Source: a virus
Lineage: Duplodnaviria > Caudoviricetes
IMG/VR virus record: IMGVR_UViG_3300023283_000094
Location: 1-58,403 of that record
DNA: 58,403 nucleotides
Reading direction: 5' to 3' (one strand)
Of this stretch, positions 1 to 58,403 are shown piece by piece. Positions within the stretch are counted from its first letter, which is position 1; each line of letters starts with the position of its first letter. Position numbers and translations under genes: made by a program. The notes under the pieces are model-generated. The model had not been told where the DNA came from, searched no databases, and saw only the letters and a program-made list of their open reading frames with translations.

Positions 1-162
1 AGGTATTTGCGATAGTTGTTGTTCATCACCGACCGTCGGTGTTAATGTGAATTTTTCAACTACACGGTGTGTGTTTTGGGGTGCTCCCGTTCCGTTTCGC
101 TGTCGGTGAATCTCAGAAATTAAAACCTACAAACTATTGATATTACAGTTACTGGTTTATGA

Positions 163-259
163 GTGTCTGAGTATCTGGGTATCTGGGTATCTGGGTATCT
201 GGGTTTGTGAGTATTCTGGTTTCTTGTGTATCTGTGTATCTGAGTATCTGAGTATCTGA
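163..259. repeat. 8-bp tandem repeat GTATCTG(G/A/T), candidate iterons
   Basis: Eight exact GTATCTG copies in two blocks (171-202, 228-259) plus degenerate ones; next to an AT-rich tract (about 117-160) and just downstream of the DUF1376-like gene. Confidence 0.85.
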
Positions 260-292
260 CGCGTAAGACGCGCGCATTGCTCAACGTCCCGT

Positions 293-664
293 TCAACGGG
301 CGTTGGAACGGCCGTTGTTTGTTGATGCAGACTGTGCGGATGATTTACCTGCCTTGCGCGCTGACTCACGACGCCTCATTGCCAACTTGCGTTCCTCCTC
401 AATCCTCTCGTTGATTAGCTTTCCGTCCTCCTGTGGGTGTTGTTTGAAACATTCACGGATTGTTGGCCACGCTTCGCGCATCTGCTCTGGCGTAACTCCA
501 CACCGCATCCACAACTTGTTAGGGTCGTCGGGTATTGAGCCCTCCTCCCACGAATGACACAACAGCGATATGTATATACCGCGATCTCGCGCTATCATGG
601 AGCGAACCTTGGGCGAGCCCATAAAGTCGCTTGGGTAGAACTTCATCCAGGGTAACGTAGACAT
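293..664 (-). CDS. DUF1376/YdaU-like phage replication protein
   Basis: LPWMKFYPSDF...RGIYISLL..SW..GSIPDD...LINERIEEE pattern; ATG at 664 with GGAGG upstream. Confidence 0.75.
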   Translation of the reverse strand: MSTLPWMKFYPSDFMGSPKVRSMIARDRGIYISLLCHSWEEGSIPDDPNKLWMRCGVTPEQMREAWPTIRECFKQHPQEDGKLINERIEEERKLAMRRRESARKAGKSSAQSASTNNGRSNAR

Positions 665-682
665 GACGTTAACCTCCGTCTG

Positions 683-717
683 GTGTGTTTGGCATGACAC
701 TTGCATGCCAAACACAC
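683..717. promoter_or_regulatory. 14-bp perfect inverted repeat (hairpin/operator)
   Basis: GTGTGTTTGGCATG-acacttg-CATGCCAAACACAC just upstream of the RBS; also contains TGGCATGACACTTGCA on +. Confidence 0.6.
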
Positions 718-803
718 GATACCACATGTCGGGGTGAGTGTCTGTGGTTTGTTGTGACTGGGCGCCGCCAGATCAGCGGCATGAGTCGGGCTATTGTCTA
801 GGA

Positions 804-819
804 TGCAAGATGCGTGCCA
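804..819 (-). promoter_or_regulatory. sigma-54-type -24/-12 promoter
   Basis: TGGCACGCATCTTGCA (GG-N10-GC), intergenic, pointing at the DUF1376-like gene. Confidence 0.7.
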
Positions 820-820
820 G

Positions 821-1363
821 TCAGTCGATATCCACCGATGTCAGTGCCAAACCGTGGATTTTGTCTATATCGTCAACCCCGAAATGACAGTTACACAAAA
901 TGTTGATTGCGACGACTGATGGGTCGCTCTGTGGTATTAGTGTCATATTGGCGGGATCGTAACTCTGTATTGTGCCAATATGACATGTAATGCTGTCATC
1001 ATGACAGTATGGACACTCGACGTTCGTCCGCTGTGTTGTCTGTGATTCGACCATCTGTTGGTAATCCAAAAACAACTTGAACGCTAACCGTAACATATGT
1101 GCGTTGGTCCTGCCGGTTTCTGGTGCGGATGCATCGTCGGTCGGCGTCACGCCAAGAAAATCACATACCACGTCTTCTGCACTTGGATAGTTGGATGATC
1201 CGATGTCCACACAAGTGGCTGCCTTTACGCACGCCGCGTACTGATGTGGGGTGGGGTCAAGTTGTCCCGCTACCTTCTCCGACGTAAAGTAGCTACGTGC
1301 CGTCTTCTGGCGGTTCGCGTGTGAATATGTAGCGGTACTGCGTAACCGTTTCCAGTCGTTCAT
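821..1363 (-). CDS. hypothetical protein with C-terminal Cys motifs
   Basis: 180-aa ORF overlapping neighbour by ATGA; CPYC and CNCH. Confidence 0.6.
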   Translation of the reverse strand: MNDWKRLRSTATYSHANRQKTARSYFTSEKVAGQLDPTPHQYAACVKAATCVDIGSSNYPSAEDVVCDFLGVTPTDDASAPETGRTNAHMLRLAFKLFLDYQQMVESQTTQRTNVECPYCHDDSITCHIGTIQSYDPANMTLIPQSDPSVVAINILCNCHFGVDDIDKIHGLALTSVDID

Positions 1364-1701
1364 CTCACCAGGTCTTCATTGTATATGTCTGGAATGCAGT
1401 CGGTGTAATTGACGTCGGTGCCTGTGATGACTGTCACGGGCGTGCGATCGACCGCACACCCGATCAAGTTGAGTGTCGTGTTGCGGAAAACGGTGTTGGG
1501 CGGCAGTTTGCGGTAGTGGCTAGTGCCGTTCCATGTCATCTGTTGATCGCACTCACAGAAAAACACCAAACTACCGCTATTGTATGCGTGCAGCACATTG
1601 TTACGTGCTTGACGCATACCATCATTGGAGTATATATGTGGAAATACAAACCCACCATGACCACCACAATGTTCACATAACAACCTGAGAACAAGCCTCA
1701 T
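1360..1701 (-). CDS. hypothetical Cys-containing protein
   Basis: ATGA-coupled on both sides; CEHC...CEC. Confidence 0.6.
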   Translation of the reverse strand: MRLVLRLLCEHCGGHGGFVFPHIYSNDGMRQARNNVLHAYNSGSLVFFCECDQQMTWNGTSHYRKLPPNTVFRNTTLNLIGCAVDRTPVTVITGTDVNYTDCIPDIYNEDLVR

Positions 1702-2366
1702 TTTATCACGACACTGATGTTGGGTGCGGCCTCAAGGCCGGGCACAGACAATTCTGATTTTTGTTTGCGTGCCAGTTTGTTGGCGACGCTTGAATTGAGT
1801 TTTACCAGGTTGGGGTCGGCGTGACCGGCAGCTATGGCTCCACACAATGCCTTTATGGCGTCGTCTCGTGGCCCCGACAACACCGCGTTCCATGTTTCCC
1901 TGTAGTGTACGCCATCAATATCCGGTCGCCCCTCTGCGCCGTCGATGTCCATTAGGCGCTGTGCTTTTTCCAGTTCACCGGATTCTATGAGTGCTACGAT
2001 CTCGTCTGAGTCCACGTCCGGCGCACCGCCAGACGGATCATAGCCCTCCAACTGTAACCGCAGGTGCGATATGGCTTTCTCACCAGGTGCCATAAGCTTC
2101 TTTTTCTCTGCCAGCACCGATTTATAGTAGTCGTATGCGGGCTTACGGAACCTGTCTGCTATAGACTCAATCACCTCGAAAATCGCAGATATCTGTCTGT
2201 ATGTCTCTACCGCGTGTATATATGTGTCATCATCCACTACCTCAATATCATAGGCTGCATGTGATATAGATTCTAGCTGAGTCGTTAGGTTGTCTAAATG
2301 TTCGAGTTCGTTGTCGTCTACTACTTTGGTAGTATCTATGATGATTGGCTCTGTCAGTTTACTCAT
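1698..2366 (-). CDS. phage recombination-module coiled-coil protein (Gp157/Gam-like)
   Basis: Helical N-half and C-terminal W...LVKLN..VANKLA...VPGLE; adjacent to exonuclease. Confidence 0.5.
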   Translation of the reverse strand: MSKLTEPIIIDTTKVVDDNELEHLDNLTTQLESISHAAYDIEVVDDDTYIHAVETYRQISAIFEVIESIADRFRKPAYDYYKSVLAEKKKLMAPGEKAISHLRLQLEGYDPSGGAPDVDSDEIVALIESGELEKAQRLMDIDGAEGRPDIDGVHYRETWNAVLSGPRDDAIKALCGAIAAGHADPNLVKLNSSVANKLARKQKSELSVPGLEAAPNISVVIK

Positions 2367-2967
2367 CCGTCTTGAACTTCCTCAATTGTAGCAGGAATCG
2401 CGGCCACGCAAGATGGTCGTCACACTTTTCTACCGCATAGTCGCCTTTTTTGAGATGTACGACGACACGTTTCGCTGACTGATCGGGCCCAAAGAACAGA
2501 TGCTGATATGCGGCGGTCTGTAATTCCCACGCGGGTTTGTTCTTGGAGTTGGTGGTCTTGATGTCTATAATCACATCATGGCCGTTGAGTATACCGACTA
2601 TATCTACGGTACCAGCATACATGTGACACTCGCAATACATACGAAGCTCAGATTCCCGTACATCTATGTCGTTGTTGGCGATAAACTTTTTGTAGCCATC
2701 CAAATATAGTTGTACGGGCTCATCATTGGACTCCAGTACAGACCCTTTTGTGTGGTATGCACTGATCATTTCGTGTGTGCGGTTCCCTATCTCTGCTGCG
2801 CGATTAAGGATCGCCTTGTTGATGTGTGAATAATCTGTAGCGCTACCACCGTGAGATATTATCTGGCTGACGCTCGGTAACACCACATCACCAAGACGAT
2901 ATGTGTGTGACTCCGAGTCGAATGTGAATTGTGTCATAGATACACTACGATTGTATGCATGGTTCAT
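2359..2967 (-). CDS. PD-(D/E)xK exonuclease (Cas4/RecB-like)
   Basis: LPSVSQII, G..H, E..M, YAGTVD, IIDIKT, LQTAAY motifs. Confidence 0.85.
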   Translation of the reverse strand: MNHAYNRSVSMTQFTFDSESHTYRLGDVVLPSVSQIISHGGSATDYSHINKAILNRAAEIGNRTHEMISAYHTKGSVLESNDEPVQLYLDGYKKFIANNDIDVRESELRMYCECHMYAGTVDIVGILNGHDVIIDIKTTNSKNKPAWELQTAAYQHLFFGPDQSAKRVVVHLKKGDYAVEKCDDHLAWPRFLLQLRKFKTDE

Positions 2968-2978
2968 CTTTCAGGTGA

Positions 2979-3728
2979 CTAGAAGGGCAGGTCGTCGTCT
3001 GTGGTGGACGACTCGTCGTTACGTGATTGGAACTCGATCTCGTTTTCTAGCCACGCCAGGGCGCGCTCTGCGTCGTCGGACCCGCCGGCGCCCTTGACCA
3101 CTGATTCGATCCGCTTAAATACCGACAACAGGTCGCTGTCGTCGTGTGCCCTGCCCTCCCAGGTCGGCACGAGATCGAGTAGCTCCTTGATCTCCTCCAG
3201 GGTCGCGCTGTTGCCCGTGTCGTCTGTTGTAGGCGTGTTGTCCATGTCGTGCGTCAGTGGTGTGGACACACCCATACGAACCCACTGTCCGTGCAAGTGT
3301 CGCGCGTTGGCAAGTAGCGTGGCAGTGTCGTCCGAACCCGGCAGGTCGCGGGCGGCTTCTATACAAAGTAGATAGTCGTCCTTGATGTTACCTGTGGAGT
3401 GACCACTGGTGTCGCTAGTGGTCTCTCGTTGCACAGACCCCGATGCGCGGTCCCACTCGATTGTCTGGCTGTCGCCAGACCAGGAGGCACGAACCTCGAT
3501 CCACTCATTCTTTGGCGCGCGCTTCAGGGTGTTTTCTATATCGGGCGATTCGATGATATACCAGCGCCTGGTATCGTCGCCCCGGGTATCGAACCCGATG
3601 ACCTTATGTGCATAGCCATCGGTCGTACCGACGTCATATTTACTGTCCATTGGGTCGCCGCTGAACTTGAGCACCAATGGGCTGGCGTTGCGCAGTTCTG
3701 AGTGCCACACGCTCTTCCTGTCAAACAT
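2979..3728 (-). CDS. putative ssDNA-binding/annealing protein
   Basis: Acidic tail ending DDDLPF; next to exonuclease; ATG 3728 with GGAGG. Confidence 0.55.
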   Translation of the reverse strand: MFDRKSVWHSELRNASPLVLKFSGDPMDSKYDVGTTDGYAHKVIGFDTRGDDTRRWYIIESPDIENTLKRAPKNEWIEVRASWSGDSQTIEWDRASGSVQRETTSDTSGHSTGNIKDDYLLCIEAARDLPGSDDTATLLANARHLHGQWVRMGVSTPLTHDMDNTPTTDDTGNSATLEEIKELLDLVPTWEGRAHDDSDLLSVFKRIESVVKGAGGSDDAERALAWLENEIEFQSRNDESSTTDDDLPF

Positions 3729-3817
3729 ATATACCTCCAATGAGATACGGGGTTATTGAGAGTGCCGGATTGTGGTCCGCAAGGGTGCGGCCCGGCCAGG
3801 GTGCATGGTGTCTATGA

Positions 3818-3833
3818 TGCAAGTTTTGTGCCA
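3818..3833 (-). promoter_or_regulatory. sigma-54-type -24/-12 promoter
   Basis: TGGCACAAAACTTGCA, intergenic, upstream of the recombination operon. Confidence 0.7.
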
Positions 3834-4113
3834 CGACGGCACGCCACCTATATCGGCCGGTGGCTTGTCACCGCGAGATCTTCAGTTTTGTTACTGTAAC
3901 GGAGAAAATTTCGCGCACACTCGTCGCACCTATATATACACAGTGTATGACCTCCTATTGCTGTGGACGTACATTGAATCTCGGTGGTGGCTACCGGCTT
4001 ATCCGGGTCTCCATAATGCGCCACCGCATTACAGTGGAGTCTGCGGTCGTTGGGGGTTTGTGTTGTTGTCATTATATACATTCCGGTGCGTCAATGATAT
4101 ATTGTGGCAACCC

Positions 4114-4512
4114 TCAGGGGGTTTGTAGCGCGCGATCTTCCAGGACGTCCAGTTCGGGGCGTGCCACCTCGCCCGTGTGGTGTGCCCGGATCGCATCTGA
4201 AAGGTCGTCCAGCGCGAAGTGTCGGTCGAGGGCGACATAACTCAGGCCGTCCTCTGCCGTCCGCTCGACCCGGTAAACAACACTCCGATCATCCACCACA
4301 CGCACGATTGCCAGGGGCTCATTGTCCTCAGCAGGTGGCCCCATCAAGCCCCACTCCTCACGTTCGTGGCCCCACAGATTTTCGAGATCGGCCACGGTCG
4401 GTGCGGCCACCGTTGCATCGTACGGGACGCGGATGTAGGTTGCGGGTTCGTTCGGCCCGCCCAGTATATTGATCGTTACCTGCGCGTGCATGGGGTATTT
4501 CTGTGTGTCCAT
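4114..4512 (-). CDS. hypothetical acidic protein
   Basis: 132-aa ORF with purine-rich RBS, co-oriented with the arm. Confidence 0.6.
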   Translation of the reverse strand: MDTQKYPMHAQVTINILGGPNEPATYIRVPYDATVAAPTVADLENLWGHEREEWGLMGPPAEDNEPLAIVRVVDDRSVVYRVERTAEDGLSYVALDRHFALDDLSDAIRAHHTGEVARPELDVLEDRALQTP

Positions 4513-4545
4513 TTGTTTGCCCCTTATAGCAACACTAACGTATGG

Positions 4546-5262
4546 TTAATCTATCAGCCTGCCAAGGTGCTCCACGTACAGTTCGAGCGAGTTGTCACTG
4601 AGCCCGGGACATGTATTAACTTCGAGTACATATAGTTCATTGTCGGTCGACACCAGTACATCTACTGCACCAAAGTCCAGGTCGAGTGCGTTGACTGCGG
4701 CGATTGATGTGTATATATGTGGGTGTATTGGTTCTGACGGGTGCCTAAACGTCCACCCCGTCTCGTAATTCCAAACCAATTGATCGTATTCAGATTCGTC
4801 AGTAAGGCGTTTTTCTGATACCTTGACCACACGATTGTCGATTACGTGTACCCTGTATTCTGTCTTTTTAGGTATATACTGGACGAAGTAATCCGGTGCG
4901 CCCATCGGAGATATGTCACGTGGCTGTAGGTACAGTTTCAGGTCGCGTCCCTGCATATGTGACGAGCTCCGGCCCAACATCGGGAACTCCAGGTCAAACA
5001 TGCTGCCCGAAAACGGCGGCACGGAGATACCTGCGGCCTCCATGATATTGAGGCTGTTGAACTTGTCGGCATTGGCTTCGATAGCACGCCGCCGGTTCCA
5101 CGTGCGCTCTGATGGTATATACCGGATACGTCTGCTGGTACCCCACCTGATCAGATATTCCACGCGTTCGTCCGGCATTTCGCGGCCGTGGGGTATACCG
5201 AGCATATCGCCCAGTGCAGCGCCTGTGACGTGACCATGTCGCCCATAGAGTAGAAAGTTCAT
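4546..5262 (-). CDS. ATP-grasp ligase (RimK/YheCD-like)
   Basis: LIRWG, N...I...ADK, QYIPKKTEYRVHV, LDFGAVD, VLEVNTCPG. Confidence 0.9.
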   Translation of the reverse strand: MNFLLYGRHGHVTGAALGDMLGIPHGREMPDERVEYLIRWGTSRRIRYIPSERTWNRRRAIEANADKFNSLNIMEAAGISVPPFSGSMFDLEFPMLGRSSSHMQGRDLKLYLQPRDISPMGAPDYFVQYIPKKTEYRVHVIDNRVVKVSEKRLTDESEYDQLVWNYETGWTFRHPSEPIHPHIYTSIAAVNALDLDFGAVDVLVSTDNELYVLEVNTCPGLSDNSLELYVEHLGRLID

Positions 5263-5263
5263 T

Positions 5264-5494
5264 TTATCTGTACCTTATATTGGGGCGGTATTTTGTTATA
5301 TCCGTGGGGTTGTCAATTTTGATGTGTCCTGCCACCATCCCAACCTCCTTGATTTCTCTGTGCATACACGATTTGCATACTAACGCAAAAAACTCACACC
5401 TATTCTCCGCTTCACGGCCGGCGTCAAACATGGCATACTTAGCCGCCGCAGATTGACAGTTGTCGCACGGGGTGTCGTTGGGCCCAATTGCCAT
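5264..5494 (-). CDS. small Zn-ribbon protein
   Basis: CDNC...CKSC; translationally coupled. Confidence 0.55.
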   Translation of the reverse strand: MAIGPNDTPCDNCQSAAAKYAMFDAGREAENRCEFFALVCKSCMHREIKEVGMVAGHIKIDNPTDITKYRPNIRYR

Positions 5495-6720
5495 CAGTCT
5501 GATGCTCCAGCCTTCAGTGTGAGGTTTAACTGGTCATTGTCTGTAGGCAATACCACGGAGTTACAGTAGTCGCAACGCGCTAGCCTTGTATTGTCAATGA
5601 ATTTATAGTAATCATCGACACTATAGACTTCCTCCGCCTCGCGCAAACTACCGATCATACACGTTTCACATATAACCTGGCCCTTATATAAATATCCGCC
5701 GACACTGCCAACGCTCACCAGGTTTGTGTCGGTATTTGTTCCGTCAGTTTCCAGAAGGTCATTGAACGCCTCCTCGATGCGCCCCTCAAACAGCATATCC
5801 ACCTGTTTATCCATCCAGGAGAACGCTTTGGTGAAGCATGCACCACAGAAACTAGCCTTCTGGATATAATCGAAGAAGTCGTCGGCGATGATCGGGTCTC
5901 TGCGGTTCCAGTTGTCTGTGCTGGGGATATTACATATGCTCACCTTTGTGTCCTCGCATGATTTCAGATGATACCTGCTGCTGATTGGCGACCAGAACCA
6001 CGCATAACGCTCAAGATATGTAATCCAGTCGTCACGGCCTATCAGGTCGCTATTGAAGTCACTGCACGTTGTGACGTGATGATCGGTTTCCTCGTCACAG
6101 TACATGCAGTGCATCCGGTTGTGGAGATATGCCGACCCCAAGGTCGCCCAATTGCTCTGGTATCCTCGGTCGCGCTTGATGTATCTGAACGTTGTATTGG
6201 AAAACCAGTTGTTCTTGTCCCACACACCCTTGTCTGCATTTAGGATCGTGACGTTACCGTCGCCATCCAGAAATACGAGTTTACTGGTGCCGATAAACGA
6301 CTCGACCATCTGTTGGTAATACTTGTCTCCAATCCAGTCGACCGGTAGTCTCTCAATGAGTATGCGATCACGGAACGCGATCGTATCCACCTGATCGTCG
6401 GGCATGCCCTCCATCTTAATGACGCCATTGTGGGCAAAGACGGTATTGCTGTTATAGAAAAACGGATGACAGTTTTCGGTTGAAATTTCACCGTGTGTCG
6501 CCTTGCGCCAATGCAACAGGACCGGCAACCCACCGCTCGCCCTGATGCTCTTATATATCGGGTACATGAGGTTCATAGATTCCAGGTTCTTCACGATATG
6601 AACCTGACCGTTATGTGGCCATGCCATGCCGAACCCGTCGGGATGGTTCTGTGCACAACGCTCAAACAGATCGAAACTAAGGTCGTCACCGTCTGGCGCG
6701 TTATAAACTATGATGCAAAT
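5494..6720 (-). CDS. class II (Ntn) glutamine amidotransferase with C-terminal Zn fingers; ATT start
   Basis: Reads ATT-C-I-I-V-Y...HPDGFG...HWRKATHG..NCHPF..FAHNG..DT; GGAGG 5 nt upstream of ATT; ORF track truncates it at 6627. Confidence 0.88.
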   Translation of the reverse strand: MCIIVYNAPDGDDLSFDLFERCAQNHPDGFGMAWPHNGQVHIVKNLESMNLMYPIYKSIRASGGLPVLLHWRKATHGEISTENCHPFFYNSNTVFAHNGVIKMEGMPDDQVDTIAFRDRILIERLPVDWIGDKYYQQMVESFIGTSKLVFLDGDGNVTILNADKGVWDKNNWFSNTTFRYIKRDRGYQSNWATLGSAYLHNRMHCMYCDEETDHHVTTCSDFNSDLIGRDDWITYLERYAWFWSPISSRYHLKSCEDTKVSICNIPSTDNWNRRDPIIADDFFDYIQKASFCGACFTKAFSWMDKQVDMLFEGRIEEAFNDLLETDGTNTDTNLVSVGSVGGYLYKGQVICETCMIGSLREAEEVYSVDDYYKFIDNTRLARCDYCNSVVLPTDNDQLNLTLKAGASD

Positions 6721-6735
6721 TTTTGCCTCCCGTGG

Positions 6736-8187
6736 TTAGAGTATATGTTTCTTGACCAAAAACTCCCTAAGGCTCGGAAACCGCTTGGCGTGTTTGTCGA
6801 CGAAGGCTACAAACCCGTCTTGGGATATGTTGTTGTGTTTATGGGCGCCACTATATTCGAACGCCGCCACACAGAACTCAAGGTTCTTGAGGAACGTGCG
6901 CCATTGTAGCGTACCCCCGAAAACGCGAACCTCGATCGTATCGCGATGTTCGGCCACATATACAGCAACGTGTCGCTCTCCCGGGTCGGCGCCACCGGTT
7001 TTTGCTAGTAGCATAGAGTCCAGGTCGTCATAATCTTCCTTCTCTCTATCGATCCCTGCCCACCGTTCGAAGTTTGACAGGCTGATCCGTTCTGATATGA
7101 GCAGCGTAAAGCTGGGGTTGTCGTAAATAAGTTTAATGAAATTACGCAGCCTGTCGTCATCAAAGGCGTCACCGCTCATGTGTACGTGCATACCACATGT
7201 CTCTGTCTGGTCGCTCTCGAACCCATGACTACGCAAATATTCCAGCATGTCGGTGAACCGTTCTGCGTTTTCTAATGCCCACTCCAACGTGAACGGGTGC
7301 GTGACAACCTCGAACCCCTCTGTGATGCTACTATCGCTCTTACAATAGAATATACGGTCTACGGCGACCTGTCGCGCACCTTCTGACGGCAGCGTGTCGC
7401 CACGTGCCTCAACCTCAAGCTCGACACCCAGATACAGGTTACCCTTGCCGCGAAACTTTAGTGTATCTGGCTGGTATGTATAACTCCATATACCGGAACT
7501 GGGGCACCCACATGTACTGTTGTCGTACAGTGGCGTGTTGAGTCTGCGCCAACCACCACACGGCAGGCAGCGCTCGTAGCCCTCGTCGCGACATTCACCG
7601 CACACTTGATCGGAACCGGAGCGCATAAGCACATATCTGCGATAATAAACACCGCACCCACTACACCCTCGGTAGTGTCTGGCTATGCATTCGTCACATA
7701 TATCTGGGTCACCGTCAACAGATATATCTCTATCATCTCTGGCCCACAGGTTGTCACATGACTCACATACGATCGACCGCACTGCGCCCGACTCAACACA
7801 CGTTTCGCACGGTGCGTTATCACCAGACCGAACCCCTCTTTGCCACGCACGGTCGGCGTCTTCAGGAACATGATAATATGTATCGCACCCGCCACAGTAG
7901 GCTATCCGTGCGACACCCCAACACCGGTTACAGGAATACCCACCATTGCTTAGTTCGTGCGTACCGCCACTGGAACCACAAACAGCACAGGGCTCGTGTG
8001 TGCCCGTCGTTGTGTTGACTGGATTGATATTATGTGTGGATGCGTCAAATTCTTCACCGAATTCTAGCTCAAGTGTGAGGCGGAATCGGTCACAGTCGTC
8101 GCATGGGCACGTTGGACTATACGACTCAGCAAACCACTGTACGAAGTCCGCATCACGTGACGGTGGATCGGATATATTAAATGGCAT
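6736..8187 (-). CDS. amidoligase (COOH-NH2 ligase fold) with N-terminal CxxC array
   Basis: GVELEVE, KSDSSI..GFEVVTHP, TCGMHVH, TIEVRVFGGT; many CxxC pairs in the N-half. Confidence 0.9.
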   Translation of the reverse strand: MPFNISDPPSRDADFVQWFAESYSPTCPCDDCDRFRLTLELEFGEEFDASTHNINPVNTTTGTHEPCAVCGSSGGTHELSNGGYSCNRCWGVARIAYCGGCDTYYHVPEDADRAWQRGVRSGDNAPCETCVESGAVRSIVCESCDNLWARDDRDISVDGDPDICDECIARHYRGCSGCGVYYRRYVLMRSGSDQVCGECRDEGYERCLPCGGWRRLNTPLYDNSTCGCPSSGIWSYTYQPDTLKFRGKGNLYLGVELEVEARGDTLPSEGARQVAVDRIFYCKSDSSITEGFEVVTHPFTLEWALENAERFTDMLEYLRSHGFESDQTETCGMHVHMSGDAFDDDRLRNFIKLIYDNPSFTLLISERISLSNFERWAGIDREKEDYDDLDSMLLAKTGGADPGERHVAVYVAEHRDTIEVRVFGGTLQWRTFLKNLEFCVAAFEYSGAHKHNNISQDGFVAFVDKHAKRFPSLREFLVKKHIL

Positions 8188-8565
8188 TTACTCTTCCTCA
8201 AGCTCAACGACCCGGAGGTTGTCGTCGTTATCTGATATCACCGTTAGGGATACGATGTGTCGATCGTTGTCACCCGTATTTATATTGTATATGTTTATAG
8301 TTGTACCCTCTCCCGCGCTCATTAGTATGGACTCCGTGTGGTGTCTAACAGAATCATCGTCCATACCTTCAAACCTGACGATATCGAACTCGTCATCGCG
8401 TGTAACGAAGAGTAGGTAGACGCCGTGCGATATCACATATTCTCGGTGTTGTTGTGCGAGATTCTCTGTCATCTTCGTGTATCCTGTCCAGGTGATCAAA
8501 ATAATTCCATCCCGATAGGTTGTAGTGTCTTTTGCACCATAAGACCCTACAAAACGGTTCGCCAC
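8188..8565 (-). CDS. hypothetical acidic protein
   Basis: 125-aa ORF abutting the amidoligase start. Confidence 0.55.
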   Translation of the reverse strand: MANRFVGSYGAKDTTTYRDGIILITWTGYTKMTENLAQQHREYVISHGVYLLFVTRDDEFDIVRFEGMDDDSVRHHTESILMSAGEGTTINIYNINTGDNDRHIVSLTVISDNDDNLRVVELEEE

Positions 8566-8613
8566 AATATTTACACCAAACTACACAGCTCAGGTCGGGT
8601 GTTTGATTGTTGG

Positions 8614-9471
8614 TCACATTATGTTCCTATACCTTGCAAAGTAGGGGTTGGTATACGGATCAATATACATGGCACATTTCGTACAATGTTTATCTGCGTC
8701 TGTACTATATAGGGGCTCACAGTCACCATCAACAACGTCATCGGGAAGACAGTTATAGCATATCACTTCACCGTTTAACTTTAACCCCTCTTCTATTATC
8801 TCATTGGATTTGTGGTTGTTGCCTGGCTCGTGTATCAGTGGACAGTTTGATGTTGCGTGTGTCTGAGGGCTGTTGTGTACGTCACAAAACGACCCTCCCT
8901 CCGTGCGTCGAATATCTGCGTCATAAGAGTCTGGTAGGTAGAATCCACGGTGACTGAACCATGTGTCTCCCACCCAGATACCTTGCCCCTCGTTGATGAA
9001 CGCGAACCGCCCGCTCTTGTCCATAAACGCCATCTTGTTGTAACCTACCATTGCGCGCGTTTTGTCGAGAGCGCGCTTGCTAAAGATCGCGGTGCCAATC
9101 CTGTTGAGGACTGTATCACGAAAATGATGAGAGTCGGACTTGCCGTCATGTGTCATATATGGCCCGAAAAACATTGTGCCGTTATGTGCGAACGCTATAT
9201 TGCCACGCATGCGGAACGGTTGGCAGTTTTCGATTGACCTTGTGCCCACCGTGCGTATCCTGAAGTGTGCCAGAACCGCACGACCAAGATCACGTGCGTT
9301 GGTGTAGACGTTCCATAGCTGACCAAAGTTGTTCATGGACGTGAAAATATTGATACCGTCCCCGGTTGCATATGCAACGCCCATCCCGTCCGGGTTCTGT
9401 TCCGCGCAACTCCGTAGTGTCTGCTTGGGTAGCCTGTCAGTACCCTTTTTTTGGGCAACAATAATACAGAT
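8614..9471 (-). CDS. second class II glutamine amidotransferase; ATC start
   Basis: Reads ATC-C-I-I-V-A...NPDGMG...HFRIRTVG..NCQPF..FAHNG..SDS; GGGGGG 8 nt upstream; ORF track truncates it at 9384. Confidence 0.88.
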   Translation of the reverse strand: MCIIVAQKKGTDRLPKQTLRSCAEQNPDGMGVAYATGDGINIFTSMNNFGQLWNVYTNARDLGRAVLAHFRIRTVGTRSIENCQPFRMRGNIAFAHNGTMFFGPYMTHDGKSDSHHFRDTVLNRIGTAIFSKRALDKTRAMVGYNKMAFMDKSGRFAFINEGQGIWVGDTWFSHRGFYLPDSYDADIRRTEGGSFCDVHNSPQTHATSNCPLIHEPGNNHKSNEIIEEGLKLNGEVICYNCLPDDVVDGDCEPLYSTDADKHCTKCAMYIDPYTNPYFARYRNIM

Positions 9472-9721
9472 GTCGATAACCCCCCGTTTCTAGCTGTGGT
9501 GTAGGTGTGCTGCGATTATATGAGATATCGTGACTCTGTCGTGGAGGTTATAGGGCAATACTATATCTCTCATAGCAGTAAAGCCCGTGACGGTTGATAT
9601 GTCAAAACATCGTGGTGTATAGTATGTCATCTCCCGTCCAGTTCCGCTTCGCGACCAGCTCCGGTACTACCTAATACACCCCACACCGCTCAATGTTCCA
9701 TAGACAAGTCTATGCGTGGAT

Positions 9722-9967
9722 TTATTCCCATATAGGCGTCACTATTTTACCGTCTCGAACCACCGATCGCTCTGGCTGCCCGGGCCGCATTCCTCCTTGT
9801 GGTGTATAATGGTGTCTGATGTCTTTTAGGTCGAATTTCTCTACATGTCTACCCGTGTTCATGGTGACCCAACCTTCATCACGGATACGGTTTTTGATGG
9901 TTGGGCCGGAATATCTAGTGCCATTCTTAAGTTCGATTATATCGTTAGTCATAATTATCGCACTCAT
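9722..9967 (-). CDS. hypothetical protein
   Basis: ATGA-coupled to the upstream 53-aa ORF. Confidence 0.5.
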   Translation of the reverse strand: MSAIIMTNDIIELKNGTRYSGPTIKNRIRDEGWVTMNTGRHVEKFDLKDIRHHYTPQGGMRPGQPERSVVRDGKIVTPIWE

Positions 9968-10125
9968 AACAACTCTTCCCAACTGAACACCTTTATCTCG
10001 TCCAACTTACACAATAGCCGCTGGTAGCGGTCGCGGCTGTTGGCTTCTGCGTTGTCTTGTGTAAACTGGAGTGACGATTTTATGGTTGCTAACTCGTCAT
10101 CCGTAACTTCAATCTTGTGTGTCAT
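9964..10125 (-). CDS. 53-aa hypothetical protein (below ORF-track cutoff)
   Basis: MTHKIEVTDDEL...WEELL; ATGA overlaps at both ends. Confidence 0.55.
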   Translation of the reverse strand: MTHKIEVTDDELATIKSSLQFTQDNAEANSRDRYQRLLCKLDEIKVFSWEELL

Positions 10126-10400
10126 TTTTCTTCCCACGGGTGACTATCTGCCATGCGCTCAACCTCTTCGATGATGCTGCCCGGCCCACAGTCGTAGGTA
10201 GTGAACCATAGGCGGAAGCCCATAAACCCAACATCAACGTCAAAACCACCTAGAAAATGATCCACCTCCAGTGCAAGCTGTATGAACGTGAAATTGCGCC
10301 AGTTGTATCCAGCGCAAAACCACTCCAGCCAATCCTGGCTCACGCCGATATGAAAAACTCTCGTTTGTGGTCTGTTGTGGAACTCGATTTCCATCTTCAC
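10122..10400 (-). CDS. hypothetical protein
   Basis: RBS and tight packing. Confidence 0.55.
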   Translation of the reverse strand: MKMEIEFHNRPQTRVFHIGVSQDWLEWFCAGYNWRNFTFIQLALEVDHFLGGFDVDVGFMGFRLWFTTYDCGPGSIIEEVERMADSHPWEEK

Positions 10401-10447
10401 ATTTCCCCTTCGTGGCTATGTATGTTACTGACAGACATAGCAAGAAA

Positions 10448-10669
10448 TCATCGGTGGTCTATGTAACACAGAAATACCTGAAGTTCATCCCGCATTCCCG
10501 GTGGCACGTAGATTGTGCCCTCCGGACACCCGCACTCAAACCCGTATTCGATGCGGTAACGTGCAAAGCCACGCATACGACCAGGGTGTCGGTGACACGT
10601 AATCGCATCACGGTTTAGCATCACCTCTTCGACCAACTCTGGCTGTGGATACTCACGGCCTTCATTCAT
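10448..10669 (-). CDS. hypothetical protein
   Basis: ATG overlaps the upstream stop. Confidence 0.5.
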   Translation of the reverse strand: MNEGREYPQPELVEEVMLNRDAITCHRHPGRMRGFARYRIEYGFECGCPEGTIYVPPGMRDELQVFLCYIDHR

Positions 10670-10943
10670 CGCCGGGCTCCCGGTCCAAAGCAATGCGGGC
10701 CTGGAAATAATCGTCCACAATCAAGTGGTGATATTCCGGTGTTCGTTCCTCGTTCACCGCCTCGCCCCACAGGTCAGTATGTTCACAGCCCTCCATCCAC
10801 AGAGCGTGGTCAGCAAACGGCTTCAGTGCGCGCTCTAATTGCGCTATGCGTTCACGCAGGTGCTCGTTTTCGCGGGACAGCCTTTTCGCTGCCAGCGGGT
10901 GTTGTTTCATTATATCTTCTAGTGCGGTTTCCTTTTCACCCAT
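10662..10943 (-). CDS. hypothetical coiled-coil protein
   Basis: GGAGGGGG RBS; LSRENEHLRERIAQLERAL. Confidence 0.6.
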   Translation of the reverse strand: MGEKETALEDIMKQHPLAAKRLSRENEHLRERIAQLERALKPFADHALWMEGCEHTDLWGEAVNEERTPEYHHLIVDDYFQARIALDREPGDE

Positions 10944-11037
10944 TGGTGCCCCCTCCGGTTAAAGATACTATTCGTGGATACCGACGATATGCCTCTCTCG
11001 GCGCCTCGATTCGCAGGTCGTGTTGAACGCGTCCTGC

Positions 11038-11235
11038 TCATTTATCTCTCGTACAACACCCATCACATCCATGGATCAACCATACGCTTACGGGGTGACC
11101 CAGTAAATTGGCGACCCGCTCTGCCGACTCTCTTGTCGGATGTCCAACCCCATGCACACAAAGCCGTTCCACCAGACCACTGTTACGTGTGATGGTCTTG
11201 TCGGTCATCCGCTGTTTGGGGTCATCCGTTGGCAT
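11038..11235 (-). CDS. small Cys/His metal-binding phage protein
   Basis: ERLCVHGVGHP...HGCDGCC. Confidence 0.6.
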   Translation of the reverse strand: MPTDDPKQRMTDKTITRNSGLVERLCVHGVGHPTRESAERVANLLGHPVSVWLIHGCDGCCTRDK

Positions 11236-11398
11236 TTGTGGGCACCTCTAGTTCACATACGGCGAAGTCTAACCGTTCGTGTGGGCCGTGAAACTCTACC
11301 ACTCAATCGAACCCCGCGTGTGGTGGGGCGTCGATGATCTGGCCCACCTCGCCATATCTCGCACTCCGGAGCACATGATCTCACGTGGTCACCTATCT

Positions 11399-11614
11399 TC
11401 ACCCTACGCTTCTGTGTTTGTGCGTGTCGTCGCGGAAGCGGACAACGTAAAACGCACCAATCCTCTCAGCATACAGGCGTTCATTCATGTGGTTACTAAT
11501 GTCTATCAAAAGGTCATGAACGTCAGTGGCCGGATATCTATCTGCGCTAAGCCGCAACCTCCGGTTGACTCGCAACGCCTTTGCGTATCGTCTTATCTGC
11601 TCGTGCTCATACAT
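11399..11614 (-). CDS. hypothetical protein
   Basis: Packed co-directional ORF. Confidence 0.45.
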   Translation of the reverse strand: MYEHEQIRRYAKALRVNRRLRLSADRYPATDVHDLLIDISNHMNERLYAERIGAFYVVRFRDDTHKHRSVG

Positions 11615-11849
11615 CGTTTCGTTCCTTGATCCTAATGATCAAATATTGTACCGGGTGCGCTACAAATACCGAATCTAGTGCCTTGAGCCGTTGATCGTGT
11701 ATCGCTTTGCTGAGGTTTGCGCGCGATATTTCACCGTGTATTTTTCCGTTACTCGTTTTGTATAATCTGGCATATTCCTGCAACACTTCAAGGTGCGCAC
11801 CGTGGTGTTGTACTACTTCGAAACAAAGAATCTCGTCTTTTAGTGACAT
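11607..11849 (-). CDS. hypothetical protein
   Basis: Packed co-directional ORF. Confidence 0.5.
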   Translation of the reverse strand: MSLKDEILCFEVVQHHGAHLEVLQEYARLYKTSNGKIHGEISRANLSKAIHDQRLKALDSVFVAHPVQYLIIRIKERNDV

Positions 11850-12031
11850 ACCACGTGTTTGATCTCAAGGTCTCCACCCAACCATAACCCAAACAGCAAC
11901 GCCACGACGGGTATGAGTATGTGCAGGGCTGTATGCACATAACAGAACCACCTTGCGGCTGGTTTGATGTGCGCCCAGCAACTGCGACACTTACACCTGC
12001 ACGTTTCCAGTATATCAGCCATTGGGTCCAC
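11840..12031 (-). CDS. small membrane protein
   Basis: Hydrophobic ILIPVVALLFGLWL segment. Confidence 0.5.
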   Translation of the reverse strand: MDPMADILETCRCKCRSCWAHIKPAARWFCYVHTALHILIPVVALLFGLWLGGDLEIKHVVCH

Positions 12032-12305
12032 CGGTCTTGTGGTCTCGGTTGTCGAACCTACATAGGTCGCCAGACTTCATGATGTCACGCACGTCTTCCA
12101 GGAATACAATCTCTTGCTTGAATTTGGCAATGGCTTGCTCTAACTGACCCACGGTGCGATCGCCGTATACTGAACCGTCCATCGTTATCCGTTCCAGCTT
12201 AATTGGATTTTGAGTTGCGGGTAGCTTCTGGCTAAGTCTTGCCCGCGCTCGTGGCTCACCGGTGACAGTGACGGCAATATGCTGTTCTATCGTTGTATGT
12301 GACAC
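12015..12305 (-). CDS. hypothetical protein
   Basis: GGAGG RBS, GTG start. Confidence 0.55.
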   Translation of the reverse strand: MSHTTIEQHIAVTVTGEPRARARLSQKLPATQNPIKLERITMDGSVYGDRTVGQLEQAIAKFKQEIVFLEDVRDIMKSGDLCRFDNRDHKTGGPNG

Positions 12306-12326
12306 GTATGTCCTCCGGTGTTGATA

Positions 12327-12593
12327 TTATTGTTTTATCTCTCTGATATTCAACAATAACTCCAGTTCATGTGGACGGTGGATCTCCAAATATTGCTTGA
12401 TCGTCATGTCGGCCGGTACCAAAACGCGGCGGTCACGTATCGTCACCCAGTATGATCCGGTGCCGTCCACTACATGCGTTGCGTCTTTCCGCGTGCATGG
12501 ATCTAGACCCGACCCACCACACGCCAGGCACGAACCACAACCACTTATTGTTGGGTCTTTGCCAGTGCCATCACATTCTCCACAGTCAGTCAT
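12327..12593 (-). CDS. protein with DnaJ-type CxxCxGxG repeats
   Basis: CGECDGTG and CLACGGSG. Confidence 0.55.
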   Translation of the reverse strand: MTDCGECDGTGKDPTISGCGSCLACGGSGLDPCTRKDATHVVDGTGSYWVTIRDRRVLVPADMTIKQYLEIHRPHELELLLNIREIKQ

Positions 12594-12814
12594 ACTCTCT
12601 CCCTCAACTCGCTCAAGCTCATGACGGTTAAGTGTCGACGATCATTCAGGTGAGTCATTGGTTCGTTTTTCCAATACCCGTCATGTGATACCTCTATGAA
12701 GGTTGAGTGACACCGCTGATCGCATGCCTGGCAATAGATATATTTATCCTCTACATATGTATACCAGTATCCACCTACACCACAGTTTCTACATACACCG
12801 TAACACGCTTTCAT
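12590..12814 (-). CDS. small Zn-ribbon protein
   Basis: CRNC...CQAC; ATGA coupling. Confidence 0.5.
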   Translation of the reverse strand: MKACYGVCRNCGVGGYWYTYVEDKYIYCQACDQRCHSTFIEVSHDGYWKNEPMTHLNDRRHLTVMSLSELRERV

Positions 12815-13446
12815 AGCTCAAACACCACTGGCGGGTTCGCTATTTCGTGGTACTTATTGATGGATGATACGTTCAGGCACGTTATGTCACCTGCCATGTA
12901 CTGTCCATACGCAACGTGTATGTGGCCAAATATATGGTATTTTGGCCTGACCCTTACGAGCGCTCTAAGCATCTCTTTGGAGCCGGCGTGCTCGTAGACC
13001 CCCCACCTGTTTTTAACCCAATCGCCCAGCCGCCATGCTGGCCCATGCGACACCAGTATATCCGTCTGTTCTGGTATTTTGTCGTATACCTCACGGAGTT
13101 CCAGGCCACGTTTACGGTTAAACGCCCAATCATTGAAGTGTGGTGTCCACGGCGTACCATACACTATATACCCGCCAATGTCCGTCCATGTATCCTGTAG
13201 ATATATTGCGTTTGTGAGCGCGGCACGTGCTGCTGCCGGTTGCTTTTCAAATACCATGTCATGGTTACCGGCGATAACTACAATATCTTTATAGTCAAGC
13301 GTACCAAGCCAGTAGTTGAACAGGTCGATGTCACTTATATCGCCGTAGTCTGACATGTCGCCCGTATGTATCAACAGGTCACCGTCCGGCATGTCCAGGT
13401 CGTCGTGTTTACCGTGTGTATCGCCAATAGCCACCACCTTCATCAC
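12811..13446 (-). CDS. calcineurin-like metallophosphoesterase
   Basis: GDTH, GD, GNHD, SHGP, FGHIH motifs. Confidence 0.92.
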   Translation of the reverse strand: MMKVVAIGDTHGKHDDLDMPDGDLLIHTGDMSDYGDISDIDLFNYWLGTLDYKDIVVIAGNHDMVFEKQPAAARAALTNAIYLQDTWTDIGGYIVYGTPWTPHFNDWAFNRKRGLELREVYDKIPEQTDILVSHGPAWRLGDWVKNRWGVYEHAGSKEMLRALVRVRPKYHIFGHIHVAYGQYMAGDITCLNVSSINKYHEIANPPVVFEL

Positions 13447-14618
13447 GCAACCTTTGCTATTAGCTCGCCCACATTATCCCTGGTATTGGACCAGTTGCGA
13501 CTGAACTTATCGAACTTGCTGGCAGTGTGTTCGTCGTAGTGTTCGTGACCAACATGGTCAGACCTGTCTGGTGTCAACACAGACTCCACATAACTCCACC
13601 AGTAGTTCGCACCGGAGCGCGAGTGGTTATGCGCCACGGAGTCAGACTTACAGTATGTGTGATATGCGTCGTAACCCATCGCGAACTCGGCCTTCATGAT
13701 ATTACGCCGCGTAAACAGCGCATCGTTCGACCCATACACGTTCGTGCAATACGGGATCTTGCGCAAGAGTCGCGTGCGCACCCTGTTCCACACATCGACG
13801 GCAAGATCGACGTCCGATCGGTTGATGGCGTCACACACCGTTTCGCGGTCGACAATGGTGCGCAAATCTTCGTCGAGATCGTTCGAGGCCAACATCACGC
13901 AACACCTTGCGACCGATCCCACCCACCACACCCAAATGGGATCGAATATGGGCCACGGGCCAAGTGTCCGGTACTCAAGGCCGTAGGCGGGCGTACGAAA
14001 TTCGCCCGCCCGTCCATACCCAAGCACCGTGCGACGCTGCCGCGCAGCGCGTGAGTGTTCACGCTCGAATATAACGCCCGGTACACCAAGGAACAGGTCC
14101 AGTAACTCGATCACGTCGAGTTGCTTCTCGGTCTCGTGAAGGGTCGAGACAGACTTTTTATATTTAGGCGAGTGGCGACTTGTCAACTGCTCGGGTCTGG
14201 TCGATCCGATATGTACGTGATACCCGGCCGATCGAACATTGACCCCGTCAGGCGGTCGCGGACACGACTCGTGTATGCCGTCTGGCATCAACACCATACT
14301 GGGATCACACCCGAAACTATTTAGTTCGGGGTGTTGTGCGATAACTTCGTCACTGAACTCTGCAGTCGGCTCAACGGAGATATCTACCACACCCGGGCGC
14401 CCACAAACCCACTTAATCTGGTATGCAACATCATCGGCGAGCTCCTCAAGACACGTTGCTGGGAGTGTTCGTATCTCTGCGGCCGCGTTATCGTATACGA
14501 TCTCTTCGCTGGAATCGCGATCATGGGGGATCGATTTGCTGGCTGGGTATGGTCTACCACGCTCATCCAACAAGAAAAACTCCGGGTCGGCGCCGTGTGA
14601 CGGCCGGAACCTATACAT
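13443..14618 (-). CDS. phiEco32-like COOH-NH2 ligase type 2
   Basis: GADPEFFL, DNAAAE, FGCDP, RSAGYHVHIG, YGRAGEFR...GLEYRTL. Confidence 0.88.
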   Translation of the reverse strand: MYRFRPSHGADPEFFLLDERGRPYPASKSIPHDRDSSEEIVYDNAAAEIRTLPATCLEELADDVAYQIKWVCGRPGVVDISVEPTAEFSDEVIAQHPELNSFGCDPSMVLMPDGIHESCPRPPDGVNVRSAGYHVHIGSTRPEQLTSRHSPKYKKSVSTLHETEKQLDVIELLDLFLGVPGVIFEREHSRAARQRRTVLGYGRAGEFRTPAYGLEYRTLGPWPIFDPIWVWWVGSVARCCVMLASNDLDEDLRTIVDRETVCDAINRSDVDLAVDVWNRVRTRLLRKIPYCTNVYGSNDALFTRRNIMKAEFAMGYDAYHTYCKSDSVAHNHSRSGANYWWSYVESVLTPDRSDHVGHEHYDEHTASKFDKFSRNWSNTRDNVGELIAKVA

Positions 14619-14895
14619 TGTTTATCTCTCCTGGGCCCGTGTGTTGCGGTCTGGGGTCAGCGATTATACACGTAGACACTGCGTTACGCATCATGGGTGT
14701 GTTGGGCCCGGTGGTGTCGCGTGGGTTTTTTGCGGCCACAGAGCAATGTGCCATGTTACCACACCTCGCGTGTATAAACTTGATTGTACGTTCCTGGCCG
14801 CTATATTCAATCCGCCACCAGAACCGTTCATCGCACGTTCTACACTCAACAACCATATATTTATGGTCCATACCGTTATCGTCCCGCTGAGGCAT
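14611..14895 (-). CDS. small Zn-ribbon protein
   Basis: CRTC...HARC. Confidence 0.45.
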   Translation of the reverse strand: MPQRDDNGMDHKYMVVECRTCDERFWWRIEYSGQERTIKFIHARCGNMAHCSVAAKNPRDTTGPNTPMMRNAVSTCIIADPRPQHTGPGEINNV

Positions 14896-14906
14896 ATATC
14901 ACACCG

Positions 14907-15122
14907 TCAGATATTCGCAACTACCACCTGCCAGTATTCACTCTCACGGTCCCACGACACCGCAGCACCTGGTACTCTGTCTGCCAGTGTCACTGCGGGA
15001 CCAACATTACGGAACTGGAATATATCTCCGTCCTGCGCATTGGCGATACATTCATCTATCGAGTGGGTGTCGGTGAACCCCATATCAAATACATTTGGCA
15101 TGTCGTGTCTCCACTTAGTCAA
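14907..15122 (-). CDS. hypothetical protein
   Basis: Packed co-directional ORF. Confidence 0.45.
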   Translation of the reverse strand: MTKWRHDMPNVFDMGFTDTHSIDECIANAQDGDIFQFRNVGPAVTLADRVPGAAVSWDRESEYWQVVVANI

Positions 15123-15589
15123 TTGTTCATGATACTCTTACCACCGGGCTCGATGATCACCAGTGGCTTGCATTTGTTGCGTGCATAACGAATCGTAGAC
15201 CACGTCCCAGATCTCACGTGTTCTTTGCGGGTCAATGGTGTCGCAAGCATTATATCTGATGATGACACGATGTCCTTGTTGCGCTTGAGGTATGGTTTCT
15301 CGGGCATGACATATATATTGTCGAAGATCGGTACACCAGACCCATCGCCAATGTTTTCCTGTCCGCAGTATGCCCTATATTTCACGCTGTCTGGGGGGTG
15401 GGTTATAATCATGCAACCCAACACCCGCGCGATAAAATATGCCTGTTCGTCGCTACCCACGCAGTCACCGTGATGGAAATACTTGGGGCGTATCATCTTG
15501 AGGTATCGTGTGAACCTTTCTTCCTGGTGTGTCGTCATACCCTCACGTGTTCCCGTAAAACCAACCGACCCATATTTTAGTACACCCAT
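15119..15589 (-). CDS. SLOG-superfamily (DprA/YspA-like) nucleotide-binding protein
   Basis: VGFTGTR, HHGDCVGSD, RNKDIV, SGTWSTIRYA. Confidence 0.8.
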   Translation of the reverse strand: MGVLKYGSVGFTGTREGMTTHQEERFTRYLKMIRPKYFHHGDCVGSDEQAYFIARVLGCMIITHPPDSVKYRAYCGQENIGDGSGVPIFDNIYVMPEKPYLKRNKDIVSSSDIMLATPLTRKEHVRSGTWSTIRYARNKCKPLVIIEPGGKSIMNN

Positions 15590-15983
15590 CTAACGACTTA
15601 TCGTTATTTTTATTGCGGCCGTATCTCCACCGTACCCTATATACACCCCGCCCCCCACAATGTTCCATGTATATATTTATACACAAAACACATCACAATA
15701 TCACGTGTCGCTGCTGAGGTATTTCATTTCACACGCTGGCGATCGAAGGCGTTGGTTATCTTTTACATAGATACTGTACACAAAAATCCTAGCTGACCCC
15801 GTCGGTGTTGTCACGATACTTCAAACAGCATCCGCCCATCCGACGACGAAACGAGGAAAACTGGTCTATCGGTGTCAAGGTTGATGTCTCTGAACCTGAT
15901 GGCCTGTTGTCGGCTACCAAACATATAGATAGCGAGACGCCTCGTCTGTCGTCATGTCGACGTGATATCTGATAGTGTGCATC

Positions 15984-16193
15984 TTATGACGCTTGCTGCT
16001 TGACACTACTCAGCACTGCCTGGCACGCCCTACACCACACAATCTCTTTGTAGTTGAGTGCGGGTGTTTCCACCGCCTGCATCACGAATGGATGTCCACG
16101 GAGCTGTATGCGTGTACGTAACTGTCCCTTAGAGATGCGTGCCCTAACATTCCTGGATCGGATGATGGTCTCGTGTATGCCACGGCAACTCAT
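15984..16193 (-). CDS. hypothetical protein
   Basis: GGGGGAGG RBS; C..H and CRAC. Confidence 0.5.
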   Translation of the reverse strand: MSCRGIHETIIRSRNVRARISKGQLRTRIQLRGHPFVMQAVETPALNYKEIVWCRACQAVLSSVKQQAS

Positions 16194-16448
16194 AACGCCC
16201 TCCCCCGGGTTATGATGTATTGTTGCAAGCCACGGGCGTGTATTTTGCTCACCCCAAACAATCGTTACTTGACACTACGTTACATACTTGATATGCGGTT
16301 TACCGTCGTCGCCAAACACAAAAGGACTGGAAACCACTTCGTCGAAACTGCCAAGTATTAGCGGGATGCATTTCTCGTGATAATACACGAGATATTTCGT
16401 GGTTTCATTGACGCTAATTCTCACGACACGCGGTTTCTGGGTCACCGT

Positions 16449-16805
16449 TCACTCCTTCGTCTCATCATCTCGATACACGTAATAGCAGGTTGTGTAGCGT
16501 TCGCCGTCTGGCGCAATCGATTCGTCTGGCAGGTTGTCCCGATGGCTTTCATCCAATACACCGGAGAAACTTCCCATAGCGCCATCTCCCAACGCGACTC
16601 TGCCGGTTTCGCTGTCTCTAATGGGCAGGTGTGTTTCTTTCTTATATTTGGTAAGATCGCCATCTGGTAGTATGACGTCCCCGCCGTGTATGGTGTATTT
16701 TTTAGTGTCGTGGTTCTGTGTTATCGCTACGCCAGTATAGCGTACCACACACCCTCGCTCGACATCCCATAGATTTTGTCCCACGTAAAGCATCTTAACC
16801 CTCAT
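16449..16805 (-). CDS. hypothetical protein
   Basis: 118-aa co-directional ORF. Confidence 0.5.
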   Translation of the reverse strand: MRVKMLYVGQNLWDVERGCVVRYTGVAITQNHDTKKYTIHGGDVILPDGDLTKYKKETHLPIRDSETGRVALGDGAMGSFSGVLDESHRDNLPDESIAPDGERYTTCYYVYRDDETKE

Positions 16806-17057
16806 GTTGGGTTTCGTCGGGCCGACAATCGATCACACTAAACCTCGATCTGAGTTTGTCGTTTAGTGCATCCTCGATGATATCGAGTAACGCCTGCTTA
16901 GATACCGTGCGATTGTCGTGTTTCTCCATCGTGATGATTAGTCGCTCTGGTCCTGACACAACAACCTCTCACTTTAAAGTTGAGATGCCATCGATGTGCC
17001 GCGCGGGACTCGAACCCGCATCCTTCCCGTTGAGGTTATGGTTAAATTTATACACAA

Positions 17058-17131
17058 TGGGCCTGGCAGGACTTGAACCTGCGACCATCGCATTATGAGT
17101 GCGCCGCTCTGACCAACTGAGCTACAGGCCC
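17058..17131 (-). tRNA. tRNA with CAT anticodon, Ile2 (lysidine) type; no encoded CCA
   Basis: GGGCCTG TA GCTC AGTTGGTCA GAGC G GCGCA CTCATAA TGCGA TGGTC GCAGG TTCAAGT CCTGC CAGGCCC A; resembles bacterial tRNA-Ile2 and lacks fMet determinants. Confidence 0.9.
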
Positions 17132-17446
17132 CTTATATATCACGTTACTTACAGATTGAGGCTATCCTTGAGTCGCTCAGCTTCTTCTTTTGAGATATCG
17201 CTATCCAGGGCAATTACTGTGATTGCGTCAATTGCCCGTTGGATTGTTTTTCCGACGTAACCTCATAATGCGACTGAGACAATGGACTCGATAGCGTGAT
17301 ACCGAATTTCATTTTCCAAGTAGCGTGGCATAACATCCCTCCAGGTTATTTATCCCAGGGCCATTTCGCGGTTAGACCCACGCACAAAAAGAAAACAACC
17401 GATACTATACTAATACTCAGAACAATCGCCTCGGGCCAGTTCATTG

Positions 17447-17779
17447 TCAACTCTCCAGTTCGGGGTAATCACCTCCATCGAAATTTTGAATGAATTTCTG
17501 TAGGGTCGGGTGTGTCTCAATGTGACCCGTGAGGCGGTCTGTGGCGGGCGATCTGGTGGCAATCCCCCCTTCTCTCACAAAGACATGATACTCCCACTCA
17601 AGTTGACTGCCAAAGTAATTTGCCAGTGGACACGATCCTGCGTCCCCAGGCACCCCCTTGATGCCCTGTTGTGCGAGCCAAGCAGCAACTTCGTCGGCCG
17701 ATTCCATATCGCGTACAAGCGAATCTACGGCTTCTTGAAGTTGTCGGTGGATCTTTCCCGAACCGTCTGGGCCGGCCAT
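17447..17779 (-). CDS. hypothetical phage protein
   Basis: GIKG...SCPLANY...FIQNFDGGDYPEL. Confidence 0.6.
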   Translation of the reverse strand: MAGPDGSGKIHRQLQEAVDSLVRDMESADEVAAWLAQQGIKGVPGDAGSCPLANYFGSQLEWEYHVFVREGGIATRSPATDRLTGHIETHPTLQKFIQNFDGGDYPELES

Positions 17780-17781
17780 CG

Positions 17782-18084
17782 TTACACCCTCTTTTCGATC
17801 TTATCGAGTGCATCAAAACACAATGATGTCGCTGCGTCAATTTTCTTCATAACGTCCCGCACCGTGTCAGGTGATATGTCATTACCGCTACACATTTCCA
17901 TGTGTTGGGATGCGGTATCCAGTTGTGACAGCGCCTGTCTGATGCGCAGGTAACAACTGGATAGATAGTCCACGTCATCGACCATATTAGTATCCACCCC
18001 CAGACGAACGCTTCGCTTTCTTGTCCATGCGCCTGCGCCACGCTTGATACGTGGGCCACTTATGTGACCTGTTGCGCCTGGCAT
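17782..18084 (-). CDS. hypothetical protein (true start probably internal)
   Basis: Helical C-half; co-directional. Confidence 0.4.
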   Translation of the reverse strand: MPGATGHISGPRIKRGAGAWTRKRSVRLGVDTNMVDDVDYLSSCYLRIRQALSQLDTASQHMEMCSGNDISPDTVRDVMKKIDAATSLCFDALDKIEKRV

Positions 18085-18284
18085 GGATTCTATCGAACGG
18101 TGTTGCCTGGCAACTTTCGACCTTAGATCGCCCGGCGGTACTTGAGAACTTGTTGCGCTTGTGATTGCGTCGTGTCTTGATACCGACGGGCGGCATACGC
18201 CTCAGCATGCCAGTGTGCGACTCGCCGTGGTGTTTCTGTTGTGATCCGTCGTGTTTGTTGGTGTAGTATATATTGCCTGCCATT

Positions 18285-18764
18285 TTATGTGGTCCCATCT
18301 GTTAGTTTGTTTATGACATCGCGGAGTTCTGGCGTTGTTTCTATGCGGCCATAGTATCCAACATCACAGCGATATCTGTCTGACACGTGGTCCGCAAGTT
18401 GTGGTGATATCGGCTCATTGACAAACTTACCATACCCTAAAAAGGTATTGTTTGTGCAATGACACGCCAACAAGACACTATCCACCCTTGCCTGTTGCGC
18501 GGTATATCCATATTTACATTCATAGACCCTGCCCATGAGACTGACTATACCAATCGCATGGAATTGATATTCTGGAAGCTTGCTGCATGCGTGCTGTAGT
18601 TTAAGTGCGTGATATCCCACGTATTTTGTAACGGTATCGACTTTGGGTGTTACGGGGTTTGCCCAGCAACCGGCGTCAACCGTCATACCAAACGCTATCG
18701 GGAGAAGTGTACCGGGATCTTGCTGTGTGGCTGCGCCCCAGAACCCTCTATAATAGTTTTCCAC
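18285..18764 (-). CDS. GxVSxxGxVxEC-family protein, paralogue 1
   Basis: Shares GIVSLMGRVYECKYGYTAQ and DRYRCDV with 23189-24305 genes. Confidence 0.65.
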   Translation of the reverse strand: MENYYRGFWGAATQQDPGTLLPIAFGMTVDAGCWANPVTPKVDTVTKYVGYHALKLQHACSKLPEYQFHAIGIVSLMGRVYECKYGYTAQQARVDSVLLACHCTNNTFLGYGKFVNEPISPQLADHVSDRYRCDVGYYGRIETTPELRDVINKLTDGTT

Positions 18765-18870
18765 CCGGCACCACTCCCTGTCGAGTCATCGTCCGTCGAT
18801 TGTCGTAGACAGGCATTTTCATCTCCTCTTCAGCGCCGCTCTCGTCTCATTATTCATCGGTGGACCCCTT

Positions 18871-18904
18871 AAATTCTAGCTGAAATTCTAGCTGAAAATT
18901 CTAG
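18871..18904. repeat. tandem 12-mer AAATTCTAGCTG (about 3 copies)
   Basis: Read directly; same motif at 24332 and 27482. Confidence 0.9.
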
Positions 18905-18905
18905 T

Positions 18906-19088
18906 TCATTTTCGGTCATTGTATATAGACACGGCCGCCAGAACCACAGCGGCTACGGCTGTCGCCACAACGACAAACAGGAACTCCGGCGACACGAACA
19001 GGTCGCTCACACAGAATATATCACCAATACACAGTGACTCCCCGGGCAATGTACCAACCAGCATACTAAATGATACCCCTCTCAACAT
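18906..19088 (-). CDS. small membrane protein
   Basis: Hydrophobic FLFVVVATAVAAVVLAAVSI. Confidence 0.5.
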   Translation of the reverse strand: MLRGVSFSMLVGTLPGESLCIGDIFCVSDLFVSPEFLFVVVATAVAAVVLAAVSIYNDRK

Positions 19089-19169
19089 ATGTCACCCCCG
19101 GCGTTGGTATCTCTCTGCTACACACCTTTATACCCACGGACCCGACAAAGGTTCCATTGACATTGTTTG

Positions 19170-19367
19170 TCACGTTGGGATCACCACACCCAAAAACAAT
19201 TCGTGCGGAAACGTTTCGTCGTTTCTTTTGATCTCTGTCGCCACACGTGTGATGAACTCAATGTTAGTAGAATTCAGGATGAGGTATCCGTCGTCTGTCA
19301 ACGCCTCGCGCATTATAGTGGCGACAAACATCTCTTTGTCATTTAACTGCAAACGGGTGCGCGTCAT
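19170..19367 (-). CDS. hypothetical protein
   Basis: GGAGG RBS. Confidence 0.55.
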   Translation of the reverse strand: MTRTRLQLNDKEMFVATIMREALTDDGYLILNSTNIEFITRVATEIKRNDETFPHELFLGVVIPT

Positions 19368-19403
19368 TTTGCAAACCTCCGGTCGAGTTATCCTATTAGA
19401 GTA

Positions 19404-19679
19404 TCACCACTCTCGTGCACCAAAATTATGGCGCTCAAGCCACACAATAAGTCGAGTGATGTATTGTGAGATTCTGTGTTTGATATAATCTCGGTACCTT
19501 CCGCCAATTTTATTCAATACTTTAACCTCCAGGTCGACAACGGTTGGCATATATGTATCGCGACAGCTACCAGCACGCACTGCACTACCTTTAAATATCT
19601 CGTTACTCGACTCCCATGTATCTACGATGTACAGGTCTTTGGCGAATTGCTGAACTATATATCGCGGTTTGATTTTCAT
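19404..19679 (-). CDS. hypothetical protein
   Basis: GAGG RBS, packed. Confidence 0.5.
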   Translation of the reverse strand: MKIKPRYIVQQFAKDLYIVDTWESSNEIFKGSAVRAGSCRDTYMPTVVDLEVKVLNKIGGRYRDYIKHRISQYITRLIVWLERHNFGAREW

Positions 19680-19681
19680 GT

Positions 19682-20059
19682 CTACCTCGCAATCTGCTTG
19701 GCAACCAACAACAACACAGCATATGCAACACGTCGCACCTCACAACGAAACCTGGCATACGCGTCTGGCGGCTCATAGTCTGGGTCGGGCAGCGGCTCGA
19801 TAAAAAGCACGCCGTCCGACAGACCATAATACTCACACAGTTGGCCGAGTGACGTGACACCACATATATCAACGATACCGTACGGAGATTCTACGACCCT
19901 GTGTATGTCATTATCCCACCCACAATACGATACACTCGCCATTCCCCACCCGGTGATATCTTCCAGTTCGCGTGCCAGTTCCCGACAGTTACCGTTACGA
20001 TACCCATATACCGCGCTTTCGGTGATCAGGCTGGGTGCCTTGACGCCGTTTATCTTCAT
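19682..20059 (-). CDS. hypothetical protein with possible Cys-His-Asp triad
   Basis: YRNGNCRELA...GW...IHRVV...VDICG. Confidence 0.55.
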   Translation of the reverse strand: MKINGVKAPSLITESAVYGYRNGNCRELARELEDITGWGMASVSYCGWDNDIHRVVESPYGIVDICGVTSLGQLCEYYGLSDGVLFIEPLPDPDYEPPDAYARFRCEVRRVAYAVLLLVAKQIAR

Positions 20060-20736
20060 CCGTATTCCTCCAATAAGTCGTCGATACCCCCGTCGATATT
20101 GTGGACCGTTTCGCCTTCAGACAGCGCTCTTTTAATATATGACGGGGCTTTATTGCCCGCATGTACCAAAACACCGTCGTCCGTTTCCAGCCACGTTCTG
20201 TAACCCGGGGTGCGCGTATAGACCGGCCTGTATCCCCACCGTTCAAACGCGCGAGTTTCTACCTCCTGGAACACCGAATCGTGTGCGGTTTTGGCACCAC
20301 GTGCACGTGCCTCAAAATGTGCGGTTTCATGTACGGCGACCAGCCTCCAATAATGGAAGCCGTCCAGTGTAGCACGTGCCCGTATATATTCGCTGTCGGT
20401 GTTGAACATCCATCGTGCCAATACCGTGTATCCCCTGTCGACGTATGCCCACCCCGCATTACTGGTAATATCCTTGACGACGACTCTTGGCGGGTTGATA
20501 CCGATATAATGTGCGGTTTTATTGACGACAGCCTGCGCTTCGTTGTTCAGTTCCGGGTATGCACGCGACCCGCGCGGGCTACCGCGCCACGCAGATATGA
20601 TTTTACGGTTGATTCTGTCGCGTCGACTATTGCCGTTGCCCGTATGCGGTAGTTTGGGTATCGCAACTTTAGTTACGTCAACACCCAACTTGCCAAACAG
20701 GTCCTGCAGTTGTGGGTCCATTGTTGGCTCTATCAA
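20056..20736 (-). CDS. SprT-like HExxH zinc metallopeptidase
   Basis: AGWA, AVHETAH...AHDSVF. Confidence 0.7.
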   Translation of the reverse strand: MIEPTMDPQLQDLFGKLGVDVTKVAIPKLPHTGNGNSRRDRINRKIISAWRGSPRGSRAYPELNNEAQAVVNKTAHYIGINPPRVVVKDITSNAGWAYVDRGYTVLARWMFNTDSEYIRARATLDGFHYWRLVAVHETAHFEARARGAKTAHDSVFQEVETRAFERWGYRPVYTRTPGYRTWLETDDGVLVHAGNKAPSYIKRALSEGETVHNIDGGIDDLLEEYG

Positions 20737-21116
20737 TCAAACGAGACACGGTGCGGCCCACAACCATATGGACAGCAATATGCGCGGTGACCGCCGTTAG
20801 AGCACCGGCGATCTTGCTCCATGAAGTTCCAGATATAGTCGGCCAGTTGACCGCGCGACATGTCACGCGAATCCTGCCGAAACTCCTGGTATATCGTTGT
20901 ATCAAACAGTGTGGATCGCGGTGCGTCTATACCCGACTCATAAAGCATTTTACGGTACGTCTGTATTTCGGACCAGATTACCTCCAGCGTTTCCCTGTCG
21001 AGTGACGCAACATTGCGTCTGGCGTTATCGTATGCTTCCTGTGTGTGACTCCACGACCAGGTCACCTGAACCCCCGGGGTTATGTACAGTATGATCCGCG
21101 ACCAACGATACAGCAA
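20733..21116 (-). CDS. hypothetical phage protein (start likely GTG near 21065)
   Basis: WSWSHTQEAY...CSNGG..AYCCPYGC..H. Confidence 0.55.
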   Translation of the reverse strand: MLYRWSRIILYITPGVQVTWSWSHTQEAYDNARRNVASLDRETLEVIWSEIQTYRKMLYESGIDAPRSTLFDTTIYQEFRQDSRDMSRGQLADYIWNFMEQDRRCSNGGHRAYCCPYGCGPHRVSFD

Positions 21117-21158
21117 ACCGGGACACAGGATTCGAACCCATGTCCCGGTAAAATGATA

Positions 21159-21455
21159 CTACGCAGAAATCGGCTCCCGATCACCGCCAGAAGCCTCAGA
21201 TTCCTCCGTAGCCGCCTCCGACGGCGTATCCTCCAAGTACTCCGCCAGGAGATCGTCCACGCTGTCAGCGTCGTCCTCGCGCACCTCAGCGGCACTCACG
21301 ATAAGTACCGGCCTGTTGCGTACGGTGACCACGATCTCGCTAAAGTTACCGCGACTCTCAGCGTTACGCAGTACCGTAGCGATACGCTCGAAGTTCCGGA
21401 AGTCTCCCGCAGCGATTAACGGGCGGCCCTGTTCGTCGGTTCTGATGGTAGACAT
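21159..21455 (-). CDS. acidic hypothetical protein with SVDDLLAEY motif
   Basis: GGGAG RBS, ATG 21455. Confidence 0.6.
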   Translation of the reverse strand: MSTIRTDEQGRPLIAAGDFRNFERIATVLRNAESRGNFSEIVVTVRNRPVLIVSAAEVREDDADSVDDLLAEYLEDTPSEAATEESEASGGDREPISA

Positions 21456-21540
21456 GATACATACTCCCTTAGTGGAAAATGAACAACGGCGTCGTATTTT
21501 AGTTGGTAGCCCAACGCCACAGGCATTGACGGTATCTTTC

Positions 21541-21768
21541 CTAGAACATGTGGTCGTACGGCGACCCACATTGTTCCAGAATATGCTCACCCTGTTTAGT
21601 GAGCGCGACGGCTTTCCCCATCATACCTTCACCGTCATAACACCACACGATATGTGATGTGGGGTTCATGCCGAATTCGTTGATCCAGTGCTGGAACGCG
21701 GGTTGTGGTAGTGCCAGGTCGAAACTTTCTAGTCCTTTGTCGCGAGCGCGCTGCGATGCTGTCCTCAT
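21541..21768 (-). CDS. hypothetical protein
   Basis: GGGAGG RBS. Confidence 0.55.
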   Translation of the reverse strand: MRTASQRARDKGLESFDLALPQPAFQHWINEFGMNPTSHIVWCYDGEGMMGKAVALTKQGEHILEQCGSPYDHMF

Positions 21769-21770
21769 AG

Positions 21771-22340
21771 CTACCTCCCGTAAATGTGGAGATTATCGTG
21801 TACACCCATCCACCGCTTCATCGGGTAGGTTTTACATAGCTTATACCCCCCATATTCGAGGTTATCAAAAAACCGATCACTCGCACAACAACCGCCGCGA
21901 CCCTCACCTATATAGATTATGGTGTTGCCGCGATAGAGATCCAATGCGCTGCTTGCGTTACCGCACGGCCATACCAACATCAACGTATGGTCGCTATGTC
22001 GTGTCAGTATTGTTTCATCGCCGTACTCGACCGGGAACCACGGTTCGCCGCCACAACAAAACTTATTGTCATGTGTGTGTGGTGGCATGCTATCATATGC
22101 AACGACATTGACATCCATCTGTTGCAGTAGATACGCCCAATATCCACGGCCCGCGCCAAGGTCTACTATGGGACCATATGTAGCGATAATATCAAGTTCC
22201 GTTTGTGTGGGGATGGCCCACGAATATCGCTTACACATGTCAAACCGTTGTGTAAAACCTTGTAGATACGACGATACAGATACACCACAACTTTCCTCCA
22301 GGTTGACCACCTCACGTAGATACGGGTTGCATACCTTCAT
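21771..22340 (-). CDS. class I SAM-dependent methyltransferase-like protein
   Basis: YSWAIP, IVDLGAGRGYW, VVAYD, LMLVWP, IIYIGE. Confidence 0.8.
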   Translation of the reverse strand: MKVCNPYLREVVNLEESCGVSVSSYLQGFTQRFDMCKRYSWAIPTQTELDIIATYGPIVDLGAGRGYWAYLLQQMDVNVVAYDSMPPHTHDNKFCCGGEPWFPVEYGDETILTRHSDHTLMLVWPCGNASSALDLYRGNTIIYIGEGRGGCCASDRFFDNLEYGGYKLCKTYPMKRWMGVHDNLHIYGR

Positions 22341-22343
22341 GTG

Positions 22344-22571
22344 TCACTGCTTTTCCCAGCCACGTACCTGCATACACTCTTCGTACTTTTTCTTGGCCAC
22401 GAAGATATTGAATTCGCCCGTCAGGTTCCTGCTACGCTGTTCGGCCTCTATCCTACATTCGTGGCTATCGAGCTCGAACATGGACGCACCTTTGTTCTGG
22501 TGCCCCCATGTCGCACCAGAACACGCACCCAACCCAACAGCGATAACCGCGACACCCGCCATCTTGTTCAT
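22344..22571 (-). CDS. putative lipoprotein
   Basis: MNK-hydrophobic-LGAC lipobox; two further Cys. Confidence 0.65.
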   Translation of the reverse strand: MNKMAGVAVIAVGLGACSGATWGHQNKGASMFELDSHECRIEAEQRSRNLTGEFNIFVAKKKYEECMQVRGWEKQ

Positions 22572-22574
22572 GTT

Positions 22575-22844
22575 TTATTCTCCGTATAATCGTGATAGTT
22601 CGTTGGCCCACCATATAACAGTTTGCGCTGCGTCTACTGTTAGTGGGTGGCCCGGATCTTCGTGTACAAACGGTATCGATATAACCGTATCGCCGTTTGT
22701 ATGTTGTACCAGCGCCTCGCCGTGCCCGAACCTACCACCGTCGGGCACATATACTGCTACGTACGGACCACGCGGGCTACCGGCATATTCATATGTCACG
22801 ATACACCCACCCTGTCGTCGACGACAACAACGTGCGCACCGCAC
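22575..22844 (-). CDS. hypothetical protein (start likely GTG near 22799)
   Basis: Packed co-directional ORF. Confidence 0.45.
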   Translation of the reverse strand: MRCARCCRRRQGGCIVTYEYAGSPRGPYVAVYVPDGGRFGHGEALVQHTNGDTVISIPFVHEDPGHPLTVDAAQTVIWWANELSRLYGE

Positions 22845-23029
22845 ACCTCTTCACCGCCGTCCAAGCACAACCACCCGGACATGATCTCTGCGTCGCAGAT
22901 ATCGCAATATCCGGGCAACTGCATCGCCAGAAGATCGACGTCGAACTGTCGCCACAGATTGCCGTGCTGGTCGGTACCCTGCTTGACGGCGATACCCGCT
23001 ACGTCGTGTAACTCGATCGCGTTTGACAT
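22796..23029 (-). CDS. small Zn-binding protein
   Basis: GGGGA RBS; CDIC...C...CGAH. Confidence 0.55.
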   Translation of the reverse strand: MSNAIELHDVAGIAVKQGTDQHGNLWRQFDVDLLAMQLPGYCDICDAEIMSGWLCLDGGEEVCGAHVVVVDDRVGVS

Positions 23030-23061
23030 GGTGTATCCCCCTTTTGTGGTGCGTGGCAGTA

Positions 23062-23202
23062 TTACGCGTTGACTTTTTCCTTTTCGCGCTGCGGCTTTCT
23101 GTCGGGTTCCTTGTCGGGCACGCGACGCGGTTCGTACGGTGACGCCACTTCCTTTTCGTGTGGCACTACGATGAACCGCCTGATCTCTTCACCGGCCGAC
23201 AT
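23062..23202 (-). CDS. 46-aa Pro/Glu/Lys-rich peptide
   Basis: MSAGEEIRRFIVVP...EP..VPDKEPDRKP; GAGGA RBS. Confidence 0.55.
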   Translation of the reverse strand: MSAGEEIRRFIVVPHEKEVASPYEPRRVPDKEPDRKPQREKEKVNA

Positions 23203-23758
23203 AATCCTCTGCCTCCTGTGGAATGGATTCTCGGGTACCAAACGAAACCTCACAGCGATACTTATCGCCGAGACAAGATGCAATATATTCTGCGTCGTCC
23301 CACAGATCGTGGTGCCGAAGCATCCACAACCGCTCCACCACTATCTTCTGTGCACGATACGCTACTTCACATTCGATCACTTCACCTACGAGTGATACCA
23401 GCCCGAAGACAGGCATGTTGTCTATCGTGTTCGTGTGCCGCTGACGTATTATCCACGCCTTGAGTGTCCCATTACAAAGTGGGTACGAATGAATGCCCGC
23501 ATTTTTTGTTCCCCAATTCAGCGCAGTACACACCGGACCATCGTACATGTTCCAGTGTGCCTCCATGGACATATCGGCACCCGCCTCCTTGACATAATAA
23601 TCGAATTGTGGTATGAGTCTCGTATCGTGGCATAGTTCCAGTACCCTGTCGCGCGTACTATGGTGCGACGTGACAATATCATTGCCATTGTCTCGCGGAT
23701 GGTACAGGTAGAATCGCTTGAGGCCGTATACCGGACCCTGCACTATATCTTTAGACAT
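23189..23758 (-). CDS. GxVSxxGxVxEC-family protein, paralogue 2
   Basis: MSKDIVQGPVY aligns with neighbour's MDMDIVHGPVY; GLVSLVGEVIEC..YRAQK. Confidence 0.7.
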   Translation of the reverse strand: MSKDIVQGPVYGLKRFYLYHPRDNGNDIVTSHHSTRDRVLELCHDTRLIPQFDYYVKEAGADMSMEAHWNMYDGPVCTALNWGTKNAGIHSYPLCNGTLKAWIIRQRHTNTIDNMPVFGLVSLVGEVIECEVAYRAQKIVVERLWMLRHHDLWDDAEYIASCLGDKYRCEVSFGTRESIPQEAEDYVGR

Positions 23759-24305
23759 GATTCTCCGTGCGCGAACGTACATAATCCCTGGCAGAATCCA
23801 ATGCTTCGTCTGGGGGTACCGGACCGTCAACATCACATCGGTATCTGTCCTGCAGGTCGCTGCGTAGTCGATCGCTGAACCGTATGTCATCAAGCCACAA
23901 CTTTTCAATTACTATTTTCTCTGCACGATATGTATAGCGTTCACATTCGATCACTTCACCCAACATCGATACAATCCCCGTTACGCGGAAGTTGTAGCAC
24001 TGTGTATACGGTATCGCGTAACCTTTTGTGACGTGCAAACAATGGAATCCCGGCGCCCACTCTATGTTACCCGTCGTACAATCTCCTACTGGTTCTGGCG
24101 CGTCCCAATTTACTGCATGTGCCACGGGACTGTCATATACACCGTACAGATGTTTTTTGTATGACCTTGCGTACATGTTCCGGTGATGCCACGTGTGTAA
24201 CGGTAGCAGTATCGATTTCTCCGGCGGGTCCCCACTAATACCGGCATCGTGGCACCCGAAGAACTTGAAGGCGTATACCGGACCGTGTACTATATCCATG
24301 TCCAT
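23751..24305 (-). CDS. GxVSxxGxVxEC-family protein, paralogue 3
   Basis: GFHC, GIVSMLGEVIEC...YRAEK, DRYRCDV. Confidence 0.7.
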   Translation of the reverse strand: MDMDIVHGPVYAFKFFGCHDAGISGDPPEKSILLPLHTWHHRNMYARSYKKHLYGVYDSPVAHAVNWDAPEPVGDCTTGNIEWAPGFHCLHVTKGYAIPYTQCYNFRVTGIVSMLGEVIECERYTYRAEKIVIEKLWLDDIRFSDRLRSDLQDRYRCDVDGPVPPDEALDSARDYVRSRTENHV

Positions 24306-24331
24306 AGAATTCTAGCCCGTCAGGGTACCGA

Positions 24332-24343
24332 AAATTCTAGCTG
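24332..24343. repeat. AAATTCTAGCTG copy (partial copy at 24308-24316)
   Basis: Read directly, intergenic. Confidence 0.8.
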
Positions 24344-24371
24344 AAATCCGCACACCGCGTATTGTGCATAA

Positions 24372-24809
24372 TTATGCGGCATCTCGCTCTGCGGCGTCAG
24401 TAAGAAAGTTGCACGTGCACGCATCAACCAGATACACGGGATCGATGGCACTACCAATATTATGATATTGTGTTGCGAGATAGTTCTCGTGGTACCCATC
24501 GATAGTGTCGTAGGTTGCCAGCGCAGTCACGATCTTGCCGCCAGGTCGCCTGTCGAACATTTCATCGAAAAAATGCTTGAACCCGTGCCAGCATACAGCG
24601 TTGATTCTTGTAACCGGGCGATAACCGCGCAGACCCGACTGTCCGTATCGCCGGAAGTTGTTGGGATCGTTGTCGATATCCGGGTACAGTTTGATGTGAT
24701 ACGTACCGTTACCGCGCCGCGAATCTGCCAACTTTTCGTAGTCTACTTTTACGCCCACAATATTGGCAGACTCAATGATATCATTTTGCTGGAAACTGTA
24801 AGCCTTCAT
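24372..24809 (-). CDS. hypothetical phage protein
   Basis: GAGG RBS; INAVCWHG...ACTC. Confidence 0.6.
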   Translation of the reverse strand: MKAYSFQQNDIIESANIVGVKVDYEKLADSRRGNGTYHIKLYPDIDNDPNNFRRYGQSGLRGYRPVTRINAVCWHGFKHFFDEMFDRRPGGKIVTALATYDTIDGYHENYLATQYHNIGSAIDPVYLVDACTCNFLTDAAERDAA

Positions 24810-24926
24810 TTTGCTAACCTCTCGGTAAGGTTGATATCTCCCCGCCCCGCAGCCTGGCGGACACTACTTACAACACCGTAACACCTGATACCCCAAACAA
24901 AGTAGTAGCTCGAACTTACCCCCAAG

Positions 24927-25112
24927 TTATGTCACTTTCGCGAGCGTTTTTCTGCGACACGAATTGCACATACTGCTGATTGACGCAGCGACGGGATTCA
25001 TGGGCACTCCACAGCTACAGCACTTATAGCGTTTGCCGCTACATTCCAGACAAACGTTATCCTTGTTGGACGTGCGGCCGGTACCGTTACAATGTTGACA
25101 AGTTGCCATCAC
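24927..25112 (-). CDS. small Cys-rich protein
   Basis: Four CxxC pairs. Confidence 0.5.
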   Translation of the reverse strand: MMATCQHCNGTGRTSNKDNVCLECSGKRYKCCSCGVPMNPVAASISSMCNSCRRKTLAKVT

Positions 25113-25348
25113 AAACCTTTCTGCAATCTCATCACAATGGTTTCACTGTCTTTACGCGACAATCCGTATGCCACGAGACTACGCAACAGATCGAGCGCAA
25201 GCGCCCGATCCATCTGTCGTCCATACAGGCTGGAGTGGTCGGTATCCCAATCCACGAAATCACCCAGAAGTTGTGCCAACCGTCCCAGCTCTTGTTCTGT
25301 CATGATAGTGTACCCTTGTTTGTAGTGAAAAGAGCTCCCGACAAACAT
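25109..25348 (-). CDS. hypothetical protein
   Basis: Co-directional; start likely MTEQEL. Confidence 0.45.
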   Translation of the reverse strand: MFVGSSFHYKQGYTIMTEQELGRLAQLLGDFVDWDTDHSSLYGRQMDRALALDLLRSLVAYGLSRKDSETIVMRLQKGL

Positions 25349-25360
25349 CGATACCTATAA

Positions 25361-25445
25361 ACGGGCGGACGGGGTTCGAACCCGCACACTCTACGACACA
25401 ATCGTGGGCCTTACCGTACACATAGTATGTTAGACCACCGCCCGT
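25361..25445 (-). ncRNA. tRNA-like element with enlarged D-loop (possible TGT anticodon)
   Basis: Acceptor CGGGCGG/CCGCCCG, D-stem GTCT/AGGC, T-arm GCGGG-TTCGAAC-CCCGT; irregular anticodon arm. Confidence 0.6.
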
Positions 25446-25459
25446 TACATTACATCACA

Positions 25460-25624
25460 TTACTTGCCCTCCTTTTCGTACGCGATCGCCTTGGACAACC
25501 AGTCTTCCGCCTTGTCCGTCTTGCCCTGCGACTCCCACAACAGCGCGGCGGCGAAAGCCTGCCTACACCTTTTCGGCAAGTCTTCGACACCGGGTGCGGC
25601 AAGATACTCCGACAGCTTGGCCAT
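25460..25624 (-). CDS. 54-aa hypothetical protein
   Basis: MAKLSEYLAAPG...EKEGK; GGGGGTG RBS. Confidence 0.55.
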   Translation of the reverse strand: MAKLSEYLAAPGVEDLPKRCRQAFAAALLWESQGKTDKAEDWLSKAIAYEKEGK

Positions 25625-26020
25625 AACTTTTACTCACCCCCTTTCAGTATGATTATGGGTTATAGGTTACCGGCTTTTGCGCCGGTCTATCTCGCGAAAG
25701 AGCAGTGTTTTTCGTGTCACCATTCTCTCAAGAAGTTCCGTATACTTCTTTGTGTCCTTGCCCGCCGCGTTACGTCTCTGTAAAGCGATCAACAGTCTTA
25801 CCTTATCGTTCACTGTCGCCTCCGGTATGATTGTTCAAGCTATCCCCATCAGAATGAACGGTGAAGTACAACCCTCGAAACACTTACCGTCGTACTCAAC
25901 CCGGTGGCCATGCGGACAGATAAGTACTGCTCCGTTCAGTACCGACCATTCCGGATACTGTTCCGCGAGGATTTCGGCCGCCATTTCAGCGTAACGCATG
26001 TCGCGCTCCCCGGGTAAAGA

Positions 26021-26233
26021 TTAGTAGCCCAACCAATCCAGTACTTCACCACCGATATACTCGTCCTGGTCGCCCACTTCCTTGACGAACCGTTGCCACG
26101 TCTCGCAGTCAGACGAAAAGCTTTCGTGCTGCGTACAGGCGTCGTCATTGAAGATGCAATGTGTGATAACGAACATCCTGGCACGTTTCTTACTGATAAC
26201 TGCCTCGCATGCGTCGTCGTAGTTGTCGTACAT
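26021..26233 (-). CDS. hypothetical phage protein
   Basis: TAATG coupling; ends VLDWLGY. Confidence 0.55.
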   Translation of the reverse strand: MYDNYDDACEAVISKKRARMFVITHCIFNDDACTQHESFSSDCETWQRFVKEVGDQDEYIGGEVLDWLGY

Positions 26234-26712
26234 TATTCCACCCCGTATATCTCAAGGAGCTCGTCGATCGACACACCACCGGAACTATCAGACTTTTGTG
26301 TGCTTGTCGGCTTTTTCTTGCGCGAATTCCGACCGTTGCCCGCCGCGATCAATTCATCGACTTTATTGTCGACCCAATCGGGCCACGGTTCGTCGTACTT
26401 TTTCTCGCGCGGCTTGATAACGTCGTCTTGATGTTGGACGCGAAACTTCTGTATCTGTGACCACGCCCATTCGACCAGAAGTTGTACCGATTCGTCGTGC
26501 GTCGGAACGCCAAACTGACTGATAGGTGCCCAGTCGACATGTCGCGCAATAATCCGCACAACACGTCCGGTACCGTCTTTGTTGTCGTGGAACGCAATAC
26601 GCAGGCTAGCGTCGGGGATGGAATCGTTGCAGATACTGCTCTTGAAGTCTCGCACTTCCTGGCGAGTAAGATCGATGGCAACTAGATCGTGGTAGATCCG
26701 CTCAACCTTCAT
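26233..26712 (-). CDS. hypothetical protein ending SIDELLEIYGVE
   Basis: 159-aa ORF, coupled to next gene. Confidence 0.6.
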   Translation of the reverse strand: MKVERIYHDLVAIDLTRQEVRDFKSSICNDSIPDASLRIAFHDNKDGTGRVVRIIARHVDWAPISQFGVPTHDESVQLLVEWAWSQIQKFRVQHQDDVIKPREKKYDEPWPDWVDNKVDELIAAGNGRNSRKKKPTSTQKSDSSGGVSIDELLEIYGVE

Positions 26713-26842
26713 ACTGATATGTCCGTTGGAGTAACGCCCGCAACTTCATATCAAGTAACAACGTTTGGTACCATAGGTTCGCGCTCCTTGTATCTGTATA
26801 CACTACGGGGCCCGGAAGGTTCCACTACCGAAATAATGCCAA

Positions 26843-27208
26843 TCAGTTGCTGGCCCGATAGACCAGAGTACCGTACACGATATTGAACAGTTCGCTGTCC
26901 GTCAAGTCCCCGCGCATCCTGTCGGCGACAGTTTTCCACGCTTCGTCCCAGTAGTAGTCGGCCCACATCAACAGAACTTCTGGCCTACCGTTGGGGCTGC
27001 CGGTGGCCAGGTATTCCAGGATCTCGTTGGCCACGTAGTTGCGCCCTTCGCCGGTCAACGGGATCGGCAAAAGATCCTCGCACTCGATGCAATGGTGTGG
27101 TACGTCAGACTCGCCAACGAACAGTTCGTCACCTTTACGCGAACACCGGTCACAAACCGTGTCGCCGTACGGGGTAACATACCCGGTACTTGCTATTGCG
27201 ATAGTCAT
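26843..27208 (-). CDS. hypothetical Zn-ribbon protein
   Basis: GGGGAGG RBS; CDRC...ESDVPHHCIEC...LTGEG. Confidence 0.6.
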   Translation of the reverse strand: MTIAIASTGYVTPYGDTVCDRCSRKGDELFVGESDVPHHCIECEDLLPIPLTGEGRNYVANEILEYLATGSPNGRPEVLLMWADYYWDEAWKTVADRMRGDLTDSELFNIVYGTLVYRASN

Positions 27209-27241
27209 TGCAATACCTCCCCCTGAAGATTAATGATCAGT

Positions 27242-27457
27242 TCACCATCGTACTCGCGTCCACCTGTCCACAATATGCGGATTGTTCTGCATCCACCGCT
27301 TGACAGAAGTTGTCCAGAACTTCGAGATGGGCACGTTGCGAATATTGTCGTAGGGGCAACCTGGAAACAGACACCAGAATTCGCCTTCCAGTTCGGCAAC
27401 TTGCGCAGCACAATAGGGGCAGCGATTGTGCGGGTCCACCACGTCGGTAATTGCCAT
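27242..27457 (-). CDS. small Zn-ribbon protein
   Basis: CPYC...C...C. Confidence 0.5.
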   Translation of the reverse strand: MAITDVVDPHNRCPYCAAQVAELEGEFWCLFPGCPYDNIRNVPISKFWTTSVKRWMQNNPHIVDRWTRVRW

Positions 27458-27481
27458 GTTTCTAGCCTATCGGTGGGTGGA

Positions 27482-27517
27482 AAATTCTAGCTGAAATTCT
27501 AGCTGAAATTCTAGCTG
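27482..27517. repeat. three perfect tandem AAATTCTAGCTG
   Basis: Read directly, just after the stop of 27520-27873. Confidence 0.92.
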
Positions 27518-27519
27518 GT

Positions 27520-27873
27520 TCATCCATCGATCGCAAACCGATCCAATAGATCTTGCCACACCTTTCTGTTGCGCGACCGGCGCGACGAACGGTGGCCCAA
27601 CCCGTTATCGGAACCCATGATCGACTCGCCGTCCAACAAACGCTTCACGTCGCCCAACAGCAACGTACGCTTGCTCCGGGACAATCCGGTCGGTGACCGC
27701 GTGCCATAAACTTCGCACCACGCTTCACGCGCCTTATCGCACGCGCAAATGCTGATAGTTATATCGGGCAGCGTGGGCTCCGATATGCCGCGTTCTTCGA
27801 GATTGTCGGCGACAAACTTGAGCGCATCATATCGTGCTGACAATTGTGCCTCCGTGCTGAAGTGAATCCTCAC
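27520..27873 (-). CDS. hypothetical protein
   Basis: GTG start with GGTGG RBS. Confidence 0.55.
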   Translation of the reverse strand: MRIHFSTEAQLSARYDALKFVADNLEERGISEPTLPDITISICACDKAREAWCEVYGTRSPTGLSRSKRTLLLGDVKRLLDGESIMGSDNGLGHRSSRRSRNRKVWQDLLDRFAIDG

Positions 27874-28213
27874 ACAACCACCGAAACGTTACGCTATCTT
27901 TGACGATAACGTAACGTAAAACTTCTGTCATATACTATTGTAAACTGTCGATAACTATTTTGGTGACCGTAGCACAGTTATTTTGCTCCACGTTACTGAT
28001 TGTGAAAATATTTCACCCTGGCAACTTTTTGCATGCAAAATTTACATGCAATTTTTTCCTGACATTTTGACATGTGTGCAACTTTTTCACTGTCATTATG
28101 TCATGACATTCTGGCGGTGCCAGGGTGGCATGCTGCATGCCAGAATGTCACGTAGGAAAAAGTTTCATATCTTGGCAACGTATTGTGAAAAGTTTGCATA
28201 TCGATATGCACAA

Positions 28214-28244
28214 AGATACGGGGCGCGATATGCGCCCCGTATCT
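28214..28244 (-). terminator. intrinsic terminator-like hairpin
   Basis: 13-bp stem AGATACGGGGCGC/GCGCCCCGTATCT just after the stop at 28259. Confidence 0.6.
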
Positions 28245-28258
28245 CTGTTACTCTGAGC

Positions 28259-28627
28259 TCAGTTGTTGTCGTCTCCCTCGATCGAGTCGTCGTCCTGGCC
28301 ACCGCTCGCGTAGATCGCGAGCAGCTCGTCCGCTGACGTTGCCTGCTGCGCCTCGGATACGTCCGTGTCGAGCCGGATGACGAGCGGATATCCTCCGCCG
28401 CGCACACGCCGGCCGTTCTTCGTGACGTGGACCTCGGGCTCGATATCGCGGAAACCCTGCTGGCGCAACACTTTGCGCATGCCCGCGAGGATCGATGCCA
28501 GCTTGTCCGCGCCGGTGTCGCTCCGCAGGTCGGTCGTCGACACGGAGAGTCCCTCTACCGTCTCGATCTCCTGCCCTGTCTCCGGCGACACGCGCGTCCG
28601 CGTCAGTAGCTCCGGTCCATCCGCCAT
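28259..28627 (-). CDS. acidic hypothetical protein with SADELLAIY motif
   Basis: GGAGGA RBS, ATG 28627, GC3-rich codons. Confidence 0.7.
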   Translation of the reverse strand: MADGPELLTRTRVSPETGQEIETVEGLSVSTTDLRSDTGADKLASILAGMRKVLRQQGFRDIEPEVHVTKNGRRVRGGGYPLVIRLDTDVSEAQQATSADELLAIYASGGQDDDSIEGDDNN

Positions 28628-28878
28628 TATCCTATCCTCCGTACTAGGGTGAAGGTGGGGCGGCGGCTCGTCCGCCGCTCCCGGTACCGCCGTACTCACC
28701 ACGTATTGTCAAATACCGTCCGCGCCGCATACCCTGCGGCCGGTCGCACATATTTAGTGCAAGACGCGAGCCATAATCCTGCCAATCCGGTAACTCCATA
28801 CGCGCCAACGAGTTACGGATTCTGCAGTTGCGGCACGTTTCTTGTGCAACTACAAAATCTGCAGCCCAGGGGCGCCCC

Positions 28879-28894
28879 AGCAAGAGCCGTGCCA
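28879..28894 (-). promoter_or_regulatory. sigma-54-type promoter, leftward
   Basis: TGGCACGGCTCTTGCT on minus strand. Confidence 0.7.
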
Positions 28895-29024
28895 CCGTAA
28901 ATCCATATATGCCAACAACCTACGGGATCGCAAGGAATAGCCTACGGCCCGCACATACTTCACGATACGTGCTACCTACCTAACTGATGTACCGTAAATC
29001 CATATGCGCCATCAACTTGCGTAG

Positions 29025-29040
29025 TGGCACGGCTTTTGCT
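29025..29040 (+). promoter_or_regulatory. sigma-54-type promoter, rightward
   Basis: TGGCACGGCTTTTGCT. Confidence 0.7.
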
Positions 29041-29133
29041 GACAGCTACGGCGATTGACGTAGACCAATCGGATTTTCCCCGGATCGCTGTAAGTCCATG
29101 TGTACCACCAACTTACGGATTTCTTGACAAGCC

Positions 29134-29162
29134 TTGACGGGCCCCTGGCCCGTACCTATCTT
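29134..29162 (+). promoter_or_regulatory. sigma-70-type promoter
   Basis: TTGACG-17 nt-TATCTT upstream of 29206. Confidence 0.55.
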
Positions 29163-29205
29163 GTTGGTACGATAGGAGACACTACTCACTACGGGAGGAC
29201 GCGCC

Positions 29206-29415
29206 ATGCACCACTACACACTACAGCTCGTCGAGATATACGAGTATCGTGGGGAGCCGATCCGGACGGTGGAGCGGGAGGAGACGTACCTGCGCAGGTC
29301 GCACGCAGTTGCAGCTGCCCGCAACATGAGAGTATCCGCCAGGGTCCGTGCCACGCATACGGGTGCATCATATGCGATATTGCTGGACGGGACGGTAGTA
29401 TACTGCACCGACTGA
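29206..29415 (+). CDS. hypothetical protein
   Basis: GGGAGG RBS. Confidence 0.6.
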   Translation: MHHYTLQLVEIYEYRGEPIRTVEREETYLRRSHAVAAARNMRVSARVRATHTGASYAILLDGTVVYCTD

Positions 29416-29427
29416 CGGAGGAGCTCC

Positions 29428-29526
29428 ATGCGCCCCAAGACGCGACACCGTTTGGCCCTGGCTATCATCATCGGCGTGCCGTGGCTGACCCTACTGATAC
29501 TGATCTTGGCACTCGAACTCTCGTAG
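29428..29526 (+). CDS. 32-aa single-pass membrane peptide
   Basis: MRPKTRHRLALAIIIGVPWLTLLILILALELS; GGAGGAG RBS. Confidence 0.6.
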   Translation: MRPKTRHRLALAIIIGVPWLTLLILILALELS

Positions 29527-29539
29527 CGGGAGGAGCTCC

Positions 29540-29635
29540 ATGCACCGGACGCGCATCATCGCATCGATCCTCGCGCCGCTAATACCCATAGTGCTGACAC
29601 TATGGGCAGTCTGGCGCGGACTCACTACTCTATAA
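29540..29635 (+). CDS. 31-aa single-pass membrane peptide
   Basis: MHRTRIIASILAPLIPIVLTLWAVWRGLTTL; same GGAGGAGCTCCATGC leader. Confidence 0.6.
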   Translation: MHRTRIIASILAPLIPIVLTLWAVWRGLTTL

Positions 29636-29648
29636 TGGGGGGGCGATT

Positions 29649-29981
29649 ATGTCTTGCTTGATGGATCTTCGGGATATCCGCGACCGGGTCGGTCTCGAGA
29701 CCCTGGGGGATGCGGTACAGTGGGGCCGCCGCCGCATCGAGGAGTCGCATCAGCACGTGGATTTCATCGTGGTCGCGATCACTACTGGGGTCACGGGGGC
29801 CGGTGATATGAGGATCGATATCACACCGTATCGCTACCCAGGGTATGCGGCTAGGGTTGTCGCGCTATGCCAGCCGCTGCCAGAGATACGGTGTATGATC
29901 GTCTATGGTCATCACGATACCGTGCGCGGGCGAGACGGCCTGTCTGGAGTACTGATCTACGACAGCGAGGGGGAGCTATGA
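29649..29981 (+). CDS. hypothetical protein
   Basis: G-run RBS, coupled to next ORF. Confidence 0.55.
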   Translation: MSCLMDLRDIRDRVGLETLGDAVQWGRRRIEESHQHVDFIVVAITTGVTGAGDMRIDITPYRYPGYAARVVALCQPLPEIRCMIVYGHHDTVRGRDGLSGVLIYDSEGEL

Positions 29982-30139
29982 CTATCCCAGTGGAGGAGCA
30001 GCTCACTATCATACGGCGGCCGATAGTCTGCGGTGCGTGCGACCAGTACCGGGAGAGACTGGTGTGGATCGACGGTACCGGGTGGTACTGCCTGCGGTGT
30101 GTCTACCGCCATAGGGCACGCCGGCGCCGGGACGCATAG
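29978..30139 (+). CDS. 53-aa Zn-ribbon, Arg-rich protein
   Basis: CGAC...CLRC; ATGA overlap; followed by a hairpin near 30163-30191. Confidence 0.55.
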   Translation: MTIPVEEQLTIIRRPIVCGACDQYRERLVWIDGTGWYCLRCVYRHRARRRRDA

Positions 30140-30710
30140 ACGACACACCATACTCTCTAACACAGGGGTCGGGAGACTATCTCCCGGCCCCGTAGTGTAT
30201 CTATAGGGCATCCGCCCCCATAGTCACCCTATAGTCCAGGGGCCCGCCCGCCCCCAAAAAGCGTCCCAGAATCCTCCACAACGTCCGCAACGCTCACGCC
30301 CCATACCCTACCCTACCTGCAACGCTCGCGCCCCATATGACTATCGCAGCAGCCCTCTGACTATCATACTCTATACATGCACCTATATCAGTAAGATATA
30401 GTGTGTATGGTGTGTATGGTGTAGATGTGGTGTATAGGGTATGTGTGTGTATGTGGGGTATGTGTATAGGGTAACCTCCGCGCACCCTCTCTTTGCGCCA
30501 AAGTATCCCATGTAGAGTAGCAGGGATTACGTTGGCGTGCGTAGGTCTGTGGTATGTGGTGTAGTGTAGGTAGGTTACGGTGGTGTACGTACTATAGTTG
30601 GCGTTGACGTTCTACGTGGTGTAGTGTATATGGTAGTACGGCGTGGCACGTAGGTACCGATAGCGTCGCATAATTATGCACAGACGTGACCAGAATATCC
30701 ATCGGTATGG

Positions 30711-30726
30711 TGGCACGCACCTTGCT
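30711..30726 (+). promoter_or_regulatory. sigma-54-type promoter facing the virion arm
   Basis: TGGCACGCACCTTGCT. Confidence 0.6.
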
Positions 30727-31668
30727 ACATACTCCATGTAACGTACCATACGCTACGACGTCCCACGTACCAGATACTATCCCACATCAAGTAACTGCCA
30801 CCCTGGCATGAAGTACTCCGCCCCAAGTAGCCGCCAATATGTCATGACAATCTGACCGTGTATCTTTTTCAAGTACTTGGGTACCCGTGGCTCCGCTAGG
30901 GGGATGACCCCCCTGCACCCAGAGTCGGCCTTCCGCGCCCAGGAAGTCGCGTCGTTTACCTTACCGCGTTACCGGGACGATGTGGTGTATCGGACTCTGT
31001 CTTTTTGTATCCGGGGACGGTTAGTGGCACCCATGGGTGGGTGATGTTATGTATCATGTTACAGCGTTAGTCGTACGCACTTTTCAGGTGATTGTTTTTC
31101 ATCTAAGGGGTTGGGGTTTTTGTGGGGCGGGGGTGGTATAAAAAGGGTTTTCGGTACCGTTGAGCGTTAGAAGCCCCAGAATCGCTTTTAACGTCCATCA
31201 ACCTTACACCAATACCATGACATAGGGTGTGGGGTCCGTGGACGTTTTAGGGGCATTCTCGTGCGTCTGAGGGGTGTTGTTAGTGGTGGTGTGTATCACC
31301 CACGGCACATGACCCACGGTGTCACGTGGTTTTTCACCTGAGTGGGTACGTTGTCACGTCACACTCTCTCAGCAGAATGTATCTCTACTTTCTTTTTTTG
31401 GATATACGTAGTATATCTTTTTTTCTTTGTATCTAAGGTATCAAGGTACCATTGTATCAGGAGGTTTTTTCTTTGTTTCTTTTTATATTACTTTTTCTTT
31501 ATTTCTTTTTTGCTGTGCGGTGTATCGTACACACGCCGTTGGTGTGGTTTTGGGTTGGGGTGTGCGGCCGGGGTTGCGAGTCGTGCAATAAGTTGGTAGT
31601 TTCATTGGGTGTGATAGGATCCACTGTCCACGAACGTTACACTAACCCTACAGACCAGACGAGACAAC

Positions 31669-32124
31669 ATGGCGACATTCAACAAATTCGAGATTACCGT
31701 AGCTGATTTCATGGGTGCGGTGCACGACCTGCTTGGCACGACACCCGGCACCGACTCGGACGTGGCGGCGATCTACCTGTCCAATACGACGCCCGACGCG
31801 GCGCTGGACGAGGTCAAGGCCGACCTCGCCGAAATCGCCACGGGCAACGGGTACACGGGTCCCGTGCCCGTACCCAACCAGTCGGGTACGGAAACCAGCG
31901 GCACATTCACGCTATCGGGCGACGAGATCACCATCACGGCGTCCGGTGGGCCCATCGCGCAGTTCCAGCACGTCGTGCTGTTCAACGACGGCACGGCCGC
32001 CAAGACCGACCCGCTGCTGGCGTGGTGGTCCGCCGCCAGCCCGATCGACCTGGCAGACGGCGAAAGCTTCACGTGGCAGCCGAGCGGTGTCGCGTCGGGC
32101 GGTGATATCTTTACGCTCAGCTAA
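31669..32124 (+). CDS. virion fibre-associated structural protein
   Basis: MATFNKF...EIATGNGYT...FQHVVLFND...L.DGESFT pattern seen beside phage fibre genes. Confidence 0.65.
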   Translation: MATFNKFEITVADFMGAVHDLLGTTPGTDSDVAAIYLSNTTPDAALDEVKADLAEIATGNGYTGPVPVPNQSGTETSGTFTLSGDEITITASGGPIAQFQHVVLFNDGTAAKTDPLLAWWSAASPIDLADGESFTWQPSGVASGGDIFTLS

Positions 32125-32128
32125 GGAA

Positions 32129-32216
32129 CGATACGAAGTATCGTGCCCACTTGTTACGGGGCGATGTTGTCTATCGTGCCCACTTGTTACGGGGCGATAC
32201 GAAGTATCGTGCCCAC
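32129..32216. repeat. 33-bp tandem repeat, 2.7 copies, internally palindromic
   Basis: CGATACGAAGTATCGTGCCCACTTGTTACGGGG; middle copy has GTTGTC in place of ACGAAG. Confidence 0.9.
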
Positions 32217-32224
32217 AACGTTAA

Positions 32225-32416
32225 ATGGTACCCAATATGCCGAAACCGAATTGCTGTACCAACCCCGACAACCTGAAAATCGTCGAACGTGAACACTCGC
32301 TGGATGCGGTCACGGTGACGCGCCGGTGTGTGCGCTGCGACCGACGACACTACACCCAACACGCGCTGCCCGTACGTGTGGCGCTACGCGGCGGAAAGGA
32401 CGGCGAGCTGACATGA
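32225..32416 (+). CDS. small Zn-binding protein
   Basis: CC...CVRC.RRH; ATGA-coupled. Confidence 0.55.
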   Translation: MVPNMPKPNCCTNPDNLKIVEREHSLDAVTVTRRCVRCDRRHYTQHALPVRVALRGGKDGELT

Positions 32417-33408
32417 CCACACCAGAAGACGTAACGTTGGAAACGGTCCAGGAAGGACTCATCAGAGTTGCGGTGGATGGGGTGGTGGTCTCGGAGCACC
32501 AGCGCGAGGACAAGGCGATCTCGTCTGCCTATGCCGCCTCCGCGCTCAACCCGCAGGCGGACGTACGCATCGTTCGGCCCGATCTCCGGGTAGACGGAAA
32601 GGTGACGTGTGCGGCGACCAAAGAGGAGCCGATCCCCGAAGACGATCCCGTCGATGACCCTTCGTCGGGCGACCCGTCGATGGGTACGCCGGTCTTCGCT
32701 GACGATTTCAGCTCCGGTGATCTATCGCACCGTGAGGGCGGATGGGGCTGGGGTAGCGGCAAGGGCAGCGTTGTCGAGGGGGCCGGACGATCCGGGTCCA
32801 ATGCGCTTGTGATCACGTTCCCCGGCGAACCGGACAACGAAGACTCGTGGGAGTTCCATAACCTCCACGTCATGGACGGCTCCGGCGTACCCGAGATCTG
32901 GGTCGAATACTGGATGCGCGTGCCGCCGAACTATCTGCACCGCCACCAGGCCGGACCCGGCAACAACAAGTTCTTCGGGCTCTGGCGCCATCAAGCCCGT
33001 GATGACGACCACAGGTTCATCCCGAACCTCGCGCGGACCGACATCAACGTGGACGACGGCGATCGACTGTCGAGCTTCATCTTCCACGACAACACGCCGG
33101 ACCGGAGATGGCGTGTCATGGCCGACCCGTTCATCCGAGCAGAGGACCACGGTCGTTGGATCCGGGTCCGGTTCCATGTCGCGGTGGCCGACATCGGGCA
33201 GGATGCTGGCGTGATCGAAATGTGGAAGGACGCGGAGCTGCTATATTCCGCCGACGATCTGCCGCTGATGTATACCGAGACGGGCGACCCCGCGCTCAAC
33301 GTCTATTCGCACATCCGGCTTCTGGGCTGGAGCAACTCGGGGTACGACGAGGACACCGAGTTCGCGTTTGACGGTATCGCGATCTACGATTCTGATCCGG
33401 GTTGGTAA
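32413..33408 (+). CDS. polysaccharide-lyase/ConA-like beta-jelly-roll protein
   Basis: FADDFSSG, EIWVEYW, NNKFF, GRW, G.IEMWKD, F.FD.I.I. Confidence 0.6.
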   Translation: MTTPEDVTLETVQEGLIRVAVDGVVVSEHQREDKAISSAYAASALNPQADVRIVRPDLRVDGKVTCAATKEEPIPEDDPVDDPSSGDPSMGTPVFADDFSSGDLSHREGGWGWGSGKGSVVEGAGRSGSNALVITFPGEPDNEDSWEFHNLHVMDGSGVPEIWVEYWMRVPPNYLHRHQAGPGNNKFFGLWRHQARDDDHRFIPNLARTDINVDDGDRLSSFIFHDNTPDRRWRVMADPFIRAEDHGRWIRVRFHVAVADIGQDAGVIEMWKDAELLYSADDLPLMYTETGDPALNVYSHIRLLGWSNSGYDEDTEFAFDGIAIYDSDPGW

Positions 33409-33411
33409 ACC

Positions 33412-36051
33412 GTGCCGACCGTTAGTGACAGCGGGCTGTCGTTTGGCGTCAATGTTTCGAGCCTGTCGCTGGATGTCGATGTCGCGTCGGCCGACAGTTT
33501 GCTGCTTGTCTGGGTCACGGACTTCGACACGATCGACGCGAACGACTTCGAGATTGATTCCGTTACGTTCGAAGGCGGAACGCCGGTCAAGCATGGCGAA
33601 TGGTTCCATGATTCGGGTACGGACGACCAGACCCCCGGGTTGCAATTATGGGCAGTTGAGAACCCGACGGTCGGAACGCTCCAGACGATCGACGTCACGT
33701 ATACCGGCAACCAGTTCCGTGCGGGTGTGTTCGCGTACGTGATCGAGGACGTCGATCTCGTTAACTGGCCACGCAACATGGTGGTGGATACGGGTAACGC
33801 GGGCTCGGAGGTCAGTAACTCCGTAGCGAGCGATGAATCCGACCTTGTCGTCGATGCGGGTGCCGCGACCCGCAACCGAACATATACCGCAGGTTCGGGC
33901 CAGACGGTTATGGTCAACGACGGTAGTGGTGGTGGCAGCTCGACGGGCGATCGTCACTGGTTCGGGTCCAGTGCCGGCGGGTTGAACGGTGACGTCACCA
34001 TGTCGTGGTCGGCGAGTGGCTTCCAGCGCGCCATACACGTGGTCATGTCGCTTCAACCTGCGGCGGCGGCCGAGATCACGCTCACGGCCGATGCGGGCGT
34101 GTATACCGTCGCGGGGCTGCTGGCGGAACTGTTGCGCGGGTTGCTGGTTGCCGCGAACGCTGGTGTTTACAACGTGACGGGTCCTGACGCGGCACTGTTT
34201 CGGGCACTGTTGCAGCACGCCGATGCCGGTAACTATGCGTTCGATGGCCAGCAGGCCGCGTTGTTGTTGGACCAACTGCTGGACGCGGAGCCCGGTACGT
34301 ACGGTGTGACGGGCACGACGGCCGATCTACTGCGTGACCTGTTGATGGCGGGTGATGTCGGTGGGTACGTGTCGGCGGGTTCCGACGCCGATGTGTTGAG
34401 AGCGTTGCGGTTGGCCGGTGACGCCGGTGCGTACCAGGTCCTGGGCGCGACCGTTGACCTGTTGCACGATCGTGTGCTGGGCGCCGACAGCGGCCTCTAT
34501 ACCGTCGATGGTGTGGACGCCGAACTGCTGCGCGCGCTGGCGATGGCGGCGGACGCGGGTCAATACGACGTTGTCGGTGCCGTTGCCGACCTGTTGCGTG
34601 ATTCCGTGTTGGTGGCACAGCCCGGCAGCTATACACTGCAGGGCGCCAACGCCGACCTGTTGAGAGCATTGTTGCTGGCCGTAGACGCGGGTCAATATGA
34701 CCTGTCGGGCCAACTGGCCAACTTGTTGGCGTCGAGGTTGCTGACGGGCGATGCTGGTGGGTTCGCGTTGGTTGGCGACGACGCCGACCTGTTGAGGGCG
34801 CTGCTCGTGGCGGCCGATCCCGGTGGTTACGACTATGTGGGGTCGGATGCCGGACTGTTGAGGGCGCTCGTGTTGACGGCCGATGCGGGTGCGTATGATG
34901 CGCTTGGTCGGGTGGCCGACCTCCTGGTATCGAGGTTGCTGGGCGCCGATGCCGGATCGTATGGCATGACGGGCCAGGCGGCCGACATTGTACGCGCACT
35001 GCTCGTGGACGCGGCTTCGGGCACGTACGAGATGACGGGCGCGGAAGCGCGGCTGGTGCGCGCGTTGGTCGTGACTGCGGACGCTGGCGTGTACGGCGTT
35101 ACGGGCCAACAGGCGACGCTGCAGTTGATCGACGTCATCAAGATGCTGGCGGATGCGGGTAACTATACGATCGCGGGCCAGGCCGCCGATATATTGTTGG
35201 ACCGGATACTGGCGGCCGATACGGGTGGCTATAACCTGAGCGCACCGCAACTCCGGTTGGTACGTGATCTGTTGATGGCGGGCGAGTCTGGCGGTTATAC
35301 GTTGGACGCGCCGCAGGTTGAACTGCTGCGGGCACTGGTGCTTGGCGCTACGCCGGGTACGTATGAGGCGGCGGGGATGAACGCCGCGCTGACACGTGAC
35401 CTGATGGTATCGGCGGATGCCGGTACGTACGCACTCGCGGGCCAGGCGGCGGGACTGCTGTCGGACCTGATCATGACGGGCGAGCCCGGCACGTATACGC
35501 TGTCGGGCCAGGCGGCCGACCTGATCGTCAGCCAGGCGCTCACCATGGCCGCCGACGCTGGTGTGTACGACACCGTGGGAGGCGAAGCGTCGCTGTTGCG
35601 TGGGCTTGTGATCGACGCCCGGGCGGGCCAATATTCCGTTACCGGTGGCTCGGCCGATCTGTTGAGGGCGTTGCTGATGTCGGCGGCATCGGGTGAGGTC
35701 GTGCTGGACGGCGCTGCTGCCGAACTGGTGCGCGCTGTACTGGTATCGGCCGATCCGGGTACGTACCAACTGAGTGGCGCTGCGGCCGATCTACTGGTTG
35801 ATCTGATCCTGGCCGCCGACGTTGGGAGCTACCCGTTGACGGGTGCCGACGCGACACTGACGTTCGAGGGCATCGAAGCTGATATCGGGCCGCCGTTCAC
35901 GCTGTCGTGGCTCGATCCCGCGCGCGAACTGGCGGTCGACGACACTGCGCGGACGCTGTCAGTTACACGGTCCGACAGGCGCATAGCACCCATCACGAGC
36001 GATCGTGGTATAGCGATCATAGACACGACGCGACAACTGGCGGTACACTGA
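33412..36051 (+). CDS. fibre-like protein with about 27 x 22-aa repeats
   Basis: ADAGxYxxxGxxAxLLRxL repeats after a beta-rich N-domain. Confidence 0.75.
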   Translation: MPTVSDSGLSFGVNVSSLSLDVDVASADSLLLVWVTDFDTIDANDFEIDSVTFEGGTPVKHGEWFHDSGTDDQTPGLQLWAVENPTVGTLQTIDVTYTGNQFRAGVFAYVIEDVDLVNWPRNMVVDTGNAGSEVSNSVASDESDLVVDAGAATRNRTYTAGSGQTVMVNDGSGGGSSTGDRHWFGSSAGGLNGDVTMSWSASGFQRAIHVVMSLQPAAAAEITLTADAGVYTVAGLLAELLRGLLVAANAGVYNVTGPDAALFRALLQHADAGNYAFDGQQAALLLDQLLDAEPGTYGVTGTTADLLRDLLMAGDVGGYVSAGSDADVLRALRLAGDAGAYQVLGATVDLLHDRVLGADSGLYTVDGVDAELLRALAMAADAGQYDVVGAVADLLRDSVLVAQPGSYTLQGANADLLRALLLAVDAGQYDLSGQLANLLASRLLTGDAGGFALVGDDADLLRALLVAADPGGYDYVGSDAGLLRALVLTADAGAYDALGRVADLLVSRLLGADAGSYGMTGQAADIVRALLVDAASGTYEMTGAEARLVRALVVTADAGVYGVTGQQATLQLIDVIKMLADAGNYTIAGQAADILLDRILAADTGGYNLSAPQLRLVRDLLMAGESGGYTLDAPQVELLRALVLGATPGTYEAAGMNAALTRDLMVSADAGTYALAGQAAGLLSDLIMTGEPGTYTLSGQAADLIVSQALTMAADAGVYDTVGGEASLLRGLVIDARAGQYSVTGGSADLLRALLMSAASGEVVLDGAAAELVRAVLVSADPGTYQLSGAAADLLVDLILAADVGSYPLTGADATLTFEGIEADIGPPFTLSWLDPARELAVDDTARTLSVTRSDRRIAPITSDRGIAIIDTTRQLAVH

Positions 36052-36052
36052 T

Positions 36053-36436
36053 ATGGCGAACGTAAAAATGACGCGTAAGGCGGGGTCGGAAGACACCGAA
36101 GAGGTCACGGTCAGCGCGACGGGCCTCGATAACCTGGACGGCGTGACCGCAGGCCAGTGGTTCATGTGGAACCAGAGCACCGGTACGCTGGTGATCGACG
36201 GTCTCGCGAACGGGGCTGCCGTCGACGGCCCCGGGTTCGCCGTCAAGGATTCGGCTGATCGTATCGTCGAGCTGGACCCGCAAACCGCGAGCGTGCAGGG
36301 CGCCAACGCGTTCGCGGACGAGGGTACGTACCGCGCGACACTTAAGCTGATATTCGCTGACGGCAGGCCGCAGTTCTGGCCCGATGAGGGGTACCTGGAG
36401 ATCAAGCTGGAACACTCGATGCCGCAGGCGTCGTAG
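36053..36436 (+). CDS. BppU N-terminal-like adaptor
   Basis: GTYRATLKLIFADG.PQFWPDEGYLEI. Confidence 0.6.
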   Translation: MANVKMTRKAGSEDTEEVTVSATGLDNLDGVTAGQWFMWNQSTGTLVIDGLANGAAVDGPGFAVKDSADRIVELDPQTASVQGANAFADEGTYRATLKLIFADGRPQFWPDEGYLEIKLEHSMPQAS

Positions 36437-36589
36437 CGTCGCACTAACCATAACTGGAAGATATATGCCTCGGGACCGCACAGGGTTTGGGGTTCATCGG
36501 TATGTAGTTGGACCCGTGGGTGCGCCTGGTATGCGGTGGGTGCCACCACGAATTCGCGTTCATTGGACTTCACGGAGATCTGGGTGATT

Positions 36590-37123
36590 ATGAGCGATTT
36601 GACAACTGACCCGCAGAAGTGGGCCAACGGTAAAAAAGGTCGACCGCCGAAACTGGTGAAGCACGACGGTATGGTGGACGAGATCATAGAGAACCTGAAA
36701 GAATTTCCCAACCTCGATATGGTGGCGGCAGCCAGTGGCATATCGCGCAAGACGCTGTTCAACTGGTTGGCCAGGGCGCGTGAGGTGCGCGAGGTGCGCC
36801 AGCAGGACGAAGACGCGCGTGTGACACCGTGGGACGACGCATATATCGATTTCCTGGAGAGGTTCGAGAAGGCCGAACTGGAGGTCAAGAAGAAGTATCT
36901 CGATCGTATCGACGATGCGTCGGCAAGCGGCCCGAAATACTGGACGGCCGCTGCGTGGGTCATGGAGCGGTTGTGGCCGGGCGAGTTCAGCCTGAAGCAG
37001 ACGGTGCGGCACGAGGCGCAGGTACAGCAGGATATCAACCTGACACTCAACGTCGATTCGCCGCCCGGTATCGAGGAGCGCCGCGATAAGATCATCGAAG
37101 CTGAAGTGATAGACGAAGACTGA
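36590..37123 (+). CDS. terS: terminase small subunit
   Basis: GRPPKL, HTH GISRKTLFNW, WTAAAWVMERLWP; precedes terL. Confidence 0.8.
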   Translation: MSDLTTDPQKWANGKKGRPPKLVKHDGMVDEIIENLKEFPNLDMVAAASGISRKTLFNWLARAREVREVRQQDEDARVTPWDDAYIDFLERFEKAELEVKKKYLDRIDDASASGPKYWTAAAWVMERLWPGEFSLKQTVRHEAQVQQDINLTLNVDSPPGIEERRDKIIEAEVIDED

Positions 37124-37124
37124 T

Positions 37125-40013
37125 ATGACGGTCGATATAGAATACACGCGCCCGTGGATGTACCCGAAGCAGGAGCGTGCTATATTCAACGACGCCAGGT
37201 ACGCGGTCGTAGAAGCGCCGCAACCCCTTGACGCAATGGTGTATACACCGACGGGGCCCGTGCGCATGGGCGACATATCTGTCGGTGATACTGTGCTGGG
37301 TGCGAACGGCAAGCCGTACGGGGTCACCAGGGTCCTTGATGTGGGTGACAGGGACGTATATGAACTTGTTTTTAGAGATGGCGCACGCGCACAGGCCGCA
37401 AAGTCTCACGTGTGGAGGGTTAGTAATGACCGTTTCATCGGTCGGCACTGCACCACCGCGCAGATGGCGGAACTCACGCCCGGTACTCTAAGCGCATATT
37501 ACATTGATTGCTGTGAACCGTTACAGTTCAACCCGCAAGACGTACCTATCGACCCGTGGTTGCTGGGGATCTTGCTCGGTGATGGGTGCTTGTGCTCTAA
37601 CGTGATATCTATATCCACGGCAGATCCATTCATCGTGGACGAGGTTGTGGCCAGGGTTCCTTCTGGGTACGAGGTCAAGGGTGACGCGGCTAGCAGGCAC
37701 AGATATATCATTAAAGCGATTGACCGGCACGCCGGTCGTTGTGACCCGGAAAACGTATACCTTGAGGGCGGTACATACGAACCGTGCACCGGCACGGAAT
37801 ACCCGCGTGGATATCAAGACCGCCCGGAGGTTGTGGCAGTCAAGAAGGAAACACGGCTGGAGCGATACCGTGATACCTACATCACGACCCACGGCAACCT
37901 TATGCGTGGCCTGGAAGCGCTTGGACTGAGGGGGCGCAACCACACAAACAAGTTTATACCGGATCTATATAAATATAATACGGTTGACTGTAGGAGACGG
38001 GTGCTTTGTGGGTTGATAGACTCCGATGGGCACGTCCCCGCAAATTCCGCGATAGTACGGGTGGTGGTTACGTCACGTCAACTGGCACAAGACATACAGG
38101 AGGTTGTGCGTGGTCTAGGGGGCACGTGTAATATCAGCCACAGAAAAGCGCGTAACCCGAACCGGTCGGATTCGTGGGATTGTTCAATCGAACACAGGGA
38201 TCTGCATCGGTTCGTCAGTCTGCCGCGTAAAGCGCGGAATGTGTCTAATGGCGGGCGGCGTGTGTGCCGAAAAATCAGTGAGATTAATCACGTTGGGGTG
38301 AAACCGACCATATGCCTGTCTGTCGATAGCCCCGACCACCTGTATGTAACTGACGGTTGTATCCCGACACACAATAGCACGAAGAGTGGCAAGGCGCAAC
38401 CGCTGTACTCTATGGTGCAGACACCGTACGGTGCGCGGTCGATGTGCAGCATGGACACGGGCGATGTCGTGCTGACGCCCGGTGGGCGTGCCGTGGTTAC
38501 CGGGATATACCCGCAGGGCACGCGGGAAATCTATAACGTCGAGTTCAGTGACGGGTCAACCACACACGCTACTGCCGACCACCTGTGGGAGATGCATACG
38601 CGTGCGGAGTCGACTATCCTCATGACGACGTCCGACCTGGCGACGTTGATCCGCGAGGATGTTGAGTTGTGGCTGCCGCCGATTGTACATATGCCGGAAC
38701 TCGACGGTAGGCAACTCGTGGGGGTACAGCCTGCCGGTGACGCCGAGACACAATGTATCAAGATAAGCGACCCGCGTGGCCTGTACCTGACGGACGACTA
38801 TATACCGACCCACAACACACTCGGGTGCCTCATATGGCTGTTCGAACAGGCGATACAGGGCGATAAGGGCCATAACTACTGGTGGGTATCACATACCCAG
38901 TCGCAGGCGGACGATGCGTTCAGGCGCATGAAGAACATGATACCCAAGGACTTTTACAAGAAAAACGAGGCGTACCGGTACATAGAACTGAAACTGAACG
39001 GCGCGTATATATGGTTCAAGACGGGCGAAGCGCCCGACACCCTTTTCGGCGCTGATGTGTATGCGGCGGTTATCGACGAGGCGTCGCGTGTACGTGAGGA
39101 ATCGTGGCACGCCGTGCGAACGACGCTGACGGCCACACGTGGTAAGATCAGGATCATCGGCAACGTCAAGGGCCGACAGAACTGGGCATATCACCTGGCA
39201 CGTAAGGCCGAGGAGTCCGACAGCGATAGGTTCCACTACGAGAAGATAACGGCGTATGACGCTGCCGATGCGGGCGTGATCAGTTACGACGAGATAGAAG
39301 ACGCCAAAGAAATATACCCCGAGGATAAGTTCAGGGAGCTATACCTGGCGGAACCTGGTGACGACGTGGGTAACCCGTTTGGTATACAACATATACGCAG
39401 ATGTCTGCGGCGTGACGAAGACGGGAACCCCGTGGCGAAGGTGCGCGACACGGAACCGCTGGTCTGGGGCATCGACCTGGCGAAAGAGGCCAACTGGACG
39501 GTGTGTATAGCGCTGGACGACGAGTGTCGCGTGTGTGACTTCATGAGGTTCAAGCACGATTCGTGGGAAAACACGATCGCCAAGATCGTCGCGCGCGTCA
39601 AGATGACACCCGCACTCGTCGACTCGACGACTACCGGCGGTGACCAGGCACTCGAAAGGTTACGCGAAGGCGACCGCCATAACTTCAAAGGGTTCAACTT
39701 CAGTGGGCCGTCTAAACAGGACCTGATGCTCGGGCTGGCTATCGCTATACAGAACCGCGAGATCGAGATACCGGCCGGTATCATCCAGAACGAACTCGAA
39801 CAGTTCCAGTATGAACGCAAGCCGTCGGGCAATATCGTGTACTCGGCGCCCAGGGGACGAACGGACGACGCGGTTGACGCGCTGGGGTTGGCATACCGAC
39901 ACTGGCAGAAATATACCGAACAGCCCGATGACTTCGAGCCGATCGGTATATCGAGAGCGTCGCCGTGGGACCCGGGCGGCCTGTACAGGCCAGCGACGGG
40001 CTGGGAGATATGA
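37125..40013 (+). CDS. terL: terminase large subunit with two inteins
   Basis: Spliced Walker A EASTKSGKT, Walker B VIDEA, nuclease GIDLA...DDAVDAL; 435 aa after splicing. Confidence 0.93.
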   Translation: MTVDIEYTRPWMYPKQERAIFNDARYAVVEAPQPLDAMVYTPTGPVRMGDISVGDTVLGANGKPYGVTRVLDVGDRDVYELVFRDGARAQAAKSHVWRVSNDRFIGRHCTTAQMAELTPGTLSAYYIDCCEPLQFNPQDVPIDPWLLGILLGDGCLCSNVISISTADPFIVDEVVARVPSGYEVKGDAASRHRYIIKAIDRHAGRCDPENVYLEGGTYEPCTGTEYPRGYQDRPEVVAVKKETRLERYRDTYITTHGNLMRGLEALGLRGRNHTNKFIPDLYKYNTVDCRRRVLCGLIDSDGHVPANSAIVRVVVTSRQLAQDIQEVVRGLGGTCNISHRKARNPNRSDSWDCSIEHRDLHRFVSLPRKARNVSNGGRRVCRKISEINHVGVKPTICLSVDSPDHLYVTDGCIPTHNSTKSGKAQPLYSMVQTPYGARSMCSMDTGDVVLTPGGRAVVTGIYPQGTREIYNVEFSDGSTTHATADHLWEMHTRAESTILMTTSDLATLIREDVELWLPPIVHMPELDGRQLVGVQPAGDAETQCIKISDPRGLYLTDDYIPTHNTLGCLIWLFEQAIQGDKGHNYWWVSHTQSQADDAFRRMKNMIPKDFYKKNEAYRYIELKLNGAYIWFKTGEAPDTLFGADVYAAVIDEASRVREESWHAVRTTLTATRGKIRIIGNVKGRQNWAYHLARKAEESDSDRFHYEKITAYDAADAGVISYDEIEDAKEIYPEDKFRELYLAEPGDDVGNPFGIQHIRRCLRRDEDGNPVAKVRDTEPLVWGIDLAKEANWTVCIALDDECRVCDFMRFKHDSWENTIAKIVARVKMTPALVDSTTTGGDQALERLREGDRHNFKGFNFSGPSKQDLMLGLAIAIQNREIEIPAGIIQNELEQFQYERKPSGNIVYSAPRGRTDDAVDALGLAYRHWQKYTEQPDDFEPIGISRASPWDPGGLYRPATGWEI
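37218..38375 (+). mobile_element. class-3 intein (386 aa) with LAGLIDADG endonuclease
   Basis: Starts PQPL, HVW, TICLSV, ends PTHN/S; LLGILLGDG and LCGLIDSDG. Confidence 0.88.
38394..38816 (+). mobile_element. class-3 mini-intein (141 aa)
   Basis: Starts AQPL, TADHLW, TQCIKI, ends PTHN/T; no endonuclease. Confidence 0.88.
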
Positions 40014-40043
40014 TGTATATGACAGTGCCTACAACGTAAGAGG

Positions 40044-41432
40044 GTGGACCATATGTCTGATGAGACAATAGACATGGCGCGATTGGAGAAACAGGAGGAG
40101 TCGGTACGGTTTGATGAGATCGGGTTCAGCGGCCTGAAGCGTAGCGGCGGTGTGCTGCTGGAGGAGTTTCTACCGGCGCTGCGCGGTAAGCGCGGTCGTG
40201 ATGTGTTTATCGAGATGCGCGATAACGACCCGATCGTCGGTGCGTCGCTACTGGCCATCAAGAACCTGACGCGACAGGCGGACTGGCGCGTGGAGCCGGG
40301 CGGCCAGTCGGAGGCAGATGTCGAGGCGGCACGGTTCATCGACGGTGCGCTACACGACACGGAGATACCGTTCAAGCAGTTCGTGTCGCAGGCCATGAGT
40401 ATGCTGGTGTTTGGATGGTCGTGGTTCGAGATCGTGTTCAAGCGGCGTAACGGTAACGCGTTTGACCTGGCGAGCGGCAGTAGGTTCGATGACGGGCGTA
40501 TCGGCTGGCGAAAGTTTGCCATACGGTCGCAGGACTCGCTGCACCAGTGGGAGTTCGATGACGACGGTAACGTGATCGCGATGGAGCAGCGCGCGTCGCC
40601 CAACTTCAAGTTGCGACGTATACCGCGCTCAAAGTCGCTGCATTTCGTGACCATGTCGACCACGGGCAGTCCGGAAGGCAAGTCGATACTGCGTAATAGT
40701 TTCCGATCGTGGCATTTTCGCAAGCGCATAGAGGAACTCGAAGGTATCGGCCTGGAACGCGACCTGGCGGGTATACCGAAGGTGACGGTACCGCCGCGAC
40801 TGCTGAGCGATAGCGCGTCCGACAGAGACAAACAGCAGTTGCAGTATGTCGTCAACATGGCGAAACGCGTACGTAACGACGAAGAGGCGGCCATCATCAT
40901 ACCGGCGCTGTTCGATGAGGACGGTAACCGCACGTTCGATTTCGAGTTAATGTCGACGCGCGGCCGCAAGAATTTCGATACGACGGGTATCATCGAACGC
41001 AAGAGCCGCGAGATAGCCATGTCGATGCTGTCGGACTTCATCGTGCTGGGCCACGAGTCGGTGGGGTCGTTCGCGTTGGCTTCGTCCAAGACCAACCTGT
41101 TCAGTGTGGCTATCGGTGCGTTCCTCGATGTGATAGCGGAGGAAATCAATAGGCGCGCGATACCGCAGTTACTCAGCATCAACGGTATGACGGACGTTGA
41201 GATACCGACGCTGGTACACAGCGATATCGAGACGATCGACCTGGAAGCGCTCGCGCGGTATGTGTCTGCACTGAGTGGCGCCGGTATCGACCTGACGGGT
41301 GAAGATATACGCCGTCACCTGTTCCAGCAGGTAGGGATAACGTCCGACACTCAGCGGTCCGGCCAAACGGATGGCCAAGTAGATGACGGGGACGAAAATG
41401 GGTCGTTTACCGAGGGAGCCGACGAAGTGTAG
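40044..41432 (+). CDS. portal protein (DUF935/Mu gp29-like)
   Basis: After terL; EIGFSGL, FGWSWFEIV, PEGKSILR, GIGLERDLAG, GSFAL. Confidence 0.88.
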   Translation: MDHMSDETIDMARLEKQEESVRFDEIGFSGLKRSGGVLLEEFLPALRGKRGRDVFIEMRDNDPIVGASLLAIKNLTRQADWRVEPGGQSEADVEAARFIDGALHDTEIPFKQFVSQAMSMLVFGWSWFEIVFKRRNGNAFDLASGSRFDDGRIGWRKFAIRSQDSLHQWEFDDDGNVIAMEQRASPNFKLRRIPRSKSLHFVTMSTTGSPEGKSILRNSFRSWHFRKRIEELEGIGLERDLAGIPKVTVPPRLLSDSASDRDKQQLQYVVNMAKRVRNDEEAAIIIPALFDEDGNRTFDFELMSTRGRKNFDTTGIIERKSREIAMSMLSDFIVLGHESVGSFALASSKTNLFSVAIGAFLDVIAEEINRRAIPQLLSINGMTDVEIPTLVHSDIETIDLEALARYVSALSGAGIDLTGEDIRRHLFQQVGITSDTQRSGQTDGQVDDGDENGSFTEGADEV

Positions 41433-41625
41433 CGAACGCGACTGTAACAACTTCATAACACCGCGATCGAGACCGCCAGTGACGTGCGCGCGGTGTGGAG
41501 CGCTGTATTGTAGTGACCACCTGGTGGCGAAACTGTTTGTGGACAACGATCGCGTGGTCGCCAAGGGATTATATTACTGTGTATACTGCGCACCGACACC
41601 AAACGATCACACCGTAACGGGATAG
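41383..41625 (+). CDS. small Zn-finger protein
   Basis: C....C, CARC...YCSDH, CVYC. Confidence 0.5.
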   Translation: MTGTKMGRLPREPTKCSERDCNNFITPRSRPPVTCARCGALYCSDHLVAKLFVDNDRVVAKGLYYCVYCAPTPNDHTVTG

Positions 41626-41630
41626 ATGTT

Positions 41631-44033
41631 ATGCCGCTACCGAGACCGTCAGAAGGCCAATCAAAAGATGAGTTCATCGCTGCGTGTCTGCGTGACGATG
41701 AGATTATACGTGAGTTTGGCTCCGGCAGCCGACGGGCGCAGGCGGTTTGTCACGCTCGCTATAATGAATTTAATAAAAGTGAATCCGATGGAGGTAACGG
41801 GATGGGTATATTAGACTTTTTCCGATCAGACGACGATCGGATAGATGAACTGCTCAAGGGCAAGGGCGACGGTGTGAGCCTTGATGTCCTTAATGGCATG
41901 TCAAACGACCAGCTTATATCGCACTTCGCTGGTATCAGTGTGCGCGTGGAGGGCCTGATCGATATGGCGCGTGACTTCATGCGTGAACTCGATAGCCGTG
42001 ACGTTGATGTACCGGCTACACAATTGGCAGGTATCATCGCGCGACGTGGCGACCGGGACGACGTACGCACGTCCAGCGATGACCTACAGATAAACAAACA
42101 GTTGGCGCAGCCACGCACACCGAGTTTCGACGGCACGGAAGACACGCCGTGGGAGCGGCCGACACTCAGCGATTACGTGACCAACCTGAGCGAATGCGAT
42201 TCTGACGCGTCTGAGGTTGGCGAACTGAGCGGGCGGTGCAAGACGGCGATTGCGGCACACTCGCTGTTGGGTGACCCGGATGCAGACGACTTGGACGGAC
42301 TGGATTCGTTCCCGGTCGTCAACCCCGCCACAGGCAACCTCAACAGGAACGCGCTGTCCAACGCCAGGGCACGCAGGCGGTTTGCTGACGACCCGGACGC
42401 GCTCGCGTCTAAGATAGACCAGTTACTGGAATCTGAGTTTGGCGTCGAGGTAGATAAATCCGACGGGTCGGCCGACGGTGATGACAGGTTGCGTGATATG
42501 TTGGAGCGTGCGCTGCCGGGCAGGGGCGTCACGGACGCTGATGTGATGCTGGTGGGTGGCTCGCCGAGTAAGCTGGACGTAATACGTAAGCACGTGTATA
42601 GCGGACCGGTCGGCAAGACGGTCAACGATACATACCTGTCGCATATCGACTCCGATAGTGTGTACCTGACCAACGCCGTACCCGTGTACCTGAGTGACGA
42701 CGACGGTAACCCGCGAGAGCCAAACGCGGATGACATTGACGAGTGGTTGCCATACCTCAAGCACGAACTGGAGCGTGTGCGGCCTCGGGTCGTCGTGGCT
42801 ATGGGTCGCGCGGCACGCAGCGCGGTCGAGAAGGCAACGGACATAGAATTCGGTGCGGGCCCGCACGAGTATGTACCGCATCCACGCGCCATCAACATAC
42901 ACGGCGATAGCGGCGAGGTCGGCCGTAAGCTACCACGTATCAACGACGCGCTACGGGAGTTAACAAAGGGAAAAGTAGAGAGGCGTAGTTTCGATAACTT
43001 TTTCACGGTGAGTGGCGGTGTCGCCAACGACAGGGGCGAGTCGATGCCAGAAACCGCCACTGAATCCGATGCCGATAACTTCGCTATCGTGCGCGAGTTC
43101 AGGGCGGGCGGTAATGAAGTGACTATTAGCGGCAGGAGCCGCGATCAGGTTATTGAGACTGCGCGCAACATAGCGGCGCGCGATAGCGGTGACGAACTCC
43201 GGGTGGTCATCGTGGGCGAGCGTGTGGGCAACCTCGACGGCGACCCGCTGTTCAGGGACATAGCCGGGTTCGTGTATATCGACAAGAGTGCTATGGTCGA
43301 CGACCTGCCGCCCGTGGGTCGGGAACGATCGTTCAACCGCGACGATGCGTTGGCGCGCGTCAGGAGGTGGGCGTCGACCGATGGGTCGGGCGACAAAGAT
43401 ACTATCGACTTCAGTAAGTTCGGCCGTGCGTTCCTTGCGCTTGTGGGGCCGCCAACCAATATCAGTAGTTTCAGGTTGCTTGTGGCCGACGTGATCGACG
43501 GGCGGTTGGTAGCGGTGCCCGCTGCACTGCGCGGTGCACGTGATCGCGTGGACGAGATAGATGGCGTATCGGCGGTGGACGCGATGCGGATACGTCGTGC
43601 CGTCGATACGCTGTTGCGTGACGCTGATAGCGTGCTCGCCAAGTCTGACCAGCCCGGCAGGCTGCTCAAGACGGACGACGAGAAGCAGGTCGTCTATGGC
43701 GTTGTGATGGAGCCAGAGACCGAGGATACGGACGGTAATTGGACCACCAGGGACGAGATTGAGGACGCGGCACATTTCTTCATGAAGCACTTTCAGAATG
43801 TCGGACACGAACACATACAGGAGATAGAGGACGGCGTGTGCGTGGTCGAGAGTTCTGTACTATGGACCGATACCGAGATCGGTGGTAAGGTGGTGCCCGA
43901 GGGCTCGTGGGTGATGGCCGTCAAGGTGGACGACGACCGACGCTGGCAGATGGTGAAGTCGGGTGAGTATACCGGGTTCAGCATAGACGCGCTGGCACGG
44001 ATCAACCCCGGGTTGCGATTACGGGACAACTAG
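41631..44033 (+). CDS. multidomain prohead protease: UDG-like domain plus C-terminal XkdF-like protease
   Basis: UDG-like VMLVG.SP...YLTNAV...RPRVVVAMG..A...PHP; XkdF-like VYGVVMEP..D.DG...H...PEGSW...GEYTGFSI. Confidence 0.82.
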   Translation: MPLPRPSEGQSKDEFIAACLRDDEIIREFGSGSRRAQAVCHARYNEFNKSESDGGNGMGILDFFRSDDDRIDELLKGKGDGVSLDVLNGMSNDQLISHFAGISVRVEGLIDMARDFMRELDSRDVDVPATQLAGIIARRGDRDDVRTSSDDLQINKQLAQPRTPSFDGTEDTPWERPTLSDYVTNLSECDSDASEVGELSGRCKTAIAAHSLLGDPDADDLDGLDSFPVVNPATGNLNRNALSNARARRRFADDPDALASKIDQLLESEFGVEVDKSDGSADGDDRLRDMLERALPGRGVTDADVMLVGGSPSKLDVIRKHVYSGPVGKTVNDTYLSHIDSDSVYLTNAVPVYLSDDDGNPREPNADDIDEWLPYLKHELERVRPRVVVAMGRAARSAVEKATDIEFGAGPHEYVPHPRAINIHGDSGEVGRKLPRINDALRELTKGKVERRSFDNFFTVSGGVANDRGESMPETATESDADNFAIVREFRAGGNEVTISGRSRDQVIETARNIAARDSGDELRVVIVGERVGNLDGDPLFRDIAGFVYIDKSAMVDDLPPVGRERSFNRDDALARVRRWASTDGSGDKDTIDFSKFGRAFLALVGPPTNISSFRLLVADVIDGRLVAVPAALRGARDRVDEIDGVSAVDAMRIRRAVDTLLRDADSVLAKSDQPGRLLKTDDEKQVVYGVVMEPETEDTDGNWTTRDEIEDAAHFFMKHFQNVGHEHIQEIEDGVCVVESSVLWTDTEIGGKVVPEGSWVMAVKVDDDRRWQMVKSGEYTGFSIDALARINPGLRLRDN

Positions 44034-44118
44034 CATCACCACTTGCGAGTCTATAGGGTATACTATAACTTACGTAGTGTTACGTTGAAAATGAAACACC
44101 CGATGGGATTATAGGCCG

Positions 44119-44979
44119 ATGACCTCACCGTTTCCTGGCTACACTTATAATATCAAGCCGAGGCGTGTGGATTTTACTAAAAAGGCCGCCAATAAGTGGG
44201 AGTTTCTGGTAACCAAAAACCAAGAGGGAATTTCAATGGACGAGAGAATTTTGGAAATTCTCCGAGAGACAGAGGCCGATAACGAGGACGACCTTCTCAA
44301 GGCCCTGAACTCGGAGGGGGTGTCCGACGAGGTCATCGAGGTCTGCAAGTCGATTGCACGACTTCGTAGTGCTTTCAGTGACGAGGTCGACGGCGAGTTT
44401 ATCGCCAAGGCGCTCAACGTTGAACTTCAGCAGTCCGAACCGCAACAGGAGATCGACCCGAACGAGGTGGAGATTACCAAGTCCGACCTTGAGGGTCTGT
44501 CGCGTGAAGTGCGTGCAAAGGTCGAGGCGATCAGTGAGAGCCGCGACGAGCTTCGTAAGTCCGTGCAGGACCTGAGCGAGCGCACGGAGACACTTGAGAA
44601 GACGCTGGCCGACAAGGCGGCGCGCGAGGTGCGCGCGACATGGGAGCGTCGCGTGAACGAACTCGACAACGTGTCTATCGAGAAGTCGGACCTGATCGAT
44701 CGGATGGTGCAGCTTGAGGATAGCCTCGGGCCGGATGCAGCTAACGACCACTTCGAGACACTCAGGTCGGCAGATGAACTGGCGAAGCAGGCTTCCGTGA
44801 TGACGAGCGAGATCGGTACTTCGTTGCCGGGTAACGCGGGCGATGCATACGACAGTCTGGAGGCAGAGGCGCGAGAGATCCAGAAGAGTCAGGATATTTC
44901 GTTCGCCGATGCGCTTGACAGGGCTGCTCGTGACAACCCCGAGCTTGCGCGCGAGTACTACGAAGAGCTTCGCTCATAA
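44119..44979 (+). CDS. capsid scaffolding protein
   Basis: Acidic coiled coil, ends NPELAREY; between protease and capsid genes. Confidence 0.7.
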   Translation: MTSPFPGYTYNIKPRRVDFTKKAANKWEFLVTKNQEGISMDERILEILRETEADNEDDLLKALNSEGVSDEVIEVCKSIARLRSAFSDEVDGEFIAKALNVELQQSEPQQEIDPNEVEITKSDLEGLSREVRAKVEAISESRDELRKSVQDLSERTETLEKTLADKAAREVRATWERRVNELDNVSIEKSDLIDRMVQLEDSLGPDAANDHFETLRSADELAKQASVMTSEIGTSLPGNAGDAYDSLEAEAREIQKSQDISFADALDRAARDNPELAREYYEELRS

Positions 44980-45003
44980 CCTACAACACTAAGGGAACAG
45001 ACA

Positions 45004-45429
45004 ATGGCTGTTAGAGGACTTGACGTAATTCGTGAGACGTTTGAGGCGTCTACGGACCTTAGTGCCAACCCGAACTTCATCTTCATCACGCTTGACAGCA
45101 ACGACCAGTTGGTGCTACCGTCTGCCGGTGCGCCGGTTATCGGTATACTCGAAAACACCAGGGACCTGACTGCTGCAGGGCACGAGGGCGCGGTCGCGCT
45201 GACGGGCAAGATGAAGGTCGTCGCTGGCGGTACGATCAACGCTGGTGATAGATTGACACCCGACGCCAATGGTGCTGCTGTCGTGGCTACTGCCGCTACG
45301 GTCGACACCACAACCTCCGTCGCGGCGCAGGATGTCGACGGTGACGCTGTCGCCGCTATGGCACTCAGTGACGCGGCGAGTGGAGACGTGTTCGAGGTGC
45401 TGTTGACACCGGGCGGGGCACTGGTCTAA
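45004..45429 (+). CDS. capsid cement/decoration protein
   Basis: IGIL, KVVAGGTINAGD.LTPDANG.AV, A..GDVFEVLL. Confidence 0.75.
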   Translation: MAVRGLDVIRETFEASTDLSANPNFIFITLDSNDQLVLPSAGAPVIGILENTRDLTAAGHEGAVALTGKMKVVAGGTINAGDRLTPDANGAAVVATAATVDTTTSVAAQDVDGDAVAAMALSDAASGDVFEVLLTPGGALV

Positions 45430-45473
45430 CCAACAAATAAATAAACTGATCAACAACGATAGGGCAGCATAAA

Positions 45474-46463
45474 ATGCCAGCAACAGAGACAGGATTACAC
45501 GTAGATAAATTCCTGACAAACATCTCGATAGCGTTTGTCATGAAGGAAGACGACTTCGTGTCAGACAAGGTTTTCCCTGTCGTCCCGGTGCAGAAGAAGA
45601 GCGATTCGTTCGTCTTCTTCGAGAGGGGTACGTTCTACCGCTCCGGTGAGATTGGCGTGCGGCCGCTTGGCGGCACCGCTAACATTGCCGATTGGGATTC
45701 GACAACGGGGTCATATATCGCCGAGGAGCGTGCCTTGGCCACCAAGATCGACGACCGCCAGCGTGCCAACACGGACGATCCAATCAGTCAGGATCGCGCC
45801 GCAGCGCGTAAGCTACAGACAGCGATGGCAGTCGATAACGACAAGCGTTGGGTCGACAGCTACTTCACGGCCGGTCAGTGGACGACCGACCTTGACGGTA
45901 GCGGCGCTGATTTCACACAGTTCGACGACGGGTCTTCGGTCCCGATCGATCTGGTGGACGCGCAGTCGGAGGAGGTACGGAAGCGCACCACCTTCGCACC
46001 CAACACGATCGTCGCCGGTGCGCGCACATGGCGTGCGCTCAAGAACCACCCCGACATCAAGGAGCTGATTAAGTTTGGCGCCACGATGGAACAGCCTGCG
46101 ATCGTCACGCGTGAGCTTCTGGCTCAGGTGTTTGGCGTCGACAGGTTCCTGGTCGCGTGGGGTGTCGAGAACAGCGCCGCAGAGGGACAGACGGACGCGC
46201 TCGACTTCATCGCACCGGACGACGGGATGCTACTGGTGTACGCAGCACCGCAGCCGGCGATCGAGGAGCCGTCTGGCGGGTACACGTTCGCGTGGACCGG
46301 ACTACTCGATGGCGCAGCTAACTTGCTGGGCTCCGTGATCCAGAGGGGTCGCGATGAACTGTCGCACTCAGACCACTTCGAGATCAGGTCGGCGACTGAC
46401 CTTAACCTGGTCGCGCCCGACCTTGGTGTGTTCTTCGAGAACACCGTGGCGGGTAGCTTCTAA
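45474..46463 (+). CDS. major capsid protein
   Basis: HVDKFLTNISIA, VFPVVPVQKKSD, PNTIV...LKNHPDI, PSGGYTFAW. Confidence 0.88.
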   Translation: MPATETGLHVDKFLTNISIAFVMKEDDFVSDKVFPVVPVQKKSDSFVFFERGTFYRSGEIGVRPLGGTANIADWDSTTGSYIAEERALATKIDDRQRANTDDPISQDRAAARKLQTAMAVDNDKRWVDSYFTAGQWTTDLDGSGADFTQFDDGSSVPIDLVDAQSEEVRKRTTFAPNTIVAGARTWRALKNHPDIKELIKFGATMEQPAIVTRELLAQVFGVDRFLVAWGVENSAAEGQTDALDFIAPDDGMLLVYAAPQPAIEEPSGGYTFAWTGLLDGAANLLGSVIQRGRDELSHSDHFEIRSATDLNLVAPDLGVFFENTVAGSF

Positions 46464-46547
46464 AGTAGCGTAATATAATGGGCGGTCTGTGGTGGGGCGT
46501 GTCCCCATCGCAGGCTACTTGTATCTATACACACGGGCGCATCCATT

Positions 46548-46955
46548 ATGTCCTTTGACGACACGATACCTACAGATAAAGATTTCGTCAGGCTACTTAT
46601 AGGTGACGTGTTCGAGGATGAGGAGTTCCTGTCGGACGCCACTATCTTCAAGATTTTGGAGGATGAAGGCGACAACGTACTGGAAGCCGCGATAACATGC
46701 ACGAAGTTGATACTGGCACAAACCAGCCGTGACGCGAGTTTCCAGGCCAGCACGTTACGCATGGAATCCAGTGACGTGTTTGATCACTTCGAGCGCGTAC
46801 TGAGACACCTCAGGGATCAGCGTGACAGGGGCGGTATCAGGCCACGGTTCGTGAGTACCGAAGGTGTCAATAAGCGCGACGAGTTGTTGTTTGCGGTGGG
46901 AATGATGGACAACCCGCCGTTGAGTATAGATACGGACGCCGAGGAGGGTTCCTAG
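46548..46955 (+). CDS. head-tail adaptor
   Basis: VRLLIGD...LSDA.I...F.VGMMDNP; follows MCP. Confidence 0.7.
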   Translation: MSFDDTIPTDKDFVRLLIGDVFEDEEFLSDATIFKILEDEGDNVLEAAITCTKLILAQTSRDASFQASTLRMESSDVFDHFERVLRHLRDQRDRGGIRPRFVSTEGVNKRDELLFAVGMMDNPPLSIDTDAEEGS

Positions 46956-46956
46956 C

Positions 46957-47745
46957 GTGGCGGTGCCTGGCGATATCCTGAGTTTCGCGCGCGCGTTTGG
47001 CGACGCGAGTTCGCTCAGTAAGGGCGCACGCGGCGCGGTGGGCCGCATCCGATCGCGTACACTCGGTCGTGGTGCCGGACGCGGTACAACCGGCATGAGC
47101 GTGTTTGGGCTGATCGCGTGGGCAGCTTTTTTTGATTTTCTGACCACTGAAGTGCGTCGTGCGGCGGCCAAGCAAATGGTCGTCTTGACGGCAGCGGCGT
47201 ACGCCGAGGGTTACGAACTCGGGTGGTCACCTCAGGTGGCCACACCGTCGACTAACCTGAGTGCACCAAACGTCAAGCAGCGTCCGTTCTGGCGTATAGG
47301 TGTCAGGGCGGCGATATTGGAGCGCGAGGGTGTGGGCAGGGCCGCGCCGTTCCCGCCACGCATCAACAGGTCGGGCCTGTATTTCAGCGGGAGGTTCACG
47401 GCCGATCTACGTGGTATAGTGCGTGGCGATATACTCAAGCGGCTCGCGCGCCGGTCGTCGGGTGCGGCGACCACAAGGTTTTTCTGGGGTGCGCTGACCA
47501 ACCCCGACGTCAACGTATTTGAGCGGTTGGCCGAACGGTCGCGCGCGTTTATACGTAAGGCTATCAGGGCGCAGGACCTGGTCGACACGGGCGCGCTGTT
47601 GGCGAGCGTGCAGATAGCGCCCACGGAAGACGAGGCGCTCAAGAAAAGCGTCGCTGCAATGTTGCAGCGCCTGGAGACGCAGGGCAGGGTCGACGAACTA
47701 CAGGACCGCGTGGCAACTGGTATAACCAACCTGACGCAGGTATAG
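46957..47745 (+). CDS. basic neck/tail-completion protein
   Basis: Arg-rich, LVDTGALLAS motif; position. Confidence 0.55.
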   Translation: MAVPGDILSFARAFGDASSLSKGARGAVGRIRSRTLGRGAGRGTTGMSVFGLIAWAAFFDFLTTEVRRAAAKQMVVLTAAAYAEGYELGWSPQVATPSTNLSAPNVKQRPFWRIGVRAAILEREGVGRAAPFPPRINRSGLYFSGRFTADLRGIVRGDILKRLARRSSGAATTRFFWGALTNPDVNVFERLAERSRAFIRKAIRAQDLVDTGALLASVQIAPTEDEALKKSVAAMLQRLETQGRVDELQDRVATGITNLTQV

Positions 47746-47747
47746 CG

Positions 47748-48140
47748 ATGCCGCTTACACCGAGACGCACGAACTTCAGTGCATTGCGACTGATCAGGCG
47801 TATGGGTAAGCTGGGTACGTTGCGCGTGTTCGAGGACACAGGTCAACTGGACGAACACGGTGACCCCGTCCTGAACGAGGTCGAGAGTCAGGTGCTGATG
47901 TCGCAGAGTTTCGGTACGGATACGCGGCAGCCGCAACCGATCGACCTGCCGGTAGGCGAGAGCCGTAACATGGCGTTCAATTTCTTTCTCGCGTCTACGG
48001 ATGCGCCACCGGTGGATGATATACCACCGACCGGTAAGGTGCCCGAGATAGACTTCGAGAACGCCACGTATAAGGTGTTGGAGGCAGAGGACATGTTGAT
48101 CGGTGTCACGAGGTTGCTATGTGAATCGATGAGGACGTGA
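47748..48140 (+). CDS. head closure protein
   Basis: D..GDP, I.F....YKV; position. Confidence 0.55.
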   Translation: MPLTPRRTNFSALRLIRRMGKLGTLRVFEDTGQLDEHGDPVLNEVESQVLMSQSFGTDTRQPQPIDLPVGESRNMAFNFFLASTDAPPVDDIPPTGKVPEIDFENATYKVLEAEDMLIGVTRLLCESMRT

Positions 48141-48141
48141 G

Positions 48142-48621
48142 ATGCCACTGAAAGACCCGAAGGTAGCGATCAGGGACCTGCTGGTAGCTAATTGGGACAC
48201 AGCCAACACGATATTGGATAGTGTGCCATCAATACATACGGGCTGGTTCAACGGTCAGCGGCTCAACACACCACAGGTGACAGTAACCGACCCCAACGAA
48301 AACATACTGGACGGCGGTAACACGGGGTTCAGTGCGATCGGGGGCGGCAGTACCGGCGGTAGGGTCAAATTTATCATCGGTAATTTAACGGTAGGTACGT
48401 GGGCACACCAGAGGATGATAGACGGCGTCAATGCCAAAGCGTTGTCCTTCGACCTATCGGAAGAGGTCCGACGTATCATAAACGTACACATACATGATGC
48501 CGAGGACATGGAGTGGGTTTCGTGGGATGGTAGGTCAGAACGGATCAACCCGACCGAAGATCCCGTATTGTTTCGCTACGATACGCTGGTGACGTATTTC
48601 CGTATCGATCGCGTGACGTAA
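48142..48621 (+). CDS. tail terminator
   Basis: Size and position before tail tube. Confidence 0.55.
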   Translation: MPLKDPKVAIRDLLVANWDTANTILDSVPSIHTGWFNGQRLNTPQVTVTDPNENILDGGNTGFSAIGGGSTGGRVKFIIGNLTVGTWAHQRMIDGVNAKALSFDLSEEVRRIINVHIHDAEDMEWVSWDGRSERINPTEDPVLFRYDTLVTYFRIDRVT

Positions 48622-48722
48622 ATAGCGCTGTACAGGGCAAAACGATATACGCCCGTTCATATCTTATCGTCAGAACGGCATAAGACAGTTAATAACCACA
48701 CAACACACACAGGGAGCCTAAA

Positions 48723-48938
48723 GTGCGTATCAAGTGTCTGGGGTCCGGTACGTCTGCAATAACGGTGCGGCGGGTCGACGGACAGGAACTAGACGAGCCC
48801 ATACACGTGGATTTCGGTAATAGCGGTACCGCACGCGTGAAGAAGGAAGAGGGCCGTGTTCTGGTCGACCTGTACGACAGTATAGTGGAGGTATCTACTG
48901 GTGATGACGGATCAGACGACCAGGAAGACCCCTCATAA
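48723..48938 (+). CDS. small hypothetical protein
   Basis: AGGGAG RBS, GTG start. Confidence 0.55.
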   Translation: MRIKCLGSGTSAITVRRVDGQELDEPIHVDFGNSGTARVKKEEGRVLVDLYDSIVEVSTGDDGSDDQEDPS

Positions 48939-48962
48939 CGTTAACTACACGAGGAACACACA

Positions 48963-50171
48963 ATGAGTGGAAGCGTAGAGTCGGGATTCAAGCCGCATAG
49001 ACTGGAGTTCGTGCGCGAGTCGGAGTTCGGTGTCACGCCGGACAACCCGTCGTGGCTGAAATATTCACCGAGTATCCAGTCGATCACGCCCACACCGACC
49101 GCCAATATCGCGGAACGTCGTAATATAGGTGACGCGGACGTGGTCGACTTTTTCGCTGGCGCCGAAGACCACGAACTCGAACTGGAGTACGATCTCCATA
49201 AGTGGTTCGTTGACGGGGGTGGCAACGCACTGGACGCGTCTGGTGACGGGTTGCTGCGTGACGCCAATAACGAACTGCCGGCCTCACATACCGTGGTGAT
49301 GCGCGGTACACTGGGCGGTACGGGCGCCGATAACGGCGGTTCGAGATTATACGTCGTCGCGCGCGGTGCCAAGGTCAATTCTGTCGACCTGAACGGTGAC
49401 CCGGGTTCCGGCGAGCCCGTGACGGTCACACTGAATTATCTCGCCACCAAGAAGCGACAGTTCAGGGTCGACCAGCCGGGTTCGGCCACCACGCTCGATA
49501 TCGCTTCCACGGACGCTGGCGATACGTCGCAGTCACTGACCATCGAGTCGGACGATGCCGGCACCACGGAAGTGGTATCGCTTAATGGTACGACAGTAGT
49601 CACAACGACCGCGTCGTTCGATTCGATCGATGCTGTGTTACTGGACGCGCAGACGCAGGGCGACGTTACCGTCAGTGTGACTGGTGGACCCGAGTTGGCA
49701 CGTATACGCGGCCTGTCGTCCTACCAGGACCGTGAGGGCGACCTGGGTATACCGCTACTCGGTAGCGGCGACCGTAGCGACACGGTGCCCAGCGCGCCCG
49801 AGATATTCCTGGGCGATACGATCACGCGCGGTTCCGGCTTCCTTGAGAACGCCGATATCAACTCTGCCAGCGCATCGGTCCAGAACAACATCGAGGCGAC
49901 ACCGGTCGTCAATAGCATCGGCCAGCAGCTCAACGAGGCGGCACGTGACGTTACGTTCACTGCGACTGTGTTTGGGCCCAAGGCATCGTTTGATAGCGTC
50001 ATAGAGCACCTGACGGTGGCCAAGACGGATATCGTTTGGACCATGACGGGCGGGTCGCTCACGTTCCCCAACGCCGTGCTGACGGGTCTCGGATCGCTCA
50101 CACGCGAAAGTGAGCAGGCCGTCATGACAATCGACAATACATTCACGTCGCAGGGCATCACGGTAGCATAA
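48963..50171 (+). CDS. major tail (tube) protein
   Basis: EFVRESEFGVTPDNP N-terminus; upstream of chaperone and tape measure. Confidence 0.75.
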   Translation: MSGSVESGFKPHRLEFVRESEFGVTPDNPSWLKYSPSIQSITPTPTANIAERRNIGDADVVDFFAGAEDHELELEYDLHKWFVDGGGNALDASGDGLLRDANNELPASHTVVMRGTLGGTGADNGGSRLYVVARGAKVNSVDLNGDPGSGEPVTVTLNYLATKKRQFRVDQPGSATTLDIASTDAGDTSQSLTIESDDAGTTEVVSLNGTTVVTTTASFDSIDAVLLDAQTQGDVTVSVTGGPELARIRGLSSYQDREGDLGIPLLGSGDRSDTVPSAPEIFLGDTITRGSGFLENADINSASASVQNNIEATPVVNSIGQQLNEAARDVTFTATVFGPKASFDSVIEHLTVAKTDIVWTMTGGSLTFPNAVLTGLGSLTRESEQAVMTIDNTFTSQGITVA

Positions 50172-50186
50172 ACCGGAGGTTAGCTG

Positions 50187-50567
50187 ATGACAGATACATA
50201 CAGGCTCAAGCGCGACAGTGACGGCAACCTGGTACCCATCGAATCGGTCACCCCGACGCTCAACACAACGATCAAGTGTCTACCGATCACGTGGGGCCAG
50301 TCGAAACTGTGGGACTCGTTTGGCGAGCCCGTCACACAGTGGACCGACGAAGACAAGGTATCACTGATCAACGAGAACCTGGTCGACCCCGAACTGAACG
50401 GTGGCGACGATCTGACGGTTGAACTACTGGAATCGAACTACGAGGCGTTCTTTATCGAGGACCTCGTACACGGTATCCTCATGGCGAGCGGGCTCAGCAG
50501 GATACTGCGGTCCAAGGGAAAAGACGGGGTGAATATCATGGAGGAACTGGAGACTATAGAGACTTAG
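50187..50567 (+). CDS. tail assembly chaperone G
   Basis: Position; slippery GGGAAAA at 50516-50522. Confidence 0.75.
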   Translation: MTDTYRLKRDSDGNLVPIESVTPTLNTTIKCLPITWGQSKLWDSFGEPVTQWTDEDKVSLINENLVDPELNGGDDLTVELLESNYEAFFIEDLVHGILMASGLSRILRSKGKDGVNIMEELETIET

Positions 50568-50788
50568 ACACCGACCAACTGTTCAAGGTATGGGAGGTCA
50601 GGCTGCATAGGTTGGGCTATAAATATACCGGCCGCGATAGCCTGTACGGGCTGACGTGGTACGAGATAATGGACCTGGTCGACGGTAGCGAGATAGAGAA
50701 CGAGATGCGTGACAGTGAGGGCTCACACGTACGTGCAAGTGACTGGGAGAAACTGAACGCACTGGACGATCGGTTGAGTGTACACTAA
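50516..50788 (+). CDS. tail assembly chaperone GT extension via -1 frameshift
   Basis: -1 frame open from G GGA AAA to TAA 50788 (...LHRLGYKYTGRDSLYGLTWYEIMDL...). Confidence 0.78.
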   Translation, partial: GKRRGEYHGGTGDYRDLDTDQLFKVWEVRLHRLGYKYTGRDSLYGLTWYEIMDLVDGSEIENEMRDSEGSHVRASDWEKLNALDDRLSVH

Positions 50789-50797
50789 GGGTAACCA

Positions 50798-53554
50798 ATG
50801 GTAAACGAGCGCGGCGGTATAGCTACGATATTCGAGGCCAGTGAGCGGCCGTTCACGGGGCCCGTACAGCGTATCGTGCAGTCACTGGGTTCGTTCAAGG
50901 GCGCGCTTGCCGTCACCGGTCTCGCGCTTGCAGCGTTCGCCACCAAGGGTATCGGGTCGGCCATATCAGCCGCTGCCAGGTTCGAGACGCAGACCGCTGA
51001 ACTCGGTAAGTTGCTGGGCCAGGACATAGCGGGCCCGATAGCAGAATCCGTCGCCAACCTCGGTAACCAACTGCCGGTCGCGCGTGACCAATTGTTCGAG
51101 GTAACCGAGATCGCCGCGCGGTTGGGTATACGGGGTCGCCAGAACCTGCTGAACTTTACCGAAACTGCCGCCATGCTGGGCGTCGCCACTGATCTGGCGG
51201 CCAGTGAGGCGGCCGACGCGTTTGCGCGTATATTGAAGCAGACGCGTACACCGATCGAGGCGTTCGATAACCTGGGCAGCGTGTTTAATGAGCTGGCCAA
51301 TATAGCCGCCACGTCGACCTCGGAGATTGTGGACAGCGTCAGGCGTGCGGCACCCGAACTGGCACGGCTCGGTATACCCGTGCAGGACATAGCGGCCATA
51401 TCGGCGACACTCAACGAGGTATCGGAAAGCGCCACGCGTGCCGGTACGCGGTTGCGACGGTTCGCGCAGGAACTGTCGAACCCGCAGAACATAGAGACGT
51501 TCGCGCGTGCGCTGGGTCTCACACGCGGTGAGTTCATAAGGTTGCGCGAGCAGGACCCGACATCCGTGATCGTCGAACTGGCGCGTGTGATGCGCGAGGG
51601 CGGGTTCGCCGCTACTGATCTCGCGGCCAACCTCGACTCGCGCGTGCGGCAGGCGCTGGCGGCGCTGGGCCAGAACTTCGAGGGCCTCAACAGGCTGCTG
51701 GGCGAGGCGCGCAGAGAATTCGTCGAGAACAACTCGCTACAGGAAGAGTTTGCCGTGTTCGCGGGCACGTCGGCCTCGCGGTCGCAGGTACTCACCAACC
51801 GTATCGAAGACCTGCGGTCGGAAGTGGGCGAGTCTTTCCTGCCGGTATGGAAGGACGTGCTGAGTGTCACTGCCGATGTGGTTGGCGCTTTTGGTGAGTT
51901 CGCTGAGTTGCCGCTGGAGGATATACTACCTGCAGGCGAACTGGAGCGCACACGTGACGCACTACAGGACATACTCGTACTCGGGCGGGAATTCGCTGAA
52001 CTGCGAGGTATACCGGGCGCACTGGGCGGAATACAGGACCTCGCTATCGTGCCCATACTGGAACGCGTGTTTGGTGGCGACCCGCGAACGCTTGAGGCTG
52101 CGGCCGTAGACCAACTCCGGTTCATCCAGCAGATACGCGAGGGCATAGCTGAGGAAGGTCGCACGACCGCCGTTAACTTCATCGGACAGTTTGTGCGGAC
52201 ACTGGGCGCGCGTGGGGATCGGCTGCCCGAGTCTGAGTTGCAGGCTGCTATATCCCGTATCGCTGGTCCCATCAGCGTGCTGTTTGAGAGGATAGGCGAG
52301 GCCGCCGACGACGCAGGACAGCGTGTCGACAGGTCGGCACTGGGCGACGCACTGGACGACCTGTTGGGTCGGTTGCGTCGCGGTGAGATAGACGCCAGTG
52401 AACTCGTGATGGAACTGGGCGACCTGGCGCAGAACGCCGATCGGTTCGTCACGACACTCAACCAGCAGCAAGAGCCCGACGTGAACGAGGAAGGGTTCAG
52501 GCTGCTGAATGAGCTGCGCGAAGACACGATAGCGCTGCTGGAGCGGGAGATACAGCTCACCAACGAACAGCGCGTAAGGCAATCGGAGGCGTTCCGGGAC
52601 GCCGACGTATCACTACGCGCACGCCTGTTACAGCGTGCGCAACTGCTCGACAGGCTGGAGAAGTTTATCGAGGTGCGCGAGCGTGCCCGCGAGAAACTGG
52701 AGGCGCAGGAGGAACTGCTGGCACGTATCGAGGGCCGACAGGAAAAGCGCGAGGCGAACCTGCGCGGTATCATCGAGGGTAACGAACAGGCTGAACAGAG
52801 CCTGCTGCGGCAGCAGTTGATACAGGCTGATATCGACCCCGAGATTATCGACCGCATCATAGCACGTGAGCGCGAGTTGGAGGTATTGCAAGACCAGGCG
52901 GACGAGGTCAAAGAACAGGAACGCGCAACACGCAGGCTACAGCGTCGCATCGACCGGCTCACGTTCGCTAACGTCGAGGCTCGTTTGGACCTGCTGGTGG
53001 ACACGGTCGACGAACTGTCGGACGCGTTCATTGACTTCATCGTGGACTCCATCAGTGGCGCGCAGAGTTTGGGCGACGCGCTGATCGACGTGATCCAGCG
53101 CGTGGTACGCGAGATCATCGAGCAGCAGTTGCAGGGCCTACTGCTGAGCCTGTTTGGTGGGTTGTTTGGATTCATCGGCGGCGGTGGCGGTGGTGGCGGT
53201 GCCAACCTGCAACCCGTCGGCAGGAGCAGTGCTGCGGGTGGGTTCGCACTGAGTGGTGGTGGTGGTGGCGGCGGCGGGTTCGGCCTGAGCGCACGCGAGT
53301 TGGGACAGTTCGGTGTCAGCACGTCGCAGTTGGGGCGTGCCGATATCGGTGGTGCCATGCGGGCTGCGCGTGCACCCGCACAGGCGGGCCCGCAGGTACA
53401 GGTGCAGCAGGACATCGTGTTCAGTGTCGAAGCCATCGACCAGGACAGTGTCAAGCGGTTCTTTAATGAGAACGGTCGCGAAATAGTTAATATCGTCGCT
53501 ACGGCAACGGAACGGTCCACAAGGGTCCGCAACAGGCTAATCAGGGGTAGGTAA
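50798..53554 (+). CDS. tape measure protein
   Basis: 918 aa, helical Ala-rich, TP901-like core (AGTRLRR), follows chaperones. Confidence 0.9.
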   Translation: MVNERGGIATIFEASERPFTGPVQRIVQSLGSFKGALAVTGLALAAFATKGIGSAISAAARFETQTAELGKLLGQDIAGPIAESVANLGNQLPVARDQLFEVTEIAARLGIRGRQNLLNFTETAAMLGVATDLAASEAADAFARILKQTRTPIEAFDNLGSVFNELANIAATSTSEIVDSVRRAAPELARLGIPVQDIAAISATLNEVSESATRAGTRLRRFAQELSNPQNIETFARALGLTRGEFIRLREQDPTSVIVELARVMREGGFAATDLAANLDSRVRQALAALGQNFEGLNRLLGEARREFVENNSLQEEFAVFAGTSASRSQVLTNRIEDLRSEVGESFLPVWKDVLSVTADVVGAFGEFAELPLEDILPAGELERTRDALQDILVLGREFAELRGIPGALGGIQDLAIVPILERVFGGDPRTLEAAAVDQLRFIQQIREGIAEEGRTTAVNFIGQFVRTLGARGDRLPESELQAAISRIAGPISVLFERIGEAADDAGQRVDRSALGDALDDLLGRLRRGEIDASELVMELGDLAQNADRFVTTLNQQQEPDVNEEGFRLLNELREDTIALLEREIQLTNEQRVRQSEAFRDADVSLRARLLQRAQLLDRLEKFIEVRERAREKLEAQEELLARIEGRQEKREANLRGIIEGNEQAEQSLLRQQLIQADIDPEIIDRIIARERELEVLQDQADEVKEQERATRRLQRRIDRLTFANVEARLDLLVDTVDELSDAFIDFIVDSISGAQSLGDALIDVIQRVVREIIEQQLQGLLLSLFGGLFGFIGGGGGGGGANLQPVGRSSAAGGFALSGGGGGGGGFGLSARELGQFGVSTSQLGRADIGGAMRAARAPAQAGPQVQVQQDIVFSVEAIDQDSVKRFFNENGREIVNIVATATERSTRVRNRLIRGR

Positions 53555-54717
53555 TGTCGTCACTCGTATTCCCGCGCGGCTCCAAGACGAAACCGCAATC
53601 AGCATCACCGTTCGACGTGCCGCAGGCACTCAGGTCGGTGTCGCAGGCGGGTAACGTACAGACACGCGACACAACGAAGGTCGGTCGGTTCTGGTCCGAG
53701 GAATATCCACTGTTACGTGCGGGCGACCCCGAGGTCGAACGCCTCATGGCATTCATCAGGCGCGTACAGCGTTCCGGCCAGCCGTTCTGGATCGATCACC
53801 CGACCGTACCGGGCTCTGGTAGGCCGATCAACGGCACCGCCGACGAGAACCTGATCCGCGACGCCGCGATGGACACCGACACCGACGGGGACGGGGTGGT
53901 GGATGGGTTTCAGGATGCCACCGACGCTGTGGTGACGCTGTCCGTCGATCAATCGGCACAAAAGTTTGCGGTGACGGACGGAACTGGGATAACCACTGCA
54001 CAAGAAAAGCTACTCTTGCAGAGAGTTCTCCGAGTGTTCCCGGGAGATGAAGTTACCCATTCAGTCGAGGGGAAGATTTCAACAGGTGACGATGTTCGGG
54101 TAGCCACCCGGTTTGTCTTCAATAACGAGGATGGCAATTCCGTTCCCAATGGTATTACCAGCGGTGTGGCTATTACGAACGATACATTTACGCGAGCGGA
54201 GTTTACGGCAACAGCCCCCGATGGTGCGACGTTAGTACAGTTTAGGGCTGGCTGGAGAGCTACTGCTGATGGGGCGACAGGAAGCGTCTGGATCCGCAAC
54301 GCCCGCGTCCTCCGCGCCTCCTCCGACCCTGCCGTCTTCGCCAACCCCCACGTCAGCGGCGGGGGTCAGACGGGCGACACGCTCGCTACCGCAGGGTGGC
54401 CGGCGTCGACGACCGTGTTGAGGGCGGGTGATTTCTTTCGGGTCGGCGGCAGTGGCGCCACACAGGCGGATGCGGAGGCCGACGAAGTTACGATAGCGTT
54501 CGAGGCTACCGAGGACGTGACGTCCGACTCGAACGGTGACGCTACGATACCGGTCAACCCGCCAGTATTTTCGTCATTGATGGTACCGGACGGCGCGGCA
54601 TTACGATTCCAGAATATGCGATTCAATGGCATGTTATGGCAGCCGCCCGCACAGACCAACCTGCGCAGCGGGTTTTTCTATGACGGCGTTAATGCAATCT
54701 TCCGCGAGATACCATAA
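53554..54717 (+). CDS. distal tail protein with inserted carbohydrate-binding-like module
   Basis: After TMP; LRAGDFF..G, DVTSDSNG.ATIPVNPP; central insert ending ATAPDGA...VWI. Confidence 0.65.
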   Translation: MSSLVFPRGSKTKPQSASPFDVPQALRSVSQAGNVQTRDTTKVGRFWSEEYPLLRAGDPEVERLMAFIRRVQRSGQPFWIDHPTVPGSGRPINGTADENLIRDAAMDTDTDGDGVVDGFQDATDAVVTLSVDQSAQKFAVTDGTGITTAQEKLLLQRVLRVFPGDEVTHSVEGKISTGDDVRVATRFVFNNEDGNSVPNGITSGVAITNDTFTRAEFTATAPDGATLVQFRAGWRATADGATGSVWIRNARVLRASSDPAVFANPHVSGGGQTGDTLATAGWPASTTVLRAGDFFRVGGSGATQADAEADEVTIAFEATEDVTSDSNGDATIPVNPPVFSSLMVPDGAALRFQNMRFNGMLWQPPAQTNLRSGFFYDGVNAIFREIP

Positions 54718-55451
54718 TGACACGCGATATAACCACTAATCAGGTCGACCGGGCGGAGTCCGATGTCGGGCTGGCGATACACCTGTTCGAGTTCACGTTC
54801 TTCGACGACGCCACCAGCGCCGAGTCACAGGTACGGCTGACGACGGCCAGCAGTGATATAGATGTAACCATAGACGGCACACCAACGCTGTTTGAGGGTG
54901 TCGGCGGTGTACTGAACTTCGGTGGTATCGAAGAGAGTACCGACAGGTCGGCGCAGGGTTCGCAAATATCGCTATCTGGTGTCGACCAGACCATCGTAAG
55001 CCTGTTGACGGGCCGACAGTTCAGGAACCGCGACACGCGGATATGGCGTGCGTATCTGGACACCGAGACAGCGCAGATCGTGGACGACCCCATATTACTG
55101 TTCAGGGGCAAGCAGTCGGGCGCGTTCTCGATCAACGAGAATTGGGGCGGCGACGAGAACCAGCCGGGCACCGTAGAGGTATCGACATCGGTCGAGTCGC
55201 GGCTGGCGGAGTTACAGAACGCACAACCGATACGCACGAACGTGACGAGCCATAACGAGATGTTGGAGCGTGCTGGGTTGGCTACGGGCGATACCTTCTT
55301 CCAGAACGTGCCCAACCTGGCGGGCAGGCGTATATTCTGGGGCACGGAAGCGCCCGACAGTGCCACCGATCGGTCGCCTGCGGGCGGTGGATCATCTACC
55401 GGCGACCCGCGCGGACCCGGCAGGCCGGACCAACCGTTCGAGGGTAGGTAG
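54717..55451 (+). CDS. minor tail tip protein (gpL-like)
   Basis: F.GVG.....GIEE, ISLSGVD, LFRG, GDTFF. Confidence 0.65.
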   Translation: MTRDITTNQVDRAESDVGLAIHLFEFTFFDDATSAESQVRLTTASSDIDVTIDGTPTLFEGVGGVLNFGGIEESTDRSAQGSQISLSGVDQTIVSLLTGRQFRNRDTRIWRAYLDTETAQIVDDPILLFRGKQSGAFSINENWGGDENQPGTVEVSTSVESRLAELQNAQPIRTNVTSHNEMLERAGLATGDTFFQNVPNLAGRRIFWGTEAPDSATDRSPAGGGSSTGDPRGPGRPDQPFEGR

Positions 55452-55453
55452 TC

Positions 55454-55882
55454 ATGTCACCAGAACGTGAGATGAACTGGCTCAATAAGCTGGTCGCGTG
55501 GGAACGAGATATGCTTGGTCGACCGTTCGAGTGGGGCGCAACCGACTGCGGTAGTCTGGTACGCGATATGTGCAGCGTGATATATGGCGACGACGTTTTT
55601 GAGCGCGCGCCGTCATATACCACACGTATTGGCGCGTTACGCGCACTATCCAAGACCGGTGGTGTCGAACAGGCAGTACGAGACATAGGCGCCACAGAAG
55701 TATCGATCAACTTCATTCAGGACAGTGATATAGTTATCATGGACGACCCGGACCACAGGTACCACAACAGTTACATATACATCAACGGCTATCTGCTGGT
55801 CGCTGAAGAAGCGAGCGATATATATCGTGTCAAGTTACACGACTTGGACCTGGATGATCCAGTAGTGCTGAGGCTACCGTAA
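55454..55882 (+). CDS. NlpC/P60-like tail assembly protein
   Basis: PFEWGATDCG and downstream His. Confidence 0.7.
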   Translation: MSPEREMNWLNKLVAWERDMLGRPFEWGATDCGSLVRDMCSVIYGDDVFERAPSYTTRIGALRALSKTGGVEQAVRDIGATEVSINFIQDSDIVIMDDPDHRYHNSYIYINGYLLVAEEASDIYRVKLHDLDLDDPVVLRLP

Positions 55883-58403
55883 TGGGACTCGGTAGGATAG
55901 GTAGTTTCGTCGTAGGTGGTGTACTGGCTGCCGGTGGCGCGGTGTTGAGCTTCTTCGTACCGCCGGCCGGTATAGCGCTATCTACCGTCGGGCTCGGCCT
56001 ACTGGAGCGCGGCGTACAACTCGGCAGGCTACAGAGCGGTATCGAGCGTAACGTCGCGTCTAACGTGGCCGATCTGCCGGTCGTATGGGGTACCGCGCGA
56101 CTGGGCGGCAGGCTACACGAGACGCGCGTCGACCCCAACGACAGGGATATCCTGGCACGCGGTGTGACGCTATGTGTGGCGGGCGAGAACGGCGACGGTG
56201 TCCAGGACATACGCGAGATCAAGTTCGATGATATATTGGTGGTTGGCGATCCGGATCTCGACGTCGATAACGTCGACACGAACGTAGAGAGCTTTTTCGA
56301 CGGTAACGTACGCTACAGTACGCGCACGGGCCGCGACGACCAGACGGTAGACACCGAGATGAACAGCAGGTTCCCGAGTGCGTGGCCCACAACGTCGCGC
56401 GGCCGGGGCCTTGCGTACATCAACACGTTCCTTGAGTTCGATCGTGAGATATTCTCAAGCGGTATCCCCAACATAACCGCACTGGTAGACGGCAACAAGA
56501 TATGGGACCCGCGCACCGACCAGTGGCTGTTCAGTGCCGCCGACAGCACGGGCAGTCCGGGTCAGGACCCCGGCCGCAACCCGCCACTGGGAGCACTCGA
56601 CTATCTAACGTCCGATAAATACGGGCTGGGCGCCAACTACCCGGAACGCGACGCCGACGGTACTATATCAGAGATCGACGAACAGAGCTTCATCGATACG
56701 GCCAACCTATCCGATCAGGACACGATAGACGGTACCAAGCGGTTCTCCGCTAACGGGTGGCTGGGTACCGACAACTCACTTATACGTAACCTCAATTCGA
56801 TACTGTCGGCGTGCCGCGGCGAGATAATATACCAGGGCGGTAGGTTCAAGATCATCATCCGCACGGCACAGAACCCCGTCGATTTCGTGCTGGACGAAAC
56901 TAACATCATCGGCGATTGGACGTGGACGCGTAGCGGTAGCGGCGACACGCCCAATAGGATAAGAGCGACTTATATCGACGCGTCGCGCGAGCAGTCGGCC
57001 AACGAGGTGGTGTGGCCGGAGATAGGCCAGCCAAACGCATTCCTGGAATCCGATAACGGTATCCGACAGGAACGCAGTATCGACCTGCCGATGACCGACA
57101 ACGCTGCTACGGCCAAGCAAATTGCTATGGTCATATTGCGCGAATTGCGCGAAGACGTTACGGTCGAGGTGACGGCTACCGACGCCGCCCTACAACTCGA
57201 AGTCGGTGACGTCGTTAAGGTAAGCCACCCGACACCCGGTTGGACGGACAAGGAGTTCTGGGTGGTGGCGATGGGTCTCAACCCCGATTTCACTGTCAGG
57301 CTGGGGCTGCGCGAATTCAACGCGGATGCATATTCACTGGTCGACACCGACCCCGTACCGACGGTACCCGGCGGTAACCCGCCAGACCCGTTCTCCATCG
57401 ACCCGGTGACCAGCCTGGTGCTGACATCGGACATGGCAACGCAGCGTGTAACGCCGGCAGGCGACAAGATACCACAGATACTGGCTACGTGGACGCCACC
57501 CGCCGACACGTTTTTCGATAGATCGGAAGTGGCGGTACGCCGCACCAAGGACGCTACCGGAAGCCCGGTATCCGAAGATTTCGAGCAGTTGGAGGACGTA
57601 GACGCGTCCGAGTTGTTGGGTAACGGCGACCAGCAGAAGATCATCGCGCGCGGTGTTGAGGGTGAGGAGTGGGAGGTCAAGGTAACGGCCGTCAACACCA
57701 AGGGCATACGGTCGACGCCCGTCACCGCACTTGTAGTGTTGGACACCGACTTCGTGGCCTCGGACATCGGCGGTGCGTTCGTGCTGGAGGACATCCAGGA
57801 GGACGACTTCGATGGCGACGGTACCGTCGAGGGTCGGCTCACGCTGACGATAGCGGCGGCCAGCGGTACGTTCGACGTGGAGTTCGCCACGCGGCAGGGT
57901 CGCGGCACGACGTGGAACACACAGCCGCTCGTGACCGGTCTGTCGTCCGGTCAGCAGACGTCACAGGACGTCGACCTGACCGAAGGCCAGAACGCATTCA
58001 TCCGATACGAACTGTTTAGGGGTGGCACCACGGAAAGCCTGGCGCGGTCGGTCGTCACGTTCGATCCCGACGCCGTGGCCGAGGTCGGCCCGCCGGAAAT
58101 CACGCTGGACGCCGATCGCAACGTCATCGTGTCGGGCAGCGGCGATTCCGATACCACCGAGATACGCGCACGCGTCGGCATCGACGCCGACCCCGTCGAC
58201 CCCGACGGCACAGTCGACGACGACCTCGTGATCAACGCGCGTGCGGGCACCGGTAGCACGGGCGTCAAGCTGTCGCGCGGCCAGACGGCACACGTCAAGA
58301 TACGCGGCGTGAACGCCAACAGCGAACTGGGACCCGTGACCGAGGGTAGGCTGCGGTTCGGCGACACGCGCGGTGGTATCGTCGAAGAGAACATCGCGGA
58401 AAC
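55882..58403 (+). CDS. tail tip/host-specificity J-like protein, runs off the window (absent from ORF track)
   Basis: ATG 55882; LPVVWGTARLGG, RGLAY, GIPNITALVDGNKIWDPRT, LEVGDVVKV. Confidence 0.85.
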   Translation, partial: MGLGRIGSFVVGGVLAAGGAVLSFFVPPAGIALSTVGLGLLERGVQLGRLQSGIERNVASNVADLPVVWGTARLGGRLHETRVDPNDRDILARGVTLCVAGENGDGVQDIREIKFDDILVVGDPDLDVDNVDTNVESFFDGNVRYSTRTGRDDQTVDTEMNSRFPSAWPTTSRGRGLAYINTFLEFDREIFSSGIPNITALVDGNKIWDPRTDQWLFSAADSTGSPGQDPGRNPPLGALDYLTSDKYGLGANYPERDADGTISEIDEQSFIDTANLSDQDTIDGTKRFSANGWLGTDNSLIRNLNSILSACRGEIIYQGGRFKIIIRTAQNPVDFVLDETNIIGDWTWTRSGSGDTPNRIRATYIDASREQSANEVVWPEIGQPNAFLESDNGIRQERSIDLPMTDNAATAKQIAMVILRELREDVTVEVTATDAALQLEVGDVVKVSHPTPGWTDKEFWVVAMGLNPDFTVRLGLREFNADAYSLVDTDPVPTVPGGNPPDPFSIDPVTSLVLTSDMATQRVTPAGDKIPQILATWTPPADTFFDRSEVAVRRTKDATGSPVSEDFEQLEDVDASELLGNGDQQKIIARGVEGEEWEVKVTAVNTKGIRSTPVTALVVLDTDFVASDIGGAFVLEDIQEDDFDGDGTVEGRLTLTIAAASGTFDVEFATRQGRGTTWNTQPLVTGLSSGQQTSQDVDLTEGQNAFIRYELFRGGTTESLARSVVTFDPDAVAEVGPPEITLDADRNVIVSGSGDSDTTEIRARVGIDADPVDPDGTVDDDLVINARAGTGSTGVKLSRGQTAHVKIRGVNANSELGPVTEGRLRFGDTRGGIVEENIAE

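Follow-up and report, generated by a model that had tools for sequence, protein, structure and literature searches.

The amidoligase module and its two glutaminase genes

The window, by which we mean the whole stretch of 58,403 nucleotides analysed here, carries a complete phage module of amidoligase (PF12224), class-II glutaminase (GAT-II) and ATP-grasp genes, all co-located on the minus strand. The amidoligase gene occupies 6736..8187, starts at ATG and encodes 483 aa (PF12224, 32.5 bits with a cut-off of 22; PHROG 16683, 1.3e-29). The ATP-grasp (RimK-like) gene lies at 4546..5262 (PF08443, 22 bits with a cut-off of 21; Dala_Dala_lig_C, 4.3e-5). Two glutaminase (GATase) genes complete the set: gene 1 at 5494..6720, which encodes 407 aa counted from its Cys and stops at TGA 5496-5494, and gene 2 at 8614..9471, which encodes 284 aa from its Cys and stops at TGA 8616-8614.

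Gene 1 was assigned from GATase_4, PHROG 25883 and its predicted fold. Residues 1 to about 180 form a class-II (Ntn) glutaminase domain, the C-terminal half is Cys-rich, and the protein matches Pfam GATase_4 at 41.1 bits (1.3e-10; cut-off 23) and PHROG 25883 at 6.1e-14, with residue 1 of the protein aligned to profile position 2. The AF2 model, calculated for gene 1 only, has a pLDDT of 93.1 and begins with a strand, E2-6; Foldseek relates it to the GlmS glutaminase domain (1xff, 4.1e-7) and to EgtC (4zfl, 4.7e-5), and the model as predicted has the four-layer arrangement of Ntn enzymes, the Cys standing where the first strand begins. Gene 2 was assigned from GATase_4 (27.3 bits, 2.1e-6; cut-off 23) and its likeness to gene 1, with which it shares 31% identity over 179 aa, beginning at Cys 1; it also matches PHROG 25883 (5.1e-7).

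An alignment of 45 sequences contains 12 invariant columns (C1, G28, G30, H69, R71, G76, P85, H96, N97, G98, D111 and S173), and both window genes keep all of them. C1 is present in 45/45 aligned sequences, these two included. The view of the initial annotation that Cys is the required first residue is thereby borne out, Cys being the invariant first residue of the family both in the alignment and in the PHROG 25883 profile. A common fold, the invariant Cys-1 and conserved R/N-G/D positions link the two proteins to GlmS, PurF, EgtC, YafJ-like GATase_4 (PF13230) and PHROG 25883, whereas here the enzyme is a stand-alone phage version of about 180 aa, followed in the same chain by C-terminal regions rich in Cys (CxxC).

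Phage modules that combine amidoligase, GAT-II and ATP-grasp were reportedly described by Iyer et al. in 2009. The modules of the OM43 phages MEP401/402, of phiEco32 and of mycobacteriophage Marvin have in common with the window an amidoligase (PF12224), a GATase and a RimK-like ATP-grasp. They differ from it in that here two non-sister GATases flank the amidoligase, both with non-AUG starts. According to PMC10580990, the pair occurs in MEP401/402 and in >30 metagenomic viral genomes.

Proposed start sites of the glutaminase genes

Read directly on the minus strand, the sequence at gene 1 is TAA (6738-6736) CCA CGG GAG GCA AAA ATT (6720-6718) TGC ATC ATA, and that at gene 2 is TAG (9492-9490) AAA CGG GGG GTT ATC GAC ATC (9471-9469) TGT ATT ATT. 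The initial annotation had placed a non-AUG codon right before the catalytic Cys of both GATases, each behind a Shine-Dalgarno-like run at suitable spacing, and our reading agrees throughout. The proposed initiation codon of gene 1 is ATT (6718..6720), which abuts the Cys codon TGC (6717-6715), and that of gene 2 is ATC (9469..9471), which abuts TGT (9468-9466); neither gene has an in-frame ATG, GTG or TTG between the upstream stop and the Cys. The open frames run to 413 codons (gene 1) and 291 codons (gene 2); a canonical start is first reached at codon 36 of the frame in gene 1 (ATG 6627) and at codon 35 in gene 2 (ATG 9384). Gene callers picked GTG 6594 for gene 1 (P0001, 366 aa) and ATG 9384 for gene 2 (P0121, 256 aa). 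A second ATC (9477) stands two codons upstream of the ATC of gene 2.

Each upstream stop shares its frame with the GATase that follows, as had also been pointed out: the amidoligase TAA lies 15 nt upstream of the ATT, and a TAG (9490..9492) lies 18 nt upstream of the ATC, where it ends a 46-codon ORF (9630-9490) with no family match in the Pfam/PHROG profile comparison. Overlapping the ATT-TGC of gene 1 is an out-of-frame TTG (6718-6716), which is 7 nt from the Shine-Dalgarno site and opens a 5-codon mini-ORF, MHHSL, with its stop at 6703-6701 (6701..6718, minus strand). Judging from its position, this TTG may be a competing start that takes most initiations.

The Shine-Dalgarno site of gene 1, GGGAGG (6726..6731, minus strand), lies 5 nt upstream of the ATT, and the Shine-Dalgarno-like run of gene 2, GGGGGG (9480..9485, minus strand), lies 8 nt upstream of the ATC. 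Calculated with a generic consensus anti-Shine-Dalgarno, which may differ from the host's own, the duplex energies are -10.3 kcal/mol for GGGAGG, beyond the 5th percentile (-9.4) of positions on the minus strand, and -13.8 kcal/mol for GGGGGG, beyond the 1st percentile (-12.3). These are the strongest pairings of the gene cluster: the ATG starts of neighbouring genes have -5.7 to -7.1 kcal/mol, and the regions before the first downstream ATGs have -3.9 and -3.5 kcal/mol, with a background median of -3.7. Folding is weak in both start regions (z -0.33 and +1.65). The site of gene 2 is a run of G, unlike the classic GGAGG.

Upstream of gene 2 we also found a promoter-like ACGACA-16-TATAAT (9515..9542, minus strand; 10/12), which is a consensus match only, the region containing 8 promoter-like sites where 7.5 are expected. 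Transcription from this site, if it occurs, would begin within the 46-codon ORF and some 35 nt upstream of the ATC.

The IMG/VR contig was assembled from a metagenome at about 10x depth, and one might suspect that sequencing or assembly had miscalled the third base of two ATG codons. We regard such an error as extremely improbable. An independent assembler reproduces the sequence exactly: the Logan contig from run X1 (depth 10), which may be the sample behind the IMG/VR contig, has 0 differences over 5400-9700 (4301 nt), and a 151-nt piece from a second sample of the same study, X2 (depth 2), has 0 differences over 6603-6753. At 6718-6720 the ATT is therefore repeated in two runs (X1 and X2), and at 9469-9471 the ATC in one (X1 only, possibly the contig's source). 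Two errors at homologous positions would be improbable, and four further examples of ATT or ATC come from unrelated assemblies.

Start codons across the family

Elsewhere in the family, a canonical start before the Cys is the norm. The proteins start with Met-Cys in 255 of 266 homologous protein clusters, and at most 7 of the 266 are N-terminally truncated in such a way that a non-canonical start could hide. We tabulated the codon before the Cys in 80 IMG/VR homologue loci, one of which is cut off; it is canonical in all 79 readable loci (ATG in 77, GTG in 2), as it is in 6/6 GenBank phage homologues (ATG in 5, TTG in 1), and IMG/VR family loci with a CIAIYKP N-terminus have ATG in 96/96. The window genes, with ATT and ATC, thus differ from every other locus of these first surveys, where ATG, GTG or TTG was found. 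If the family rate of such starts is about 3% or less, two such genes would occur in one genome by chance in less than about 0.1% of cases.

Further examples and the origin of the codons

A scan of metagenomes gave 26 pattern matches, four of which (L205, L217, L219 and L220) are further members of the family whose Cys codon immediately follows an ATT or ATC; this is a tally of cases rather than a rate. All four have a Shine-Dalgarno site, AAGGAG in three cases. Three ORFs are complete within their contigs, with 353-386 residues counted from the Cys (354-387 with the ATH codon); the fourth runs off its contig. L219 and L220 are located in an amidoligase/ATP-grasp module. Upstream of the ATT of L219 there is no ORF but several in-frame stops, followed by a divergent gene; in L220 the upstream amidoligase is out of frame, and its stop lies 22 nt upstream of the start.

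In the group of L205, L217 and L219, codons 2-31 precede the first ATG. L217 and L219 differ there with a dN of 0.19 and a dS of 0.78, and L205 and L219 by 0 nonsynonymous and 3 synonymous changes; with the comparisons combined, 12 of 24 changes are synonymous where 20% are expected (p 0.0012). Judged by these substitutions, the codons between the ATT or ATC and the first ATG evolve like coding sequence in this group and would therefore be translated there. The start triplet is not constant: it is either ATT or ATC, with ATG in 0/3.

The nearest Met-Cys relatives of the window genes share 43% identity with gene 1 and 37-41% with gene 2, compared with 31% between the two; the closest relatives found reach 43% (gene 1) and 41% (gene 2), too distant for dN/dS. 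The AU test rejects a tree in which the two window genes group together (p 0.012), and the metagenome ATT/ATC examples form a separate clade (SH-aLRT 98). The initial annotation had read the two genes as diverged paralogues with a conserved throttle or gate on translation. Throttled translation stands as the best reading, but an ancestral non-ATG codon inherited by sister paralogues is ruled out by the nearer Met-Cys relatives together with the AU result. By this phylogenetic evidence, the change within the window genome is convergent, with independent origins. Since the window genes are not sister paralogues and the metagenome examples lie in another clade, the change would have arisen at least three times.

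Interpretation

We think it probable that both genes are functional and that their class-II glutaminase subunits arise by genuine low-efficiency initiation at AUU (gene 1) and AUC (gene 2). An ATT or ATC start before the catalytic Cys would then be a rare device that a few related phages also use. Both products would serve as the N-terminal nucleophile glutaminase subunits of the amidoligase/ATP-grasp module. The near-cognate codons would be read by initiator fMet-tRNA, and removal of the formyl group and then of Met would leave the catalytic Cys as residue 1, as in the ATG-started relatives. Combining a weak start codon with a strong Shine-Dalgarno site would give a defined but low rate of initiation, by which free glutaminase would stay scarce relative to its partner enzymes; the weak starts probably keep these enzymes at low dose. 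At gene 1, part of the initiation may come from ribosomes that re-initiate after the amidoligase stop 15 nt upstream. Available figures fit such an arrangement: AUA, AUC, AUU and CUG are given as initiating at 1-2% of AUG in E. coli, a level that may differ in this phage's host, and a protein started at AUC as carrying an N-terminal Met (bioRxiv 10.1101/063800), while a different reporter is described in which AUU is 6-8 times weaker than AUG (PMC3592434).

Silenced or decaying genes, that is, young pseudogenes that have lost their ATGs and make no protein, or only products of downstream ATG or GTG starts that lack the nucleophile, are an unlikely explanation. ATG is the family norm, and GTG 6594 and ATG 9384, both further downstream, were the starts preferred by the gene callers; the nearest relatives (43% and 41%) are also too far away for selection on the first 30-35 codons of the window genes to be measured. 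Decay would, however, need two independent third-base hits in a 3-nt start codon, both giving ATH, a class of near-cognate codon that, like few others, retains 1-2% of the initiation seen with AUG, and it would have left the remaining ~850 and ~1200 nt without a stop or frameshift. All 12 invariant residues persist, also in the part that would no longer be translated, and the strongest Shine-Dalgarno sites of the cluster lie exactly before the ATH codons, with none before the downstream ATGs. The same arrangement is, moreover, under purifying selection in other phages. A variant of our preferred explanation, obligate translational coupling, has the ATH codons used mainly or only by ribosomes that re-initiate after the stop 15-18 nt upstream, so that GATase output would be tied to translation of the upstream ORF. 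The distances suit it (15 nt from the amidoligase at gene 1, 18 nt from the 46-codon ORF at gene 2, 22 nt from the amidoligase in L220), and the infC AUU, 3 nt after an upstream stop, is described as half served by re-initiation (PMC3592434). We nonetheless hold obligate coupling to be quite improbable: L219 has no ORF upstream of its ATT, the ORF upstream of gene 2 lacks a family match, the promoter-like site at 9542-9515 would cut through it, and the strong Shine-Dalgarno sites argue for de novo 30S binding.

The in-frame upstream stops also raise the alternative, already voiced in the initial annotation, of readthrough with self-cleavage: a longer precursor, made by reading through the TAA or TAG or by initiating upstream (for example at ATC 9477), would free the Cys by Ntn-type autoproteolysis. 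Propeptides are indeed known among Ntn hydrolases and in some class-II GATases, B. subtilis PurF for one, which counts in its favour. This route is very unlikely all the same, for two different stops would have to be suppressed, while the only tRNA of the window has the anticodon CAT and the presence of standard-code ORFs as long as 838-966 codons speaks against recoding. No suppressor tRNA or recoded stop was found in the window, and an in-frame upstream ORF is not common to all the examples: L219 has no upstream ORF and the upstream gene of L220 is out of frame. The G-run is only 2 nt from ATC 9477, and Met-Cys is a plain protein start in 255/266 relatives.

Within weak non-AUG initiation as the favoured explanation, a bolder reading is conceivable, although we give it a low probability. 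Phage Ntn glutaminase genes might be a natural hot-spot where selection repeatedly swaps ATG for ATT or ATC (at least three times, twice in this genome), and the weak start might act as a physiological gate rather than a dimmer, with synthesis of the enzyme restricted to ribosomes that leave the partner gene, or to phases of infection in which IF3 proofreads less strictly. Were this so, potentially wasteful free glutaminase would never exceed its amidoligase and ATP-grasp partners.

Comparison with known AUU-initiated genes

The closest known systems are infC (IF3) and pcnB of E. coli, the two confirmed AUU-initiated genes. As described in bioRxiv 10.1101/063800 and PMC3592434, they resemble the window genes in that a near-cognate AUH replaces AUG behind a Shine-Dalgarno site, at a start thought to be translation-limiting and discriminated by IF3. 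The likeness to infC extends to a start that lies a few nucleotides after the stop of an upstream gene; the infC site, UAA GGU AUU, is described as used by re-initiating ribosomes and by de novo initiation alike (PMC3592434). The genes studied here differ in belonging to a phage, in having AUC as one of the starts and in being known from sequence. No autoregulatory logic is apparent in them, because their product is no initiation factor. Their start, in contrast to those of infC and pcnB, abuts the residue that must become the mature N-terminus, and the trait appears to have arisen at least three times within one enzyme family.

Proposed start sites of the two glutaminase genes

The two class II (Ntn) glutamine amidotransferase (GATase) genes of the window lie on the minus strand, and in the initial annotation they appeared to start at ATT and ATC codons ahead of the catalytic Cys. 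The sequence matches that reading exactly in both cases. The start region of gene 1 (6720-5494) reads TAA CCA CGG GAG GCA AAA ATT TGC ATC ATA, with the Shine-Dalgarno (SD) sequence GGGAGG 5 nt upstream of the ATT (6720-6718), and that of gene 2 (9471-8614) reads TAG AAA CGG GGG GTT ATC GAC ATC TGT ATT ATT, with a six-G run 8 nt upstream of the ATC (9471-9469). In-frame ATG, GTG and TTG codons are absent from the upstream stop to the Cys in both genes, and the earliest canonical in-frame start is found 36 (gene 1) and 35 (gene 2) codons into the open frame. The public gene calls start downstream, at GTG 6594 (P0001, 366 aa) and ATG 9384 (P0121, 256 aa), and the catalytic Cys is therefore missing from both.

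Duplex energies were computed with a generic anti-SD sequence, which may not be the host's own, and were compared with a background from the same strand (median -3.7, 5th percentile -9.4, 1st percentile -12.3 kcal/mol). The values are -10.3 kcal/mol before ATT 6720 and -13.8 kcal/mol before ATC 9471, compared with -3.9 kcal/mol before the downstream ATG 6627 of gene 1, -3.5 kcal/mol before the downstream ATG 9384 of gene 2, and -5.7 to -7.1 kcal/mol before the ATG starts of neighbouring genes. In neither start region does folding exceed that of shuffled sequence (gene 1, z -0.33; gene 2, z +1.65). A promoter-like ACGACA-16-TATAAT at 9542-9515, recognized purely as a consensus match, has a predicted transcript start about 35 nt upstream of the ATC. 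The ATT-TGC junction of gene 1 contains a TTG in another frame; situated 7 nt from the SD, it opens a 5-codon ORF and, we infer, may divert ribosomes and further lower gene 1 output. Among the listed coding-strand frames of at least 70 codons, no other long gene needs a near-cognate start; the remaining frames with a long open stretch at the 5' end either shadow another gene or go on to a canonical start with an SD.

Enzyme identity and the codon before the cysteine

Both products exceed the GATase_4 cut-off, and in PHROG 25883 protein residue 1 aligns to profile position 2. The Cys is invariant across the 45-member family alignment, and all 12 invariant columns (C1, G28, G30, H69, R71, G76, P85, H96, N97, G98, D111 and S173) are kept by both window proteins. 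A search with the family profile retrieves GlmS, PurF and class II GATase structures. The predicted structure of the gene 1 domain (mean pLDDT 93.1) has a first strand that opens with the Cys, and in structure it best matches the glutaminase domain of GlmS (4.1e-7) and EgtC, an Ntn hydrolase (4.7e-5). Close relatives of the region are lacking in the collections searched: 5000-10000 has no megablast match among GenBank phages, neither GATase found a relative when IMG/VR was scanned with the single protein, and a word-based search with gene 2 returned only gene 2 itself.

An ATT or ATC start is very unusual for this family. The tabulation of homologues that the initial annotation had proposed found canonical codons before the Cys throughout the first surveys, which makes the window genes exceptional: the six GenBank phage homologues have ATG (five) or TTG (one), and the best 80 IMG/VR loci, 79 of them readable, have ATG (77) or GTG (2). 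This locus scan used a 14-sequence alignment, the 45-sequence alignment being too diverse. The peptide CIAIYKP has 110 matches in IMG/VR, 14 of which are chance, while the other 96 are family genes with ATG in every case. Proteins beginning Met-Cys (MC) account for 113 of 120 matches to gene 1 and 142 of 148 new matches to gene 2. The 13 non-MC proteins comprise the window's own two truncated calls, seven N-terminally truncated homologues (P0009, P0064, P0084, P0098, P0110, P0154 and P0192), three with a short extension ahead of an internal MC, and one LC. The called proteins of P0009, P0084, P0098, P0110, P0154 and P0192 start 6-35 residues past the expected Cys, which makes these six candidate cases of other non-canonical starts. 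The truncation of P0192 and P0154 looks like that of P0001 and P0121, and the P0192 call begins at a conserved Met also used by the window's truncated call.

Probable ATT and ATC starts in metagenomes

We scanned metagenome contigs with the pattern ATH-TGY-ATH-GCN-ATH-TAY-AAR-CC, where ATH is ATT, ATC or ATA. It matches 26 stretches, of which 22 are chance, with stops just downstream, and four are true family genes; 4/26 is a share of pattern matches and not a frequency of ATH starts. The codon before the Cys is ATT in loci L205, L219 and L220 and ATC in L217. All four have an SD ahead of the start (AAGGAG in three) and, a few codons before the start, a stop in the same frame; in L219 a TTG directly follows this stop but lies upstream of the SD. 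The ORFs of L217, L219 and L220 are complete, with 353-386 residues counted from the Cys (354-387 including the ATH codon), and the L205 ORF runs off the contig end. By tblastn each locus has one GATase copy, and L219 and L220 adjoin amidoligase and ATP-grasp genes. Two ATH codons precede the Cys in L217 (ATT-ATC, 1301-1312, minus), L219 (ATT-ATT, 11529-11540, minus) and L205 (ATC-ATT, 1621-1632, plus); the distance to the SD is 7-8 nt for the Cys-adjacent one and 4-5 nt for the other, and either may be the start.

The 30 codons from the ATH to the first ATG carry the signature of coding sequence in L205, L217 and L219. Between L217 and L219 they have dN 0.19 and dS 0.78, and the downstream domain has dN 0.19 with dS saturated; between L205 and L219 there are three synonymous and no nonsynonymous changes. 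Pooled over the three genes, 12 of 24 changes are synonymous, against about 20% expected (p 0.0012, from an approximate binomial test with no correction for multiple hits). The start triplet itself varies between ATT and ATC and is ATG in none of the three. This constraint is the best available evidence that ATH starts function, and it comes from relatives rather than from the window genes.

Similar patterns elsewhere gave no further cases: ATH-CIAIYKP had no match in IMG/VR and 15 in GTDB genomes, all chance, and ATH-CIAILN had no family member among the 120 IMG/VR matches listed.

Origins of the putative ATT and ATC starts

The initial annotation took the shared position of the two starts as a conserved trait of paralogues, a view that the trees do not bear out. 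Genes 1 and 2 are 31% identical, while gene 1 has 43% identity to its closest MC-starting relatives and gene 2 has 37-41% to its own. In the richer tree gene 1 groups with P0002-P0005 (SH-aLRT 92) and gene 2 with the P0122/P0125 set (SH-aLRT 85-90); forcing the two together costs 26 log-likelihood units (AU p 0.012), so that they are not sisters. The first, poorer data set did not reject the pairing (AU p 0.18). The metagenome ATT/ATC genes form a separate clade (SH-aLRT 98), and a single origin of ATH starts was dropped on these results. Joining L220 with the L205/L217/L219 group is not rejected (AU p 0.22), and the joining of genes 1 and 2 is rejected only with the richer data, so the phylogeny indicates three or four origins of the ATH start, two of them in the window genome.

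Initiation and alternative explanations

In the most likely course of events, a 30S subunit would bind the strong SD, AUU or AUC would be read by initiator tRNA with a third-base mismatch, the protein would begin fMet-Cys, and deformylase and methionine aminopeptidase would then expose the Cys. Removal of Met is permitted by small second residues, Cys among them. Published reporter work gives a range for such starts: one system puts initiation from AUU and AUC at 1-2% of that from AUG, with an N-terminal Met confirmed for an AUC-started protein (bioRxiv 10.1101/063800), and another puts AUU 6-8 times below AUG (PMC3592434). AUU mRNAs are described as poor competitors when temperature is low, when nutrients are limiting and when ppGpp is present (PMC5499595). 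At the infC junction UAA GGU AUU, re-initiation and de novo initiation are reported to be about equal (PMC3592434). Partial coupling of gene 1 to amidoligase translation is plausible because its ATT is 15 nt past the amidoligase stop. L219 has no translated upstream gene, and gene 2 probably has none, so coupling is not a general rule.

The window's only tRNA, a tRNA(CAT) at 17058-17131 (minus), was considered as a phage-encoded initiator and rejected. Its paired 1-72 end and the lack of a run of three G-C pairs in its anticodon stem are both unlike an initiator; it may instead serve as an elongator tRNA for Met or as a lysidine-type tRNA for Ile.

The main rival to initiation at ATH is gene death through loss of the start codon, which we consider unlikely. 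It needs the same position of a 3-nt target to have been hit in each gene, with ATH as the outcome both times, a near-cognate class still able to initiate; neither gene has further lesions, every invariant residue is kept, and the cluster's best SD sites precede the ATH codons. The readthrough of the upstream stop followed by self-cleavage that the initial annotation offered as an alternative is far less probable. It would involve two different stop codons, a suppressor tRNA is absent from the window, the standard code holds elsewhere in it, and L219 and L220 do not fit.

The least credible account is a sequencing error, given negligible weight since independent contigs are identical to the record. 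A Logan contig from run X1 (depth 10), possibly the source sample of the record, has no differences over 5400-9700, and a 151-nt contig from run X2, another sample in the same study, has none over 6603-6753, TAA and ATT included. X2 covers three short pieces only, and a search of run X3 for the window sequence found nothing. Among the public runs listed for the sequence, none is an RNA run. At 6718-6720 the contigs from two samples thus have ATT, not ATG, and at 9469-9471 the contig from X1, the one run covering that codon, has ATC. Because these contigs agree without difference, assembly error is improbable: very unlikely at the ATT and unlikely at the ATC.

Significance of the proposed weak starts

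To our knowledge, very few natural AUU starts have been confirmed in bacteria. For E. coli, the sections of bioRxiv 10.1101/063800 drawn on here name infC and pcnB only. AUU initiation is already known from these two genes, and the window would add ATT and ATC starts in phage Ntn glutaminases. Judged by title and abstract, we found no published account of non-AUG starts in phage or class II GATase genes, and the supplementary start-codon tables of bioRxiv 10.1101/063800 might add cases. The new element is the combination of putative ATT/ATC starts abutting a catalytic Cys, their apparently recurrent and convergent appearance (twice in one genome) and comparative evidence of translation. The window and metagenome genes together give a short list of natural starts at AUU or AUC, in phages that evidently have different hosts; the L205-L220 stretches look AT-rich against 55% G+C in the window.

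For annotation, the consequence is that gene callers remove 28-41 N-terminal residues including the catalytic nucleophile, and functional enzymes would pass for dead fragments. That both glutaminase genes of one module appear convergently weakened suggests that the dosage of the ammonia-donating subunit matters, and the weak starts offer a simple, testable handle on the phage amidoligase/GATase/ATP-grasp module.

The gene module

Phage modules of amidoligase, GAT-II and ATP-grasp genes have been described (PMC10580990, citing Iyer et al. 2009). In this 58,403-bp IMG/VR virus record, an estimated 59% complete, a compact module on the minus strand (9471-4546) consists of gene 2, two small ORFs, an amidoligase gene (8187-6736; 32.5 bits with PF12224, whose cut-off is 22), gene 1, a 76-codon ORF and a RimK-like ATP-grasp gene (5262-4546). 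An Rfam search of 5000-10500 gave a single sub-threshold match, judged to be chance.

The small ORFs between gene 2 and the amidoligase gene, both on the minus strand, encode a Cys-rich 74-aa product with CxxC pairs (GTG 8617 to 8393) and a 94-aa product (ATG 8472 to 8188). Both lack a Pfam match. Their frames differ and about 80 nt is shared between them, so that one start may be misassigned or the two may be connected by a frameshift. The Pfam match of the amidoligase is confined to residues 282-355, and its N-terminal approximately 230 residues are rich in CxxC pairs. Cys-rich C-terminal regions are also present in both GATases, and two CxxC pairs (four Cys columns) are nearly invariant in the 14-sequence GATase alignment. 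The pattern suggests zinc ribbons, which may dock the subunits to one another.

Beyond the module, the coding strand is minus over about 1-31 kb and plus over about 31-56 kb, with the switch near 28900-31300, a stretch with few long ORFs that is probably a divergent control region.
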